A stretch of DNA of 64,000 bases, taken from contig JBEKBM010000004.1 of the NCBI GenBank assembly GCA_050015395.1, positions 1-64,000 on the forward strand, given 5' to 3'. This document shows positions 1 through 64,000 of this stretch, piece by piece (the stretch's first letter is position 1; every line of letters begins with the position of its first letter). Source of the DNA: Candidatus Bathyarchaeia archaeon (lineage in GTDB: Archaea > Thermoproteota > Bathyarchaeia > Bathyarchaeales > Bathycorpusculaceae). The notes beneath the pieces were generated by a model. The model was not told the origin of the DNA. It was given only the letters and a program-made list of their open reading frames with translations, and searched no databases. A program made the position numbers and the translations under genes.

Positions 1-235
1 AATTTTGAAAAGAGATGCCTGAGCTTACTTGGTATACTAGTTATGAAGCCGAACATAATCCTGAGTATAAACGATTAGCAAATAAGCTTTAGACACCGAT
101 TAACATGAAAACGCAAACAGTCAGTTATGTTAAACTTTTTTGCTTCGTTATACGTTTAGCTACAACTAAGGATTTTACGTAAATAACTTCCATGTAACCT
201 CTAACTTTTCAAGCAACTGTGCGAACTTGCTAAGA

Positions 236-1612
236 TTATTTCAAAAGTTCGCTCTCAGTTGGAGGCTGCTTAATTAAGCCATGCTTCATCAACAGTTCAG
301 TTGATTGCCTGGCGTTTTGTATTATGGCGGAAGCCCGTTCGTATAATTCTTTCTTGCTGGGTTTTACTCTTGCAACGCCTTGCTCGATTGATTTTAATGC
401 GCATGCAACCGCTTCTCTTGGAAAAACTTCCCACTCATCCATTCTCGGCAAGATATCCTTCTCGTTTATTCCACGTTCTTCGGCGTAATTTGCCAGTTCC
501 TGCGCTGCTGCAATGCACATGTCGTCTGTGACAGTTTTCGCCTTTACGTCTAAGACGCCTCGGAAAATACCTGGAAACCCTAAGCTGTTGTTCACTTGGT
601 TGGGAAAGTCGCTTCTGCCTGTCGCTACAATTCGTGCTCCTGCTTCCTCTGCGTCCCAAGGCCAAATTTCAGGTATTGGGTTAGCGCATGCGAATATTAT
701 TGCATCTTTAGCCATTGTTTTAATCCATTCTTTCTTAATGGTGCCTGGACCAGGTTTTGAAGCAGCAACAACTGCATCCACGCCTTTGAATGCTTCTTGG
801 ATGTCGCCAGTTCTGCCTTCAGCGTTAGTTTTCTGTGTAACATCATATTTCCATGGGTCTTCTTCTTTTGTGATGTCTTTTCTGCTCTTATGAACAACGC
901 CTTTGCTGTCGACAAGTATTATGTTGCCTGGTTTAACGCCCCACTGCATAAGCACATAAGCTGTCCGAATATTTGCTGCTCCAGAACCAACCAATGTGAT
1001 TAAGCTTTCTTGCGGTTTTTTGCCCACGATTCTGAAAGAGTTAATTAGCCCTGCCAAGATTACCGTGGCGGTTCCCTGCTGGTCATCATGCCAAACAGGA
1101 ATGGTCAGTTGTTCGCAGGTTTTTTCAAGAATATGAAAACATTTTGGTTTCTCAATATCTTCAAGGTTAATGCCGCCGAAAGACGGCTCAAGAGCTTTGC
1201 AAATCCTAACTATTTCATCTGGGTCCTTGGTTCTTAGGCAAATTGGAAACGCGTCAACGCCGCCTAAATACTTGAACAGAAGCGCTTTTCCCTCCATCAC
1301 AGGCAGCGCCGCTTCAGGACCAATATCGCCTAAACCTAAAACACGCGTTCCATCTGAAACCACTGCCACGGAATTCCAGCGATTAGTTAATTCAAACGAT
1401 TTGTCAGGGTCCGCTTGAATTTCTCTACAGGGCGTAGCGACGCCTGGAGTGTACCAGATGGCAAAATCGTCAACGCTTCTGATGGCACATTTAGGAATGA
1501 CCTGCATTTTTCCCTCATAAAACCTGTGCATTGGAGAAGCTAACTGTGCAGGCTTCTTGGCTTTCGCAAGCAACTCATCAACGGTTGGTTTAACCTTTTC
1601 TGCTGAAACCAA
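236..1612 (-). CDS. NAD(P)-dependent malic enzyme
   Basis: 458-aa ORF with YTPGVA, DGTRVLGLGDIG, MEGKALLFK, INLEDI, HDDQQGT, GSGAA and GRSDFPNQVNN motifs. Confidence 0.95.
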   Translation of the reverse strand: MVSAEKVKPTVDELLAKAKKPAQLASPMHRFYEGKMQVIPKCAIRSVDDFAIWYTPGVATPCREIQADPDKSFELTNRWNSVAVVSDGTRVLGLGDIGPEAALPVMEGKALLFKYLGGVDAFPICLRTKDPDEIVRICKALEPSFGGINLEDIEKPKCFHILEKTCEQLTIPVWHDDQQGTATVILAGLINSFRIVGKKPQESLITLVGSGAANIRTAYVLMQWGVKPGNIILVDSKGVVHKSRKDITKEEDPWKYDVTQKTNAEGRTGDIQEAFKGVDAVVAASKPGPGTIKKEWIKTMAKDAIIFACANPIPEIWPWDAEEAGARIVATGRSDFPNQVNNSLGFPGIFRGVLDVKAKTVTDDMCIAAAQELANYAEERGINEKDILPRMDEWEVFPREAVACALKSIEQGVARVKPSKKELYERASAIIQNARQSTELLMKHGLIKQPPTESELLK

Positions 1613-1980
1613 AAGAACATCTCCTATTCAACCGCTAAATATCAACTGGTAGTTTTAAGCGTTTCCGTAAAGCGGGATTATCAGCTAATTCAGTTTATCT
1701 TTAGGGTTCGCTGTACTTCAAATTTTTTAGTGTAAAACAGCGTTTGGTTTGGGTTTATTTTAGTGAACAGGGCTTGGTTTTGGCTCTTTTTACCTGTCAC
1801 ACACGTTCATTGTTACTAGTCACGCATATTCATAGTTATACGTCACTGCAGCGCCAAATATTAGGACGACATGTCAGCTTTTGTGCTAGCGCAATCAGTT
1901 GTAAATAGTAGCCTCTCTCCCCTCTGTGAAAAACGTTGTTTGGGTTGCTTTTTTGGTTCAGGGCTTGAATTGGTTGCAGG

Positions 1981-2050
1981 TTGAGGCTAGAAAAGGTGCA
2001 AAAAGGCTAGAAAAGGTGCAAAAAGGCTAGAAAAGGTAAAAAAAGGTTAT
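1981..2050 (+). repeat. tandem decamer array AAAAGGNNNN (20-bp higher-order unit AAAAGGCTAGAAAAGGTGCA)
   Basis: read directly: ttgaggctag aaaaggtgca aaaaggctag aaaaggtgca aaaaggctag aaaaggtaaa aaaaggttat. Confidence 0.85.
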
Positions 2051-2077
2051 CGCCAACATGACCTAATCATGCTCCCG

Positions 2078-2194
2078 TTTGTGTGCGCACAAGCCTACCC
2101 CTCGGTCTAATAGATACTTCTAATATGCCCTAAATATGATTCAACATAGATGTGCATAGAACGAAGACCGCGCACTTTGCATGCAGAATTGGTG
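2078..2194 (+). repeat. dispersed non-coding repeat, copy A
   Basis: aligns by eye to 23936-24078 (reverse complement) and 59841-59982; shared core aaatatgattcaacatag...gcacttt.catg.aga. Confidence 0.85.
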
Positions 2195-2311
2195 AAATTA
2201 CATGTAGAATTGCGTGCAAATTTGTTAACTTAACATCTTTTCCTATAAAATTGGGTCAGCGATTATTGACGATTTCTCACAGCTTAGGGCTCGAAGCCGT
2301 CGCCTCACATC

Positions 2312-2379
2312 ATGGAGAGGCAAGACCCCGAAATGTACCTTTTACGCGATTTTGAGAAAGCCGAAATAGTAGGCGAAAC
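2312..2379 (+). repeat. 68-bp direct repeat copy 1 (gene remnant, MERQDPEMYLLRDFEKAEI...)
   Basis: 65/68 identical to 6180-6247. Confidence 0.85.
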
Positions 2380-2620
2380 GCTCATTGCATATTTCAAGGG
2401 TAGGCAAAATGCCAAGATTCGCCTTCAGTTTTATTCGCCTGCATTACTTCAAGAGGTCAAAGACTACAATTGAGGAATCAGCAAAATACTGCAAGTAACT
2501 GGCATGTTTAAAGCTATTTAAAAAGTATGGTATCTAAGAGGTCTATTTCTTCGCTGGTGTTTCTTTCAATTTTTGCTTTTCTTGCTTTTTTGCGTCTTTA
2601 GCTTCATCTCGATCTTGATT

Positions 2621-3304
2621 TCAAGGAACCTTTAAAGAGCAAAGTATCGCACGGATATCTCTTTTTTGAAGCGTATAATCAGATACGGCCTTATTCAGTG
2701 TCTGATAAAAGTTCCAGGCGTTAGGTTGAGATGTTCTATCAGACCCAAAATCTAACATGAGTGTTTCTTTGAAGGATTGCACTTTAAAGAGATGGTTGAA
2801 TGGAGCTCTGACTCCTGTGAAATAGGGTTTTCCGATAGTGACAATTTCGCTTAGAAGAGCTTGGCTGCTCTCATAAGTTGAAGTTTGGGATAACTGAAAT
2901 TCTTTGCGAACGGTTAAAACTAAAAGCCTCTTGTCAGTTGCAACATAATATTTGTTCGTCAAAAGACCGCTCTTATGGAACAAGAAATAGATGAATTCAT
3001 TTGGCTCTAAGAGTGAACATGCTTCTGGGTATTGTTTTTTTATGTCTTCTTGGATGAAGAGTACCTTTTTTTGGATCTGTTTTAGGTGTTCAACGTCTTT
3101 GGTTAGCACTTCTCCGCATTTAGGGCAGAACCAAGCACCGCTGGCTACAGGATTGGCGCATTTAGGGCAGTTGCTGGTCTGCTGAGGTACCAACGTTGTT
3201 TTATCTGGAGTAAGAGAAAGGCTTGCTCCGCAATATTCACAGTTCATACTTTCGCGTGGAATTAACGCTCCACAATTCGGACATTTTAAAGCTGCCAGAG
3301 TCAT
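2621..3304 (-). CDS. double zinc-ribbon domain protein
   Basis: CPNC-CEYC and CPKC-CPKC pairs at the N-terminus; C-terminal YVATDKRLLV segment is PH-like. Confidence 0.75.
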   Translation of the reverse strand: MTLAALKCPNCGALIPRESMNCEYCGASLSLTPDKTTLVPQQTSNCPKCANPVASGAWFCPKCGEVLTKDVEHLKQIQKKVLFIQEDIKKQYPEACSLLEPNEFIYFLFHKSGLLTNKYYVATDKRLLVLTVRKEFQLSQTSTYESSQALLSEIVTIGKPYFTGVRAPFNHLFKVQSFKETLMLDFGSDRTSQPNAWNFYQTLNKAVSDYTLQKRDIRAILCSLKVP

Positions 3305-3328
3305 TACTTTTTTTGCCTCTTTTTAGAC

Positions 3329-5095
3329 TCAGCCTTGCGGTTGCGTTGCCTTTCTTGCTTTTCTTAATACAAGCATAACTGCAACGGACACTGCTAATAT
3401 GATGAACAGCGACAAGATTACCGATGACGGAAACTCTGGAACAGTAGTCGTTGGAGTGGACCCAAGTGCTATAACTATTGTGTGGCTACTGTGATGATAC
3501 GTAAAAGTTATTATCCACACATTGTTCTCTGAAACGGAAGTATAATTAATTGCCCCCCCGTCTAATGTGACATTAATTTTTGAAATATCTGGGATAAGTG
3601 ATTGTGGAATGCAAACTTCTGTAAATCCCGTTGTTCCAGAAGGCCCAGAGACGCCGAAGCTTAACTCATTTGTTGTTGAGTCAAACGTTAAGCTTGTAAG
3701 TGTTGAATTTGAAGTTACAGAGAAGACATTTTGATTTTGATTATTGAAAGGTGCTACTGCAAAGTTGGATATTGTGCTTACACTTGAGTAGACGCCGTCT
3801 CCTGGCCATGTAGCTTTAATGACATCGTTACCTGAAGCCGAAGGCGTCCATGTAACAGAGAAACTTCCATTATTATCGGTGTTTACATAAGCTAAATCTT
3901 GCCAAGTAGCTCCTCCTGTGACACTGTCAGAAAGCTGTATTCCAGCACCAGATAAGCCTACTCCATTATATGTCAATGACCCCTGAATTTGAACGTTAAA
4001 TCCAGAAGTTGTCGTAGAACTTATGCAATAGAATGATAAGTTCGGGGATGGCAGTGGATTCACTGTAACTGAAACAGCGTTAGAAGCAGCAGACGTAACT
4101 GGTGTATTAGCACTATCAGTAACTTTGCAAGTAACCGAGTATGAACCAGCCGACCCGCTGAAAGAGTAAGTGTTGGAGTCACTTCCAACAGGTGAACCGT
4201 TCAGGTACCACTGATAAGTCAGTGTTCCCGTACCGCCAGAAGCACTGGCCGTAAAAGTCTGAGCTTGACCCGCATCCAAAGTAACTGGACCAACCGGCGC
4301 GATACTCACAGCCGGCACAGCACTCACCGTAATTGTAACAGCGCTAGAAGCAGCAGACGTAACCGGCACAGAAGCACTATCAGTCACCTTACAAGTAACT
4401 GAATGTGAAGTTCCCGAAGCAGTATAAGAATAACTTGCACTGTTAGAGCCAACCGCAGAACCGTCCAGATACCACTGATAATTAATTGTGCCTGAACCGC
4501 CACTGGCCGTAGCCATAAACACCTGAACTTGACCAACATCCATAGTAAGCGGACCAGCAGGCGCGATACTCACAGTCGGCGAAGCACTCACCGTAACCGT
4601 AACCACGTTAGAAGCCACAACAGCCCCAGCGCTGTCAGTCACTTTAAGCTCAAAGCTCCAAGACCCCGTAAGCGTAAGGCTGCCAGTGGAAATGCTCGTT
4701 GCACTCGAAGTCGCATAGCCAAGCGTTGAATAACTTAAAGCTCCAGGAGCCTTCGCCATCCACTGGTACGAGAACAGACCAGCGCCACCAGAAATATCAC
4801 CAGACACAGAAAGCGTGGAAGTCTGAGTCTGATCAACCGTAGTCGGAGAAGCAGAAACAGTCGGAGCAGCCAAAGTATCCACCACCGACATCGTATTGAT
4901 GCCGCCATTTGTAACATATGCGTATGCGCCGTTGGGCGTTACAGCCACACCCCAAGGAAAGCTTCCAACGGGTACCGTCGCCGTCACCGCCACCGCTCGA
5001 ACTGGCTGAGGCAATAATGCGAAAGCGTAGAACAAGAAGAAGATGACGAGAAGGATGTAGCCAACTCTCACCGTCTTTGTTGTCCCTCGCTTCAT
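3329..5095 (-). CDS. cell-surface protein: signal peptide, one YVTN repeat, Ig-like repeats, PEF-CTERM anchor
   Basis: N-terminal hydrophobic signal; PWGVAVTPNGAYAYVTN; repeated YQWY..G / CKVTDSA modules; C-terminal VPEF + TM helix + basic tail. Confidence 0.85.
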   Translation of the reverse strand: MKRGTTKTVRVGYILLVIFFLFYAFALLPQPVRAVAVTATVPVGSFPWGVAVTPNGAYAYVTNGGINTMSVVDTLAAPTVSASPTTVDQTQTSTLSVSGDISGGAGLFSYQWMAKAPGALSYSTLGYATSSATSISTGSLTLTGSWSFELKVTDSAGAVVASNVVTVTVSASPTVSIAPAGPLTMDVGQVQVFMATASGGSGTINYQWYLDGSAVGSNSASYSYTASGTSHSVTCKVTDSASVPVTSAASSAVTITVSAVPAVSIAPVGPVTLDAGQAQTFTASASGGTGTLTYQWYLNGSPVGSDSNTYSFSGSAGSYSVTCKVTDSANTPVTSAASNAVSVTVNPLPSPNLSFYCISSTTTSGFNVQIQGSLTYNGVGLSGAGIQLSDSVTGGATWQDLAYVNTDNNGSFSVTWTPSASGNDVIKATWPGDGVYSSVSTISNFAVAPFNNQNQNVFSVTSNSTLTSLTFDSTTNELSFGVSGPSGTTGFTEVCIPQSLIPDISKINVTLDGGAINYTSVSENNVWIITFTYHHSSHTIVIALGSTPTTTVPEFPSSVILSLFIILAVSVAVMLVLRKARKATQPQG

Positions 5096-5343
5096 TCTTT
5101 CACCCCACCATTAAACCCTTCGCTGATGTTAGCCGAGTAGACTACGCCGTCTACAACAGCAGGAGACGATTCAACCACGCCGCCAGTAGTGTAGTTCCAG
5201 AGCAGCGTACCAGCAAGCGCTGGATTGCCTGTTCCTGCGCCGCTTTGAGCAGGGCCAAAATGCACAGTAACAACTAAAATCAATACACCGATAATTATGT
5301 CTGTCAGGAATGCGCTCAATAGTGCTTTCTTTCTCATAGGCAA
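5092..5343 (-). pseudogene. truncated PQQ-like beta-propeller surface protein (signal peptide + first repeat)
   Basis: GAGTGNPALAGTLLWNYTTGGVVESSPAVVDGVVY matches the start of the repeat region of 29818-31188, then stops. Confidence 0.7.
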
Positions 5344-5505
5344 CTCTCTAACATTCGAATTTGCCTGCTTTACTTAATCTAATGTATGTTCTATCTCTTG
5401 TTTTAGCTTATATAATTTTTCGTGTATAAGTGAGTATATTTGAGTATTAACGCAATAAACATGAATGATGTGATAAGCTTGAACGAAAACGACACGGTTG
5501 AAACT

Positions 5506-5661
5506 ATGGCAAAAATTAGACTCCAGGTAACAGTAAGAGAAGACCTTGTAAAATGGACTGATGAACAAGTAGAGAAGCTGAGATTCGCAAGCAGGTCCCA
5601 CGCTGTCGAATATGCATTGACCCAGTTAAAGGAAAAAGAGAAGATAGACAAGAAAGCTTGA
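5506..5661 (+). CDS. ribbon-helix-helix (CopG-like) protein
   Basis: MAKIRLQVTVREDLVKWTDEQVEKLRFASRSHAVEYAL fits the RHH pattern; start could be as early as 5440. Confidence 0.7.
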   Translation: MAKIRLQVTVREDLVKWTDEQVEKLRFASRSHAVEYALTQLKEKEKIDKKA

Positions 5662-5889
5662 GCGCGATCAGATGCATTGTCCTCAAGCCATCGCTATTTT
5701 TCAGTAGCACATAAGCATCCGCAGGCCTCAAAGCACTAATCGACCAAAACAAGATCATAATCCGACAAAACGAACTGCTCCTAAGAGCTCTCAAGAAAAA
5801 CCCTTTAAGTGCCTATAGTAAAATGCACAAACTGTGGTCTACCGATCAGCAGCAAAAAAAGGCAGAGTTACATAAACTTGGATTAACAT

Positions 5890-6075
5890 TTATTCCAGTT
5901 TTTCTATAATTAGCCGCTTGTTTTCTACGTCTATTTTGACTTTTACTTTTTCTTCAAGTCTAAAAGGAAATACGCTATCTTTGGCGACTTCTGTGGGTAT
6001 GTAAACATAGTATTTGCTGTAGAGTTTTCCAGCGGTTTGAGTTGGTCTGTTAACCAATTTACTTTCGCTTTCCAA
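5890..6075 (-). CDS. small AbrB-like DNA-binding protein
   Basis: YVYIP..VAKDS.FPF...EKVKV.ID....LIIE swapped-hairpin-like pattern. Confidence 0.6.
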   Translation of the reverse strand: MESESKLVNRPTQTAGKLYSKYYVYIPTEVAKDSVFPFRLEEKVKVKIDVENKRLIIEKLE

Positions 6076-6179
6076 ATGCTAAAAAATAAGTTTGGGGAAA
6101 ATAACCCTAAAAAGGTCAACTATTTTTCTCTTTTTTCCTCATCAAGAAGCGGACTTACTCGCCAAGATTCTCATGGGAA

Positions 6180-6247
6180 ATGGAGAGGCAAGACCCCGAA
6201 ATGTACCTTTTACGCGACTTTGAGAAAGCCGAAATAAAAGGCGAAAC
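6180..6247 (+). repeat. 68-bp direct repeat copy 2
   Basis: 65/68 identical to 2312-2379. Confidence 0.85.
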
Positions 6248-6373
6248 TACTCTTAACATGGAGAAGCATCCCACGAAGAGTTAATAGAACCTTTGTTAGG
6301 ATACTGTTAAGTTAAGTGACCCAACAGAAATATAGGCAAAAGTTAAGTATTGAATCTAATAATCTACGTCTAC

Positions 6374-7204
6374 ATGATTGACGTACCAGAGCTTGATACT
6401 TTTCTAAAATCTGTCTTTTATGCCTTTAATTGCAATGCGCCAATTTACAAAGGAGTACTAACTAAAGAAACCCAAACATACTGTTCCTTTATTTTGTCTC
6501 AACAAGGAACATTTATGCGTTTTAAAGAATTGGTTGAACAATCAGGGCTAGGATTTCTATTTACCGTGGGGAGATGCAATTCAATGTATGGGGTTAACGA
6601 GTTAAAAACGCTTTATGACCCATATCTTCTGCTTGCAGCGCCCTTCCTAAAAATATATCCTAGATTACTTTATTCCAACGGTTTTATCCAAGAAACTCCT
6701 AACTTTGAAAAGCATGATTATTACTTCAGATATTATCCAAAGATGCTTGTCAAAATGTACATCAAGGATGGAGAAAAAATAAGATTAATTCCTTCAACAC
6801 ATTGGATTCTTGGAACACACAATTTGAACAATGTCACCGGAAGAACTATGATAAGCTATAATGTGGCTGTAAATGTTAATCTAAACACTATTGTTGAGGA
6901 AGAATTACATGGGCAAATCCAAAACTTACACAGCACTAGCAATACTCAGACAGTAGTTCGGCAAATAGAAATGGTAAACATAGGTCTAAAAAAAGAAATA
7001 GAAGAAAATCTTAACAGAATATTGTCTACTGAAGAGAAGAAATTCAAGGAACTAGGTAGCATCATTCATACAGAATTTGCATCTGAATTACGAACTATGC
7101 AGTGCTTTATCGATAAATTTGAATATGATGTACTCCAGAGTACAGAGCTAAATCTGCTACCTGATCCCACTGTTCAACCAGATGCGACACAAAAAGCAAA
7201 TTAA
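6374..7204 (+). CDS. hypothetical protein, possible degenerate PLD-fold (HKD without His)
   Basis: long AT-rich ORF (upstream TTG at 6350); RYYPKMLVKMYIKD...WILGTHNL resembles HxKxxxxD...GSxNL. Confidence 0.6.
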   Translation: MIDVPELDTFLKSVFYAFNCNAPIYKGVLTKETQTYCSFILSQQGTFMRFKELVEQSGLGFLFTVGRCNSMYGVNELKTLYDPYLLLAAPFLKIYPRLLYSNGFIQETPNFEKHDYYFRYYPKMLVKMYIKDGEKIRLIPSTHWILGTHNLNNVTGRTMISYNVAVNVNLNTIVEEELHGQIQNLHSTSNTQTVVRQIEMVNIGLKKEIEENLNRILSTEEKKFKELGSIIHTEFASELRTMQCFIDKFEYDVLQSTELNLLPDPTVQPDATQKAN

Positions 7205-7236
7205 TGAGAATAACAGTATTACAATAAGGGATATTC

Positions 7237-7389
7237 ATGAAGCAAACTAAACAAGAAAGAAAGGCACAGCCAGTTGATACTCTGCTTTCCGATAGTTTTT
7301 GCAGCAATCAAATATTTTATAACGACCTAGAAAAGCAACCTAAACTGTTTTCAAAACAACTGGCTTATGTAACCGCCAAGTCACAATAG
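7237..7389 (+). CDS. putative 50-aa micro-ORF inside the TIR element
   Basis: translated by hand: MKQTKQERKAQPVDTLLSDSFCSNQIFYNDLEKQPKLFSKQLAYVTAKSQ; AAGGGA upstream. Confidence 0.3.
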   Translation: MKQTKQERKAQPVDTLLSDSFCSNQIFYNDLEKQPKLFSKQLAYVTAKSQ

Positions 7390-7485
7390 CTATTTTATTT
7401 TTATTCGTTGTTTTATCTTCTTTTCATACTCTTTTTCCGTTATGATGCCTTTCTCAATGAGCAAGTCAACTAAGGCAGAGTGCAT
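7390..7485 (-). CDS. putative 31-aa SHOCT-like helical micro-protein
   Basis: translated by hand: MHSALVDLLIEKGIITEKEYEKKIKQRIKIK (L.EKGIIT..EYE pattern). Confidence 0.5.
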   Translation of the reverse strand: MHSALVDLLIEKGIITEKEYEKKIKQRIKIK

Positions 7486-7503
7486 AAAGCTTGCGATAAT
7501 TTT

Positions 7504-7902
7504 TTAGATTTCAAAATAAATTATGTGTATGTTGGTTTTATTATTGAGTCCTAATTTTGCTAGGTTTTGTTTTAACTCATTGATGCATGACTTAGGTATT
7601 CCAATGTAGAAGGGGCAAGTTTGGTCTTTCATGTTCCCACTGGCAACGGAAAGATTTGAAAAGATTTTGAATTGGTCATTGGTTCTTTCGTTGTCTAAAT
7701 CATCGCATGTTTTTGCTTCTCCTATAGCTATTAGCCCTTGTGAATTTTTTCCCATTATATCAGGAACTCTGCCTCCAATATTATCGCATTCAGGATAGCC
7801 ATCCCGAGCAGCAGCCTTGTAAATTTCAAAGCCTTCCTTTTTTAAATAATCCATAAGTCCATTTTGGATTTGTTTGTGTTCAGGGCTTTCTCCCGTTGAC
7901 AT
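7504..7902 (-). CDS. PD-(D/E)XK nuclease-like protein
   Basis: ES.EH helix followed by RVPDIMG...IAIGEAKT motif. Confidence 0.7.
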   Translation of the reverse strand: MSTGESPEHKQIQNGLMDYLKKEGFEIYKAAARDGYPECDNIGGRVPDIMGKNSQGLIAIGEAKTCDDLDNERTNDQFKIFSNLSVASGNMKDQTCPFYIGIPKSCINELKQNLAKLGLNNKTNIHIIYFEI

Positions 7903-8050
7903 ATGAATCGACTCTTTCTTTCCTTATGTTATCAGTAAGAATTTAAAACTTTGGAAGGCTTCTTATGTTGGGTCACTTAACTTAACAGTATCCTTTGTTA
8001 GTAACCTTTTAATCTACTCACTGCACTAAGCATAAAAAAGGTAAACAACA

Positions 8051-9823
8051 TTGAACGCCGAAGCAAAATGTGCAAAACCGGAATGTGACAAGTTTACAGC
8101 CATAAACGAGTTAGCACGCCGCAGAGGATTTTTCTGGCCGTCATTTGAGATTTACGGTGGTAGCGGCGGCTTTGTAACTTATGGTCCCCTTGGTGCACGG
8201 TTGAAACAGAATATTGAAGCCAAGCTTAGAGAGCTTTTCGTCAAAAAAATCGGCATTTACGAAATGGAATCATCGGTAATTGCGCCCGAAAAAGTTTTCG
8301 AAGCGTCAGGTCACGTGGACCATTTCAAGGAGCCGATGGTGGAGTGCCAAAACTGTCATGGTCGTTTCCGAGCTGACCATTTGCTTGAGGCAAAAGGCAT
8401 TAGTTCGGCTGAAGCTGAAAAAATGAGTTTAAACGAGATTAAAGAAGAAATCGAGCGCCATGGCATAGTGTGCCCTGACTGCGGAGGCAAATTTGGTGAG
8501 CCCCAGCAGTTCTTAACAATGTTTAAAACCAATATTGGACCTTACTCGGAGGCTGTTGGTTACGGGAGACCTGAGGCGGCACAAAACATTTTCGTTGAAT
8601 TCAATCGCCTCTACAATGTTGCGCGCGAAAGGCTTCCTTTCGGAGTTATCCAAATCGGTCACGCTTTGCGTAATGAGATTTCGCCAAGGCAAGGCTTGAT
8701 TAGGTTGAGAGAGTTCACGATTGCTGATTTAGAGTTCTTCTTTGATCCTGAAGAGCCATGCTGCCATCTGCTTAGTGAAGTGGAAAACGAAGTATTGCCC
8801 ATTCTACTATGCGAAACAAGGCTGAAGAAATGCGAGGACACAACAGACCTCACAGTTAGAGAAGCGCTTGACCGGAAAATAATTCGCTCAGAATGGCAAG
8901 CGTTTTTCATGGCGATGGCGAAGAAACTTTTAATGGATCTCGGCGTACCAGCGGAGAAACAGCGGTTTATCGAAAAACTCACTTGGGAAAAAGCGCATTA
9001 CTCAAGCCAAAGCTTCGATCAAGAAGTTTTAGTTGACCGTTGGGGCTGGGTAGAAGTCTCTGGACATGCGTACCGAACAGATTACGATTTGAAGTGCCAC
9101 ATGAAAGCAAGCGGCGTCGACATGACCGTTTACAAAGAATACACTAATCCCGTCGAAAAAGAAGAGCTCACTGTTAAGCCAATTATGGCTAAGCTTGGTC
9201 CAGTATACAAGAAAGAAGCCTCAAAAGTGGCTGCGCTGCTTGCTAAGGTGCCTGCGCAGGAAGTTGCTGACGCCATGCAAAAGCAAGGTTACTTTAGGGT
9301 TGAAAACTATGAAGTCAAACCTGACCAAGTAGATATTAGCAGGCAAAAAACGATTGTTCGCGGCACCCGCTTCATACCGCATGTAGTTGAACCAAGTTTT
9401 GGCGCTGACAGGCTCTTTTACGCGGCATTGGAGTATGCTTACGGCATCAAGGACGACCGAGTTGTCATGAGTTTTCCAAGAAGCATTGCACCAGTTCAAG
9501 TTGGCGTTTACCCCTTAATGAGTAAAGATGGCTTAGACATAAAAGCAGTACAAGTGCAAAGGATGCTGGCGAATGAGGGTTTCCTGGTTGAATTAGACGA
9601 AACAGGCTCCATCGGTCGCCGTTATGCAAGAGCTGATGAGGCAGGCGTACAATTAGGAATAACCATAGATTACGATACGTTAAAAGATAACACTGTAACC
9701 ATACGAGACCGCGATAGTTGGCAACAAGTTCGAACCCAAGTCAAAGACCTACCAGAGCTCTTACGCAGTTACTTTCAAGAAAAAATAAACTTCGGAAATT
9801 TAGGTTTATTAATTGAAAGTTAA
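8051..9823 (+). CDS. glyS: glycine--tRNA ligase (dimeric, eukaryote/archaea type)
   Basis: RRGFFWPSFEIYGG, RPEAAQNIF, RNEISPRQGLIRLREF, EPSFG, GSIGRRYARADE. Confidence 0.97.
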   Translation: MNAEAKCAKPECDKFTAINELARRRGFFWPSFEIYGGSGGFVTYGPLGARLKQNIEAKLRELFVKKIGIYEMESSVIAPEKVFEASGHVDHFKEPMVECQNCHGRFRADHLLEAKGISSAEAEKMSLNEIKEEIERHGIVCPDCGGKFGEPQQFLTMFKTNIGPYSEAVGYGRPEAAQNIFVEFNRLYNVARERLPFGVIQIGHALRNEISPRQGLIRLREFTIADLEFFFDPEEPCCHLLSEVENEVLPILLCETRLKKCEDTTDLTVREALDRKIIRSEWQAFFMAMAKKLLMDLGVPAEKQRFIEKLTWEKAHYSSQSFDQEVLVDRWGWVEVSGHAYRTDYDLKCHMKASGVDMTVYKEYTNPVEKEELTVKPIMAKLGPVYKKEASKVAALLAKVPAQEVADAMQKQGYFRVENYEVKPDQVDISRQKTIVRGTRFIPHVVEPSFGADRLFYAALEYAYGIKDDRVVMSFPRSIAPVQVGVYPLMSKDGLDIKAVQVQRMLANEGFLVELDETGSIGRRYARADEAGVQLGITIDYDTLKDNTVTIRDRDSWQQVRTQVKDLPELLRSYFQEKINFGNLGLLIES

Positions 9824-9894
9824 GCAGCTAACTTTTTTAATGAACACTTGATAGTAACATGATAAATCAGGGATAGTTATAGGCGGGGGAACAA

Positions 9895-10554
9895 GTGGTA
9901 CTTCCATCAGAAACAGAAGAGCGCGTGAAACGGAGAGCCCTAAACGCTTGCCAAGATAACCTACGCAAGGTTGTAGATGTCTCAAGGAAAATTCCTCAAC
10001 TTGCTGAGTGTTTTGCAAGCGGCGACAGGGAAAACGCTAGAAAGCTCTTCAGCGAAATCAGAACAGGCGAAGAAGAAGTTGTCAAAGCAAGACGCATGGT
10101 TTCTCAAGAGCTAGCAGAGATAGGCGCCATTTTGATTGCTCGTGAAGACTTCTTGAGATTTACAAATTTATCAAGCGAAATAGCCGATTTCTCAGAAGGA
10201 ATCGCTTATTATTTAGTTGAAATAATGGAGCACAACTGGAACATTTCACCAGATGTCAAAAAAGACTTGCTTAAGCTGTCTTTAGCTGTCTTGGACACGG
10301 TGCTTAAGCTCAGGGAAACAATGATGGTTCTAAACTACGGCTCACAAAAAACCCTGGAAAGAGCTAAAGACGTGGAAATCGCTGAGCGAATAGTTGACGA
10401 CCAGTACCGAGCATTAACCATAAAAGTTCTCAACGGCAAACTTGACGTTCCAGTACTCCTACTTCTAAGAGAAATCCTTCAACTGCTAGAAAACAGCGCT
10501 GACAAAGCTGAAGACGCTGCGGACGCCGCACGGATGCTTTCGTTTATCATGTAA
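9895..10554 (+). CDS. DUF47 / PhoU-like phosphate transport regulator
   Basis: all-helical; REDF...IAD and LENSADKAEDAAD motifs. Confidence 0.8.
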   Translation: MVLPSETEERVKRRALNACQDNLRKVVDVSRKIPQLAECFASGDRENARKLFSEIRTGEEEVVKARRMVSQELAEIGAILIAREDFLRFTNLSSEIADFSEGIAYYLVEIMEHNWNISPDVKKDLLKLSLAVLDTVLKLRETMMVLNYGSQKTLERAKDVEIAERIVDDQYRALTIKVLNGKLDVPVLLLLREILQLLENSADKAEDAADAARMLSFIM

Positions 10555-10569
10555 CAAGAGTCGACTTCA

Positions 10570-11124
10570 ATGTCAAAAATAAAAGTTGAGCTCATCGATA
10601 ACTTCTTAGTTGTGTGGGATTCTACTGAAGGCTCTCAACTGTACAGAGCGGGGTATTATGGGAAGCCAGTTGGGATTCCTAAACCTAAAATTCCAGAGTT
10701 TGATGCTCCACTAATTTTGGATTTGATGGAAGGCTTATACCTTGTTGAGAACAAGAAAATAGAAATTTACGAGGATCCTGACGTGAGCAAGGTTAGCCTC
10801 AAAAAACTGAGACAAAAAGCTAAACAGTTATACGATGAATTTGAAGAAAAATACGCTGTTTACCACGACCTCCGAGACAGCGACTTAATCGTTACGCCCG
10901 GAATAAAATTTGGCTGCGACTTCGCCGTTTACAAGTACGGTCCAGGCGTTGAACATGCCCCTTACATGGTCTCGGTTAAGAAGGCAGGCTCAGACATTTC
11001 AGCCACAGAAATCGTCAAGGCAGGACGACTAGCCACAACAGTGCGGAAACGCTTCATAATCGCTGTCCCAGATTTGGCTGCAGAGAAAGTGAAGTACCTG
11101 ATTTTCAAATGGTTTAAGGCGTGA
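10570..11124 (+). CDS. endA: tRNA-intron endonuclease (catalytic subunit)
   Basis: YGKPVGIPKPK loop, LDLMEGLYL, GIKFGCDFAVY..GPG.EHAPY, RLATTVRK. Confidence 0.93.
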   Translation: MSKIKVELIDNFLVVWDSTEGSQLYRAGYYGKPVGIPKPKIPEFDAPLILDLMEGLYLVENKKIEIYEDPDVSKVSLKKLRQKAKQLYDEFEEKYAVYHDLRDSDLIVTPGIKFGCDFAVYKYGPGVEHAPYMVSVKKAGSDISATEIVKAGRLATTVRKRFIIAVPDLAAEKVKYLIFKWFKA

Positions 11125-11130
11125 ATTTAA

Positions 11131-11529
11131 TTATTCCCAAATTCTCTTAACCCAATCTATTCTATCAAAGTCTTTGTCGCTCGAGTATATTTCGTTAATC
11201 TTGTACTCGCTCATTATTTGCAAAGTTAACGAATCAACGAAACTGATCTGTTTTTTGTTCATGACTTCCAAAGAGGGAAGAAAATTTTCCCACGCTACAC
11301 TTACTTTGTTTATTGATATGTATGAGTTGATGGCTATTAGAAAATTTCCGATTTCCTTCTTCCGATGATTGTACTCTAACCACTTAATTACTTCCTGAAT
11401 AATTGACAAGCTTATTGCGGCTTCCTCGCCTCTTTCAATTCTTTGAAGAATCCTTTCGGAAATCTCATAATCTTCTTGAGGAGATTGCATTATTTGATAA
11501 ATGAAAACATTTGCATCTACGAACCTCAT
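11131..11529 (-). CDS. vapC: VapC family PIN toxin
   Basis: FVDANVF, QE, SFVD, YSSDKDFD. Confidence 0.9.
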   Translation of the reverse strand: MRFVDANVFIYQIMQSPQEDYEISERILQRIERGEEAAISLSIIQEVIKWLEYNHRKKEIGNFLIAINSYISINKVSVAWENFLPSLEVMNKKQISFVDSLTLQIMSEYKINEIYSSDKDFDRIDWVKRIWE

Positions 11530-11796
11530 CTACTTAGCCCTCGATAATTTTTCTTCTATTCCTGCCGCCGACGCTTTTAACAGCTCTTGATTTATTGGCT
11601 CCCTAACTTTCACGCCCTTAGCTAAACCTCTTAGCAGTTCTGTTGGGTTTGGAACAGTATTCGGGGGCAAAATGACTACTCTGTTATCTATTATTTCCAG
11701 CGTCACGCAGTCGCCTTCATTTATTCCTAGTTTTTGTCGGATGCTGGCTGGGATCGTAATCTTCCCCTTTTGGAGCACCTTAACTTGTTCACCCAA
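11530..11796 (-). CDS. AbrB/MazE family antitoxin
   Basis: KGKITIPASIRQKLGINEGD; abuts vapC. Confidence 0.9.
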   Translation of the reverse strand: MGEQVKVLQKGKITIPASIRQKLGINEGDCVTLEIIDNRVVILPPNTVPNPTELLRGLAKGVKVREPINQELLKASAAGIEEKLSRAK

Positions 11797-11903
11797 AATC
11801 GGTCACCATAATATCATAGACGGGGTTACTTAATAAGATTACATTTTTATGATTACAATTTTAGGAATTAATTTTTAAAAGAAAGGGATAAGGCAGATAG
11901 CGC

Positions 11904-13202
11904 TTAGTTTGCTATTATTGTTTGGTTTTGGAATTCTCCTCGGATGTATTGGTGCGGGTAAATCTTTGACGCTACGAGGGAGCATCCTTCTTCTAGTTTT
12001 ACGTCGTCTGCGATTACTGAGACGGCGGTTATTTTTGTTGGTTTACGCTGGCTTGAGTTAACAACTACGTGTCTGCCGATTATGCTTTCGAATACTTCAG
12101 CGTTTTCTCCGATTATCACCCTGTCCATTACTGCTGAATTGGATACTACAGCGTTTTTGCCTATTCTAGTGAAATTGTCAATGCATGAATCCACGATTCT
12201 TGCGCCATCTTCAATTTGGCAATGTCTCCCAATCAAAACAGCGCCCTCAAGGGTGATTTTCTTTTGTTTTATTTTATGGATAATTTCTAGACGGCATTTT
12301 TCTGAATCATTGCTTTCTCCCTGAACCCAAATTTGGCTTCCCTCATTTAATCTTCCGCCGAAATCGTTCAGGGTTGAGAAGCCGCCGTGCAGCATGTTCT
12401 TCATGGCTTCTAAGTAGCTTTTAGGTGTGCCCACGTCAAACCAGTTGCCTTTCAACGTGTAACCATACACTGGGCGTCCAGTCTGAATCACGTAGGGAAT
12501 GAAGTCGTAACCGAAGTCTAACCTGTTTCTTTCTTTAATGATTTGTTGAACGCCTTTTTCCTTGAAAATCTTTTTCACTTCAGGTGATAACACGTACAAA
12601 CCTGTGTTCGCAAGGTTACTAGGAGCGTCTTTAGGCAGTGGCTTTTCGACAAATCTTTGTATGCGACCGTTCTTGTCGATGTCAGCTATGCCTAAGCCTT
12701 CAACGTCCTCAACTTCCCGCAGGACGATGGTTAAAGCGGCGCATTTTTCCTTATGATAATCAATTAAGCTCTTCACTTTTATGTCAAAAATGTTGTCGCC
12801 TTGTACTGCGAAAACTGGGTTGTTAAGTTCGTAATACTCCATGTTTATTCTTGCTGAATCAGCGCTTCCCAAATCATCAACGTTAGGCTGATATTTTATG
12901 TGGATGCGTGGCTTTATGTTGTAGCGTGCTGAGAATCCGTAGCCTGACTCAAAGTAATCATACAGGTCTCGGTAGTTGGTGTAGCCTTTAACTCCGAAGA
13001 TAAAGTTGCGAATGCCCTGACTTGCCAGCGACAAAAGAGAAAACTCCACAAGCGGCCTGTTCAAAAAGCGTAGGCAGGCTTTGCTTGTTTCAGCCGTCAA
13101 CGGCAAGAGGCGTGTTGCTTTTCCGCCTACTGGAATGATTACTCTTATCTTTTCAGGAGCATAGCTGTCTCCTACTAGAGGGGCATAATGGTCGCTCAAC
13201 AC
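11904..13202 (-). CDS. NDP-sugar synthase (sugar-1-phosphate nucleotidyltransferase with hexapeptide repeats)
   Basis: GGKATRLLPLT...K, GDNI, FVEKP, NTGLY, WFDVGTP, C-terminal left-handed beta-helix repeats. Confidence 0.9.
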   Translation of the reverse strand: MLSDHYAPLVGDSYAPEKIRVIIPVGGKATRLLPLTAETSKACLRFLNRPLVEFSLLSLASQGIRNFIFGVKGYTNYRDLYDYFESGYGFSARYNIKPRIHIKYQPNVDDLGSADSARINMEYYELNNPVFAVQGDNIFDIKVKSLIDYHKEKCAALTIVLREVEDVEGLGIADIDKNGRIQRFVEKPLPKDAPSNLANTGLYVLSPEVKKIFKEKGVQQIIKERNRLDFGYDFIPYVIQTGRPVYGYTLKGNWFDVGTPKSYLEAMKNMLHGGFSTLNDFGGRLNEGSQIWVQGESNDSEKCRLEIIHKIKQKKITLEGAVLIGRHCQIEDGARIVDSCIDNFTRIGKNAVVSNSAVMDRVIIGENAEVFESIIGRHVVVNSSQRKPTKITAVSVIADDVKLEEGCSLVASKIYPHQYIRGEFQNQTIIAN

Positions 13203-13836
13203 TTCACCAACAATTTATAGTTATAAAGATAGGTTGTATGCTAATCCTTTTAATGTTTCTTATGAACTGCAATGCATAAAAAAGCAAAGCCATTCACCAA
13301 ATTTATTTTCATGAAGTGTCCTTTACGTGGCGTAAATCCAATGTTAGGGGGGACATTAATTTGTCACATTTTTTGCCATTGAAGTTTCGGGTGAGTTTTT
13401 AAATTTCTGAGTAAAGATGGGCAAGAATGCAGTTTGGACCGACCTTTGATGGACCTGTAGGACTTATGCGGTAGAGTGAGGTTATGGGTTGATTCTTGCG
13501 ACTATATCAGTTTTCAGTGGTGAAAAAACAAGTCTGGGTTCACTTTTGAAGGCTCATACACCCGACAGCCCATTCTATTTTGTTCTCGTATTTTTCAGCG
13601 TGCAGGCGGGGAGTGCTGGTCAATTTGTTCTCGAAATTGATAGCTAAATGAGGAGAGGTGCAAGATAGTTTTTAGCTGGTGAAACCGTGTTTAAAAATGA
13701 GGTACGGATAGGTATGCGCACTATTGAGTGAAAATTACCTCAAAAGTGCGGGTATGCCTCGCTTTGCCAGTGTCTCAAACAAGCCTTTGTATGCCAGTCA
13801 CGGCCGCATGTAAAAAATAGTGTTAAGATGGTTAAC

Positions 13837-14127
13837 CTATGGTTTAGGCTGTTTAGTCCACTCTTCTTTTACGAGTTTAGTAATGTTATCTAGGTTTGGC
13901 TGCGCTGTAAGGTCGGCAATAACATTGTTCAGTTCGTTCTTAATTAACAAAGAGACTTCATTCGGTCTTAGCGGTTCTGGTCTTGTAGCTTGATAAACTC
14001 TCAAGGCACGCAAACAAAACTTGACCATTAATTTTTGCTGTTGGTTCTGTAAATCTGAAAGTTCGTTTTTGCTATTTTTCATTAGCTTGTCAAAACTATT
14101 TGAATCCCATTTTCCTTCTTCGGTCAT
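13837..14127 (-). CDS. hypothetical protein
   Basis: 96-aa ORF co-oriented downstream of pyrG. Confidence 0.6.
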   Translation of the reverse strand: MTEEGKWDSNSFDKLMKNSKNELSDLQNQQQKLMVKFCLRALRVYQATRPEPLRPNEVSLLIKNELNNVIADLTAQPNLDNITKLVKEEWTKQPKP

Positions 14128-14196
14128 TTTTAAACAATCCTTACCGTCTCATGTCAATCATGGATTATAGCCTTTTCTACTAATTGCTCCTAATTG

Positions 14197-15825
14197 CTAA
14201 GAAATAATGGCTTTTGGTTTTCCAAGCTTCTTATTAATGCATGCTTGGATAAACCCGAAGTATTCAGGTGAAGGTCTTCCAGGTCGGCTCTTGAATTCTC
14301 CATGGAACTGAGAGGCAAAGAAGAAGTAGTTTTTTGGCAACTCTAAGGTTTCCATTCTTCTGCCGTCAGCGCTTTTGCCAGTGAAGCATAAACCATTGTT
14401 TCTTAGGTTTTCTTGGTAGTCCAAGTTAACTTCAAAGCGGTGTCTGTGGCGCTCGTAAATTTCTTCCTGCCCGTACATGCTATAGGCAAGCGTACCTTTT
14501 TGCAAAACCACTTTGTGCGCACCCAAGCGCATCGTTGCGCCCTTAATTTCTATACCACGCTGTTCAGGCATAAGGTCTATGACTGGATGTGGAGTTTCAG
14601 GATTAATTTCCGTGCTATTTGCATCTTTTAAGCCGCAAACGTTTCGGGCGTACTCGATGACTGCTAATTGGAAACCGTAACAAATGCCTAAGAATGGAAT
14701 ATCATTCTCTCTAGCAAACTGGACAGCTGCAATTTTGCCTTCAGTTCCTCTTGGACCAAATCCGTAAGGAACGAAAACTCCGTCAAAATTGGCAAGGTCT
14801 TTTACGCATTGAAGTTCGTGCTCAAGTTTCTCAGCTTCTAAGTAAGAGATGCAAACCTTAGTCTTGCATGCGCCGCCACCGTGCCGAAGTGCCTCGGTCA
14901 TGCTTACGTAACTGTCAGTTAACCCAGCATATTTGCCTACTAACGCTATCTTTACTTCATTTTCTGGATTTACCAGACCGTCAACGAACTGTTGCCAAGC
15001 ACCGAAATCTTTAGTCTCACATTTAAGGGCTAATCTTTGACAGATAAAATCGCCCATGCCCTGCTTATCTAAAATAAGCGGCACCTGATAGACGGATTCA
15101 GCGTTATAGGAGCAGAAAACGGCGCTTTCGGGAATAGTGCCGAATAACGCTATTTTTCTGAGGGCTTCAGCATCAATCATTTTGGGGCTTCTAGCCACTA
15201 TAGTATCTGGTTGAATACCGATGCCTCTTAACTCATTAACGCTGTGCTGTAAGGGTTTAGTTTTCATTTCACCAGTAACATCCAAAATCGGCACCAAAGC
15301 CAAATGTACATAAAGCGTATTCTCATAGCCTTCCTCCATACGCATCTGGCGAATAGCTTCCAGAAACGGTAACCCTTCAATGTCGCCAACTGTTCCGCCA
15401 ACTTCAGTCAAAACAATCTCGGCGCATGCGGCTTTGCCAACGATTTTAATGCGATTTTTAATTTCGTTAGTGATGTGCGGCACAATTTGTACACATCGTC
15501 CTAAAAAGTCGCCTCGCCGCTCTTTCTCAATAACAGCTTTATAAACCATGCCAGTGGTTAAGTTGTTTTCTTGTTTGAGGCTTAAATCTAAGAAGCGTTC
15601 GTACCAGCCTAAATCTAAGTCGGTTTCTCCGCCGTCGTCGGTCACAAAGACTTCCCCATGCATATAGGGATTCATCGTTCCCGCATCAACATTTACGTAA
15701 GGGTCGATTTTTACAACTGTAGGCTTTAATCCTCGAGCCTGAAGCATTTTACCGATGGAAGAAGTCAATATGCCTTTGCCGACCGAACTTAACACGCCGC
15801 CTGTCACGAAAATATACTTAACCAT
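14197..15825 (-). CDS. pyrG: CTP synthase
   Basis: KYIFVTGGVLSSVGKG, HGEVFVTDDG, KTKPLQHSV, GICYG, ERHRHRFE, QFHGE; start moved to MVKYIF. Confidence 0.97.
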   Translation of the reverse strand: MVKYIFVTGGVLSSVGKGILTSSIGKMLQARGLKPTVVKIDPYVNVDAGTMNPYMHGEVFVTDDGGETDLDLGWYERFLDLSLKQENNLTTGMVYKAVIEKERRGDFLGRCVQIVPHITNEIKNRIKIVGKAACAEIVLTEVGGTVGDIEGLPFLEAIRQMRMEEGYENTLYVHLALVPILDVTGEMKTKPLQHSVNELRGIGIQPDTIVARSPKMIDAEALRKIALFGTIPESAVFCSYNAESVYQVPLILDKQGMGDFICQRLALKCETKDFGAWQQFVDGLVNPENEVKIALVGKYAGLTDSYVSMTEALRHGGGACKTKVCISYLEAEKLEHELQCVKDLANFDGVFVPYGFGPRGTEGKIAAVQFARENDIPFLGICYGFQLAVIEYARNVCGLKDANSTEINPETPHPVIDLMPEQRGIEIKGATMRLGAHKVVLQKGTLAYSMYGQEEIYERHRHRFEVNLDYQENLRNNGLCFTGKSADGRRMETLELPKNYFFFASQFHGEFKSRPGRPSPEYFGFIQACINKKLGKPKAIIS

Positions 15826-16251
15826 TGCTTTCCCCCACAATAACCTACACCTTTCAAGCTGACTTAATATAACTCTTTTGTGTACGGAGCTGCAAAAACG
15901 TGCAATCAAGAATGATTTACTTTAGACGGGTGAACAGACTAATGAGGCGCCGGTTGCCTGTATCTGCGGTTGTGCATCAACCCGCGCATAATAAACCATT
16001 ACCAATCAAGATTAATACGATAGGCCAAAAACAAGAAACCGCTTCTCATGGGCAGGATTAAGTTACTCCTTGCATCCTTATCATTGGAACTTTCGATTAT
16101 GCGATTAGATTGGATTATAAAGGCATAAGTGGAAATCACGCAACTTAGCGAAATTGGCTTTTGCTTTTTTCAATGGCTTTTTTTGGCGATGCTTATTTGC
16201 ATGATGGCTTAACTACTTTGAGAGCGCTAAGGGAAAGGGGAAAGTGAATCA

Positions 16252-16623
16252 TTGAGTACTGAGCATCCTAGAATTAAAAGGGAAAAAAAGACCATTGAAG
16301 CAATGATCCGCATCTATTGCAAGGGCGGCCACCATGAAACAGAAGGCAATGAGTTATGCCAAGAATGCAGCCAACTTTTCGAGTACGCAAAAACGCGGTT
16401 GAATAAATGCCCTTTTCAAGAGAAAAAAACGACCTGTGGAAAATGCCCAGTACATTGTTATCAGCCTCAAATGAGGGAGCAAGTAAAGAAGGTTATGCGA
16501 TACTCTGGACCACGTATGCTTTTGCATCATCCAGGCTTAGCTATGCATCATGCTGTTGACGGGTTTAAGAAACCGAAGAAAAAAGCCGTGAAAAACCAGC
16601 AGAAGTATTCAGCGGCAGTCTGA
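16252..16623 (+). CDS. nitrous oxide-stimulated promoter family (YgbA-like) protein
   Basis: REKKTI..MIRIYC...H, LC.EC, CPF...K..C.KCP.HCY, VMRYSGPRM. Confidence 0.85.
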   Translation: MSTEHPRIKREKKTIEAMIRIYCKGGHHETEGNELCQECSQLFEYAKTRLNKCPFQEKKTTCGKCPVHCYQPQMREQVKKVMRYSGPRMLLHHPGLAMHHAVDGFKKPKKKAVKNQQKYSAAV

Positions 16624-16730
16624 ATCGCTTTAACTGTAGAAACCGTCGGCTAACAAAAAGTTCTGGCCTGTTATCTATTAACACATGAGATATTAGAAAG
16701 ATTTTTATATTCTCTCTGACCTCCATATAA

Positions 16731-18416
16731 TTGATTATAGTTATGGGAATAAATAAGATAGTAAATTCTATTGATTTTGCTCAATCAAAGCCCGATAAGC
16801 AGACTTACCCATTAATACATTCTTCAAAAATCTCTCCTTTCCAAGACATAGATAACGGTGATAACAGCAGGGATTTGCTTGAAGAGTTAGGAATAAGCAG
16901 TCAACAATTCCGAATTTTATTTGGCAATCTACCTCAAGGCGTGGCTTTGTATAAAATGGTTTTTGACAAAGACGGCGCGCCTGTTAATTTCATTCTCCTT
17001 AAGAGTAACAAGGTATATGATGATATTCATTCTTTTAAAAGACAACGAATTGGAAAGAAAGCAATAGCGTTTAATCCTAAAATAAAAGATGACTCCGTAG
17101 ACTGGATAGGCATTTACGGCAGGGTAGCTATCACTGGTGTGCCAGAGCATTTTGAAGCTTACTGTAAGCCTCAGGATAAATGGTATCAAGTTTACGCTTA
17201 CAGTCCAAAGAAGACCTATTTTGTTTCAGTATTTATGGATATAACTGAGCAAAAACAGAAAAATGCAAGAGAGCTTGAGGAACGAGGGAGATGGGAGCAG
17301 CAACTTGTTATTTCAGAAAAAAGGTACCGCATGCTCTACGAGACATCTCAAGACGGAATCATGGCACGTGATCTGCAGGGACGAATGATTGGTTGCAACA
17401 AAGCCTACGCGAAAATGTTTGGTTACTCAAAAAAAGAACTAAGGCACATAACTGTCCAGCAGTTACTGCCTGAGAAGTGGCAGGAACAAAGCGAAAAAAT
17501 CGTTAATAAAACGCTGCGAACTGGGTGCTCCATTGTTTTGGAAATAGAATACAAGCATAAGGATGGCTCGGTTTTTCCGGCGTCTGTTAGAACTTGGCGG
17601 TTGACTGACGGAAAAGGAAAAGTAATAGGCATATGGTGCATTGTTCGAAACATCACCGAACAAAAGGAGTTTCAAAAAAATCTATTAGAACACGCGGGAA
17701 TTTTAGAAAAAATAATTGAGGACCGAACTAAGCAGCTTAAAGATTCTGAGCGTTTAGCAGCTATTGGTCAAACTGCAGGTATGGTTGGGCATGACCTTCG
17801 CAATCCACTGCAATCAGTAATCGGCGAATTATATCTTGCAAGAAGTGAAGTTGAAACGCTTCCTCAAAGCGAACTCAAGAGCAATTTACAGGAAAGCATA
17901 CAGATAATAGAAGAGCAAGCGGTCTACATGGACAAGATTGTTTCTGACTTGCAAGCGTTCGTACGCCCAGTCAAAATAGATAAACAACCAATCAACCTAA
18001 AGGAACTTGTTACCGTTGTCTTAGGTTCCGTTGCCATTCCAGAAAACATTAACATGAACGCTTGCATGAAAACAGCTTTTCCACAAGTGAAAGCTGACCC
18101 ACAACTCCTAAAGAGGGTTCTAATCAACCTAGTAACTAACGCGGTGCAAGCCATGCCAGACGGCGGAAAATTAACCATAAGCGCACAAGTTAACAGCCAA
18201 AGTCAAGCAGTTGTAACCGTGGAAGACACAGGCGTAGGCATACCTGAAAAAATTAAACCCCAAATCTTTACGCCTTTATTCACTACTAAACCAAGAGGGC
18301 AAGGCTTCGGCTTAGCCGTCTGCAAACGAGTAATAGAAGCGCACGGCGGCTCTATCAATTTTGAAAGCCAAGTGGGCAAAGGAGCAAAATTCACAATTCA
18401 GTTTCCAGCCAGTTAA
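16731..18416 (+). CDS. PAS-domain sensor histidine kinase
   Basis: two PAS-like regions; HDLRNPL H-box, NLVTNAVQA, DTGVGI, FTPLFTTK, GFGL. Confidence 0.93.
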   Translation: MIIVMGINKIVNSIDFAQSKPDKQTYPLIHSSKISPFQDIDNGDNSRDLLEELGISSQQFRILFGNLPQGVALYKMVFDKDGAPVNFILLKSNKVYDDIHSFKRQRIGKKAIAFNPKIKDDSVDWIGIYGRVAITGVPEHFEAYCKPQDKWYQVYAYSPKKTYFVSVFMDITEQKQKNARELEERGRWEQQLVISEKRYRMLYETSQDGIMARDLQGRMIGCNKAYAKMFGYSKKELRHITVQQLLPEKWQEQSEKIVNKTLRTGCSIVLEIEYKHKDGSVFPASVRTWRLTDGKGKVIGIWCIVRNITEQKEFQKNLLEHAGILEKIIEDRTKQLKDSERLAAIGQTAGMVGHDLRNPLQSVIGELYLARSEVETLPQSELKSNLQESIQIIEEQAVYMDKIVSDLQAFVRPVKIDKQPINLKELVTVVLGSVAIPENINMNACMKTAFPQVKADPQLLKRVLINLVTNAVQAMPDGGKLTISAQVNSQSQAVVTVEDTGVGIPEKIKPQIFTPLFTTKPRGQGFGLAVCKRVIEAHGGSINFESQVGKGAKFTIQFPAS

Positions 18417-18709
18417 GGCTCAACCATTTCCTTCTCTTTTTCAGTTCTTTCCAATTTCTGCCTGAAACTGTAAACGAAGGCTATGAACCAGAATGCAACG
18501 GTTGCCCATCCTAAAGCGAAACCAATTATGTTTCCCAAAAGATAGTAGGCTACTTCAAAGCCAACGATGGAGACAAACGTTAAGAAAGAACCAATGATGC
18601 TATAGCCACGTAGCACTTTTCTGTTTTTAATAACCGCTCTTAACATTAACATCAAGGCGGTAAAATTTATTATGCTCGCGAAACTTAAAGCTAAATTAGC
18701 CGCGTCCAT
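18413..18709 (-). CDS. small membrane protein
   Basis: 98 aa, three hydrophobic helices. Confidence 0.6.
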   Translation of the reverse strand: MDAANLALSFASIINFTALMLMLRAVIKNRKVLRGYSIIGSFLTFVSIVGFEVAYYLLGNIIGFALGWATVAFWFIAFVYSFRQKLERTEKEKEMVEP

Positions 18710-18850
18710 TTTACCCTTTTTCCTTAAGCCTCAACGGTTTGCCACAACTTAAGACTTACGGAGACACCAAGCTCTAAGATGTAAAATACCTTAAATCCAA
18801 TCATTACCATTGTTAGCTAATCCGCGAAGGAGAGGAGTGAACAAGAAAAA

Positions 18851-19012
18851 GTGATTTCGCGAGATTGTGACGGCTGCGAGCTACAGAAGACATGCATTAA
18901 ACGCTACATAAAAGTTTCTGAAGGCGAAAAAGTCTACTGTCCAGACGGAACAGCACACTTAGTAGACAAAGCAAGCACAGCAGAACCGCCTGTTCAAAGA
19001 AGAGTAGCCTAA
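18851..19012 (+). CDS. 53-aa Cys-rich (probable metal-binding) micro-protein
   Basis: translated by hand: (M)ISRDCDGCELQKTCIKRYIKVSEGEKVYCPDGTAHLVD...; below the ORF-track cutoff. Confidence 0.55.
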   Translation: MISRDCDGCELQKTCIKRYIKVSEGEKVYCPDGTAHLVDKASTAEPPVQRRVA

Positions 19013-19257
19013 GTGTTCTTCATCCATTTTATTTTCCAAAAGTTCACGAACGGCTGGGTCACTATCTTTTTTTGTTGTTGGAGTGGGCAGCTAATAGTAG
19101 GTAGGTCCTATAGGTAGCGGCGTTTTGAATCTGGGCTGTTTGCATTTGCTGTTTGTTGAATGGCATGTTGTAAATTGGTTTCCTTCTTTGGCTCGGGATT
19201 GTTTCTAAGGAGTTTTTTGCGTAATTTTAGGTATAAATGAATTTATACCAGTGAGCA

Positions 19258-19605
19258 ATGCTAAAAGTTATGCGCCCAATCGAAAAATACACAAACGAAA
19301 TACCCCAAGAAATCAGACAGCTAATAGCAGCACTCGACAATCCAATCCGACAAGCAATCCTCGTACTGCTGAGCGAATGCGGAGAACTATCCTTCACAGA
19401 AATCCAAAAAACCCTAAACCTAGACAAACTAACACTAAACTTCCACCTCAAAAAACTATTCTCCAGCGCTCTGATAGATCACTATTTCAAGCATAAACTG
19501 GGAAACCCAACCTATTCCTTCTACTGCATAACACCGCTTGGAAAACGTGTTCTTGCAAGTTTGAACGAAGCACTAATGCCACCGACCGACAAAAAAATAA
19601 GTTAA
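19258..19605 (+). CDS. ArsR-type winged-helix regulator
   Basis: ALDNPIRQAIL..L...GELSFTEI...LNFHLKKL...Y.ITPLG. Confidence 0.85.
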   Translation: MLKVMRPIEKYTNEIPQEIRQLIAALDNPIRQAILVLLSECGELSFTEIQKTLNLDKLTLNFHLKKLFSSALIDHYFKHKLGNPTYSFYCITPLGKRVLASLNEALMPPTDKKIS

Positions 19606-19730
19606 AACAACCTCAAAAAAATTAAGCTTAAATTGTTGCATGGGCAAGGATTTGAATCCACGGGCTTTTTATCCTACTTTATTTTTTTGGTAGGAAAATT
19701 TTTTAGGTAGGATTTTCTTTTATGGTTTGA

Positions 19731-19979
19731 GTGAAAATTATGCAAAAGTTGGATGGCAGCTTAGTGAAAGTTACGAGAAGAGGACAAACTACAATCCCTT
19801 TGAAGATCAGGCAGCAGTGCGGTATCAAAGAGGGTGACAAATTACTAGTAGAAGTCACAGAAAGAGGAATACTGTTCAAGCCTATACCGAAACTGCTGGA
19901 TATGGCTGGGTTCATGGCTGGGCATGGGACACCTGAGGAAATAAAGAAGGAAATCGATAAGCTTAGAGAAGAGTACTGA
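19731..19979 (+). CDS. AbrB/MazE family antitoxin
   Basis: KVTRRGQTTIPLKIRQQCGIKEGD. Confidence 0.9.
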   Translation: MKIMQKLDGSLVKVTRRGQTTIPLKIRQQCGIKEGDKLLVEVTERGILFKPIPKLLDMAGFMAGHGTPEEIKKEIDKLREEY

Positions 19980-19980
19980 C

Positions 19981-20379
19981 TTGAAAGAAGTCATTGACAC
20001 AAGATTCTTGGCAGAATACTCCAACAGCACTAGCCCAGACATAATAGAGAAAACACACCGAAAAATGGAAAACCTAATAGCAAAAAAAGACGGCATACTT
20101 CCCACCATAGTCATCGCCGAAATGGTACAGATCACCTGCGGAAGACTGGGAAAAGACATGGCTGGGAGTCTCTTTCAAGCTCTAATTCAAAGCGGATTGG
20201 AAATTCAGAGTTTGACGCCTCAGATCGCCCAGCAAGCGGGTTTATACAAGTGTATACACAAGAATTTGCCAATGGGGGACTGCATAATCGCAGCCACGGC
20301 GCTGCTGAATCATGCAAGAATACTCTCTGATGACCCGCACTTCGACAGCATAGACGAAGTCAAGCGAGTTTGGATTTAA
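19981..20379 (+). CDS. vapC: VapC family PIN toxin
   Basis: VIDT, AE, GDCIIAATA, LSDDPHF. Confidence 0.9.
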   Translation: MKEVIDTRFLAEYSNSTSPDIIEKTHRKMENLIAKKDGILPTIVIAEMVQITCGRLGKDMAGSLFQALIQSGLEIQSLTPQIAQQAGLYKCIHKNLPMGDCIIAATALLNHARILSDDPHFDSIDEVKRVWI

Positions 20380-20392
20380 TCAGTAGAACTAG

Positions 20393-20419
20393 TGGACTGG
20401 GCGGGATTTGAACCCGCGG
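20393..20419 (-). repeat. tRNA-Ala 3'-end fragment (att-like relic)
   Basis: minus strand CCGCGGGTTCAAATCCCGCCCAGTCCA; 26 nt identical to the spliced 3' end of the tRNA at 23170-23275; no 5' half upstream. Confidence 0.75.
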
Positions 20420-20547
20420 TTCCGCTTATCCCCCATGAACTGAGAGCGGATGCTGCTATCGTTTCAATGTCCATACTTTTTCGGTTTGTACTATATCGAG
20501 AATTGCTTAAAGAATAGTTGAGAAAATATTCTACCTGAATTTTACCA

Positions 20548-20771
20548 TCAACCGAGCAGTCTTAGAGTTGCATCAATGGAATCCAAGGTTTCTTGATATG
20601 CCCTTTTTCTCATCTCTGGGTCGTTCAAAGGCATTCTCAAACTCTCGATTTTAATCCAAGTCTCCATTATACTCTGAGATGTTTTAACGTCCAGTTTACG
20701 GATTAAATCTGGCTTCAAGTTCAGATACACGTCAATGAAAAAGGCTTTACGGATGTTTTCATTAGTTTTTA
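20548..20771 (-). pseudogene. 3' part of the gene interrupted by the IS
   Basis: KTNENIRKAFFIDVYLNLKPD... continues in frame from 21790-21996 once the IS and one TA are removed. Confidence 0.8.
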
Positions 20772-21789
20772 GGGGTGTGCAGAATTTAAGGTGCTTCTGA
20801 ATATTGTTCTTTTATGGAAGCCTGTGAGGTTGTCAGGCTTTTCGTCAACAAAGCAATAGTTCCAGCCGAGCCTAAAAGAAGAGGAAACCCTGGTTACGGA
20901 AGAGTCAAAGCACTTAGAGTTCTCGTCTACGCTAGGCTGAAAGGATTAGATAATGACACTCGAGCAGTTGAACATCTGAAAAAACATCCGTGGACAGCTA
21001 AAACTCTTGGATTAGACACTGTGCCAGACAGAACCACTGTTGGCAGATGGTGGAGACGCTACTTTAGCCTTCTAGAGGAGACTTTCATAAAGATAGCAGA
21101 TATACTTCAACTTGCTGTGCCAACAACAATCGCAGTTGTTGATTCAACACCGCTGGTGGATCTCTATGATATGGAAGCAGGTTGGGGCCATACGAGTAGG
21201 GGAAGGTTCAGAGGCTTTAAGCTTCATGCCGCCGTGAACCAAGTGGGCTTACCGTTGAGAGCGCTGGTTACGCCGGGTAACCGTTATGACGGACCGTTTC
21301 TTCCAAAACTGATTGAAGATCTAGAGGCTGATTACGTTTTGGCTGATGGGGCTTATAGTTCAAAGCAGAACTTCAAAGCGGTCAGAGCAATAGGCGCTAA
21401 ACCTGTCATTGCAGATAACCCTCGGAAAAAAGGAAAAGGTCGCAAAATTGAGTCTGGTGAGCTTTTAAGGAAAAAACGTTATGTAATCGAGCAGTTCAAC
21501 GGTCTTATCAAAGATAATGTTTTGGACGAGTGCTGGATTAGGCCAAGAGGTATTGTCAAGAAAGCCGCGATGGTTATGGCTGGGCTCATAAGCGTCGATG
21601 CCAACGCCATAGAAGCCATGGTTCAAGGCGAAAAGAGCCTGAAAACAGTGAGTAAGTACTGGGATTAACTGATAAGCTCAAATGGTACAGTTCAAGCCTC
21701 GAAATCTTGGCGATTCCCAGATTAACCCCAGCACCCGCTCACTAACTCATTTAGCAGGCAAACTATAAAAAAGAAATTGTGCACACTTC
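20772..21789 (+). mobile_element. IS5-like insertion sequence (~1,018 bp)
   Basis: imperfect TIRs GGGGTGTGCAGAATTT / GAAGTGTGCACAATTT (13/16), TA duplication at 20770-71 and 21790-91, single DDE transposase; family assignment is tentative. Confidence 0.85.
20814..21668 (+). CDS. DDE transposase (IS4/IS5 superfamily)
   Basis: PDRTT, VVDSTP, GFKLH, LADGAY, RYVIEQFNG catalytic motifs. Confidence 0.93.
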   Translation: MEACEVVRLFVNKAIVPAEPKRRGNPGYGRVKALRVLVYARLKGLDNDTRAVEHLKKHPWTAKTLGLDTVPDRTTVGRWWRRYFSLLEETFIKIADILQLAVPTTIAVVDSTPLVDLYDMEAGWGHTSRGRFRGFKLHAAVNQVGLPLRALVTPGNRYDGPFLPKLIEDLEADYVLADGAYSSKQNFKAVRAIGAKPVIADNPRKKGKGRKIESGELLRKKRYVIEQFNGLIKDNVLDECWIRPRGIVKKAAMVMAGLISVDANAIEAMVQGEKSLKTVSKYWD

Positions 21790-21996
21790 TATAGTTTTGA
21801 TATAAGACTCGATTTCTGGCTTAATCATCTCGAAGTTTTCTTTCATGCGGTTCTTCAGTTCTTTCTTTTCATTTTTGTTTTTCCAATTTTCCAAGCCCAC
21901 AGAGCCAATGAATCCTATGAAAGCTCCGAGAACAGCACCAACAGCCAACGTAACTAGGGTTTCAATCAATGATGGGCTTATGTCCAATCGGTTCAC
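21790..21996 (-). pseudogene. 5' part of the gene interrupted by the IS (N-terminal TM helix)
   Basis: ORF 21763-21996 reads into the IS end (EVCTISFL). Confidence 0.8.
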
Positions 21997-22001
21997 CCTC
22001 T

Positions 22002-22664
22002 TTATCGCTTAGCGGTCACCCAATTATATTCGTCAATGAGTCGGGTCATTGTTCTGTTTTGGTGTTGGCTTTTGAGTTCTTGTTCAATTACATCAATTGT
22101 TTTTCCCGTTTCTCTGTGATATTCACTGAGAATCAATAGAAACCCCTTTTGAGCATCCTTCAAAAACTCCAAGTACCCATTAGCTGAGTAATCTATATGG
22201 CGATTTAGCTTGTGATATTCTCTTTCGATAGCGTTATCCCACATGACAAAAATCTCTGGATTAAGCAGATGCAGAATCTTGGATAATGTTGTTGGGCTTC
22301 CAAGATAGGGAATTGAATCCAATTCTCCGTATATTTTCTTAATAGCATCAAAAACGGCTTTGTCCTCAAATAACCTTGGTGTAAGAAACCTTTTGTTTCT
22401 GAGTACTGTAAATTCGGGTTCCAACTTGCGTATTGAATCAGCTAATCTTTTCCAGTCAACGCCTTTCCTTCTTACTACTCTGTTCATTCCCCAACAGATA
22501 AGAAAAAGTTTCATGACTCTCTGAACGTGCTTAACATCGTCTAATCTACTCACGTCTTTCTGTACATCTTTTAGTCTTTCAATAGCGCCGAAATAGACTA
22601 ACTCGGTCAGTTCATATTCTTGTTCAAGGTCGGAAATAGTATCGACAAATTCCTTATAATGCAT
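22002..22664 (-). CDS. hypothetical protein with HhH-glycosylase-like motif
   Basis: IPYLGSPTTLSKILHLLNPEIFVMWDNAI; C-terminal TRLIDEYNW. Confidence 0.65.
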   Translation of the reverse strand: MHYKEFVDTISDLEQEYELTELVYFGAIERLKDVQKDVSRLDDVKHVQRVMKLFLICWGMNRVVRRKGVDWKRLADSIRKLEPEFTVLRNKRFLTPRLFEDKAVFDAIKKIYGELDSIPYLGSPTTLSKILHLLNPEIFVMWDNAIEREYHKLNRHIDYSANGYLEFLKDAQKGFLLILSEYHRETGKTIDVIEQELKSQHQNRTMTRLIDEYNWVTAKR

Positions 22665-22801
22665 CTTCCAATCCCCATTGCCATTACGCTTCTTTTGGGT
22701 TAATAATTTTTGGGCTATTGGGATACTTCCGAGTCTGCATAAAAATTTTTTTGATATAGCTTTTATCCAACTTTAGACGATTACTGAAATGAGGTGTATA
22801 T

Positions 22802-23020
22802 ATGAAAACAAGTTCACCAATTAAAAAGAAAGAATATTCGGGAAAGGGTAGTCTCAGGGACTTAAGTGTAGAAGGCGCAGTGAAAGAAGAATTCTTCAAT
22901 CCGACGTTCTTAAAGCTGAAAGAGAATGAATGTGTTGCAATTGTGCATCCAGATGGTAGTGTTGACCAAGTTTGCCGAATAGAGAAGCATTATGTAGCAA
23001 ATCCTTTACTCGAGAAGTAA
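22802..23020 (+). CDS. hypothetical protein
   Basis: 72-aa ORF with GAGGTG Shine-Dalgarno-like motif upstream. Confidence 0.45.
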   Translation: MKTSSPIKKKEYSGKGSLRDLSVEGAVKEEFFNPTFLKLKENECVAIVHPDGSVDQVCRIEKHYVANPLLEK

Positions 23021-23169
23021 CTCACTCGCCCAATCTTCACCCTCAAGGAAAAAGAGCACAAAAATAGACGAGGCGGGATTTGAACCCCGCATAAGAAGCT
23101 GTAATTGCTTTCTGTCGTTCTTTGATGCATAATGCTTAAATGTTTTCTGTTCGTGCTATGTGTGGCTGA

Positions 23170-23275
23170 GGGCTGGTAGATCAGTCTGGTATGATCGCCA
23201 CGTTGGCATCGTGGAGGTCGCGGGAAGCTCAGCATTAAATGGCTGTGCTCGCGAATTCAAATCCCGCCCAGTCCA
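23170..23275 (+). tRNA. tRNA-Ala(GGC) with a 31-nt intron at 53/54 (23225-23255)
   Basis: acceptor GGGCTGG/CCAGTCC-A; anticodon arm CCACG-TTGGCAT-CGTGG; T-arm GCGGG|TTCAAAT-CCCGC restored after splicing; BHB-like helix CGCG/CGCG with GGA and AAT bulges. Confidence 0.92.
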
Positions 23276-23551
23276 TTCTGCGGGTGAAGGGGAGATCCCT
23301 TCCCAGCCCATCCATAATTCTTGCTGTGTTTTATGGAAAAAAGTCGTTGCTTTTGCAAGCGTTTAAGAAATCCGTTTTTCTTAGTAAACATGAAAGACGG
23401 AGTAAACGTACTTTGTGAAAGAACACAGATGAATAAAAATACATGAAACTCTAAGTACCTCAAGCATAATCTCTTAGAGCTTTTTCAAGCAACAAAACAT
23501 CGTATAAACCTTATATGCACTAAACAACTATTGAAATACGGGTTGATTGGT

Positions 23552-23629
23552 TTGGCAGTAGATGCATCGAGAACAAAGAAACCGAAGCTTCCTAAAAAGC
23601 GGTTGCTAAAGAAAATAAGACAAAGATAA
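23552..23629 (+). CDS. putative 25-aa basic micro-protein
   Basis: (M)AVDASRTKKPKLPKKRLLKKIRQR with upstream CTTATAT TATA-like box and GGTTGA. Confidence 0.4.
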   Translation: MAVDASRTKKPKLPKKRLLKKIRQR

Positions 23630-23935
23630 ACCATTGGTAAGCTTCGAGTTTGCGCAAGCTTTTTAAAAATTGAGTTGAGAAGATGCCTTTTTTTAATTTT
23701 TTTAACTATGCGTTTTCGTAAATAACATACAAAGGCTCGTTTGAAAAGCTGGCTAACCTGTAGTGGTACTCTTTTTGGTAGTTAAATTACCAAGCAAGTG
23801 TATATTTGCTATGAAAATCATCAGTACAATGGAAAGAAATTTTCATGCCGCTTCTATGAACGCTTGCGTTATAAACTTTAGCTCTTGTTTTTTCTTCTTT
23901 AGTGCTTTTTTTCTACATCAAAAAACAGGCTTTTC

Positions 23936-24078
23936 TATGTTGAAAAGCACCGTTCTGCATGCAAAGTGCGCGGTCTTAGTTCTATGCACATCTATGTTGA
24001 ATCATATTTGGAGCCATTAGGATCATCTAGTAGACCGGGGGGTAGGCTGTTGCGCACACACAAATGCCCTAAGACAAA
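23936..24078 (-). repeat. dispersed non-coding repeat, copy B
   Basis: reverse complement aligns to 2078-2194 and 59841-59982. Confidence 0.85.
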
Positions 24079-24127
24079 TCATACCTTGATAGAAGTTATA
24101 TTAACCGAGCAAGCGCATTCTAAAACC

Positions 24128-24544
24128 ATGAACGCTTGCGTATTATACTTTTCAAGAACAGGAAACACCAAACGACTAGCACAAGCAATAGCCGACACAG
24201 CAAAAGCACCCATTTTTGACATGACATCAACTGAGCCTTCAGCCGTCGAAAACTTTGACCTCTTGATCATAGGCACCCCCGTTGAGGGTTCCAGACCTGC
24301 AAAGGAAACCTTAGCTTTCATAGAAAACATGCCTAAGAAAGAAGGCAAAAAAGCAATCCTCTTTTGCACTTGCCGCCTTTGGAAGGGCAGAACTTTTAAG
24401 ATTATGGAAAAAGAGTTAGACTGCAAAGGTTACGAAACAATATTGGGTGTTTCTAAGAAGGGGATGAAGCCGGATAAAGAAGCTGATTTTTCAGAGGTCC
24501 TTGCTGAAGTAAAGAAAGCATTGGAAAAGCCGCAAATACAATAA
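24128..24544 (+). CDS. flavodoxin family protein
   Basis: YFSRTGNT..LA..IA, DLLIIGTP; start moved to MNACV. Confidence 0.88.
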   Translation: MNACVLYFSRTGNTKRLAQAIADTAKAPIFDMTSTEPSAVENFDLLIIGTPVEGSRPAKETLAFIENMPKKEGKKAILFCTCRLWKGRTFKIMEKELDCKGYETILGVSKKGMKPDKEADFSEVLAEVKKALEKPQIQ

Positions 24545-24578
24545 AGTAAGTTAGCTCTAGCAAAGTTTGCATTTCTGG

Positions 24579-24992
24579 CTATCTTTTGTTGCTCAAATAA
24601 TCCTTAATCATTTTGTCATGTTCAAACGCTAGCGGATGCGGCAGCTCCTTTAAGCTGAAAAGCTGGATTTCTTGGATTTCGCTCTCTTGCCTTTTTATTT
24701 CTCCGCCAACCGTTTTAACAAGGAAACATGTAGGATAATACTCGTATTCCACGTCATCTTTTACTCCCTTCTCAACATACTCGCCTATTTGGCGAACCAC
24801 AGTTACGTCAAGACCTGTTTCCTCTTTAACCTCACGGACAATGGTTTGTTCAACGGTTTCGCCAGGATCCATTCTGCCGCCGGGCAAAGCCCAGTAACCC
24901 TTGAAGGGCACCGTATTCCTTTTAACAAGTAAAATCCTACCCGACGGAAACGGTATTATTGCAGTAGAGGTCTTGCCCGTGTACTTCTTCAT
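24579..24992 (-). CDS. NUDIX hydrolase
   Basis: WALPGG...GE......REVKEETGL Nudix box, LAFEH. Confidence 0.92.
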   Translation of the reverse strand: MKKYTGKTSTAIIPFPSGRILLVKRNTVPFKGYWALPGGRMDPGETVEQTIVREVKEETGLDVTVVRQIGEYVEKGVKDDVEYEYYPTCFLVKTVGGEIKRQESEIQEIQLFSLKELPHPLAFEHDKMIKDYLSNKR

Positions 24993-25070
24993 GTTTCAAC
25001 GCCAACTAACTATAGTATCAGACGCGAGGAACACAAATAAGTATTTTGAAATAGCCAAACAATAGTTTCG

Positions 25071-26702
25071 CTAAGCATGTGCCAAGCTACTGCTTAAAGC
25101 TTGGTATTCTCGGTCTGAAAGCCAGCCTTCGTGTTTTAGGTAAACTAAGCCTTTAGCTATATTGTCACGAATCGATTCTGTGTTCAAGAGATTGTTTTTT
25201 TCACCTAAATCTCTAATTTCGTTATCTAACAATCTGTCTTGTTTAGCAAGCACTTGGACTTTATCAATTAAAGCTGTTATTTCTTTGAACCGTGGAATAA
25301 ATAGCTCTTTAATTTTCGACCTGCCGAATGCACCCTTAAGTTTGGCAGCGAAACCGATGGCGCTTGTCATCGACGGAGGCAGAAAAATGTAGCGTTTAGT
25401 TAATCCTGCTTGATAGCAAGCAACGTAAAAGGGCACATAAAACAACGCTGGGCTCTTCAACTGTTGGTCTCTAATGCCTAGCATTTCAAACCTAGCGTTA
25501 ACTGTCTCTCCCAGTTTAATGGTGCCATTAAGTCCTTCAATTACGGGTTTTTCCTGTTTAATTAACTTCTCAGTTTTCTGCTTAAAGCCAAGCACTTTAG
25601 CATCACGGGCAGCTTCAAGGTCAAGTAAAGGCTGGCGAGCTAGCTTAATTTCAGCTTCAAGTTCAAGCTGTAGCTTGGATGTTTTTTTAGTTTTTTGTTT
25701 GTTTAGGTTTTTAATGCTGTTTTCTATTCGTTTTAGTTCTTTTTTTAGTCCATCGATTTCTTTTTTAGCTTGACGGCTTTTTTCTTTCCACGTCTTTTCA
25801 TAAATTAAATGTTTCTTTTGCGCTTGGGTCTTTGCTGCTCGGTTGAAAAGCTTGATTTTTTCTTCATTGCCCTCTACGAATTTTATTGTTTTTGCTTTTA
25901 GTTTTTCAAGGCTTTCAAGTTCTTCATCAAAGCTTCTGGTCACCTGTGCTATTTGGTGTTTGTATTCGCTGTTTAGCTTGGTGATTTGGGGGTTTACAAA
26001 TTCTTCTTGAGCTTTGATTTTAGCGTTCGCCTCGTCCCTTACCGCTTCTGTTACATAATCCAGTTCCGTTATGTATTGGCTGGTTGTTTTGTTTATGAGT
26101 CTTAGGCATTCTGAAAGCCTCTGGGCGTCTTCTCTGAGGAACGATTGTAACTTATTCATTTCAGTTAACATAGAAGAAATCGTTGCCTCTTCTAGGGTTG
26201 GAGCAAGCGGCGCTAACTTTGCAGGCTGACTCGTGACTTCTATGGCTTCTTTGCGGTAAACGCTGAATTCTTTTTTAAAATCCAAGCCAGCGATTAAGCC
26301 TCGCAGTAAGAATTCTTTCTCTTTCTTAGTCTGCTGAAAATAACTGTTATGGTCAGATAGAAAAGTCATGTAGTCTTCATGGGTTTTCGAGCTTCGCTCA
26401 AGGCTCTCCGCGAATGCTTTAGCACTGGGCAGATCAACGTAGTTCACTGAATAGCTAGAGTTGTTTAAGCCGTCGAAGATGTACGCGGTTTCGCTCTTAG
26501 GAAACAGCCACAGTGGATAACCTATTTTCGTTATGAATAAAAGTTTTTCTTCATGCTGCTTTACGATTAAGCCGCCGCCTTTTGCTTTCTCAAGCTCTGT
26601 AAGCGCGTAAACAGCAGCTGCCTCAGCGTCAAGGCTAAACAGTTCTCTACTTTTCCCTGGTGAAAAGGGCAAAATGAACCGTTTAACCGCAGAGTTTAAC
26701 AT
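25071..26702 (-). CDS. hypothetical long coiled-coil protein
   Basis: 543 aa; K/E-rich heptad core between two globular regions. Confidence 0.75.
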   Translation of the reverse strand: MLNSAVKRFILPFSPGKSRELFSLDAEAAAVYALTELEKAKGGGLIVKQHEEKLLFITKIGYPLWLFPKSETAYIFDGLNNSSYSVNYVDLPSAKAFAESLERSSKTHEDYMTFLSDHNSYFQQTKKEKEFLLRGLIAGLDFKKEFSVYRKEAIEVTSQPAKLAPLAPTLEEATISSMLTEMNKLQSFLREDAQRLSECLRLINKTTSQYITELDYVTEAVRDEANAKIKAQEEFVNPQITKLNSEYKHQIAQVTRSFDEELESLEKLKAKTIKFVEGNEEKIKLFNRAAKTQAQKKHLIYEKTWKEKSRQAKKEIDGLKKELKRIENSIKNLNKQKTKKTSKLQLELEAEIKLARQPLLDLEAARDAKVLGFKQKTEKLIKQEKPVIEGLNGTIKLGETVNARFEMLGIRDQQLKSPALFYVPFYVACYQAGLTKRYIFLPPSMTSAIGFAAKLKGAFGRSKIKELFIPRFKEITALIDKVQVLAKQDRLLDNEIRDLGEKNNLLNTESIRDNIAKGLVYLKHEGWLSDREYQALSSSLAHA

Positions 26703-26895
26703 TGAACGTCAGGTCAGAATATGAGGGTTTGCTTTTTTAAAATTTGTTATCAAAATAAGCTTGCCTTCTGCTGTTTATTGAGAAGTTGAAGGCTTGGGAA
26801 TATATCGGTTTTCGATTCATTGTTGCTTAGGAAATTTTGCTTATATTAAGCTTTACGACACTGCCATGTATCATAATAAAGAAGACGTGTGACAT

Positions 26896-27900
26896 ATGAA
26901 GAAAGAAATAGCATTAACCGCCCTGCTCTTAGGATTAATAATTACAGCGATGAGTACAGTCGCTTTTGCTCAAACAGTTAACGTCACCATAGGATACCCA
27001 AGTAACTCCAATGGCGACCTAGGCATCACCACTTCAAACAGCTATTGGATTGGACAATTCCCCATCACAGTAAATGGAGGCTCCCCAGGTGAAGCCTACT
27101 GTTTAACCCCTGCCGGCACCATTTATGAGGGCTCTACCTACACAGCAAACGAAGTCACAGTACCAGACAACTCAACATGGGAAGCGATCAGCTACATCCT
27201 AAGCTGGAACGCCCCCACAACCAGCGAACAAGCAGCAAGCGACCAAGTCGCAATCTGGGAGATCCTAGGCAACAATCCCCCCTATGCTGACTTCACTCTG
27301 GACTCCACAACAATAGCGGATGCAACCGCCTTGGTATCTGCCGCCAGCGGCATGAATGTAGCTCACTCTGGTGACACATTAACTTGGATATCACCCAGCA
27401 CAGGCAACACTTCAGCAGTTCCAGGTGAAACAGTAACTTTCCAAGTGCAACTCAAAAATTCCTCAGGCACGCCACGACCAAACGTCCAAATTGACTTTAA
27501 CGCGACACTGCAACCTCCCTCAGGCCCAAGCATAACGTTAAACTCAACGTACGTTAACTCAATGCAAGCCTTCGCTGACAGCAACGGAAATGCTCAAGTC
27601 AGCGTTACGGTGCCTTCAGATGCAGCTTTAGGCTCAACCATCCAAGTTCAAGCGTCAACCCAAAGCGTATGGCCACAGGAATACTTGGACCTCACCAACA
27701 ACAACCCATCACTCCAAAACATAATCGGAATAGGTCCAGCTTTATGCTTAACAGTATCAACCAGCATCTCAATCACGGGGTTCATAATGGTGACGCCTGA
27801 ATCAGCAATCGGAGCACTCAGCATGATAGCCGCGTTCGCCGCAGCCTTCTTAATCTACACCAAACTCAAGCGACCAACAAAAAAAGCAACAAACCTCTAA
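26896..27900 (+). CDS. secreted thioester-domain (TED)-like surface protein with PEF-CTERM-like anchor
   Basis: signal peptide; AYCL and DQVAIW motifs; Ig-like segment; VTPES + TM helix + basic tail. Confidence 0.75.
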   Translation: MKKEIALTALLLGLIITAMSTVAFAQTVNVTIGYPSNSNGDLGITTSNSYWIGQFPITVNGGSPGEAYCLTPAGTIYEGSTYTANEVTVPDNSTWEAISYILSWNAPTTSEQAASDQVAIWEILGNNPPYADFTLDSTTIADATALVSAASGMNVAHSGDTLTWISPSTGNTSAVPGETVTFQVQLKNSSGTPRPNVQIDFNATLQPPSGPSITLNSTYVNSMQAFADSNGNAQVSVTVPSDAALGSTIQVQASTQSVWPQEYLDLTNNNPSLQNIIGIGPALCLTVSTSISITGFIMVTPESAIGALSMIAAFAAAFLIYTKLKRPTKKATNL

Positions 27901-27967
27901 ACGTGTCCCTAATCTTCATTGCTGTTCCACTTAATCACGTTTTGTTATTTTAAAGTTTGTAGTTAAC

Positions 27968-29308
27968 TTAAGCTTTGAAGAAGTCTGATATTTTCTTTTG
28001 GAACAGCGCCCGCTTTAACAGTTCACTTTGCAATATCCACCTTTGCATCGGAATTTCAAATCGTCCACCAATAAACTGCAGGGATTCAGCGAGACTTTTG
28101 AAAAGAAACGGTTTTTGCCGCATGGCATTTCTCACGTTCTCGCGTACTTGCCAGACGCCGATGGGCATGATGTATCCTGGTCTTGCTTCTCTGAGTACAA
28201 TGGCGGTGGCTTGGCGCTGTTCCTTGACTAATTGCTCGCAAACTGCTAGACGCGCTGAGTAGTAGCAACCGCCTATCTGCGCGTACGTGGTTCTCCCACT
28301 GTTGCCTTCCCAATCAGAAAAAATCGCTATGCTTTTTCCATTCGGGTTCCAAACGGTGCCTGGATACCAAGCTTCCATGGACTCGTAACTCCACTGCTGT
28401 GGAATCATTAAAATCTCAAAAAAATTATCCAGATAGATTGACTCGTAAACCCTGTACTCATTGATTTCAGGAAAAGTCTTTACTTTTTCCCTGAGGCTTT
28501 TGGAGATGGTGTCGTCGACGGCTGTTATGCTCCAGCGTGTAGGAACCAGGCGTCTGTTTTTTTCCACTCCAAAAGCGCCGACGCTGAAGGCTTTTTGAAT
28601 CTTTGTTACCATGACGCCTCGATTGTAGAGTTCCACCACTGCCTGCGTAGCCCGCAAATCCGTATCGTAATACGCTTTCTCTATCTTATCATCGTACCGT
28701 GCGTTGCCAACGTGCAGGTCTCGGATGGGCGCTGAAGGACCAAACGGTTGAACATTATCATCCATGAAAATTGAGCCCCGAGGCTTTTTTGTAAGGTTCA
28801 ATTCGATGTCTACGCTGCTGTCTGCAAGGGCTAACTCGCGTGTTTGATCCAGTATTTTTCCTGCATCCATGAACTTTTGGACGTTAACTCGGTATTTACC
28901 ACGTACAAGCATGCTTCGGAAACCAACAATTTCATCCATGGATTTCCCAAACCAACGTTCAGGCAAATCGTAAATGCTTGTGTCCTCATGTACAGGCGGC
29001 ACAAGTGGACCAGCATAAACGTTGGGGTAGCCGATTCTTCCTATGAAAACGCTTGGCGGAGACATCCCGTTAATGTCTTCACTTGCCATCAGCGGCACGC
29101 TTTTGAGGAAATAGTTAACCTTAACCATTATTGGGCAACGGGTTTTGCCGCATAGAAACCTGGCACCTTTGCACAAAACACATAAGCTGTCATCTCTGGC
29201 TCGGGCAACTATTTGGCTATTATCCGCTAAGTTACTGCTCTTCAGAATGTCTTTTAACCAGTTATCTGAAGCACGAATGCTTTGCGGCGGTTTTGAAGTA
29301 AGAGTCAT
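27968..29308 (-). CDS. nreA: Nre family DNA repair protein
   Basis: CVLCKG...LCG..RCP, SPPSVFIG..GYP, LVPTRWSITAVD, GGCYY, C-terminal PIP box QKKISDFF. Confidence 0.92.
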   Translation of the reverse strand: MTLTSKPPQSIRASDNWLKDILKSSNLADNSQIVARARDDSLCVLCKGARFLCGKTRCPIMVKVNYFLKSVPLMASEDINGMSPPSVFIGRIGYPNVYAGPLVPPVHEDTSIYDLPERWFGKSMDEIVGFRSMLVRGKYRVNVQKFMDAGKILDQTRELALADSSVDIELNLTKKPRGSIFMDDNVQPFGPSAPIRDLHVGNARYDDKIEKAYYDTDLRATQAVVELYNRGVMVTKIQKAFSVGAFGVEKNRRLVPTRWSITAVDDTISKSLREKVKTFPEINEYRVYESIYLDNFFEILMIPQQWSYESMEAWYPGTVWNPNGKSIAIFSDWEGNSGRTTYAQIGGCYYSARLAVCEQLVKEQRQATAIVLREARPGYIMPIGVWQVRENVRNAMRQKPFLFKSLAESLQFIGGRFEIPMQRWILQSELLKRALFQKKISDFFKA

Positions 29309-29547
29309 ATTATATTTGCATGATAATTGCATCAGCTTGATATATTTTCCGCATAGCAAAATGTAAAAGATAAACCTAACCTGTTAAGTTAACCCTAAAC
29401 TTTCCTAACTTCCCCTAACAGTGTTTAGTAACCGCGACTTCCTTATCGCTTTTCTAATGGGCGGCGGCAACCTGAGCTTAATAAAATCAGCTGTTTTCCA
29501 AAGCCCAAAAAGACCAGAAGGCGCAATGCTAGCATCAATAATTTTCT

Positions 29548-29665
29548 ACAGTCAGAGTTTCTTGATCAATTGCTAGTAATTACGTTAGTTGTTTCTATGA
29601 TCGTAGTCTTGTCTGTGGTTATCATTGCAAAGAAGAGGATAACTTGGAAAACCCAACGTGGCTAG
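29548..29665 (+). pseudogene. orphan PEF-CTERM-like anchor remnant
   Basis: ...EFLDQLLVITLVVSMIVVLSVVIIAKKR...* with no upstream open frame. Confidence 0.45.
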
Positions 29666-29817
29666 CACATTTGAGGAATTATGGGGGCGTTGTGAGGTTT
29701 CAGGCGCTTTTGCTTTATTTGCCGACGGGGTCTTCGCCATAGCACGGTTAGAGAACCAGAAGCAAAAGATCTTTAATAGTTCTTTAACGCTAAATGGTAA
29801 GATGGCGCTTTATACAC

Positions 29818-31188
29818 ATGAACAGGTTACGTTTTGTTGCAGCATTGGTTTGCATAATTTTTCTTTTCAGCCTAGTTTTGATTCCGTTTGCAAACGCCGA
29901 CTGGACAATGTTCCACGCGGACCAATCTCACAGCGGCGTAGGAACAGGCACTTTAGTGCTCAATCCTACGGAACTTTGGAGTTACACTACTGACGGTTTG
30001 GTGGAGTCATCTCCCGCTGTTGTCAATGGTGTAGTCTACGTTGGCTCTTATGACCATACTGTTTATGCTTTGAATGCTACAAGCGGCGTCCAACTTTGGA
30101 ATTACACTACTGGAAGCTGGGTTTGGTCGTCTCCTGCTGTTGCCGGCGGCGTAGTTTACGTTGGCTCAGAAGACCATAACGTTTATGCTTTAAATGCAGC
30201 TAATGGTGCCCAACTCTGGAATTACACCACCGGCGGGAAGATTGATTCGTCTCCCGCTGTTGTCAACGGCGTAGTCTACATAGGCTCGCGGGACAGCAGC
30301 TTTTATGCTTTGAGCGCAGCGAACGGCGTCCAAGACTGGAACTACAGCGCCGGCGGCGGTTTTGAGTCTTGTCCCGCTGTTGTCAACGGCGTAGTCTACG
30401 TTACCGCAGACGATGGTACCATTTATGCTTTGAGCGCAGCGAACGGCGTCCAAGACTGGAACTACACTGCCGTTAACGACTGGATTACTTCCCCTCCTGC
30501 TGTTATCGGTGGAGTAGTCTACGTCGGCTCGGCTGATGATAACGTTTATGCTTTGGAGGCTTCTAGCGGCGTCCAACTTTGGAATTACACTACCGGCGGC
30601 GAGGTTGATTCGTGTCCTGCGGTTGTCAACGGCATAGTTTACGTTGGCTCAGAGGATGGCAATACTGTTTATGCTTTGAATGCTACAAGCGGCGCCCAAC
30701 TCTGGAATTACACTACCGGCAACGTGATTGATTCGTCTGCAGCTGTTGTTGGCGGCGTAGTCTACATAGGCTCGTGGGACGATAACGTTTATGCTTTGAA
30801 TGCTACAAGCGGCGACAAAATCTGGAGTTACACTACCGGCGGGGCGGTTGTTTCGTCTCCTGCCGTTGACGACGGCGTAGTCTACATAGGCTCTAATGAC
30901 CATAAAGTTTATGCTTTGGGCACTTCAACCACGCCTTCTCCTTCGCCTACGCCGTCTCCTTCACCTAGTCCTAGCATTTTGTCCTCGAACGCTAACACTC
31001 TATCCATTATAATTGGGGTGGTGGCTGCGGTCGTTATTATTGCCGCACTGGTTTTCTTAATGTTTCGAAAAAGATTGAAAACTAAGCCGAAAAGTCCACA
31101 GGCTTCACCACAGGACTCTAGCTCAGTTTCCTCTGTTCAAAATCCTGAAGGTAGTTTCGGTAATCGTGGATCGCATGTTTCAGGATGA
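29818..31188 (+). CDS. PQQ-like beta-propeller repeat surface protein
   Basis: signal peptide, WTMFHAD..HSG, eight ~40-aa LWNYTTG...SSPAV..GVVYVGS.D..VYAL repeats, Pro/Ser linker, TM helix. Confidence 0.92.
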   Translation: MNRLRFVAALVCIIFLFSLVLIPFANADWTMFHADQSHSGVGTGTLVLNPTELWSYTTDGLVESSPAVVNGVVYVGSYDHTVYALNATSGVQLWNYTTGSWVWSSPAVAGGVVYVGSEDHNVYALNAANGAQLWNYTTGGKIDSSPAVVNGVVYIGSRDSSFYALSAANGVQDWNYSAGGGFESCPAVVNGVVYVTADDGTIYALSAANGVQDWNYTAVNDWITSPPAVIGGVVYVGSADDNVYALEASSGVQLWNYTTGGEVDSCPAVVNGIVYVGSEDGNTVYALNATSGAQLWNYTTGNVIDSSAAVVGGVVYIGSWDDNVYALNATSGDKIWSYTTGGAVVSSPAVDDGVVYIGSNDHKVYALGTSTTPSPSPTPSPSPSPSILSSNANTLSIIIGVVAAVVIIAALVFLMFRKRLKTKPKSPQASPQDSSSVSSVQNPEGSFGNRGSHVSG

Positions 31189-31195
31189 TTAACGC

Positions 31196-31408
31196 TTACC
31201 TGCTTGAATCCTCTTTGTCTCTAAGTTGACTTGCGTCTATTCCTTTGATGAATCCTCTCATTTCACTTATTGGTTTTTGAGGAATCAGCTGAATTACGCC
31301 GTCCTTTTCGATGATAACAATTTTTTGCCCCGGTTTCAAATTAATTCTTTTCCTAACATCTTGCGGTATAACTATCTGATACTTCGAAGAAACCACCACT
31401 ATACCCAA
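31196..31408 (-). CDS. AbrB/MazE family protein (no adjacent toxin)
   Basis: VSSKYQIVIPQDVRKRINLKPGQ. Confidence 0.85.
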   Translation of the reverse strand: MGIVVVSSKYQIVIPQDVRKRINLKPGQKIVIIEKDGVIQLIPQKPISEMRGFIKGIDASQLRDKEDSSR

Positions 31409-31539
31409 TACCGAAGCCTCTATAGTTTAACGATTTGTCATCGGTTAAAATTTTCCTACACTTTGAATCCGCAAAAAAATACAGAAATTACTGATGTGGC
31501 TAATAGGTGGCAGATTAAAGAAAGAGCTGTTTTATCAAG

Positions 31540-32592
31540 TCATGCTGACTTGGCATAGTAGTTAGCTACTGCTTTGAACGATTCTTTTGGTTCCCATGTC
31601 ATGTCTGGGTAAGTGGTGCCGTGCTTTCCGTCAGTGTAGCTCTTAACGAGACTGAAGCTTGCCATGTCAAGGTCGTACTTTGGGTTGTCACTATAAGGAG
31701 AAATTTGAGAGACAAATTGGAATACGAAGGCACCATCGACGCCTGCGCTGTCGAGTACGCTGAGCTGGTCAACGAGTTGGCGCGCCTGCCAACCCTCATC
31801 GCGTATATGAGTGCCTTTCATCTGCGGACGTACAAATCGACCGAAGAATGGTATCGTGTGCAGAAACAACCTCATGTAGTCAACGCCGCCTCCTCCTATC
31901 AAGGTCTCAGCCATACCCTTGTCACTTTGAAAGGTGCCATAGCCGAACTCAGTTATGACGACTGGCTTCCCATAGGTAAAAAGCGGCTTGAGCATTTCCA
32001 CGTATTTATCTTCGATTCGGGCTGCTCGATAATGGTCAACACCGACAAAATCGAAGAGTTTCCAATCAACCGCTTCCCAGATCAGTGATGCATACGTTAG
32101 TTTTCCATGAAACTCTTTTCTCACAGCATCATTCACTCTGGTCAAAAATTCATTAAGTGGCTTGTTGTGCTCTCCAGCTTTGACGCGCACCCAATTTTTG
32201 GGATTGCGTAGTCGATCCATGAGTCGCCTGCCTTCTATTATACCATGCATGAAGAGAGTGAACTCGGAACCGACGCTGAATACCAGCTGATCTGGCCATT
32301 GCTGACGTAATGATTCTGCTGCTGTAGCCGCCTTCGTAACGTACTTAAGCGTCTTCTCTTGGCTTTTCTCCCACAGCTCTGGCGAAAGCCAAACTTCCAG
32401 CCCCTGTTTCAAGGCGTCCTCGACGGCAATCATCAGGCGGTCGATATTGAGGCCGCATATTCTTACGGCATTGCAGTGCAAGTCATTTTTGATAATCTCG
32501 AGCTCACGATGCACAACTTTTGGGTCAAAGTTAGGACGCCAATTAATTCCCATCACTCGGCCTGCATCATAAGAAACCCCTTTTCGCTTCAT
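31540..32592 (-). CDS. TIM-barrel glycoside-hydrolase-like protein
   Basis: GVSYD, DLHCNAVRI, VGSE, VDHY, KPVVITEFG; ATG overlaps the TetR stop. Confidence 0.7.
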   Translation of the reverse strand: MKRKGVSYDAGRVMGINWRPNFDPKVVHRELEIIKNDLHCNAVRICGLNIDRLMIAVEDALKQGLEVWLSPELWEKSQEKTLKYVTKAATAAESLRQQWPDQLVFSVGSEFTLFMHGIIEGRRLMDRLRNPKNWVRVKAGEHNKPLNEFLTRVNDAVRKEFHGKLTYASLIWEAVDWKLFDFVGVDHYRAARIEDKYVEMLKPLFTYGKPVVITEFGYGTFQSDKGMAETLIGGGGVDYMRLFLHTIPFFGRFVRPQMKGTHIRDEGWQARQLVDQLSVLDSAGVDGAFVFQFVSQISPYSDNPKYDLDMASFSLVKSYTDGKHGTTYPDMTWEPKESFKAVANYYAKSA

Positions 32593-33215
32593 TGAGGTCG
32601 CTTTCCTTCCTGCCCGTCTGGCTTGAGTATTCGCATAATAATTTTGACTTCGGGAAAATGCTTTTTTGCGTCCTCGGGGTCTAGCCAAGTTGTTCTTTTT
32701 ACTAATCCGTCGAAACATGCCATCAGGGCAGTCATCAGCTGGTCTGGGTCATCCTTTGCAATCTCGCCGGATGCTTGGCCTTCAACGATAAGCTGCCGCA
32801 TGATGTCTTGAATAACACGGCCATTACTTTGAACAAGCTGCCGAAGATCATTAGGCATAGTATCGTCAGCCAAAACCTGGTAAAAAAACTGGTAGAATCC
32901 TGGGTGTTCGCGTCTATCTTCTAACAAATATGAAACTAAGAGTGCAAGGCGCTTGCCCGGCGTTCCTTGGATTTCCCGGATGCGTGCAGCAGGTCCGCCG
33001 CCGTCTTGCGCCGCCTGCTTTACCAGTGTGGTTAACATTTCCTCTTTGCTGGCAAAGTACCGATATGCTAATCCCTGACTGACTCCAGCTTCAGCAGCCA
33101 CGTCAGCCATGGTGGCCGCCTTGCCCTTCCGTGCAAAGACTTTTTTGGCTGCGCTCAGGATTTTTGTGCGTTGTTCTTCGCGAATTTGTTGATTTGCTTC
33201 GTCTGTTTTTGGCAT
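32589..33215 (-). CDS. TetR/AcrR family regulator
   Basis: ILSAA..VFA.KG..ATMADVA..AGVS.GLAYRYFASKE. Confidence 0.93.
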   Translation of the reverse strand: MPKTDEANQQIREEQRTKILSAAKKVFARKGKAATMADVAAEAGVSQGLAYRYFASKEEMLTTLVKQAAQDGGGPAARIREIQGTPGKRLALLVSYLLEDRREHPGFYQFFYQVLADDTMPNDLRQLVQSNGRVIQDIMRQLIVEGQASGEIAKDDPDQLMTALMACFDGLVKRTTWLDPEDAKKHFPEVKIIMRILKPDGQEGKRPQ

Positions 33216-33233
33216 TTCGTTAAACCTTGTAGA

Positions 33234-33252
33234 TGAATGAATAATTCATTCA
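33234..33252. promoter_or_regulatory. probable TetR operator
   Basis: perfect inverted repeat TGAATGAAT-A-ATTCATTCA between a TATA-like TTATTAAG (minus strand) and the tetR start. Confidence 0.7.
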
Positions 33253-33429
33253 CTTAATAAGGGTATCCGCTTGGATGGTAGACCAGCGAATAGTGCAAAG
33301 CAAAACTTGGTAAACTAAAAAAGAGAAACTCGAGAGTGCTATCACCATTGAGGTATTTCAGACCCAGCGGTCCCACCACAACCTCAATTCTGCCTATTCT
33401 ATGAAAAACGTAAGATCAAGATTTAGTGA

Positions 33430-33819
33430 TTATTTTAGCATGACTGCTTCTTTCAAGTTTTTGAAGTGGGGGTCTCCGGTTAACACTTTGGATTTCAGTT
33501 GCCTTGCAGTAGCTAGTACGTAGGCATCAGCAAGGCCAAAGTCTTTTTCAGTTTTTCTCATTTCAGCATGGAGTAAACCTGTTTTTTTAGAGAGTTCTTC
33601 GTCAGCATTTAGAATTTGGGAATTACTTAGGAGTATGTCAAAGGCTTTTTCAACGTCTTGTTTGTCTCGTGCAACTTTGCTTATGACTTCAGCAACCGTA
33701 ACAGCACATGTGTAGACCTCAACATTTTCTTTCTCTATAATCTCGTTAACTTTAGCGCCCACATCACTTCCAATTAAGTATTCAACCCAAGCATAGGCGT
33801 CAATTACATACCTAATCAC
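33430..33819 (-). CDS. vapC: VapC family PIN toxin
   Basis: VIDAYAWVEY, AE, GLADAYVLATA, LTGDPHF. Confidence 0.9.
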   Translation of the reverse strand: MIRYVIDAYAWVEYLIGSDVGAKVNEIIEKENVEVYTCAVTVAEVISKVARDKQDVEKAFDILLSNSQILNADEELSKKTGLLHAEMRKTEKDFGLADAYVLATARQLKSKVLTGDPHFKNLKEAVMLK

Positions 33820-34012
33820 GTGTCTTCAACTCATCCTCAACAGTGAAAGCCGACAATTTTTTTAAAGCGCCAAAACCCGACTTTCGACATTTCTTAATCG
33901 TTAGTTCCACAAATTCGTTCTCTTTGATTTTTTGACTTTTCACCAATTCACTGGGCAGAGTAACAACTATTGAGCCTCCGACCTTGCGAGTTTTGGCTAA
34001 GCATCCGACCAA
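33812..34012 (-). CDS. AbrB/MazE family antitoxin
   Basis: KTRKVGGSIVVTLP; overlaps the vapC start. Confidence 0.85.
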   Translation of the reverse strand: MVGCLAKTRKVGGSIVVTLPSELVKSQKIKENEFVELTIKKCRKSGFGALKKLSAFTVEDELKTRD

Positions 34013-34035
34013 AATAACACAACCATGATTATTTA

Positions 34036-34368
34036 TTATACACTAGTGACATATATTTTTTGCGCAGAAACTAAGGTTAACCATGCCGACCATTGGTTCT
34101 GCGAATGCATGCTCCTTCTATAATATCTAGTTCCCCAGATCACCCACATCAAGCCGATCAGCAGACCCGCGATAGCTAGCGAGACTATTGTCACGATGAC
34201 GTTCTGAAACAGGCTAAAACCCCGCGACCAGTAGAGCGCGTAGAAGAGAATGAAGACAAGCCACGCTATTACGCCGAGGATTGAAAAAATGATAGGTGCG
34301 ATAGAGCCTCCGTACCATTGGGATTGGTTAGTTTCGATACTATTAACATGATTTGTCAATTCCTTCAC
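34036..34368 (-). CDS. small membrane protein
   Basis: two TM helices, FSLFQN motif. Confidence 0.6.
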   Translation of the reverse strand: MKELTNHVNSIETNQSQWYGGSIAPIIFSILGVIAWLVFILFYALYWSRGFSLFQNVIVTIVSLAIAGLLIGLMWVIWGTRYYRRSMHSQNQWSAWLTLVSAQKIYVTSV

Positions 34369-34441
34369 CTTTAAGGATAAATGTCAATTTTTAACTTTAT
34401 AAAATCATCGTTGGTGATAATAAGTATAGGTAGCAGTAAGC

Positions 34442-35074
34442 GTGGAAAAAACGGATGAGTATACTAAGCAGAATGAAGAGCTGTGGGATTCGAGAGCTGA
34501 GACCTATGATAGAAGGTTCGGTTTTACCCGCTGGACGCAAAAGAAATTGGTCTCCATTTTGGAATTGGGAGAAAACCCGTATTTTCTAGACATAGGTTGT
34601 GGCACAGGTTGGGCTGTGCGCTACGCAGCCAATTTGGCTCATGGACGAGGAGAATTCTATGGTATCGATAATTCGTCGAAAATGATTAAGACGGCAGAAG
34701 CAAACTCTTCAAGCCATAAGAACATCCATTTTTACAAAGCCAACGCTGAGAGCCTTCCTTTCGACAATAACTTCTTTGACCTAATCATTTCCACAAATGC
34801 TTTTCATCACTTCGCCAGCCCTGACAAAGTTTTAAAAGAGGCATACCGCGTGTTGAAGCCAAAAGGGAGAATCTACATTTTCGACGTAACTGCAGACAAC
34901 TTCATGATTAGAATCTTGGACGGATTAAGTAAGAAGCGAGAACAAGGTCATGTAAAAATATATTCAACACGGGAATACCAAACTTTGTTTGAAAACTCGG
35001 GCCTACAATATGCGGGTCATAAAACGGTAATAGTTTCCATGAAAACTCACATCGGCGAAAAAGTCTCCCAGTAA
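34442..35074 (+). CDS. class I SAM-dependent methyltransferase
   Basis: LDIGCGTG, GIDNS..M, AESLPF...FD, RVLKPKG. Confidence 0.92.
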   Translation: MEKTDEYTKQNEELWDSRAETYDRRFGFTRWTQKKLVSILELGENPYFLDIGCGTGWAVRYAANLAHGRGEFYGIDNSSKMIKTAEANSSSHKNIHFYKANAESLPFDNNFFDLIISTNAFHHFASPDKVLKEAYRVLKPKGRIYIFDVTADNFMIRILDGLSKKREQGHVKIYSTREYQTLFENSGLQYAGHKTVIVSMKTHIGEKVSQ

Positions 35075-35112
35075 CCGAGTCATCTTTTTTTATGTTGCAG
35101 GAATCAGAGGTG

Positions 35113-36114
35113 TTATGCTGATTTCCTATTTCTTAGTGTTTCGATGGCTTTTTCTGCCCATTTCGAATCACTCCAAAGCGCTCTGCCCACTGCCACCAAA
35201 TCAACTTTTCCTTCACTTACCAGTTTATCCGCGAATCCAGGCTCGCTGATTCCTCCCACACCGATAACGGGAACGCTAACTGCTTTCTTAATTTCACTTG
35301 CCTGTGGAACAAAATAGCCTTTTACTTGCCGCAGCTGTTTAGGTTCGCTTCCGCACATGCCCCCAGACACATCAACAATATCCACTCCAGACTGCTCAAG
35401 CTTCTTGGCAAACGTCACAGAATCTTCTATATGTGTTCCGCTGGGGGCTAAATCGTCCGAGCCTAACCTGTAGAGCAAAAGTTTGCCCTTGAGGCGTTCA
35501 CGCACCCTTCCAACAATCAACAGGGGAAAGCGCATCCGGTTCTCTAAAGACCCACCATACTCATCACCCCGCTTGTTAAACAAAGGCGAAAAGAACTGGT
35601 TAAGCAAGTAACCGTGCGCTCCATGAAGCTCAACCCCGTCAAAACCAGCTTTAACCGCACGCTCAGCAGCCAAAGCAAACTCGTCAGCGATAGCTTCCAT
35701 TTCATTTACTTCCAACATGCGCGTTTTATCCCTTGCTGAGGGTCCAGCTGGTTCGGCGCCGATGACTTTTTTGTTTGTAACGCCCCCTGCATGAGATATC
35801 TGTACAACCGCGGGAGCACCAACCTCATGTACCCGCTTTGCGAGCTTCTCAAAACCACTAATTAACGAGTCATCATAGATTCCAAGTTGCTTAGGGCCTA
35901 TCTTTCCAGTCGGCGAAATATAAGCGTGTTCAACAATGGGCAAACCTAACGCTGATGAGCGTCGAACGTAAAAGTTAATCAGCTTGTTAGTTACGGCGCC
36001 TTCAAAAGTTGCCCTTCCCGTCTGCATGGGCGGCATAACAATGCGGTTCCTAAGAGTGTAACCCTTCACTTTCAGAGGCTCAATTAAACCTGGCAAACAC
36101 TGACACCGTTGCAA
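35113..36114 (-). CDS. NADH:flavin oxidoreductase (old yellow enzyme family)
   Basis: RNRIVMPPM, QISHAG, AGFDGVELHGAHGYLLNQFFSP..N.R.DEYGGSLENR. Confidence 0.93.
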   Translation of the reverse strand: MQRCQCLPGLIEPLKVKGYTLRNRIVMPPMQTGRATFEGAVTNKLINFYVRRSSALGLPIVEHAYISPTGKIGPKQLGIYDDSLISGFEKLAKRVHEVGAPAVVQISHAGGVTNKKVIGAEPAGPSARDKTRMLEVNEMEAIADEFALAAERAVKAGFDGVELHGAHGYLLNQFFSPLFNKRGDEYGGSLENRMRFPLLIVGRVRERLKGKLLLYRLGSDDLAPSGTHIEDSVTFAKKLEQSGVDIVDVSGGMCGSEPKQLRQVKGYFVPQASEIKKAVSVPVIGVGGISEPGFADKLVSEGKVDLVAVGRALWSDSKWAEKAIETLRNRKSA

Positions 36115-36381
36115 TGAATGGGTGATGCGGCGCTATAATAACATATCAATCAACCTGAGTTTTTCCAAAATTTTCATTATTTTTAGGTTGCGTGTCATGT
36201 GAGACGTCACCATTATCCATAATCATTCCTTTGGATTGCGAACATGGAAGAAGCATTCTTTCAAGGCATTGACGAATAAATACTTGGGTTTGGCAATCAA
36301 ATTGAAGGTCTCCCGATGGTTGAGGTTGCGTCTACCCAAAAGGTTTATTTTTCTATTGTAAAACATTGCTCTGTGATTGTC

Positions 36382-37149
36382 ATGGATATTCTTGAAGTCA
36401 AAAATTTGACTGTTAAGGTTGAGGGAAAGCCTATCCTCAAAGACGTGACTTTCAGCCTTAAAAGCGGCGAGAGTCACATTCTTTTCGGACCGAATGGTTC
36501 TGGAAAAACGACCCTCATAAGTGCAATTATGGGTCTTCCAACTTACGAAGCAACTTCAGGAACAATCTTGTTCAATGGAACCGACATTACCACCAAGACT
36601 GTGGAGGAAAGGGCGAAACTTGGAATGGCTGTCAGCTTCCAAAATCCTCCTGAAATCACCGGCGTGAAGCTCGTAGACTTATTGAAGCTATGTCTTGGCA
36701 AGAAAACGGAGGATCCGTTCAGCGCAGAAGAACAGCGGCTTATTGAAGCCTTCAGATTAACAGACTTCTTGAACAGAGACCTCAACGTTGGCTTCTCCGG
36801 CGGCGAAAGAAAACGCTCCGAAATTCTTCAGTTGATTTTCCTTAAGCCCAAGCTTCTCCTTCTGGACGAGCCTGACTCGGGCGTAGACGTAGAAAGCCTG
36901 AAGCTGATTGCTACTGAAATCCAGCGTTACGTGGAAAACAGCGGAAGCTCAGCTTTAGTGATAACTCACAAAGGCGATATACTGGAGTATGTTAAAGCGA
37001 AGTATGGGTGCATCCTTTTAGACGGGCAGTTTCACTGTTTCACTCACCCCATGAGAATATATGAGGACATAAAGAAGGTGGGTTACGAAGAATGCGTAGC
37101 CTGCAGAAGAAGAACAGTCGGGGGCTGGAAAACTGACAAAAGAGAGTGA
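36382..37149 (+). CDS. sufC: Fe-S assembly ATPase SufC (SmsC type)
   Basis: GPNGSGKT, FSGGERKRSE, LDEPDSGVD, ITH; C-terminal C...CVAC. Confidence 0.9.
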   Translation: MDILEVKNLTVKVEGKPILKDVTFSLKSGESHILFGPNGSGKTTLISAIMGLPTYEATSGTILFNGTDITTKTVEERAKLGMAVSFQNPPEITGVKLVDLLKLCLGKKTEDPFSAEEQRLIEAFRLTDFLNRDLNVGFSGGERKRSEILQLIFLKPKLLLLDEPDSGVDVESLKLIATEIQRYVENSGSSALVITHKGDILEYVKAKYGCILLDGQFHCFTHPMRIYEDIKKVGYEECVACRRRTVGGWKTDKRE

Positions 37150-37150
37150 A

Positions 37151-38257
37151 TTGACAAAACTTCCGCACAGAATTCTTGAAGAAGCGCAAAAGGCTGGCAT
37201 TGAACCAAACGACAAGAACCGTTCAGGCACCTATTTCCACTTGAACCAAACAACCGTCCAGACAGCAGTCAACCAGCTTTTCGAAGGAAAAATCGAGCTA
37301 ATGGACATTAAGGATGCCCTGAAAAAGTACTCCTGGCTCAACGATTATATGTGGAAAATAATTGACCAGAACAAGGACGAGTACACCAAAAGAGTAGCTG
37401 AGGACTACAGCGGAGGTTACTTCATACGGATACTTCCAGGCGCCGAAGTGGAGTTTCCTCTCCAATCATGCCTCATGATCACGCAGAAGAATCTTGAACA
37501 ACGAGTGCACAACATCATAATCGCCGAGGAAGATTCAAATGCACACATAATCACCAGTTGCCTTCAGCACTCAACGGTTGAAAACGCATCGCATCTAGGT
37601 GTATCAGAAATCTATGTCAAAAAAGGTGCTATGCTCAACTTTACGATGATCCACCAATGGAGCGAGAACACTTTGGTACGACCTAGAAGCGCCGCCGAAA
37701 TAGCTGACAAGGCCACATTCGTGTCGAACTACGTATGCATGCGCCCCGTCATGGACATACAAATGTATCCGGCAGCGTACTGCAAAGGCGAAGACTCACG
37801 GGTAAGCTTCAACAGCATCTTGTACGGGCACAAAAATTCGCAGTTGGACATTGGATCCAAGGCTGTTCTGACTGGAAAAGGAAGTAAAGCAGAGATGATT
37901 AGCCGCGCCATCTCCCGTGAGGGCTCAAAAATGACAATCAGAGGCATGATAGAAGGTGACAGTTCAGACTGCAAGGGCCATTTGGAGTGCCGTGGCTTGC
38001 TCATGGATAACGAATCGTTCATGGAATCCATACCTGAACTAATCGCAAAAAAGAAAGGCGTAGAGATAACTCATGAGGCAGCAGTGGGAAAAATCTCGGA
38101 AAAAGAAATTACCTATCTCATGACACGAAAACTATCGCGCGACCAAGCCGTTTCGCTGATCATACGCGGTTTCATGGATGTAGGTATACTTGGCCTGCCA
38201 GACACTCTTAACGCAGAGATCAAGAAAATAGTAGAAGCCTCTACAGAAAACACATAG
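37151..38257 (+). CDS. sufB: SufB/SufD family Fe-S scaffold (SmsB type)
   Basis: PLQSC, HNIIIAE, GHLEC.GL, PEL, THEAAVGKI...YLM.R. Confidence 0.9.
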   Translation: MTKLPHRILEEAQKAGIEPNDKNRSGTYFHLNQTTVQTAVNQLFEGKIELMDIKDALKKYSWLNDYMWKIIDQNKDEYTKRVAEDYSGGYFIRILPGAEVEFPLQSCLMITQKNLEQRVHNIIIAEEDSNAHIITSCLQHSTVENASHLGVSEIYVKKGAMLNFTMIHQWSENTLVRPRSAAEIADKATFVSNYVCMRPVMDIQMYPAAYCKGEDSRVSFNSILYGHKNSQLDIGSKAVLTGKGSKAEMISRAISREGSKMTIRGMIEGDSSDCKGHLECRGLLMDNESFMESIPELIAKKKGVEITHEAAVGKISEKEITYLMTRKLSRDQAVSLIIRGFMDVGILGLPDTLNAEIKKIVEASTENT

Positions 38258-38399
38258 CAACGCATGGCAGTTTAGTCAAACAAAAAAGCGAGCAATAAAT
38301 GAAGTAGAGTCTCTTGCGCACCAATATTTTATTTTTACGGCTATAAAAATAGCGGCTCGGCTCGCGAAAATTTAAAGAGAGCCATTTAGGAAAGATAAG

Positions 38400-38502
38400 T
38401 GGCGCCCAGGCCGGGATTTGGACCCGGATCAGGCCACGATTTTGTTCGTGATGTCCTGCGGGCGACAGCCGCATATACTAGACCGAACTATACTACCTGG
38501 GC
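38400..38502 (-). tRNA. tRNA-Asp(GTC) with a 25-nt intron at 48/49 (38428-38452), CCA encoded
   Basis: acceptor GCCCAGG/CCTGGGC-G-CCA; anticodon arm TGCGG-CTGTCGC-CCGCA; strict BHB (CAGG/CCTG, bulges ACA and ATC); T-loop reads TCCAAAT. Confidence 0.9.
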
Positions 38503-38682
38503 TATCTGTATGATGGCCTAAGCGCCGCATCAATACACGATAATTTAACTAATTAATCTTTTCTCGGAAATGATGTTGAACAGTTTGTTAGAAAACCTCT
38601 CTTTCAGCTTGCTGTCTTTAAAGGGTGAATTAGCGGCAATTTTAATATGCCACAGGTTATTTATTGATGAAATTGAGGGTAG

Positions 38683-40596
38683 GTGAAGAGGGTAATAAAG
38701 AGCACTGCTTACTCAGCGGTTCTGCAAAAATACTGGATCGCAATATTGCTATTGCTGCTGGCTTTAGCGTCGTTTCCCTCAGTTTACGTCGCTCTCTTAA
38801 CCGCGTTAATCTTCACTTTTCTGGTTCCAGGCTTGATTTTCTACCGGTTTTTCTCGTTGAAATCTCATGAAATATGGGCTTTTGTGCCTATTTTCAGCGT
38901 TTTAGTCTCTGTCCAATTCATTTACTATTTATCGTTGGCGTTTGGCTACTCGCGGGACACAATTCTCTTTAGCTTTCTCGCTTTAGTAGCACTCTACACG
39001 CTGGTGGTTTACAAGAAAGGCGAACCGTTAAAGCCTCCAAAGTTTCTCAAGCTAAAACAGATTAAGAAAACAAGCCTTCTGCTTTTCACCATAATTTTCC
39101 TCATTTCCCTTGTTGTTCTGGTCAAGAGCGTGTGGGTTGGCAATCAGTATGGTATAGTTTTGACTGGTTCTAACTGGCAAGATACACCTTTGCATTATGA
39201 GATAATTGAGAGTATAAACAACGGTAATTTTCCGCCGCAAATGCCCAATTTTGCAGGGCAGCTGGAGACTTATCATTACTTTGTTGATTTTCACACGGCC
39301 ATAATGGAGAAGGTTTATGGTTATTTGCCGACTCTTTTGCCTGTTTTAAACGCGGTTTTCATACTTGTTTTTGCCCTCGCAATTTACGCTTTAGCAAGGC
39401 CGAATGGAAGGCGCGCCGCAATAATTGCCACTGTTATCGCCACGTTCGGTTGGGGGTTGAGCTACTTTGGGCTTTTTTCCGCGTTGCTCCACGGGTCCTT
39501 TAATGTGAACCAAAATTACATTTACCAGTATGGCGGCACGTTTGGTTTGCCCTCGATATTTGACAATTTGCTGCAGCAGAGACCTCTTCTAATGGGTTTG
39601 CCAGCGTTTGCGTTTGTTTTAGCCTTGCTATGGAACATGGATGACAAAAAAAGAATGCTGTTAGCTGGCGTCATCACTGGTTTAGTGTTCGAATTTCATA
39701 ACGTGGCATTCCTTTGTTGCTACGTCGCCTTCTTTGTCGCCATTTTATTTAACTTTAAACGCTCCAACATTAGAAGTTGCCTGTACTTTTTGGTGCCAAG
39801 CGTCTTCGCGCTACCTTTTATTTTACATAATGGACCTCCACTATCAATTACGCTAAGCACTGTTTGGATAGCTAATTTCGCGAAGGACCCGTTTACTTAT
39901 TACTTTTTATGCTTGGGTATTCCCTTCGTTATAGCTATTGTTTCTTTTGTGAAACCTGGAAACGAGCTTCTGAAAGGAACGTTTCTCTTGTTATTCCTTG
40001 TTCCCAACATTCTTTTGTTGACGCCTAACCCGTGGGACATGTACAAATTCTTCATTTTCGCGTGGATTCCAATAGCCGTACTGGCTGGCGTAATGTTGGC
40101 TAAGACAAGAAAAGTCCTCCTTTTAACACTGGTCCTGCTTTGTATTCTAACTTCGGCAAGCGTTATCATCTATAATGTTGGAACAAATTATACAGCGGCA
40201 AGCTGGAATGAATATCAGCTTGGGCTTTGGGTGCGGAATAACACGCCTGAGCGTTCTGTCTTTTTAACGTATTATTCTATTCAGACGCCTGTAGCGTTTA
40301 TTGGTGGCAGATTGACCGTGTCATCTTACATAAATTGGCCTTATGGACAAGGAGTACCGCTTAGTGAAATTTACCAACGAGACGCCGCTATTGATAGTGC
40401 ATACAACGGGACTGCAAGTGACTTAAAGGCGGTTATACTCGAGTACAATGTTACTTACGTGTACGTGGGGGTTGATGAGCTGAGCCATTATCCTGGTTGC
40501 GAGGCAAGATTTGATAATATAACTTGGTTGACGCCGGTTTACACCAACCAAAACCTAGAGATATACCAAGTAAATTTAGCCCAGATGGGCACTTAA
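38683..40596 (+). CDS. polytopic membrane protein, GT-C glycosyltransferase-like
   Basis: many TM helices; WQD...H, FPP..P.FAG...YHYF; C-terminal YVYVG..E soluble domain. Confidence 0.7.
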   Translation: MKRVIKSTAYSAVLQKYWIAILLLLLALASFPSVYVALLTALIFTFLVPGLIFYRFFSLKSHEIWAFVPIFSVLVSVQFIYYLSLAFGYSRDTILFSFLALVALYTLVVYKKGEPLKPPKFLKLKQIKKTSLLLFTIIFLISLVVLVKSVWVGNQYGIVLTGSNWQDTPLHYEIIESINNGNFPPQMPNFAGQLETYHYFVDFHTAIMEKVYGYLPTLLPVLNAVFILVFALAIYALARPNGRRAAIIATVIATFGWGLSYFGLFSALLHGSFNVNQNYIYQYGGTFGLPSIFDNLLQQRPLLMGLPAFAFVLALLWNMDDKKRMLLAGVITGLVFEFHNVAFLCCYVAFFVAILFNFKRSNIRSCLYFLVPSVFALPFILHNGPPLSITLSTVWIANFAKDPFTYYFLCLGIPFVIAIVSFVKPGNELLKGTFLLLFLVPNILLLTPNPWDMYKFFIFAWIPIAVLAGVMLAKTRKVLLLTLVLLCILTSASVIIYNVGTNYTAASWNEYQLGLWVRNNTPERSVFLTYYSIQTPVAFIGGRLTVSSYINWPYGQGVPLSEIYQRDAAIDSAYNGTASDLKAVILEYNVTYVYVGVDELSHYPGCEARFDNITWLTPVYTNQNLEIYQVNLAQMGT

Positions 40597-40673
40597 ATTG
40601 CATGCAACAGAAAACCTTGTTATTCTTCACGTGGTTGTTCGCTACTGGAGCTTGGGCATTCTAAAAACCGCTC

Positions 40674-41234
40674 TTATTCACTTTCTTTGCTTTCACTGCT
40701 TGACGATTTAACGGAGCTGTTTCCTCGGAACACATAATTTAACTCTTGCAATCTTTCCCTGTTTGGAGAACCCTTTTTGCCCGTCATGTACTCGATGTCG
40801 ATTCTGCCAATCGTTGTCTTCTCAAGCTTCTCAGGTTTAATCTTAGCCAGCTTCATCTCGGGATTAAGTGAAAGTTGCCGTACTATCACTTCAATTGCGT
40901 GCTGCTTCTCGCCCAATTCGTCGATTAGATGCATTGTGCCTGAGAAGTGGACAGAGGTGTAAACGTAGTCGCACTCGTCAGTGACGCCGAAATCCAGCAC
41001 AGCCTGCCCCCAAACCCTATTGTTCGCTTTTAGGTAAACGAGTTTTTTGCCTTCAGGAGCACAGTGAAAATACACGCAGTTTTTTGTTTCATCATAACCA
41101 TGACTCAACGCAACGAGGTAGGGCTCGTTATCCATGCAGAGGGCAACAGTAACGTATTTGGTGGTTTTCAGTACTTGCCGTAACTCGTTTGGATCAGTGA
41201 TTTCTCGGTCTTTGCGTCGAACATGAAAAGACAT
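40674..41234 (-). CDS. pyridoxamine 5'-phosphate oxidase family (NimA-like) protein
   Basis: RRKDREI, PY.V.L, YFHCA.EGKK, YTSV, MTGK. Confidence 0.88.
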   Translation of the reverse strand: MSFHVRRKDREITDPNELRQVLKTTKYVTVALCMDNEPYLVALSHGYDETKNCVYFHCAPEGKKLVYLKANNRVWGQAVLDFGVTDECDYVYTSVHFSGTMHLIDELGEKQHAIEVIVRQLSLNPEMKLAKIKPEKLEKTTIGRIDIEYMTGKKGSPNRERLQELNYVFRGNSSVKSSSSESKESE

Positions 41235-41384
41235 ACTTCACCGTTAAGTAGCAAGGCAATATTAACTTTTAGAGTTTCATTAGCTTCAGCTTGTGGTTGG
41301 TGTTAGCTCTTTGGGTTTTGGAGAGGCATTCCGTGTCAGGGGGCAGATTGAAACTGCTTCAGCAGGATATAAATTTATAAGGCT

Positions 41385-41406
41385 TGTAATACAAATATGT
41401 ATTACA
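41385..41406. promoter_or_regulatory. probable TA autoregulatory operator
   Basis: perfect inverted repeat TGTAATACA-AATA-TGTATTACA between TTTATAA and the antitoxin start. Confidence 0.65.
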
Positions 41407-41413
41407 GTGATCT

Positions 41414-41641
41414 GTGATGAGTGACGTTATTACTATAAGGGTTCCACGCAAAACTAAAGAGAAACTAAAAAAATATAATGTCAACGTTAGCGAGACAGTA
41501 CGAAAAGCGCTTGAGGACTGCCTCAACGAAATGGAACAGAAGGACTTGGAAGAGAAACTAGAGCAAGTCAAACGATTAGGTGACAAAATAGACACTCAAT
41601 TATTAACTAAACTTATACGCGAAGACAGGGAAGCCCATTGA
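41414..41641 (+). CDS. RHH-type (VapB-like) antitoxin
   Basis: VITIRVP..TKE.LKKYNVNVSE.VRKALE...IREDRE; overlaps vapC. Confidence 0.85.
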   Translation: MMSDVITIRVPRKTKEKLKKYNVNVSETVRKALEDCLNEMEQKDLEEKLEQVKRLGDKIDTQLLTKLIREDREAH

Positions 41642-42078
41642 AGTTTCTTCTTGACGCCTCAGCAATGCTGCCCATCGTAACCCGAAGCGGAAAAAAATTA
41701 ATTGCAGACGCTGCCCAGGCAGACTTTATCACTACTGATTTGGCAATTTATGAGGCATGCAATGGTCTTTGGAAACTGTCAACGCTTCTGAAAACGATTA
41801 GCCTTGAAAACGCCCAAGAAATAGTGGAATTACTAAATGAGCTAACAACCAAAAACTTAATCCAAACAATAAACTTTACAACCATAGACCTACTCAGTAC
41901 ACTTAACCTGGCGCAAACAAACCACCTAACATTCTACGACGCATCATACATTACAGCCGCACAAAACATCAAAGCAACTCTCGTAACGGAAGACAAAAAA
42001 TTATTCAAGACCGCAAACAACTACGTTAAGACAATGTCCGTTGCTCAGTTAGAAAAAGAATTTGCTAACAGCACATAA
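41638..42078 (+). CDS. vapC: VapC family PIN toxin
   Basis: LLDASA, YEACN.LW, LTFYDASY, LVTED. Confidence 0.9.
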   Translation: MKFLLDASAMLPIVTRSGKKLIADAAQADFITTDLAIYEACNGLWKLSTLLKTISLENAQEIVELLNELTTKNLIQTINFTTIDLLSTLNLAQTNHLTFYDASYITAAQNIKATLVTEDKKLFKTANNYVKTMSVAQLEKEFANST

Positions 42079-42092
42079 CTCAAGCTTTGGGT

Positions 42093-42166
42093 AGTGATTT
42101 CTCAGTCTTTATGCCTTAAATGAAACGACAGGCCTTCAAGTGAGTAGCCGAAACAATTTAACCTTT
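42093..42166 (-). pseudogene. decayed duplicate of the 5' end and upstream region of the 40674-41234 gene
   Basis: reads (L)SFHLRHKD*EIT vs MSFHVRRKDREIT; similarity to 41196-41270 continues upstream. Confidence 0.65.
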
Positions 42167-42355
42167 AACCTTTCGAATCCGCCAAAATAGCATAGCGGTA
42201 AAAACGTGCATACATGGTTAAGCATGCAGGCCTAAACCGAGTTAGCGCTCAGTAATGCTTAATATTCAAATAAGAGAATTAGTTTTGTAGGTTAGGCATC
42301 GATTTGAGGATGTGAGATTATTAAGACAGAATCGTTTGATGTTGAGAAAACTGTA

Positions 42356-43606
42356 ATGGAAATGATTTTAGAGGATGATGTGGCAAAGAAGAGGCTGTTA
42401 GCCGAAAAGATTTTTGACGCTGCTTACGCGGAGGGGATTTATCCCGCAAGTATCCATGAATTTTATATGGCTCGTGGCAGGGGCGAATTCGCTGGTTTCA
42501 CAGTTCCCGCGATAAATTTGCGGAGTATGACTTATGATTTGGCTCGTGCAATATTCAGGGTTGCAAATAAAAATGATTCTGGCGCTTTCGTCTTTGAGAT
42601 TGCCCGCTCTGAGATCGGTTATACTAATCAGCCGCCGATCGAATTCGCAAGCATGGTTATGGCAGCAGCGATAAAAGAGGGCTATTCCGGTCCAGTCTTT
42701 ATCCAAGGAGACCATTTCCAAGCCAACGCAGCCAAGTACAAAGAGAATCCCAATAAAGAAATTGAAGGCTTGCAAGCTTTAATTGAGGATGCGGTTAGTT
42801 CAGGTTTCTTAAACATCGATATTGACTCATCAACACTCGTCGATTTAACCAAACCAAATTTTAAAGAACAACAGCTCCTAAATTATGAAGTCTGCGCAAA
42901 ACTCACTCAGTTTATCCGCCATCTTGAGCCGAAGGGGATCACGATTTCGGTGGGTGGAGAGATTGGCGAGATTGGGCATCAAAATTCGACACCTGAAGAC
43001 CTGCACGTCTTTATGGACGGCCTCAAAGACAAGATGGACAAGGGTGTGGTTGGCATTAGTAAGATTTCAGTTCAGACGGGAACAACTCATGGCGGCATTG
43101 TCCTACCTGACGGGTCAATCGCGCAAATCATGCTTGACTTTAACACGTTGAAGACTCTTTCTGAGATTGCCCGCAGAAAATATGGGCTGGCGGGAGCTGT
43201 TCAGCATGGAGCGTCAACCCTGCCTCCTGAGGCATTCCACAAGTTTGTCGAATGCGAGACCGCTGAAGTACACTTAGCCACAGAGTTCCAGAACATGATT
43301 TACGAATCAAAGCATTTCCCAGCTGATCTAAAGAAGAAAATATATGCATGGCTAAAAGTCAATGCCATAAACGAGGCTAAGCAAGGCGAAACTGAAGATC
43401 AATTCCTCTACAAGACCCGAAAAAAAGGGTTAGGCCCTTTCAAGAAAGAAATTATGAGACTGCCACAAGAGACGCGCGATGCAATTGCGGCTGAAATCGA
43501 GACAAAGTTTGATTTCCTCTTCAAGCAACTCAACATCGTAAATAAGCGAGATCTATTGAATAAATACGTACACGCCCCATCAAGCAAAGAAAACCGTATA
43601 CCATAA
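42356..43606 (+). CDS. class II fructose-bisphosphate aldolase family protein
   Basis: TVPAINLR, GPVFIQGDH, DIDSS, GGEIGEIG, GTTHGG, VQHGASTL. Confidence 0.88.
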   Translation: MEMILEDDVAKKRLLAEKIFDAAYAEGIYPASIHEFYMARGRGEFAGFTVPAINLRSMTYDLARAIFRVANKNDSGAFVFEIARSEIGYTNQPPIEFASMVMAAAIKEGYSGPVFIQGDHFQANAAKYKENPNKEIEGLQALIEDAVSSGFLNIDIDSSTLVDLTKPNFKEQQLLNYEVCAKLTQFIRHLEPKGITISVGGEIGEIGHQNSTPEDLHVFMDGLKDKMDKGVVGISKISVQTGTTHGGIVLPDGSIAQIMLDFNTLKTLSEIARRKYGLAGAVQHGASTLPPEAFHKFVECETAEVHLATEFQNMIYESKHFPADLKKKIYAWLKVNAINEAKQGETEDQFLYKTRKKGLGPFKKEIMRLPQETRDAIAAEIETKFDFLFKQLNIVNKRDLLNKYVHAPSSKENRIP

Positions 43607-43837
43607 CATTCGAGCGGCACCCATGTAAAGACTGTTACTAGTCTTTCCCTTTTTTCATTCGTCCCATAATTCTCTGACAATGAACCCCTACATTCTTCTA
43701 ACATTGTCATAATTTCCCTTATAACGACCTTTGCAACTCCAGTTAATCTGCTCAATAGAAAAGCGGTAATTGAAGGAAAACTCGATGGAAAAGAAACGTT
43801 CTTGATCAAGATCATGAAAACTGCAGTGAAAGCAGGG

Positions 43838-44932
43838 CTACTCTGGTAGAGGTTCCTTCTTAATTGCCTCCGATAAAAGAGCATCGGCAACACGATATTT
43901 TCCTTCCTTTACCGATACTATTCCCGTCTTCATCAAGTTTTTCAAAACGGTTGACGCCACATGGCTTGTCACCGATTTCTGTTCCTTGGATTCGAGAACA
44001 GCTCTTGTCTGTGACCAACTTGCTTCGTTAACTTTCACCAGAAAATTCAGAACAACTGCGTAACGTCTTGACAAAGCAGTCATCTTAAGAACTTCTGCCC
44101 GCACCAATTCCTTTGCCTTAGAAGCCACCTCATCGACAATCAGGCTCGAAGATACATTGCTTTCCTTGCATCTGACGCCAAACATAGTAAGCCAACCTGG
44201 GACGCCGTCCAGCTTTTGAACAGCATAATTTAAAACATCTAAAGAAGCCGACATCTTGATCTGCCTGAAACCTTCAGCTAGGAAGTCCATAGCCTCGTTG
44301 GCGGAAAAATCCTTCATTTGAACCTGAACGTAATGTCTGCCGAACAGCGGAGAATCAGGATTATCAAAACCCAAGAAGTCAAATAAAACCCCAACCTCCG
44401 ATCCAGTTACAACTATTGGGACGTTGCGGTAGGTGTCAGCAACATGAGCAAGAAAGCCAAGCATCCATTTGTCGCCGCGAATTACCTGAATCTCATCGAA
44501 GGCAATTACGAACTCCATGTGCCTATCCGTAGCCCACTTATTAATTTCCAAAAAAAGTTCACCAAGGTCTATTCCTGCTCTGCCCCATTGAAAACTAAGC
44601 TCGTTACCTAAGATGGATACACCCCTAAGATGTTTCAACGCGCCTGTTAGGTCAGAAAACCATTTCCGGTCTATCTGTCTGAAGGCGGCCTCAAGTCTGC
44701 GCACGACGTCAGACTGGGAAGGGTTGTAAGGCAGTTCACGTAGGTCCAAGAAGGCATAGGGAAAACCGCTCTCCTTCAAAGCTACATTAACGAAAGAGGT
44801 TTTGCCCGTTCGTCGAAGCCCGGTCACAACTGTCACAGGTGCAGATGAAAGAGCACTCAAGAACTGTTTAAGTTCAGGGTCACGATCGTATAAATCTTTC
44901 CTGTCGGTCTTAGGGTGTGAATCGAAATACAT
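43838..44932 (-). CDS. archaeal AAA ATPase with C-terminal winged helix
   Basis: LYDRD.EL, GLRRTGKTS, AFDEIQ, VTGS, PLFGR, DGVPGWL. Confidence 0.9.
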   Translation of the reverse strand: MYFDSHPKTDRKDLYDRDPELKQFLSALSSAPVTVVTGLRRTGKTSFVNVALKESGFPYAFLDLRELPYNPSQSDVVRRLEAAFRQIDRKWFSDLTGALKHLRGVSILGNELSFQWGRAGIDLGELFLEINKWATDRHMEFVIAFDEIQVIRGDKWMLGFLAHVADTYRNVPIVVTGSEVGVLFDFLGFDNPDSPLFGRHYVQVQMKDFSANEAMDFLAEGFRQIKMSASLDVLNYAVQKLDGVPGWLTMFGVRCKESNVSSSLIVDEVASKAKELVRAEVLKMTALSRRYAVVLNFLVKVNEASWSQTRAVLESKEQKSVTSHVASTVLKNLMKTGIVSVKEGKYRVADALLSEAIKKEPLPE

Positions 44933-44948
44933 GTATAGGTACCTATAC
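44933..44948. promoter_or_regulatory. perfect 16-bp palindrome abutting the ATPase start codon
   Basis: GTATAGGTACCTATAC, with further TATAC half-sites to 44967. Confidence 0.55.
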
Positions 44949-44986
44949 TGAGTATACCTCCCTATACTAAAAAACTTTCCCTCGCA

Positions 44987-45064
44987 CTAAAGGTCAAGTT
45001 CGTCTTCTCTGTCTGCGAAGTCTTCGCCCGTCACGATTGTTCCGTACTTGAACGGGTTAGGCAT
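44987..45064 (-). pseudogene. N-terminal fragment of a second archaeal AAA ATPase
   Basis: MPNPFKYGTIVTGEDFADREDELDL* (NPF...F.DRE.EL signature), GGTGA upstream. Confidence 0.7.
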
Positions 45065-45439
45065 TGTAGTTCACCATCTTCTCCGCTTTACAAAAATGTG
45101 CAACACATTAATGTATATTTTTCGCTTTACATAACTGTGTAACACACATTTGTAAAAGACCCTAACACTGCTTTGCCAGTCAAATGCTTGCTATAGTGAT
45201 GTCAGGATGCTTAATCGGCTCATCTTCTGAGAGAACATCTATAACACCACTTTCGCCTACATGAAGATATACACCACCGCTCATGTTTTCCATTACAGCA
45301 CGGAGCGCAAAAAGTTCGAGGCTGAACTCGAAGACCTAGAGAAAAAATTTGAAGAAGACAAGCGGCAGCGACAGCTTTCGGGGACTCCTCAAGCTTAGCC
45401 TTCCTAATGAAACTAAATTCTGATAATTCGAAATAATAT

Positions 45440-46027
45440 TTAGACTTTGAGAGTTTTTAGCCATTCCAGATAAGTTTCTCTCATTTTTTGCAGGTTTTCC
45501 AGTACATGCACGTCTTCCATGCTTTCAAGTTTTCGGACTTGGTCAGCTTCTTCCTTGCGTACTCTTAGCTTCATTTCTTTGCCGTTTGGAAGTTTCGTGT
45601 AAACGATGCTTTCCTTGTAATCTGTTGGCAGTATGTAAACGGGCACAAAAGCCTTCAAACTCATAATCGCCGAGTTCGTTATCAAAGTGTCACCTATGCC
45701 ATTAACGAGTTTAGCAACCGTGTTTGACGTTGCAGGGGCTATGAGCAAAAACTCGTATTTGCGCATTTGCATCCAAGCGGCAAGAAAAGGAGAATTAGAA
45801 TTAAGCTCAACTTGCACTTTCGGAAAATTCCTCTTCAACTCATCCTCAAGCCTATAAAACTTCAACACAATGTCAGCAGCTTTCGAAACATAAACATCAA
45901 TCTCCACAACATCTTCCGACTGCTTCTTTAAATCCTTCATTACTTCCAATATTTCAGCTATTTTATCGCCGGCACCAGTGATTCCCCACGCAACCTTACG
46001 CTTTTTCGCTTTCACGCTTTCAACCAT
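45440..46027 (-). CDS. afpA: archaeoflavoprotein AfpA
   Basis: VAWGITGAGD, SKAA, NSNSPFL, APATSNTVAK...GIGDTL.TN, PVYILPTD. Confidence 0.85.
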   Translation of the reverse strand: MVESVKAKKRKVAWGITGAGDKIAEILEVMKDLKKQSEDVVEIDVYVSKAADIVLKFYRLEDELKRNFPKVQVELNSNSPFLAAWMQMRKYEFLLIAPATSNTVAKLVNGIGDTLITNSAIMSLKAFVPVYILPTDYKESIVYTKLPNGKEMKLRVRKEEADQVRKLESMEDVHVLENLQKMRETYLEWLKTLKV

Positions 46028-46040
46028 AACGATCAATCCA

Positions 46041-46637
46041 TTATTTTTCTCCATACTTCTCCATGTAAGCTGCAAACCGCTTCACAGTTTTCCTCAAACT
46101 TCTAAATCCTTCCTCATCCAACTTGACACCTTCCAAAGTGTCCTTAGTCCAGAAAGTTGCACCTAAATTAGCGCCAAAAAACCCGCCGCTAACAGGAACC
46201 GCGCCATTAAGAATGTAGAACGTTAAAATCTGCATTAACGCGTTCTCTTGTCCGCCTGCCCTGTCACCGCCCAAAGCAATTCCCATGCCGATTTTGCCCC
46301 TGAAAAAGTCTGGGTCACCCGCCACAGCGGCTCTACAGCGGTCCATTATTGCTTTGGTTTGTGCGCTCACTCCACCATTATAAACTGGCGTAGCAAAAAT
46401 TATCCCCTTAGCGTCTTTTAACAACGCATAGACTTCTTGCATGTCATCTTTGAATGCGCACTCCTTGTTTTTCAGGCAGAAATCGCAGTGCGTACAGAAC
46501 CCAACGCGCTTTCCTCTGATTGTCCAAAAGCGGGTTTCAAACCCTTTCTCTTGGAGCATTCGCAGAGCTTCTTTCAAAACATAATCAGTGGCTTGTTCTC
46601 TTGGGCTTCCGCAAATTCCAACTATCATAAGCTTCAA
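46041..46637 (-). CDS. iron-sulfur flavoprotein (Isf)
   Basis: GSPR...T, CTHCDFC.....C, DDM, TPVY.G, DR.GGQE. Confidence 0.88.
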   Translation of the reverse strand: MKLMIVGICGSPREQATDYVLKEALRMLQEKGFETRFWTIRGKRVGFCTHCDFCLKNKECAFKDDMQEVYALLKDAKGIIFATPVYNGGVSAQTKAIMDRCRAAVAGDPDFFRGKIGMGIALGGDRAGGQENALMQILTFYILNGAVPVSGGFFGANLGATFWTKDTLEGVKLDEEGFRSLRKTVKRFAAYMEKYGEK

Positions 46638-46878
46638 TAAACGTTAACTGTTAATTTGCATTAAAGCATTACTCCAAACACAACAGAAAGACGCTAAACT
46701 TAAGAGCGAAATTTGAAGGGTGAACCGAAATCCTTGATGCGCCTAAGACTTACTTAACTTTTACTTTTGCGATCTCCGAGAGCACTGCAAGTTTTTGTTT
46801 TTCATTCGTTCAATGATTCATCCAACCGAAGACTTATTAACTTTCGCTTAAGTAAATTTAAGGTCAGGTTGAATAACT

Positions 46879-47712
46879 TTGCCTAAGAAAAACCAAACCC
46901 TCCTCCTGCAAAACAAAGGCGAATTCACAAAATTCCAAATCCTCCTCGAAGTCATGCACAACCAACCCCACATAAAACAAAAAGACATCGCCGACGTAAT
47001 GGGAATCACCATACAAGCCATCTCAAAATACTTCAAAAAACTCACAAAAGAAGGGCTTCTTGAAGCGGGCTCTGGACGCGCAGACTACCATTTAACCCCA
47101 AAAGCAATAGGTAAACTTCATGATGACCTAAAGGGTCTGGAACGCTACGTTACCTCCATCAGAAGCGAAATGAAGATTGAACGCGCTCTGCCAGCCATAG
47201 CTACTCAACCCGTCAAAGCAGGGCAAACAGTCGGCTTAATCGTCAAAGAAGGCGTCACGTACACTGTTGACCCGAACAATCCAGTTACAGAAGCAAAAGG
47301 GATAGCCATGACAGACGCTGCGGTAGGAGAAGATTTGGGGCTAAGGAACCTGCAGGGCAAAATGAAACTTAAACAAGGCAAAATCCTCATCGTTAAGTTG
47401 CCCAGCATAAGACAAGGCGGCTCAAGGGCAGTAGACATCGAACAAGTCCAAACGCTCTATGAGGAGTTTAAGCCGGACAGGATAGCGGTCATGGGTGCAG
47501 TTGGCAGAGCAGTTCTGAACAAGCTGAAGCTGAAGGCAGACATCGAATTCGGCATCAGCCGTGCCGTCGCCATAGCAGCTTCAAGGGGGTTAAACGTATT
47601 TGTGCTTGTTGTGGGCAGAATGACCAACCGCATGACCCAGGAAATAGAAAATGTGAACATGAAAAGCGCAGCCAACATAAGCTACGAAGTAAGAGACGCA
47701 AAAACCCCCTAA
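46879..47712 (+). CDS. winged-helix transcriptional regulator (archaeal MarR-like)
   Basis: TKFQILLEV...QP..KQKDIA..MGITIQAIS.Y.KKL..EG; C-terminal AASRGL. Confidence 0.85.
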   Translation: MPKKNQTLLLQNKGEFTKFQILLEVMHNQPHIKQKDIADVMGITIQAISKYFKKLTKEGLLEAGSGRADYHLTPKAIGKLHDDLKGLERYVTSIRSEMKIERALPAIATQPVKAGQTVGLIVKEGVTYTVDPNNPVTEAKGIAMTDAAVGEDLGLRNLQGKMKLKQGKILIVKLPSIRQGGSRAVDIEQVQTLYEEFKPDRIAVMGAVGRAVLNKLKLKADIEFGISRAVAIAASRGLNVFVLVVGRMTNRMTQEIENVNMKSAANISYEVRDAKTP

Positions 47713-47864
47713 CCCCAACTCACCTCGCGAAGTGACGTGAACGTTACTTTTTTTTTATCGCGCGCTTGGTACTTTCTGATCAAAGAGGCGAAGGCATCTT
47801 CCACATCTTGATTTTCCAGACCGCGCCAGCTTGTGGAAGCCTTGGTTGTGTTAATTTCATTATT

Positions 47865-48512
47865 CTATCCCGCAAAAATTATGTAGATTCCAATTGCAGC
47901 AATGACAAAGCCCACAATAGAATCGTTGTATTTCTCAGGGACATGCTCAAACGTTTTGGCAAGTCCCTTGGCGCCAACTTGAACGAGAACCAATTGAGAC
48001 AGAATTGAAGTTACGACAAAGATGATGAGAAGATAGACTGCAAATAGCAGACCAACTGTGATGGAAGCTAGGAAGATGGGAGTGATGCTTAGATCGGGAG
48101 AAAGTGCAGCTCCAAGAACAGCAAAGTAACCAATTCCATTTAGTCTCGACGCATTCTTTTTTTCCTTCTCAAGTAATTTCTCCCCCGGGGTAATCTCTTC
48201 TTTCTTTTTAGACACAAGAGCCCTGACACCGATGAAAAGTCCAACTGCAAGCATTATGAATCCAACAGCGTATGAAATGTAGGAAGAGATCAGCCTTGAA
48301 AACAAAAGTCCTGCTACAGCGATTCCAAATCCCAACGCCGCCGAAAGAACTGCGTGACCCGACGCTGTTACAAGTGATATGCCGAACAATTTTTTACTAT
48401 TCCAACCCGACTCTCGGCTCAGAATGCAGAGAGTAACCCAGTGGTCTGGAGCTGACATATGCAAAACTCCAACAAGCGCCGCCCCAACCAGCAAAGGCCA
48501 AATGTCAGTCAT
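47865..48512 (-). CDS. Ni/Co transporter-like membrane protein
   Basis: LH...PDHW in TM1, GH in TM2, six TM helices. Confidence 0.65.
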   Translation of the reverse strand: MTDIWPLLVGAALVGVLHMSAPDHWVTLCILSRESGWNSKKLFGISLVTASGHAVLSAALGFGIAVAGLLFSRLISSYISYAVGFIMLAVGLFIGVRALVSKKKEEITPGEKLLEKEKKNASRLNGIGYFAVLGAALSPDLSITPIFLASITVGLLFAVYLLIIFVVTSILSQLVLVQVGAKGLAKTFEHVPEKYNDSIVGFVIAAIGIYIIFAG

Positions 48513-48820
48513 GTGAAACTTATCAACCTGCGCAGTTCACAAATTAGCTTTACGCCTGTCCTTTAAGCTTTGTTGCATTAATAGGCAAATTCCACAAATC
48601 AGAAACGATTGTACCTATGAACTCTGAAGAGGAAATTGAAGAATCCATCGAGGATTATCTTAACGCCAACAAGAACCTGACTTATAACACCCAAAACAAA
48701 ACCGCTCGTCACCCGACTATTGTACCGGAACCGTCAGAGCAGGTCAGCTATAAAATTAGTGAGAAACTTGCAACTAGCCTTAAGTAAAAATTTAATTAAA
48801 AAAGAGTATAAGGCGGTTAA

Positions 48821-51037
48821 TTACTCCGATTCAAAGTACTCTTCTGGTTTCGGCGGAACCGGTGGCAAACCTCTGCGTTCACGAATCTTTTTTATTGTGT
48901 CAGCTTGCAACTGCTCTGGAACTGGTGCCCAACGGCTAAACTGTGTCGCCCAGAAAGCTCTACCCGAAGTGGAACCGCGCAATTCATCAGCGATGCCGAA
49001 ACTTTCGGAAACTGGCATTTCAGCTTTAACAGTAATCATATCTTCTTCCGATGGCATGTCTAAGATTTTGCCGCGTCGCTTGTTAAGTAAAGTGATAACG
49101 GAACTGACGAATTCGCTTGGAACCTTGCATTCGAAACTTAAGAGCGGCTCAAGCAGTTTTGGATCGCTCAGCAGTATAGCGCAGTATATTGGTCTCCAAG
49201 TCATTGGGATAGCCTGTGCTGGGCCTCTGTGAACCGGGTCTTCATGGAGCGTAATATCTTCAAGGTTGATTTTTAAGCCGTAAGCTGGTTCTTTAGCTAA
49301 AGGTGAAGTGTGCACAGCCTCGCGGAACCCAGTTTTAACGTGGTCAAGGACCTCCTCCACGTACTGTCTTCCTCTAATACGATTGCAAAGAATGTTGTTT
49401 TCTTCAACACATACTGCACCTTTAGCTTCGTCCGGTGCCCAACCTAACGAACGTAGTATTTTAGTTCGTTCATCTTTATTCTGTATGTCATTAATTTTAT
49501 CAGACTTTATTGCTTCAATCACTTCATCTGACAGTTTCTCAATAGTTATCCAAAGTTTATTGTGTTTGTTGGGGCTTTTACCCATTATTGCCGGACCACG
49601 ATAATCGTGACTTATGGTTTCTCGGTAATTAACAATTGGTTTGCTTAGTTTAACTTTCAAGCCTGCTTCCTGCATGCGGTAAGCGGTGATTTCAAGGTGA
49701 AGCTCACCCATACCTGACAGGAGGAATTCGCCGCTTTCCTTGTTCATAATGAAGTGCAGGTTAGGGTCTTCTGTTGTAAGTTTGTGCATGACTTTATCAA
49801 ACAATGGCAGGTCTTTGACGTCTTCTGGTTCAACAGCTACTGTTACGACTGGGTCTGAAACGTATCTTAAGCCTTCAAACGAGTGCACCTCTGCACCGTC
49901 TTCAGCAATAGTTTCGCCGACATGTATGGCTGGTAAACCTGAAATCGCGCCGATGTTGCCTGCTGGAACACGGTCAATGATCACTCGGTCTGTTGCCATA
50001 CTCATGAAAACCTGCTGTATAGTGCCCTTCTGGCTACTGCTTACAAGTTGGACTACTTTTCCTCTGGTGACTGAACCACTGAAAATTCTGCCGATTGCAA
50101 CTGTTCCGCTGTGTGGATCAACTTCAATTGTGGATATGCACATGAGCAAAGGAGCATTCGGGTCCACTTTCGCCATGCCTTGTCCTGTTGGACTGCTGAC
50201 GTCTCCTGGCCAAATCTGAGGTTGTCTGTATGGTTGCGCTTGATAAGGATTAGGTAAGTGCTTGCAGAACATGTCCAAAATCGGTTCATGTAATGATGCT
50301 CTCTTGCTTAATTCATCAACTTTTCTCCCAACATCCTCAGGTGCACCAGTGTAAGCGTCAATGATATCTTGGAAGGTAACTTTCTTCAGTTTCATATAGT
50401 CAACGTTCAAACCCCATTTATGAAGCGCTGAACCAAAAGCCACACGACCATCTTCAACTGTGACCTGCCAATCCTTCTTGTGCTCCGCAGGTGCATACTT
50501 CTCAATTAAATTGTTTACTCTCATGAGAATCTTAGCGAATTTTCTTTGAATCTCCTGAGGCGTAAGCTTAATTTCCTTTATGAGCCTGTCAACCTTGTTT
50601 ATGAAAAGAATTGGTTTTACACGTTCACGCAAAGCCTGCATCAGGACAGTTTCTGTTTGAGTCATGGGTCCTTCAACGGCATCCACAACCACAAGTGCAC
50701 CGTCAACTGCTCTGAGACTTCTTGTTACTGCACCAGAAAAGTCAATGTGCCCAGGCGTATCGATGAGGTTGATGAGGTAATCTCGGTTATTGTAAGTGTG
50801 GACTAGGCTAACGTTTGAAGCGAAAACGGTCATTTGGCGTTTCTGCTCAAGATCCCATGAGTCAAGGAACAATTTTTGTCCAGCCGTTTGCGTGCTGATA
50901 ATGCCTGCCGCGGCTAGAAGGCTGTCGGAGAGAGTGGTTTTTCCATGGTCAACGTGCGCGATGATGCTGGTGTTGCGTATAATTTCTGGGTTGTCCATCA
51001 GTTTAACAATTTCATCTGTTTGCCTATAACGCGCCAT
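48821..51037 (-). CDS. fusA: elongation factor EF-2, probably the aEF-2 paralog
   Basis: AHVDHGKTT, DTPGH, NKVD, GMGELHLE, SPNKHN, HEDPVHRG, LLEP; switch I RQMT instead of RGIT; not next to rps12/rps7. Confidence 0.92.
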   Translation of the reverse strand: MARYRQTDEIVKLMDNPEIIRNTSIIAHVDHGKTTLSDSLLAAAGIISTQTAGQKLFLDSWDLEQKRQMTVFASNVSLVHTYNNRDYLINLIDTPGHIDFSGAVTRSLRAVDGALVVVDAVEGPMTQTETVLMQALRERVKPILFINKVDRLIKEIKLTPQEIQRKFAKILMRVNNLIEKYAPAEHKKDWQVTVEDGRVAFGSALHKWGLNVDYMKLKKVTFQDIIDAYTGAPEDVGRKVDELSKRASLHEPILDMFCKHLPNPYQAQPYRQPQIWPGDVSSPTGQGMAKVDPNAPLLMCISTIEVDPHSGTVAIGRIFSGSVTRGKVVQLVSSSQKGTIQQVFMSMATDRVIIDRVPAGNIGAISGLPAIHVGETIAEDGAEVHSFEGLRYVSDPVVTVAVEPEDVKDLPLFDKVMHKLTTEDPNLHFIMNKESGEFLLSGMGELHLEITAYRMQEAGLKVKLSKPIVNYRETISHDYRGPAIMGKSPNKHNKLWITIEKLSDEVIEAIKSDKINDIQNKDERTKILRSLGWAPDEAKGAVCVEENNILCNRIRGRQYVEEVLDHVKTGFREAVHTSPLAKEPAYGLKINLEDITLHEDPVHRGPAQAIPMTWRPIYCAILLSDPKLLEPLLSFECKVPSEFVSSVITLLNKRRGKILDMPSEEDMITVKAEMPVSESFGIADELRGSTSGRAFWATQFSRWAPVPEQLQADTIKKIRERRGLPPVPPKPEEYFESE

Positions 51038-51647
51038 AATTATTCAGTCTCCTTTTTGATTATATTTGTAATTTTAAATGTTTGTTTTTTAATTATATGT
51101 AGCATTTTAGTAATCTCTCGAAAGTGATAAGCTACATGGAAAGTGAATTTGTAGCCTATTAACTTTATGGCATGCTTTTTTGAAACACTTTGGAAATTAA
51201 CAATTGCATAATCAGCCGCAATCATATTTTTCTTTCAAGCAATTTGGCAATAATTGCCAATTTAGCTTCATCTGGCTAACGAGTGAGCGGTTGATTGTAC
51301 TTTGCAAGTTGGTTAAGCCTAGTTCGCAAAAAAGGATAAAAAGGCTCGATTTTTCTTATAAGAAAATAATGAATTTGAAATGGGAAAAAGAATTGAATGA
51401 ATAAGAAAGCTGTTGTCTGGTTAAAATTTGCTAAATCGCGGTTAAAGTCAGCTTTGCGCCCGATTAGTTTAAATTCAACAATCAACAATAAAACGAAAAA
51501 TAGTCTAAAAATGACGGCAATTAAGTTAAACCGCTGAGGATATGAATGTGTTCTCAATCAATTCCAGTCGAGGATATGAATATTTAGTTAAGTCTTTAGC
51601 ATTAATTTTACTCTCTTATTATGAGGTTGCTATATAACTAGTCAATC

Positions 51648-54449
51648 TTGAGGTTTGGCGGAGTTTATTTGGAAAAAGCTGCATCTATGCCAATTAACGA
51701 GGTCTTCGACGACCTAAGGGCATCACCCAATGGTTTGACAAGCGAAGAGGCTAAACTTCGCGTAACAAAATACGGCTACAACCAACTTTCCGAAAAAAGG
51801 CAAATACCCTTCATTCACAAATTCATCAGACACCTTCGAGACTTATTCGGCATCCTGTTGCTTGTCGCAAGCATTTTATCTTACATAAGCGGCAGTCCAG
51901 AACTTGCCTTAATCATACTTGCAGTTGTTTTCGTAAACATTTTTGTAAGCATGTTCCAAGAGTCCCGTGCAGAAAAAGCTATGGCAACCCTCAAAAGCTG
52001 GATGCCAGAGTTTGCCAAAGTAATCCGAGACGGAGAACTCAAAAAAATCTCAGTCAGAGAAATTGTCCCCGGAGACATCATATCTCTGGAAGAAGGCGAC
52101 CGTGTACCAGCGGACGCACGCTTAATTGAAGCTTTTGACTTATGGACCAATAACGTCCCCTTAACAGGCGAGTCGGAACCGCAACCGCGCGTTGCCGAAG
52201 TCGTGAAAACAGTTGAGAAAGCCTACGTGTATGCGCCAAACCTCGTTTTCATGAGCACAAGCGTCGCCAAAGGTCAAGGAAAAGCAGTTGTTTACTCAAC
52301 AGGAATGAATACCCAGTTTGGAAGAATCGCTAATTTAACTCAGACAATCCATGAAGAAGAAAGCCCGCTCCAGAAAGAAATCGCTTTAACAGCAAAGTAC
52401 GATTTCATAATTGCCGTTGCCGTTGGCGCAATATTTTTTGCCGCTAGTTTTCTTTTCTTACATGTCACTTTGGCTACAAGCATTTTCTTCATGATTGGGG
52501 TAATGGTGGCTTGCGTTCCTGAAGGGTTACAAGTCACCGTTTCCAGCGCCTTAGCCATCAACGTTCTAAAAATGGTACGGCAGAACGTTTTGGTAAAACG
52601 GTTATCAGCCGTGCAAACCTTGGGCAGCGTCACCGTAATCTGCACGGACAAGACAGGCACAATAACCAAAGGTGAAATGACTGTAAACAAGCTGTGGGTG
52701 TACGACTACGTTGTGGACGTTTCTGGCTTAGGCTATAAGCCTGAAGGCGATTTCACCGTAAACGGTCAGCTATTGCAGGAAGGTCAAACAGGTTCTCTGG
52801 AGAAGCTTATTGAGATTGCTGCACTCTGCAACGGAGCGAAGCTCGATCCTCCTTCGGATAGAAACAGAAATTGGAGTGTGATAGGTGACCCAACTGACGG
52901 CGCTTTGCTTGTTGCCGCACTTAAATCGAACGTGAACGTTCAGAATGCTTTAGATGAGAAACCGATTGTGCATGTTTTACCGTTCAGTTTTGAGCGGAAA
53001 CGCATGAGTACCGTTCACAAGCTGAACGGTGACGTTTACATTTATACAAAAGGCGCTCCAAGGAACATCCTGGACATCTGCAGCAAAGTGCTTGTTGACG
53101 GCAAAGTTGAAGAATTAAACGAAGAAAACATGACGATTATTGAATCAAGGATTCACGAGTTTGCCAATCAAGGCTTGCGAGTCATAGCTGTAGCATACAA
53201 GGAAATACCCAAAAGCACATACAACAAAGACGAAGCAGAAAAAGACCTAATTTTCGTCGGCTTGGCTGCAATGCGTGATCCTCCACGAACAGAAGTTAAA
53301 GATGCCGTTTTGGAGGCAAAGCAAGCAGGAGTGAAAACCGTAATAATCACAGGGGACTATGGTCCGACTGCGCAGGCTATTGCTCAAGAGGCTGGAATTG
53401 TCGAGCGGCAATGTTGCCAGATTATTCGCGGCGTGGACTTGGAAGATTTAAGCGACCAAGCCATCGTAAACGAAGTTCGCAAAGGCAATGTGATTTTTGC
53501 TCGTGTTTCACCTGAACAGAAACTTCGCATAGTTAAAGTGCTCAAAAAGAGCGGAGAAATCGTCGCAGTAACTGGTGACGGAGCAAACGATGCACCTTCG
53601 CTTAAGGAAGCGGACATCGGCGTTGCCATGGGTGCGTCAGGCACAGATGTGGCTCGTGAAGCCGCCGACATTGTTTTGCTCAATGATAGCTTTGCATCCA
53701 TTGTGAAAGCCATTGAGTCCGGCCGTGCAATTTATGAAAATATCCGCAAGTTTATTGTTTATGTGTTTTCGCATAACTGGGCTGAACTGATTCCGTTCAT
53801 ACTGTACGCAGTGTTAGGCATCCCTTTGCCGCTGCTTGTACCGCAAGTGTTAGCCATTGACCTTGCCATTGACGTTATTCCTTCATTGGCTTTAAGCCGT
53901 GAACCTCCTGAAGCAGGGATCATGCAGGAGCCACCTAGAAGCATCAAGGAGAGACTGTTTACCCGTAAGGTTCTGCTACGATCAGTGTTCATCGGAGTCA
54001 TCATTGCCACAGGAGCTATGATCGGGTGTCTTAACGCTTGGGCTGCGGGCGGATGGCACTTCGGAATGGCATTAACAAGTACAAGTTCATTTTACACTAG
54101 CGGAGTTTACGCCAAAGGTGTAACTATGACTTTCGCTGGCATAGTAGTAGCTCAAGCAGGCAACGTCTTAGCATGTCGAACCAGCAAGCGATCAATCTTC
54201 AAGACAAGCTTGAAAACCAACAAGTGGATAATCTTCGGCATCACCGCGCAAATCGGAATCCTCTCACTACTCATCTACCTTCCAGTAATGCAGCACATCT
54301 TCACAACAACAGCGCTCTCCCTAAGCAACTGGGCATTTCTAGTGTCACTGGCTGTAATCGTTGTTTTCGCTGAGGAAATCAGAAAGTTCTTCAGTCGCAA
54401 ATTCACTAAAACCAGTGCTGAAGCACTTAAGCTGCATGACCACACTTAA
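51648..54449 (+). CDS. cation-transporting P-type ATPase (P2 type)
   Basis: LTGES, VPEGL, DKTGT, KGAP, DPPR, TGD, GDGANDAP. Confidence 0.95.
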   Translation: MRFGGVYLEKAASMPINEVFDDLRASPNGLTSEEAKLRVTKYGYNQLSEKRQIPFIHKFIRHLRDLFGILLLVASILSYISGSPELALIILAVVFVNIFVSMFQESRAEKAMATLKSWMPEFAKVIRDGELKKISVREIVPGDIISLEEGDRVPADARLIEAFDLWTNNVPLTGESEPQPRVAEVVKTVEKAYVYAPNLVFMSTSVAKGQGKAVVYSTGMNTQFGRIANLTQTIHEEESPLQKEIALTAKYDFIIAVAVGAIFFAASFLFLHVTLATSIFFMIGVMVACVPEGLQVTVSSALAINVLKMVRQNVLVKRLSAVQTLGSVTVICTDKTGTITKGEMTVNKLWVYDYVVDVSGLGYKPEGDFTVNGQLLQEGQTGSLEKLIEIAALCNGAKLDPPSDRNRNWSVIGDPTDGALLVAALKSNVNVQNALDEKPIVHVLPFSFERKRMSTVHKLNGDVYIYTKGAPRNILDICSKVLVDGKVEELNEENMTIIESRIHEFANQGLRVIAVAYKEIPKSTYNKDEAEKDLIFVGLAAMRDPPRTEVKDAVLEAKQAGVKTVIITGDYGPTAQAIAQEAGIVERQCCQIIRGVDLEDLSDQAIVNEVRKGNVIFARVSPEQKLRIVKVLKKSGEIVAVTGDGANDAPSLKEADIGVAMGASGTDVAREAADIVLLNDSFASIVKAIESGRAIYENIRKFIVYVFSHNWAELIPFILYAVLGIPLPLLVPQVLAIDLAIDVIPSLALSREPPEAGIMQEPPRSIKERLFTRKVLLRSVFIGVIIATGAMIGCLNAWAAGGWHFGMALTSTSSFYTSGVYAKGVTMTFAGIVVAQAGNVLACRTSKRSIFKTSLKTNKWIIFGITAQIGILSLLIYLPVMQHIFTTTALSLSNWAFLVSLAVIVVFAEEIRKFFSRKFTKTSAEALKLHDHT

Positions 54450-54561
54450 ACGGATATGCATAGCCGTAGTATATGCAATTAGTGGTTGATTGTAGCTTTT
54501 AACGTAACTCTCTTGGCATTTCTTGAAAGGTTTTTATTAGGTCAGCGGCAATGTAGATTTA

Positions 54562-55449
54562 ATGTCGGGCAAACAATTTTTCATAGACCGCTACGCAGAA
54601 CTTGGCTGGAAATTTAAGGAAACAGAGCTCAGGCAATCAATACGGATAAACAAAACAAACGCTAAAAGCAAAAACCTCCCGGAAAGGCTCCATAGTTTAG
54701 GAGTTGCGCTTGAGAAAATACCCTTTTTGCCAGAGGGGTATTGGATAGCCAAATCAAAGGTTTCAGCTGGCGCCACAGCCGAATACCTGCTTGGCATGTA
54801 CTCTATTCAGGAGGCAGCCGCGCAAATTCCCGCCACACTCTTCACCGCATTGCACGGCAAAATGGTGCTGGATGGATGTGCGGCGCCAGGAGGAAAAACC
54901 GTTCAACTTGCCGACCTCATGGAGAATAGCGGTGCCATAATAGCCTTAGATGCGAGTAAGCAGCGGTTAGTGGTGATGGCAAACCATTTAGAGCGTTGCC
55001 ACGTCAGCAACACAATCATCTATAATCTAGATGCACGGCAAGCCACAAAACTGAACCGCACGTTTAACCGCATACTGTTGGATGTTCCCTGCTCAGGCAA
55101 CTTCGCTTCTGACAGCCAATGGTTTTACCGAAGAACACTCGCCGACCTAGAGCAGAACTCGAAGGTGCAACGGGAAATTCTATCTGAGGCTGTAAAATGT
55201 TTAGCGTCAGAAGGCGAAATGGTTTATTCTACCTGTTCGCTGGAGCCCGAGGAAGACGAGTTAAACATGGATTGGGCTGTCAAAAACTTGGGGCTGCAGA
55301 TTCAGCACATTGATTGTATTGGGGTAAATGGGTTAACTGAGGTTTTTGGCAGAAAACTTGACTCTCAAGTTGCCAATTGCAGAAGAATCTGGCCTGAGAA
55401 AACACAGGGTTTCTTTGTATGTAAACTAAGAAAGGTGCCAGTGCAATGA
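54562..55449 (+). CDS. RsmB/NOP2 family RNA m5C methyltransferase
   Basis: IQE, D.CAAPGGKT, LDVPCSG, YSTCS. Confidence 0.92.
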   Translation: MSGKQFFIDRYAELGWKFKETELRQSIRINKTNAKSKNLPERLHSLGVALEKIPFLPEGYWIAKSKVSAGATAEYLLGMYSIQEAAAQIPATLFTALHGKMVLDGCAAPGGKTVQLADLMENSGAIIALDASKQRLVVMANHLERCHVSNTIIYNLDARQATKLNRTFNRILLDVPCSGNFASDSQWFYRRTLADLEQNSKVQREILSEAVKCLASEGEMVYSTCSLEPEEDELNMDWAVKNLGLQIQHIDCIGVNGLTEVFGRKLDSQVANCRRIWPEKTQGFFVCKLRKVPVQ

Positions 55450-55922
55450 GACCGTATGAAGTTTTTGCTTCTCGTTTTGGAGCCAAAGTCGCCTTTAACT
55501 CCCAGTTTATACTCGAAAAGAGCCAACGTTATTATCTTTTGAATCCTCGCCTGAAAAAAGTTGGGCAAGAGGACTTTTTTTATGCTGGCTTGTACCTTGG
55601 CAAAGTGGGCAAGAACGGGGGTTTCTTTCCAAGCTTCAACCTGTTGAATATGCTTGTGGATGTAGCAGCGAATAAAATTGTGGTTGATCGGAAGGCGGCT
55701 TGGCTTTTCATCTGCGGAAGAGATGTTTTTCGAACGGGAATAGTGAAGGTGATGGGGTCTAAACGTAAGGGCGATGCTGCTTTGGTGCTTAATGAGTTCG
55801 GTGAATGTCTTGGCTTTGGCTCGATAATGGATATTTTAAATGAGTCGGAGGGAAAGGTTGCAGTTAAAAACGTGTTAGATATTGGGGATTTTCTGCGAAG
55901 AGAAACAAGAGGAAAATTCTAG
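55446..55922 (+). CDS. NIP7/PUA-domain ribosome biogenesis protein
   Basis: GLYLG, WLFICGRD, N...ECLGFG, DIGDFLRRE; overlaps the NOP2 stop. Confidence 0.82.
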   Translation: MRPYEVFASRFGAKVAFNSQFILEKSQRYYLLNPRLKKVGQEDFFYAGLYLGKVGKNGGFFPSFNLLNMLVDVAANKIVVDRKAAWLFICGRDVFRTGIVKVMGSKRKGDAALVLNEFGECLGFGSIMDILNESEGKVAVKNVLDIGDFLRRETRGKF

Positions 55923-56091
55923 CTTTTCCATATTCAATAAATCTTTCAGTTTGTGTGAACGCATCTAATTTTTAAATCAGCTTGATTGCCTTAGAAAATT
56001 CGTTTTGCATAGTGAACGTTTATTCAAACATTTTGGGGATAAGCTTATATATGTTTACGTTTTAAGTGGATTCTAAAACATATGATTTAAT

Positions 56092-57564
56092 ATGGTGAAA
56101 GTCATGGATGAACAAGTAAAGAAAGCAATTGAAACTCTCAAAGCAAATAATATTCGATGGGTGCATTCGGCATTTGTCGATGTTCGAGGTATACTTCAAG
56201 ACATGGTTTTGCCTGCAAGAGAATATCTGAGCGGTGCAGCCTTCACTGAAGGTGTAGGCTTCGACGGATCCTCAGTGCGCGGCTTCAAGTCAATTGAAGA
56301 ATCAGACATGATTTTTATGCCAGACGCAAAGACACTCGCCATCATGCCCTGGGTAACTGATGAAGCTCAAAAAAGCGCAATCATACTCGGTGACGCTTTG
56401 GAGGCTTTCGGCGGAAAAGAGCCTTCTGTTGTCTGCCCAAGAGGTTACGTAGCAAAAAGAGCTATAAAAGCAGCTAAAGACATGGGATACACTGGAATTT
56501 TCGCTCCTGAACTTGAACACTTCGTCTTCTCCTCAATTGATCCAACTAAGCTGACATGGGACCTTTGGGTTAGCCCAAAAGGCGGCGAAGGAGACTCATG
56601 GGGTGCACCACGCGTTGTGCCTAATTCCCAAGAAATAACCCCTGGTGGCTTCGTCCTAAGACCCAAAGAAGCCTACTACCGAACCCCGCCTGAAGACACA
56701 ACCGTCGAATACAGAAACGAAGTCTCGCAGGTACTTGAAGACAACTTTGGATTAACAATTGAGAAACATCACCATGAAGTAGCCACAGTCGGACAAGTAG
56801 AAATCGACTATAAATACGGAGAACTCCTTGACACAGCTGACAGAGCAATATACTACAAGTTTGTCGCTAAAAACATCGCGAAAAAACACGGTTTAATCGC
56901 CACATTCATGCCAAAACCAATCTATCTAGACAATGCAAGCGGTATGCACGTCCACTCAAGCATATGGAAGGACGGCAAAAACGCAATGTATGACGGAGAA
57001 GATGACTACGCAGAACTCAGCCAAATAGGCAGATACTACGTTGGAGGCATACTTGCCCACGCTAAAGCCTTAACTGCAGTGTGTTGTCCAACTGTCAGCA
57101 GTTACAAGCGACTTGTGCCAGGCTTCGAAGCTCCAATATACGTCATGTGGTCCAGAGCTAACAGGTCTGCACTCGCGCGCATTCCTATGTACTATAAAGG
57201 TCCTTCGCATGCAGCACAAAAGCGTGTTGAATATCGAGGCGTAGATCCATCATGCAACCCATACCTAGCATTCGCATGCATCATGATGGCTGGTTTTGAC
57301 GGAATCAAAAAGAAGATTGATCCAGGCGATCCGGTTGACGAAGACGTTTACAAACTCAGCAAAGCAAAACGCAAAGAGCTAGGCATAAAAGAACTCCCGA
57401 CAACGCTCAAAGGCGCGTTAGATGAAATGGAAAGCGACGAAGTCATAAAAGAAACCTTGGGCATCCATGTTTTCGACGCGTTCATTGAGCTGAAAACAAA
57501 CGATTGGAACCAGTACTGCCTGTACGTTTCACCTTGGGAAATAATGAAGTACCTCGACTATTAA
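56092..57564 (+). CDS. glnA: glutamine synthetase type I
   Basis: FDGSS, ESDM, PELE, HHHEV, TFMPKP, GMHVH, SYKRLVPGFEAP, NRS, VEYR.VDP. Confidence 0.95.
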   Translation: MVKVMDEQVKKAIETLKANNIRWVHSAFVDVRGILQDMVLPAREYLSGAAFTEGVGFDGSSVRGFKSIEESDMIFMPDAKTLAIMPWVTDEAQKSAIILGDALEAFGGKEPSVVCPRGYVAKRAIKAAKDMGYTGIFAPELEHFVFSSIDPTKLTWDLWVSPKGGEGDSWGAPRVVPNSQEITPGGFVLRPKEAYYRTPPEDTTVEYRNEVSQVLEDNFGLTIEKHHHEVATVGQVEIDYKYGELLDTADRAIYYKFVAKNIAKKHGLIATFMPKPIYLDNASGMHVHSSIWKDGKNAMYDGEDDYAELSQIGRYYVGGILAHAKALTAVCCPTVSSYKRLVPGFEAPIYVMWSRANRSALARIPMYYKGPSHAAQKRVEYRGVDPSCNPYLAFACIMMAGFDGIKKKIDPGDPVDEDVYKLSKAKRKELGIKELPTTLKGALDEMESDEVIKETLGIHVFDAFIELKTNDWNQYCLYVSPWEIMKYLDY

Positions 57565-57792
57565 GTTGAAGTATTTCTACTTCTTCTCTTTCTTTTAGCA
57601 TCTAAACTCGCATAAAATAAAGTAAATGTTTTCTAAACTCCAAGAAAGCTTTGGATTCTTCTCTAAAGCAATGAGTCTCATCAAATTGGCATATACAAGT
57701 AATAATGCGGCTCTAATCGTTGGCTTTGTAAAGTTATATTTTTTTTAAATTCTCTTTTTCTGAAGGAGGGAAAAATAAAAGTAAAAAAAGGT

Positions 57793-58104
57793 TTAGGCCA
57801 GTGTCTCTTCAAGGTCGGCTTCTTGTTTGTGTTGTGTTTCGGTTTTTTGTGTTTCTATTTCTTTTTCGGTTTCTGATTTTAGTGCGCGTGAGATAAGGAA
57901 TGCCACTGCGAATGAAAGAACGGCGGCGACTAGGAACGGCAACATTGCTGTTACGACGCTATATTCAAATAAGCTCGTAGGAGCGGCTGACGAATACAGT
58001 ACCTTACTCAATTCGTAACTTATTACTCCGGCCAATACCGTAAAAACTATGAATATTATGCCGGATACATTGGCGATTTTGTTTATGATTCTCCAGTTAT
58101 TCAT
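57793..58104 (-). CDS. small membrane protein
   Basis: two TM helices and charged tail; GGTGA upstream. Confidence 0.6.
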   Translation of the reverse strand: MNNWRIINKIANVSGIIFIVFTVLAGVISYELSKVLYSSAAPTSLFEYSVVTAMLPFLVAAVLSFAVAFLISRALKSETEKEIETQKTETQHKQEADLEETLA

Positions 58105-58413
58105 TTGTTTTCACCAGTTATCCTCTGTTTATGTCTTCTTTCCTTTTAAATAATTGCTTTTTCAAGTTGAAACTGTTCTATCTTAAAAATGGGTCGCAGT
58201 CCTTAAGTAAATTGAAGTAGGAGCGGGTTGGTCTGGGGGATTCGAGGTTGGAGCAAAATTGTGGTTAATTATGAAAATTTTATCAATTACTTAAATTTAA
58301 GCAATTAAACAATTTTCACATAAGTATTTCATTAAACGTTAAATATATTTATGCTTAAACACCTATTAAATAAACAGTTAATCAAACGCTAAATAACAGG
58401 TGAAAAGAATAAA

Positions 58414-59778
58414 ATGAGAAACTTCAAAGACGCAACATGGAAGGAAAACGTAACAAAAGTAATTCAAGAAATACGTGAACAAGAAATTAAATTCATCAGA
58501 CTTCAATTCACAGACATAAATGGTATGTTAAAGAATTTAGCTGTAAGCTCAAAAAACATTGAGTCAATATTTGAAAACGGCCAATCTTTCGATGGGTCCT
58601 CCATAACGGGCTACAGGCCTATCGAAGAATCAGACATGGTGCTGTTCCCCGACCCGACAACCTTCGCGGTTCTGCCTTGGCGACCCAAAGAAAAATCTTC
58701 TGCGAGGCTGCTCTGCGACATTTACACTCCGCAAAACAAGCGTTTTGAAGGGGACCCACGGTACGTTCTTGAGCGAGCCATTGAAAAAGCGTCCAAAGCA
58801 GGCTACACGTTCATTTGTGCTCCAGAATTAGAATTTTTTATAGTTAAAGAAAGCGAAACTGGCGGCTTGCCAACGCCCATAGACATGGCAGGCTACTTCG
58901 ATTTTCATCCTGGCGACTTAACAGACGACCTTAGACGGGAGATAGCTGATACTGCTGAAGCCTTCGGTATAGAAATAGAAATTTCGCATCATGAAGTTGC
59001 ATTGGGACAAAACGAAATCGATTTCAAATATGATGAGGCATTAAAAACAGCTGATAGAACCATTACTATGAAAATGTGCGGAAAAGTAGTCGGTGCAAGA
59101 AACGGTTACGTCACCACGTACATGCCTAAACCGTTCCCTGGCATAAATGGTTCAGGAATGCATACTCATCAAAGCCTCTGGAGCAAGAATGTGACACAAA
59201 ACCTCTTTTACGCAGATGACGAAAAAAACGGTTACTTATCAGACTTAGCAAGAAACTTCATCGGCGGACAATTAGCTCACGGACGCAAAATGTGCGCAAT
59301 TCTTGATTCATGGCCAAACAGTTTCAAACGATTAGTCCCCGGCTACGAAGCACCAGTATATCTTGCTTGGGCACACAAAAACCGCTCACCGCTTATCCGT
59401 GTACCAAACTTTGGCGGAAGGAAAAACGCTGCCAGATGCGAAATCCGCTGCCCAGACGGAGCAGGAAACCCATATCTGCAATTTGCAGTGCTCCTCGCGA
59501 CTGGTTTGGATGGTATCAAGAACAGGATTGACCCTGGCGAACCAGTGGAATTAAACGTTTACCAAATGACCTATGAAGAGCGCAAAGACCGAAACATCGT
59601 CTCACTGCCAGAATCATTACAAGAAGCACTTGATGAGCTGGAAACCAGCGATTTGATGCGTGAAACACTGGGCGAAACCGCATTCGAAAATTTCCTGCGT
59701 GAAAAACGCAAAGAATGGGACCTCTACCGCACGCAAGTAACCGAGTGGGAAGTCAACCGCTACATCAAACGACTCTAA
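58414..59778 (+). CDS. glnA: glutamine synthetase type I (second copy)
   Basis: LQFTDING, FDGSS, EESDM, GDPR, HHEV, MPKP..G.NGSGMH, RLVPGYEAP, NRS, EIR.PD..GNPY. Confidence 0.93.
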   Translation: MRNFKDATWKENVTKVIQEIREQEIKFIRLQFTDINGMLKNLAVSSKNIESIFENGQSFDGSSITGYRPIEESDMVLFPDPTTFAVLPWRPKEKSSARLLCDIYTPQNKRFEGDPRYVLERAIEKASKAGYTFICAPELEFFIVKESETGGLPTPIDMAGYFDFHPGDLTDDLRREIADTAEAFGIEIEISHHEVALGQNEIDFKYDEALKTADRTITMKMCGKVVGARNGYVTTYMPKPFPGINGSGMHTHQSLWSKNVTQNLFYADDEKNGYLSDLARNFIGGQLAHGRKMCAILDSWPNSFKRLVPGYEAPVYLAWAHKNRSPLIRVPNFGGRKNAARCEIRCPDGAGNPYLQFAVLLATGLDGIKNRIDPGEPVELNVYQMTYEERKDRNIVSLPESLQEALDELETSDLMRETLGETAFENFLREKRKEWDLYRTQVTEWEVNRYIKRL

Positions 59779-59840
59779 GCCTAAGGGCTTTCTTTCCTTT
59801 CTTTATTTTTGGCTTCTGTATGTGTTTTAGCTGTCGGCTT

Positions 59841-59982
59841 TTTGTGTTAGGATATTTGTGTGTGCTCAATAGACCCTCCCGGTCTACTAGATGCTTCTAA
59901 TATGCTTCAAATATGATTCAACATAGTTCAACATAGACTCAATGCCCGCACTTTTCATGTAGATTAATGCTTTTTCAACATA
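59841..59982 (+). repeat. dispersed non-coding repeat, copy C
   Basis: aligns to 2078-2194 and to the reverse complement of 23936-24078. Confidence 0.8.
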
Positions 59983-60023
59983 CTGAGAATAGCAGAATCA
60001 CTAACCAGCATGAAACTAAGTGC

Positions 60024-61298
60024 CTAACTTTTAATTTTTTCAACCAGCTCTTTAATGGGAACGATTGTTTGTTCCCGTTTAGCTAAATTCCTCAGCACCA
60101 CAGCGCCCTCTTTTAGCTCGCGTTCGCCGACAATTACTGCAAAATCAGCTTGCCGCCTGTCAGCATCCTCCAAAGCTTTAGCCATCTTGCGGCCCATAAT
60201 TTCAAACTCAACAATAACGCCTGAGCTTCTGAGCATTTGAGCAATTTTTAACGCCTCAACCTTCAAGGCGTCATTCGCTGCAAGAACAAGAACCCTTTTC
60301 TCAACCTTACCTGCAAGGGTTGCTTTCTGGGTTTGCAATGCAAGCGCAACCCTGTCAATCCCGTGCGCACAACCAACCGCTGGCGTGGGTTCGCCGCCGA
60401 ACAATTCGATAAGCCTATCGTACCTGCCCCCGCCACCCAAGGCAATGTCCAGTTGCGGAATGTACACTTCAAAAACCATGCCCGTGTAATACTCTAAGCC
60501 CCTGGCGAATGCGGGCTCAACAACCTGCACAGGGCACCCGCTCTCCACCACAAGCTTAAGCACGTCACCGAGGTTTTCCACGGCAGCCTTAGCCTTCTCG
60601 TAACCAGCCACGTAACTTTTTATTTTCTCAACCGTCTCAAAACAGTCATCGCTTTTCAGCTGCAGTAATCCTTCAAGCATACCGCGGCATCGGTCTGTTG
60701 GCGCCAGCTTGAAAGCTTCCTCGTACTCTTTCTTATCCATGCGTTGCAAAATCGCGTTCTGGGTTTTTTCGTCCACGCCTTCTTGGCTAAGAATGCCGCG
60801 TATTACGCCTATTTGTCCTATTTTGAATGCGTAGCCCTGCAAACCCAAAGTTTTCATTAAACTGTTTGTTAGCAATATGATTTCTGCGTCTGCCTCTGGC
60901 CTGCCTGAGCCCATTAATTCAAAGTTTGACTGCCAAAACTCCCTATACCGCCCACGCTGCGGCTCGTCATAGCGGTAAACGTTGCCCACAGAAAACAGCC
61001 TCAACGGTTTAGGCTCGTTTTTTAGGGCTGTAGTTGCTAAGCGTGCAATTGAAGCGGTAAATTCAGGACGCAGTGCCACTTGTCGGTCGCCGAGGTCTTT
61101 GAAAATGAACATACGCTGCCGAATCTCTTCTCCAGATTTGGCGCTTAAAAGCTCAAGCGGCTCAACAACTGGCGTTATGGCTTCTTTGTAACCGTAAAGC
61201 GCCGCGGTCTCACGGGCTTTGCTGATTATGTATGTGAAGGCTTGGGCTTCTTCACCAAGTAAATCTCTCATTCCGCGAACGGTTTGGAAAGCTGGCAT
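60024..61298 (-). CDS. hisS: histidine--tRNA ligase
   Basis: RGMRD, LRPEFT, YRYDEPQRGRYREFWQ, RGLEYYTG, GGGRYD. Confidence 0.96.
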   Translation of the reverse strand: MPAFQTVRGMRDLLGEEAQAFTYIISKARETAALYGYKEAITPVVEPLELLSAKSGEEIRQRMFIFKDLGDRQVALRPEFTASIARLATTALKNEPKPLRLFSVGNVYRYDEPQRGRYREFWQSNFELMGSGRPEADAEIILLTNSLMKTLGLQGYAFKIGQIGVIRGILSQEGVDEKTQNAILQRMDKKEYEEAFKLAPTDRCRGMLEGLLQLKSDDCFETVEKIKSYVAGYEKAKAAVENLGDVLKLVVESGCPVQVVEPAFARGLEYYTGMVFEVYIPQLDIALGGGGRYDRLIELFGGEPTPAVGCAHGIDRVALALQTQKATLAGKVEKRVLVLAANDALKVEALKIAQMLRSSGVIVEFEIMGRKMAKALEDADRRQADFAVIVGERELKEGAVVLRNLAKREQTIVPIKELVEKIKS

Positions 61299-61498
61299 AA
61301 TTTTTTCTCTTCCTTGCTTAAGAAGGCGTAATTATTCTTTTAAACTCTAGCTAACAGGTAAGCCAATGTTTGCACTTAAAACCTAAAAGGGATAATTGAT
61401 ATCTAACTTTTCCTATTTTCCGCTTCTCAAGTGGTCCTTCTATTTTCAGGGAAAAGGTTGAAAGCGAGAAGCTAAGATGTTACTTTGTCGGACGCCTG

Positions 61499-62077
61499 AT
61501 GATTGACACGTTCTATTTGCATTTAGAATTCACAAACAAAAAATCTGCATGGTCAATTAACCTGCCTTTTTTGTGCAACAAATGTGGTGTCTGTTGCACA
61601 CTGGAAGATTTCTTGACTACTGGAGAAATCAACGCCAAACCTGAAGAGCACCGTGAAGTCCACGCCAAAATCAAAGCCCTCTTCGAAGAGCTCGGCAAAA
61701 TGTGGGAAGCAGACGAAGCAAAATACGACGTCTACATTGCGCATACCCCCTGCCCATTCCTGATTAACAATGCCTGCTCCATCTACGAAATTCGATCTGA
61801 CGGCTGTCGACTTTTTCCTAAAACAGCCTTCGGCATGGAAACAGAAGATTGTGAACCCCTCACCCGATTCAAAAAACAGCGTGTAGCCCTGAAAAAGGGC
61901 AGGGCTCATAAAGAAACTTATCACTTTACCAGCTCAACCAAAAGTGATGAACCCATCAAACCTGCAAAGTTCACCGAAAAAAAATACGAAGTCTGCATCG
62001 CCAAACTACGCCAAGCAGGCATAACAGACGACGAGCTAACCCTCTTCAAATACTTCAACGAAAAAAACACAGAATAA
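61499..62077 (+). CDS. YkgJ-like cysteine cluster protein
   Basis: F.C.KCG.CC ... CPFL....CSIYE.R...CRLFP. Confidence 0.8.
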   Translation: MIDTFYLHLEFTNKKSAWSINLPFLCNKCGVCCTLEDFLTTGEINAKPEEHREVHAKIKALFEELGKMWEADEAKYDVYIAHTPCPFLINNACSIYEIRSDGCRLFPKTAFGMETEDCEPLTRFKKQRVALKKGRAHKETYHFTSSTKSDEPIKPAKFTEKKYEVCIAKLRQAGITDDELTLFKYFNEKNTE

Positions 62078-62231
62078 CCTGTTGTTTCTAATTCAAGCAG
62101 CATCACTCCAACCTAACGGTGCCAGCATAAGGCAAGACAAACAAACCCACGAACCTTTGAAGCAGGCTACACTAAAAACCCAAATATGCTTTTGGCAAGT
62201 TTTTAAAAGCAAGTTTGCCTCAATCAATGGT

Positions 62232-62498
62232 ATGGGAAACGTGAAGGAAATTGACGTCAAAATAGACTCAGAAGGCAGAATGTGCCTTCCGCCAGCCATA
62301 AGAAGACAACTTGGGAAGCATCCCACCCTAAAGAAAACCGAAGAAGGCTACCTACTAATCTCCAGCAAGCAAAACGACTTTTTAGAGGAATTTCGGAAGT
62401 TAATCACTTCTAAGCATCGCAGAACAGGCAAGCCCACACTTGCATCTCCCGAAGAAATGAAATCCATCTGGGACCCAACCAAAAGACAATCAGGTTGA
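62232..62498 (+). CDS. AbrB/MazE family protein (no adjacent toxin)
   Basis: KIDSEGRMCLPPAIRRQL; start moved to MGNVKE. Confidence 0.75.
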   Translation: MGNVKEIDVKIDSEGRMCLPPAIRRQLGKHPTLKKTEEGYLLISSKQNDFLEEFRKLITSKHRRTGKPTLASPEEMKSIWDPTKRQSG

Positions 62499-62523
62499 AA
62501 AACACAAAAAAGTGGTAAACGTT

Positions 62524-63357
62524 TTAGAGTTTTTTAGTCGCCTCGTAGATTCCAAATCCCAGAGCAACCACAATGGCAAGAAACGCTAAGAAATTCGTAG
62601 TGCTACTAAGCGATTCCCAAAAGTTAGCATGAGCGGCAAAGGATTGAACTAACAAAACACCTAAGATTACAAAGAAACTGAAAAGATTCGACAACACGAA
62701 CCTAACGGGTCTTCGAGATAAAACTAAACCTACTTTCTTAGATTGCCCGTTCATCTGGATTTTGTCGAAACGCTCTAAGACGTTGTTCTTTTCACTGATT
62801 GCTTCTAATTTTAGAGGTCTCTGAATTTCTCCAAACATATCAGCTAACCCATTTACAACCGCGAGCATTTGAAAAGTCTCTTTAGGATTCTCTATTCTGG
62901 GCAATATTCGTTCTTTCAAATTCATTCTGAGCTTACTTATAGGGTTAGTAAGTTCTGCTTTAACTAAACCCGAATTGACATCTTTTAGCTGTTTTTCAAA
63001 GCGAGCTAAATTAATAAGAACATATTCCAATTTTTTTGAGGCTTTTTCTAAACAGAGTTTAGACTTGCTGTCTTCGCTTGAACATAAGTCAAGTTGTTGT
63101 GAAGCTTGGTAAAGGTTTGAAAAAATATAAGTTTCAAGAGTTTCACTTCCCCACGGTTGCTTCATTTCATAAAGGAACGCAATGAGCATTCCAACAAGTA
63201 AAATAATTGCCCAATAAAAGTAAAATTGCATGCCAATAAATACGAGAACGGATTGAACAACAAATCCGATAATGACAAATAATGTGAGGAAATAGAGAAA
63301 TTTCATTCTTTGTTTCTTTCTTTCTTCATAACGCTTGTATGCCTTTTCCATGTTCAT
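62524..63357 (-). CDS. hypothetical membrane protein (2 TM + soluble helical region + 2 TM)
   Basis: 277-aa AT-rich ORF with terminal TM pairs. Confidence 0.65.
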   Translation of the reverse strand: MNMEKAYKRYEERKKQRMKFLYFLTLFVIIGFVVQSVLVFIGMQFYFYWAIILLVGMLIAFLYEMKQPWGSETLETYIFSNLYQASQQLDLCSSEDSKSKLCLEKASKKLEYVLINLARFEKQLKDVNSGLVKAELTNPISKLRMNLKERILPRIENPKETFQMLAVVNGLADMFGEIQRPLKLEAISEKNNVLERFDKIQMNGQSKKVGLVLSRRPVRFVLSNLFSFFVILGVLLVQSFAAHANFWESLSSTTNFLAFLAIVVALGFGIYEATKKL

Positions 63358-63378
63358 GCTATTCTACGCTAATTAGTT

Positions 63379-63987
63379 TTAAGTTTTTGCATCGCTTGCT
63401 TTACCATCGATTTTTTTGCAACGTAGAACACGCCCTTGATACGCTTCTCTCCGACATTTTATTAATAATACAATGCCTTTTTTCTCATAATGAATAGCGT
63501 CATGAAGAGCTTTTTGTAAATCAACAATTGAACCCAACCATTTAGTATTGAATCCTGAGATAGGTCTCTTTTCTAGATGGTTTACTTCAATCGCTACAAT
63601 GTCAGCCTTTTGGTCGAAACCTCTTTTGATATGCGCTGAAATGTCTTCAATAATCGAATTCTCTTCAGGGAGAATTAACATGCCGTTATTCATGTCAGCT
63701 TGCTTTCTAGGATTAACAAATTTAAGTTTAGGTTTTTTCACTTCGACCCTTTTGTTTTCTATAAGTAAATCAGGGGATTTTGAAATTATCACTTTGAATC
63801 CTTTGTTTTTCGCAAATAAGGCAAGTCTACTTTCGGCAGATAAGTTGGCAAGCTCCTGTCTTATTTTTCTGATTCGTAAAAAAGCTGTCTTTGTTACTCT
63901 ACTACTAGTGTGAAATTTCTCATTTTTAATTAATTTTTGATAAGCTTCCATGTTTCCCTTTATTTTTTCATCCTTAATTTCTAACAA
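63379..63987 (-). CDS. hypothetical PD-(D/E)XK-like protein
   Basis: ELANLSAE...SPDLLI....VEVK motif; start close to the window edge. Confidence 0.55.
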   Translation of the reverse strand: MLEIKDEKIKGNMEAYQKLIKNEKFHTSSRVTKTAFLRIRKIRQELANLSAESRLALFAKNKGFKVIISKSPDLLIENKRVEVKKPKLKFVNPRKQADMNNGMLILPEENSIIEDISAHIKRGFDQKADIVAIEVNHLEKRPISGFNTKWLGSIVDLQKALHDAIHYEKKGIVLLIKCRREAYQGRVLRCKKIDGKASDAKT

Positions 63988-64000
63988 TTTAGATTTTACA

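What the first reader, a model, noticed from the sequence alone, without database searches (positions are those of the whole stretch)
6291..8001. Transposase-less cargo transposon with perfect 27-bp TIRs and a 9-bp TSD
Seen: GATACTGTTAAGTTAAGTGACCCAACA (6300-6326) and its exact reverse complement (7966-7992), each flanked by CTTTGTTAG, 49 bp upstream of glyS. A 28-bp TIR/7-bp TSD register is also possible. The 1,693-bp interior is AT-rich, holds only passenger ORFs and has no DDE, HUH or recombinase motif. Established: TIR plus TSD is the footprint of DDE transposition, and IS26 (IS6 family) ends begin GGCACTGTT, similar to GATACTGTT. Inference: a recently inserted, non-autonomous mobile cassette moved in trans; the ends do not match the IS5-like element at 20772. 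Best candidate in this window for an undescribed gene-shuttling system in this lineage.
Basis: partly seen in the sequence, partly recalled or inferred. Interest (0 to 1): 0.8.

Follow-up and report, generated by a model that had tools for sequence, protein, structure and literature searches.

The report
Transposase-less IS6-type cargo cassette, Bathyarchaeia
This 1.7-kb insert upstream of the glycyl-tRNA synthetase gene is a real mobile cassette that has lost its own transposase and belongs to a family of IS6-like transposons that carry mostly restriction-modification and other defence-type genes between Bathyarchaeia genomes.

Summary
Window 6300-6326 is the exact reverse complement of 7966-7992, and CTTTGTTAG flanks both ends.

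The element belongs to a family with ends GATACTGTTAAGTT and 9-bp target duplications:
- The assembly holds 11 such ends.
- The 14-mer occurs in 16 of 36 other genomes of the genus sampled.

Siblings with the same ends encode a 303-aa IS6-family transposase. Of 27 transposase loci, 26 labelled Bathyarchaeota, Bathyarchaeia or Crenarchaeota, 19 have both ends and a perfect 9-bp duplication. Those 19 elements measure 3.4-8.0 kb. Twenty delimited elements carry largely restriction-modification and other defence-type passenger genes.

The window's element has no transposase. It keeps 31 codons of a small gene that follows the transposase in its siblings. It is therefore a deletion derivative, a "mobile insertion cassette". 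Its cargo is a PD-(D/E)xK nuclease-like protein and a 277-aa protein of unknown function.

This assembly has no intact cognate transposase, so the cassette is probably stranded. I found no strict empty allele.

The kind of element is already known; this is a new variant of it.

The parts
6291..6299 (.). left copy of the 9-bp target-site duplication CTTTGTTAG
   Evidence: the 9-bp register is supported by 19 of 27 transposase-bearing loci and by the transposase-less siblings
6300..6326 (+). left terminal inverted repeat: a 14-nt outer core shared by the family plus a subfamily-specific inner part
   Evidence: identical over 26 nt to the left end of the autonomous element in L062
6371..7204 (+). 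passenger gene 1: 277-aa protein of unknown function (the ORF is open from 6350; homologues start at 6371)
   Evidence: AlphaFold model with mean pLDDT 87.7; no Foldseek match at E <= 0.001; only weak similarity, Z 5.3-5.6, to small zinc metallopeptidases
7237..7389 (+). 50-aa ORF; doubtful whether it is a gene
   Evidence: no family match; not examined further
7391..7486 (-). remnant (31 codons plus stop) of the second small ORF that follows the transposase gene in autonomous family members
   Evidence: 77-84% nucleotide identity over 71-97 nt to four autonomous elements; alignment; translations
7504..7902 (-). passenger gene 2: 132-aa PD-(D/E)xK nuclease-like protein
   Evidence: D48 and K64 invariant, E62 present in at least 90% of 35 sequences; model with pLDDT 91.9; Foldseek best hit EndoMS/NucS at E 9.9e-4, probability 1.00, followed by Bax1, MspJI, Hjc and XisH
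7966..7992 (-). right terminal inverted repeat
   Evidence: the last 33 nt are identical to the right end of L062
7993..8001 (.). right copy of the target-site duplication CTTTGTTAG
   Evidence: homology with relatives' glyS upstream region begins at 7994
8051..9823 (+). glycyl-tRNA synthetase gene (context, not part of the element)
   Evidence: conserved in 75 of 81 genomes of the genus searched, G000 included

Best explanation
Window 6300-7992 is a non-autonomous derivative, a mobile insertion cassette, of a family of IS6-like DNA transposons found in Bathyarchaeia.

Full-length family members have three parts:
- Terminal inverted repeats of about 26 bp. The outer core is GATACTGTTAAGTT, followed by a subfamily-specific inner part.
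- A conserved core: a 303-aa transposase (N-terminal CxxC...CxxC zinc ribbon, then a DDE domain) followed by two small ORFs.
- One to several passenger genes. Among those that could be assigned, restriction-modification and other defence-type genes are the largest group.

Insertion duplicates 9 bp of target.

The window's copy has lost the transposase, the first small ORF and the 5' part of the second. It carries two unrelated passenger genes instead: a 277-aa protein of unknown function and a PD-(D/E)xK nuclease-like protein.

Inferred steps:
- A cognate transposase of the subfamily with the AAGTGACCCAAC inner end was supplied in trans, or the ancestor still carried it. It bound both repeats, cut the 3' ends and joined them to target DNA with a 9-bp stagger, 49 bp upstream of glyS.
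- Whether movement is replicative through a cointegrate, as described for IS26, or cut-and-paste is not known.

No intact cognate transposase is present in this assembly, so the cassette is probably immobile now.
For: Shown for the window:
- Perfect 27-bp repeats and a perfect 9-bp duplication, against 0 matches in 100 shuffles.

Shown for the family:
- The own genome holds 11 ends at E < 1e-3. Three are complete transposase-less elements, in the window, on C1 and on C21. Their cargos differ and their 9-bp duplications match at 9/9, 8/9 and 9/9.
- The 14-mer core occurs in 19 of 61 genomes, G000 included: 16 of 36 others of the genus and 2 of 3 of a second family. It matched 43 places, against 2 for the reversed control pattern.
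- Short transposase-less copies of 315-790 bp have perfect 9-bp duplications.

Shown for the partner enzyme:
- The ORF L062:2336-3247 scores E 9e-20 against Pfam DDE_Tnp_IS240.
- It scores 130.5 bits against NCBIfam transpos_IS6, whose cut-off is 125.
- C3, C6, C26, C29, D111, D170, E210 and R219 are invariant in 12 transposases of 30-100% identity.

Shown for the autonomous elements:
- Of 27 genome-contig loci encoding this transposase, 19 have both ends with a perfect 9-bp duplication and 1 more matches at 8/9.
- The 19 span 3405-7988 bp.
- L062 shares 26 nt of the left end and 33 nt of the right end with the window.

Shown for descent by deletion:
- Window 7390-7486 is 77-84% identical to the stretch just downstream of the transposase gene in 4 autonomous elements. 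It encodes the last 31 residues of their second small ORF.

Shown for the cargo:
- None of the 3 inner ORFs matches any family in Pfam, NCBIfam or PADLOC.
- Homologues of the 277-aa protein on 8 other metagenome loci have no family ends and no 132-aa neighbour.
Against: - No experiment shows mobilisation in trans.
- The own assembly (98.9% complete, 42 contigs) has no intact cognate transposase. It has only a 72-residue fragment on C13 and a full-length paralogue of a different clade on C23, 36% identical.
- No strict empty site was found. In 74 of 80 other genomes of the genus the glyS upstream region matches only from window 7994 rightwards. The window's left flank is made of other repeat debris that is not syntenic in relatives.
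- In contigs of 4 peat or wetland runs the insertion is present and no joint skips it. Contigs cannot show rare alleles.
- Two defining features of the IS6 family as described (8-bp duplication, length of about 800 bp) are not met.
Confidence: 0.85

Rival explanations
1. The element is autonomous: one of its own proteins, the 277-aa protein or the 132-aa PD-(D/E)xK nuclease, is a new kind of transposase.
For: Both proteins lack any family assignment. PD-(D/E)xK nucleases do take part in some transposition systems (TnsA of Tn7, recalled, not tested here). The 132-aa gene sits where the transposase gene sits in siblings.
Against: Siblings with the same ends carry a bona fide IS6-type DDE transposase. 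Homologues of the 277-aa protein on 8 of 8 other metagenome loci have no family ends within the stretches held. Neither protein recurs in the other family elements examined. The 277-aa model has no RNase-H-like match. The 132-aa protein was found in 1 of 80 other genomes of the genus, at 37% identity.
Confidence: 0.03
2. The cassette was inserted by the other IS6-like transposase clade of this genus (about 380 aa), whose only full-length copy in this genome lies on C23.
For: That gene is intact in this genome. The ends of its element in G036 (GGAACTGTAAAGT...) share the ACTGT.AAGT core with the family ends.
Against: Two identical copies of that element in G036 are flanked by 8-bp duplications, not 9-bp ones, and their ends begin GG. 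None of 24 loci of that clade has a strong match to the family-end profile; 3 have weak matches at E 0.39-2.7. The proteins are only 30-37% identical.
Confidence: 0.05
3. The repeats and the duplication do not come from transposition at this site. The block arrived by recombination or transfer of a larger segment, or the repeats are a chance or structural feature.
For: The left flank is not syntenic with relatives and consists of other repeat fragments, so the neighbourhood has been rearranged.
Against: A perfect 9-bp direct repeat directly abuts perfect ends, as in 19 of 27 autonomous loci. Homology with relatives stops exactly at the boundary, and their sequence there ([A/G]TT[T/C]GTTAG in nine of the eleven relatives shown) matches the duplication at 7-8 of 9 positions. 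Shuffles give no such repeat.
Confidence: 0.03

Closest known systems
IS6 / IS26 family insertion sequences, in particular the archaeal IS6-like group (ISPfu1, ISPfu2, ISPfu5 and others)
   Same: The partner transposase matches DDE_Tnp_IS240 and NCBIfam transpos_IS6 above their cut-offs. It has a conserved D, D, E and R. The short terminal repeats have G at positions 1 and 7 and the ACTGTT core. Archaeal members listed by Harmer and Hall 2019 (PMC6807381, Table 5 passages) also begin GA, and ISPfu5 is listed with a 9-bp duplication.
   Different: IS6 members are described as 700-890 bp, with 8-bp duplications, and only one passenger-carrying member (ISDsp3) and two MITEs are recorded (Varani et al. 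2021, PMC7986276, passages). Here the autonomous elements are 3.4-8.0 kb, always with passengers, and the duplication is 9 bp. The transposase is 303 aa with an N-terminal zinc ribbon, two small conserved ORFs follow it, and cargo sits inside a single element rather than between two IS copies.
Mobile insertion cassettes (MIC231 of Bacillus cereus; TnXax1-derived MICs of Xanthomonas)
   Same: Passenger genes lie between IS-type inverted repeats, without a transposase, delimited by the family's target duplication. This is the definition given in PMC4337579 (abstract and introduction passages).
   Different: The described MICs derive from IS231 (IS4 family) or Tn3-family transposons of bacteria. 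This one derives from an IS6-like family of archaea. Mobilisation in trans has been shown for MIC231 (as cited in that paper), not for this element.
Transposons whose cargo is rich in defence systems (Tn7-like elements)
   Same: The cargo is variable and largely defence-type (restriction-modification, GmrSD, Mrr, NYN, PADLOC candidate systems), carried between fixed ends. For Tn7-like elements I saw only the title and abstract of PMC8649781 in a search listing.
   Different: The transposition machinery is unrelated (a single DDE enzyme of IS6 type against TnsABC and others). The elements are much smaller and show no sign of site-specific targeting; the duplicated targets differ.
MITEs
   Same: Non-autonomous, bounded by the ends of an IS family. 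True MITE-sized members of this family exist: 315, 674, 706, 745, 779 and 790 bp.
   Different: The window's element is 1693 bp and holds two intact conserved genes.

Membership tests
IS6 / IS26 family (assessed on the cognate autonomous elements; the window's element has no transposase) | DDE transposase of the IS6 type (Pfam DDE_Tnp_IS240, NCBIfam transpos_IS6) | tested here: met
   L062:2336-3247 scores Pfam E 9e-20, 71.7 bits against a cut-off of 27, and NCBIfam NF033587 130.5 bits against a cut-off of 125, covering profile positions 1-202 of 202
IS6 / IS26 family | catalytic D, D, E followed by K/R | tested here: met
   D111, D170, E210 and R219 are invariant in 12 transposases of 30-100% identity; assigning them to the catalytic triad is by motif position and is an inference
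IS6 / IS26 family | 8-bp target-site duplication | tested here: not met
   The duplication is 9 bp in the window and in 19 of 27 autonomous loci. The paper's table lists 9 bp for the archaeal ISPfu5.
IS6 / IS26 family | length of about 700-890 bp with a single ORF | tested here: not met
   Elements span 3405-7988 bp and hold 4 to 11 called ORFs
IS6 / IS26 family | terminal repeats beginning GG with G at position 7 | tested here: inconclusive
   The ends begin GA, and G7 is present. Several archaeal members in PMC6807381 Table 5 also begin GA.
IS6 / IS26 family | movement by cointegrate formation, cargo carried between two directly repeated IS copies | not testable with these tools
   Only end products are visible. 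Cargo here lies inside single elements.
Mobile insertion cassette (MIC) | passenger genes flanked by inverted repeats of an IS or transposon family | tested here: met
Mobile insertion cassette (MIC) | no transposase of its own | tested here: met
   No family match for any of the 3 ORFs in Pfam, NCBIfam or PADLOC. tblastn with the family transposase finds nothing in the window's contig C4.
Mobile insertion cassette (MIC) | target duplication of the parent family's length | tested here: met
   9 bp, as in the autonomous siblings
Mobile insertion cassette (MIC) | mobilised by a cognate transposase supplied in trans | not testable with these tools
   Needs an assay. No intact cognate enzyme is present in this assembly.
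MITE | small size (a few hundred bp) and no coding capacity | tested here: not met
   1693 bp with two conserved ORFs
PD-(D/E)xK nuclease superfamily (the 132-aa passenger) | restriction-endonuclease-like fold with a D ... (D/E)xK motif | tested here: met
   D48 and K64 are invariant and E62 is present in at least 90% of 35 sequences. Foldseek gives EndoMS at E 9.9e-4, probability 1.00, TM 0.49 by the query; NucS, Bax1, MspJI and Hjc follow. Activity was not tested.

The most novel reading that the evidence does not exclude
This IS6-like family may be a dedicated shuttle for innate-immunity genes in Bathyarchaeia. One review passage (PMC12669027) reports no detectable CRISPR-cas loci in this lineage among 23 complete genomes.

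On this reading the conserved core (transposase plus two small ORFs, one with a SHOCT-like tail) moves interchangeable defence modules. Transposase-less cassettes such as the window's are the stable end state, in which a module is deposited and fixed. The tandem, abutting ends of different subfamilies seen in three elements would mark how ends are recruited and cargos swapped. The window's own two-gene cargo would then be an undescribed defence or toxin-type pair.
Probability: 0.3. Interest if true: 0.6.

Novelty: new variant of a known kind. Interest (0 to 1): 0.45.

Why it matters
- It gives a concrete, sequence-defined route by which accessory genes move within Bathyarchaeia, an abundant uncultured archaeal lineage of peat, wetland and sediment. 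Restriction-modification and other defence-type genes are the largest assigned group of that cargo.
- It extends the IS6-like group to elements that routinely carry several passenger genes inside a single element. The 2021 review records only one such case in the family.
- It yields a simple search handle: a 14-nt end plus a 9-bp duplication. That handle delimits cargo exactly and so points to unannotated candidate defence genes, including the window's two passengers.

For the window itself the practical result is plain. The insert is a real but probably stranded cassette of a known kind.

Tried and rejected
Lines that led nowhere or were set aside:

- A recurrent protein next to the ends. Clustering ORFs of at least 100 aa from 38 loci gave only housekeeping families: ABC ATPases, glycosyltransferases and PQQ-repeat proteins. 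The transposase was found only after listing ORFs inside the paired elements.
- Partners for the five solo ends of the own genome, sought by flank matching and by inverted-repeat search. None was convincing.
- Other repeats of the genome as possible partners. The 230-bp and 270-bp MITE families and the IS5-like element have unrelated ends.
- RNA genes in window 5000-8600. Rfam gave two matches, both below their gathering scores (E 0.5 and 0.95), and ARAGORN on window 4500-9000 found no tRNA.
- Function of the 277-aa protein.
  - Foldseek against the PDB gave nothing at E <= 0.001.
  - VIA-align wide gave at best Z 5.6 (selecase) and Z 5.3-5.5 (BepA, DPP III, an entry titled 'Mechanism of protease dependent DPC repair'). 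By the tool's own note this is within the range of chance, so the zincin-like reading is only a lead.
  - The ESM Atlas put it next to clusters of mitovirus-type RNA polymerase fragments (score 0.94, 152 shared features, below the 170 the tool names). I treat this as noise.
- Conserved neighbours of the 277-aa homologues. None except a possible integrase-like ORF in 3 loci, named from its sequence by eye and not scanned.
- The two small core ORFs. No Pfam family is above its cut-off. SHOCT scores E 0.0025, 18 bits, against a cut-off of 27 for the second ORF.
- Expression. No RNA holder was listed among 24 runs.
- Empty allele. No joint appeared in the contigs of 4 runs. Contigs drop rare variants.
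- Complex prediction and the search of protein representatives were not used. I make no binding claim.
- Supplementary files of papers were not opened. The supplementary tables of PMC6807381 may hold further duplication lengths for archaeal members.
- Claim of not being in print. Four searches listed no description of this Bathyarchaeial family. Subscription journals are not covered.
Full report
**Observation.** The 27-nt sequence at window 6300-6326 recurs as an exact reverse complement at 7966-7992. Both copies are directly flanked on the outside by CTTTGTTAG. With up to three mismatches these are the only two matches in the window, and none occurred in 100 dinucleotide-preserving shuffles. 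The interior holds three ORFs: 6350-7204 (+), 7237-7389 (+) and 7504-7902 (-). In 400-bp bins the interior is 33.5-35.7% G+C, against about 45% in the adjacent glyS gene.

**A family, not a singleton.**
- The window is contig C4:1-64000 of a 2.59-Mb assembly of 42 contigs.
- A profile built from the ends finds 11 ends in this genome at E < 1e-3.
- Three of these form complete elements:
  - the window's element;
  - C1:26658-29200, 2543 bp, flanks CTACTCAGA / CTACTCAGG;
  - C21:9324-13105, 3782 bp, flanks CTAAAATTA on both sides.
- Five are solo ends, on C13, C19, C24, C30 and C40. I could not find partners for them.
- The 14-nt outer core GATACTGTTAAGTT occurs in 19 of 61 genomes searched, the own one included. 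That is 16 of 36 other genomes of the genus and 2 of 3 of one other family of the order, at 43 places in all. The same pattern read backwards hit twice.
- In 39 sources (the window's first 12 kb and 38 fetched loci) the profile listed 55 end matches at E <= 1.
- Transposase-less pairs with a perfect 9-bp duplication number seven: the window, G000:C21, and elements of 745, 674, 706, 779 and 315 bp. Two more pairs match at 8 of 9 and one at 7 of 9.
- The flanks differ from element to element.

**The autonomous partner.**
- One paired element (L062, 3791 bp, duplication CAGAGTTAG) has ends identical to the window's over 26 nt on the left and 33 nt on the right.
- It encodes a 303-aa protein that matches Pfam DDE_Tnp_IS240 at E 9e-20. 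It scores 130.5 bits on NCBIfam's IS6 equivalog, whose cut-off is 125.
- A scan of one genome per species found 27 loci encoding relatives of this enzyme, 67-100% identical in the best segment. Of these, 26 are in records titled Bathyarchaeota, Bathyarchaeia or Crenarchaeota MAGs, and one is in a Candidatus Methanomethylicus MAG.
- Among the 27 loci:
  - 19 have both family ends with a perfect 9-bp duplication;
  - 1 has 8 of 9;
  - 1 has two ends without a matching duplication;
  - 2 show one end;
  - 4 show none within the stretch held.
- The 19 perfect elements measure 3405-7988 bp. All are far larger than the transposase gene.
- Across 12 transposases of 30-100% identity, four cysteines of an N-terminal zinc ribbon and D111, D170, E210 and R219 are invariant.

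**Anatomy of the family.**
- Directly downstream of the transposase gene, on the same strand, lie two small conserved ORFs of about 55 and about 50-53 residues. They are visible by translation in 5 of 5 autonomous elements inspected.
- A crude ORF picker called them in 11 of 20 elements. In 8 others it chose an overlapping opposite-strand ORF at that place, which I did not resolve.
- Neither small ORF reaches a Pfam cut-off. The second has a weak SHOCT-like tail.
- The rest is cargo. Of 70 passenger ORFs of at least 100 aa from 20 elements, each scanned on its own, Pfam found:
  - N6_N4_Mtase in 5;
  - Mrr_cat in 4;
  - N6_Mtase, Methylase_S and Eco57I in 3 each;
  - GmrSD_N and GmrSD_C in 2 each;
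  - NYN in 2;
  - single cases of SacI endonuclease, HSDR_N_2, ParB_N, ParA-type ATPases, DUF3800 and a HicB-like antitoxin.
- PADLOC's most frequent matches were mad2 (7 ORFs) and type II and III methyltransferase models.
- Cargo modules recur with and without the transposase:
  - The three genes of the transposase-less C1 element include matches to the PADLOC candidates PDC-S70 and PDC-M19A. By gene sizes and order they look like the three-gene module found beside the transposase in L145, L147 and L149. I did not compare them directly.
  - The methylase-plus-small-gene pair next to the solo end on C30 resembles, by eye, the pair in one autonomous element. I did not compare them directly either.

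**The window's element is a deletion derivative.**
- Apart from the ends, one internal stretch (7390-7486) is 77-84% identical over 71-97 nt to the region just downstream of the transposase in four autonomous elements.
- Aligned and translated on the minus strand, it is the last 31 codons and the stop of the second small ORF. It is preceded in the same frame by the stop codon of the 132-aa gene.
- The transposase, the first small ORF and the start of the second are gone. The 132-aa gene lies where they would be.

**The cargo.**
- The 132-aa protein has 64 relatives in 90%-identity clusters, none with a Pfam domain.
  - D48 and K64 are invariant and E62 is present in at least 90% of 35 sequences.
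  - The model is confident, pLDDT 91.9.
  - PD-(D/E)xK nucleases lead the Foldseek matches: EndoMS at E 9.9e-4 and probability 1.00, then NucS, Bax1, MspJI, Hjc and XisH.
- The 277-aa protein has 36 relatives, all unnamed.
  - The model is confident, pLDDT 87.7.
  - It has no Foldseek match. It has only weak similarity, Z 5.3-5.6, to small zinc metallopeptidases, and it lacks an HExxH motif.
- The two genes are not a fixed pair. On 8 other metagenome loci the 277-aa homologue has no 132-aa neighbour and no family ends.
- Both genes are rare in the lineage:
  - 277-aa protein: 0 of 200 other genomes of the order;
  - 132-aa protein: 1 of 80 other genomes of the genus.

**State in this genome and population.**
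- tblastn and the IS6 family model find only two IS6-type matches in the own assembly. One is a 72-residue fragment, 71% identical to the family enzyme, on C13 about 1.6 kb inside a solo end. The other is a full-length gene of another clade on C23, 36% identical.
- That other clade forms a 2434-bp element in a relative. Its ends are GGAACTGTAAAGT... and its duplications are 8 bp. It is therefore an unlikely source of a 9-bp duplication.
- The stretch with the insertion is held by 24 listed runs of 22 studies, all labelled peat or wetland metagenomes; 17 rows may be the source of the assembly.
- In 4 runs laid, contigs without differences span the whole element. The right junction is bridged in all four runs and the left junction in three (in X24 the contig begins at 6352). 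No joint skips the element.
- In 74 of 80 other genomes of the genus the glyS upstream region is homologous only from window 7994 rightwards. In nine of the eleven relatives shown, the site reads [A/G]TT[T/C]GTTAG there.
- The window's left flank consists of fragments of other repeats of this genome and is not syntenic. A strict empty site was therefore not obtained.

**Comparison with what is known.**
- Varani et al. 2021 (PMC7986276; passages seen) describe IS6 members as 700-890 bp with 8-bp duplications. They record two MITEs and a single passenger-carrying member, and cargo normally sits between two directly repeated copies.
- Harmer and Hall 2019 (PMC6807381; abstract and table passages seen) argue that archaeal members are distant from IS26. 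They list several with ends beginning GA, and ISPfu5 with a 9-bp duplication.
- Cassettes of passenger genes between IS-type repeats without a transposase are known as mobile insertion cassettes (PMC4337579; abstract and introduction passages).
- The window's element fits that definition. Its family is IS6-like by enzyme and ends, but departs from the family description in size, duplication length, the two accessory ORFs and its routine internal cargo.
- Four literature searches listed no description of this family in Bathyarchaeia.

**Verdict.** The feature is real. The element is a probably stranded, transposase-less cassette of a newly delineated IS6-like cargo-transposon family.

Noticed in passing
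window 20770-21791: IS5-like insertion sequence with a 284-aa transposase ORF at 20814-21668 and 18-nt inverted ends TAGGGGTGTGCAGAATTT (83% complementary). Further partial copies lie at the ends of contigs C42, C26, C11, C40 and C18, so it is multicopy and breaks the assembly.
   Followed up: partly
window 23877-24078 and about 17 other places in G000 (for example C1:17665-17894): A MITE family of about 230 bp with ends GTATGTATTTAGCTCTCG and, in one copy, an 8-bp duplication. It is unrelated to the family studied here. A second MITE family of about 270 bp (for example C1:61764-62031) has ends CAGTAGATCCGTAAGTGGG.
   Followed up: partly
window 6080-6299: The left flank of the cassette is a patchwork of fragments of other repeats. 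A 68-nt piece recurs at 92-96% identity on C4:2312, C12, C15, C19 and C29. The last 52 nt match C10:54020-54071, next to a 230-bp MITE copy.
   Followed up: partly
G000:C21:12700-12933 (L007): A 77-aa ORF that looks like ribosomal protein S17e (named by eye, not scanned) lies inside the transposase-less C21 element, next to its right end. It is 88% identical at the DNA level to C23:17187-17514. It may be a host gene captured as cargo.
   Followed up: no
L145 9396/9422, L153 9672/9698, L060 11054/11080: Two right ends lie in tandem, the outer one only 26 nt long and directly abutting the inner one. In L145 and L153 the two belong to different end subfamilies, and the 9-bp duplication pairs with the outer end. 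This is possibly a trace of end recruitment or of insertion next to an existing end.
   Followed up: no
G036:C1:296460-298893 and G036:C6:18214-20647 (L161, L162); G000:C23:47586-48428: A second IS6-like clade occurs in the same genus. Its transposase is about 380 aa, with a cysteine/histidine-rich N-terminal part that looks like a SWIM zinc finger (by eye). The element is 2434 bp with ends GGAACTGTAAAGT and 8-bp duplications. Together with the 303-aa clade it accounts for transposase matches in 35 of 81 genomes of the genus (G000 included), mostly at 30-39% identity to the 303-aa enzyme.
   Followed up: partly
G000:C40:8763-12874 (L011) and L064: A five-gene module follows a family left end in two genomes: a ParB-like protein, 189-aa and 313-aa proteins, a protein that looks like a PAPS reductase, and a 175-aa membrane protein (named by eye). 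The right end was not found. In G000 the contig ends in an IS5-like copy.
   Followed up: no
L126, L127, L129 (metagenome contigs): Homologues of the 277-aa passenger lie within a few kb of an ORF of about 280 aa that looks like a tyrosine recombinase (by eye, not scanned). That would place this gene on other kinds of mobile islands too.
   Followed up: no
window 3329-5095 (-): A 588-aa secreted repeat protein with a C-terminal membrane anchor, rich in S, T and G. Related repeat arrays occur on several contigs of G000 (C4:29748-30920, C9, C18, C21).
   Followed up: no
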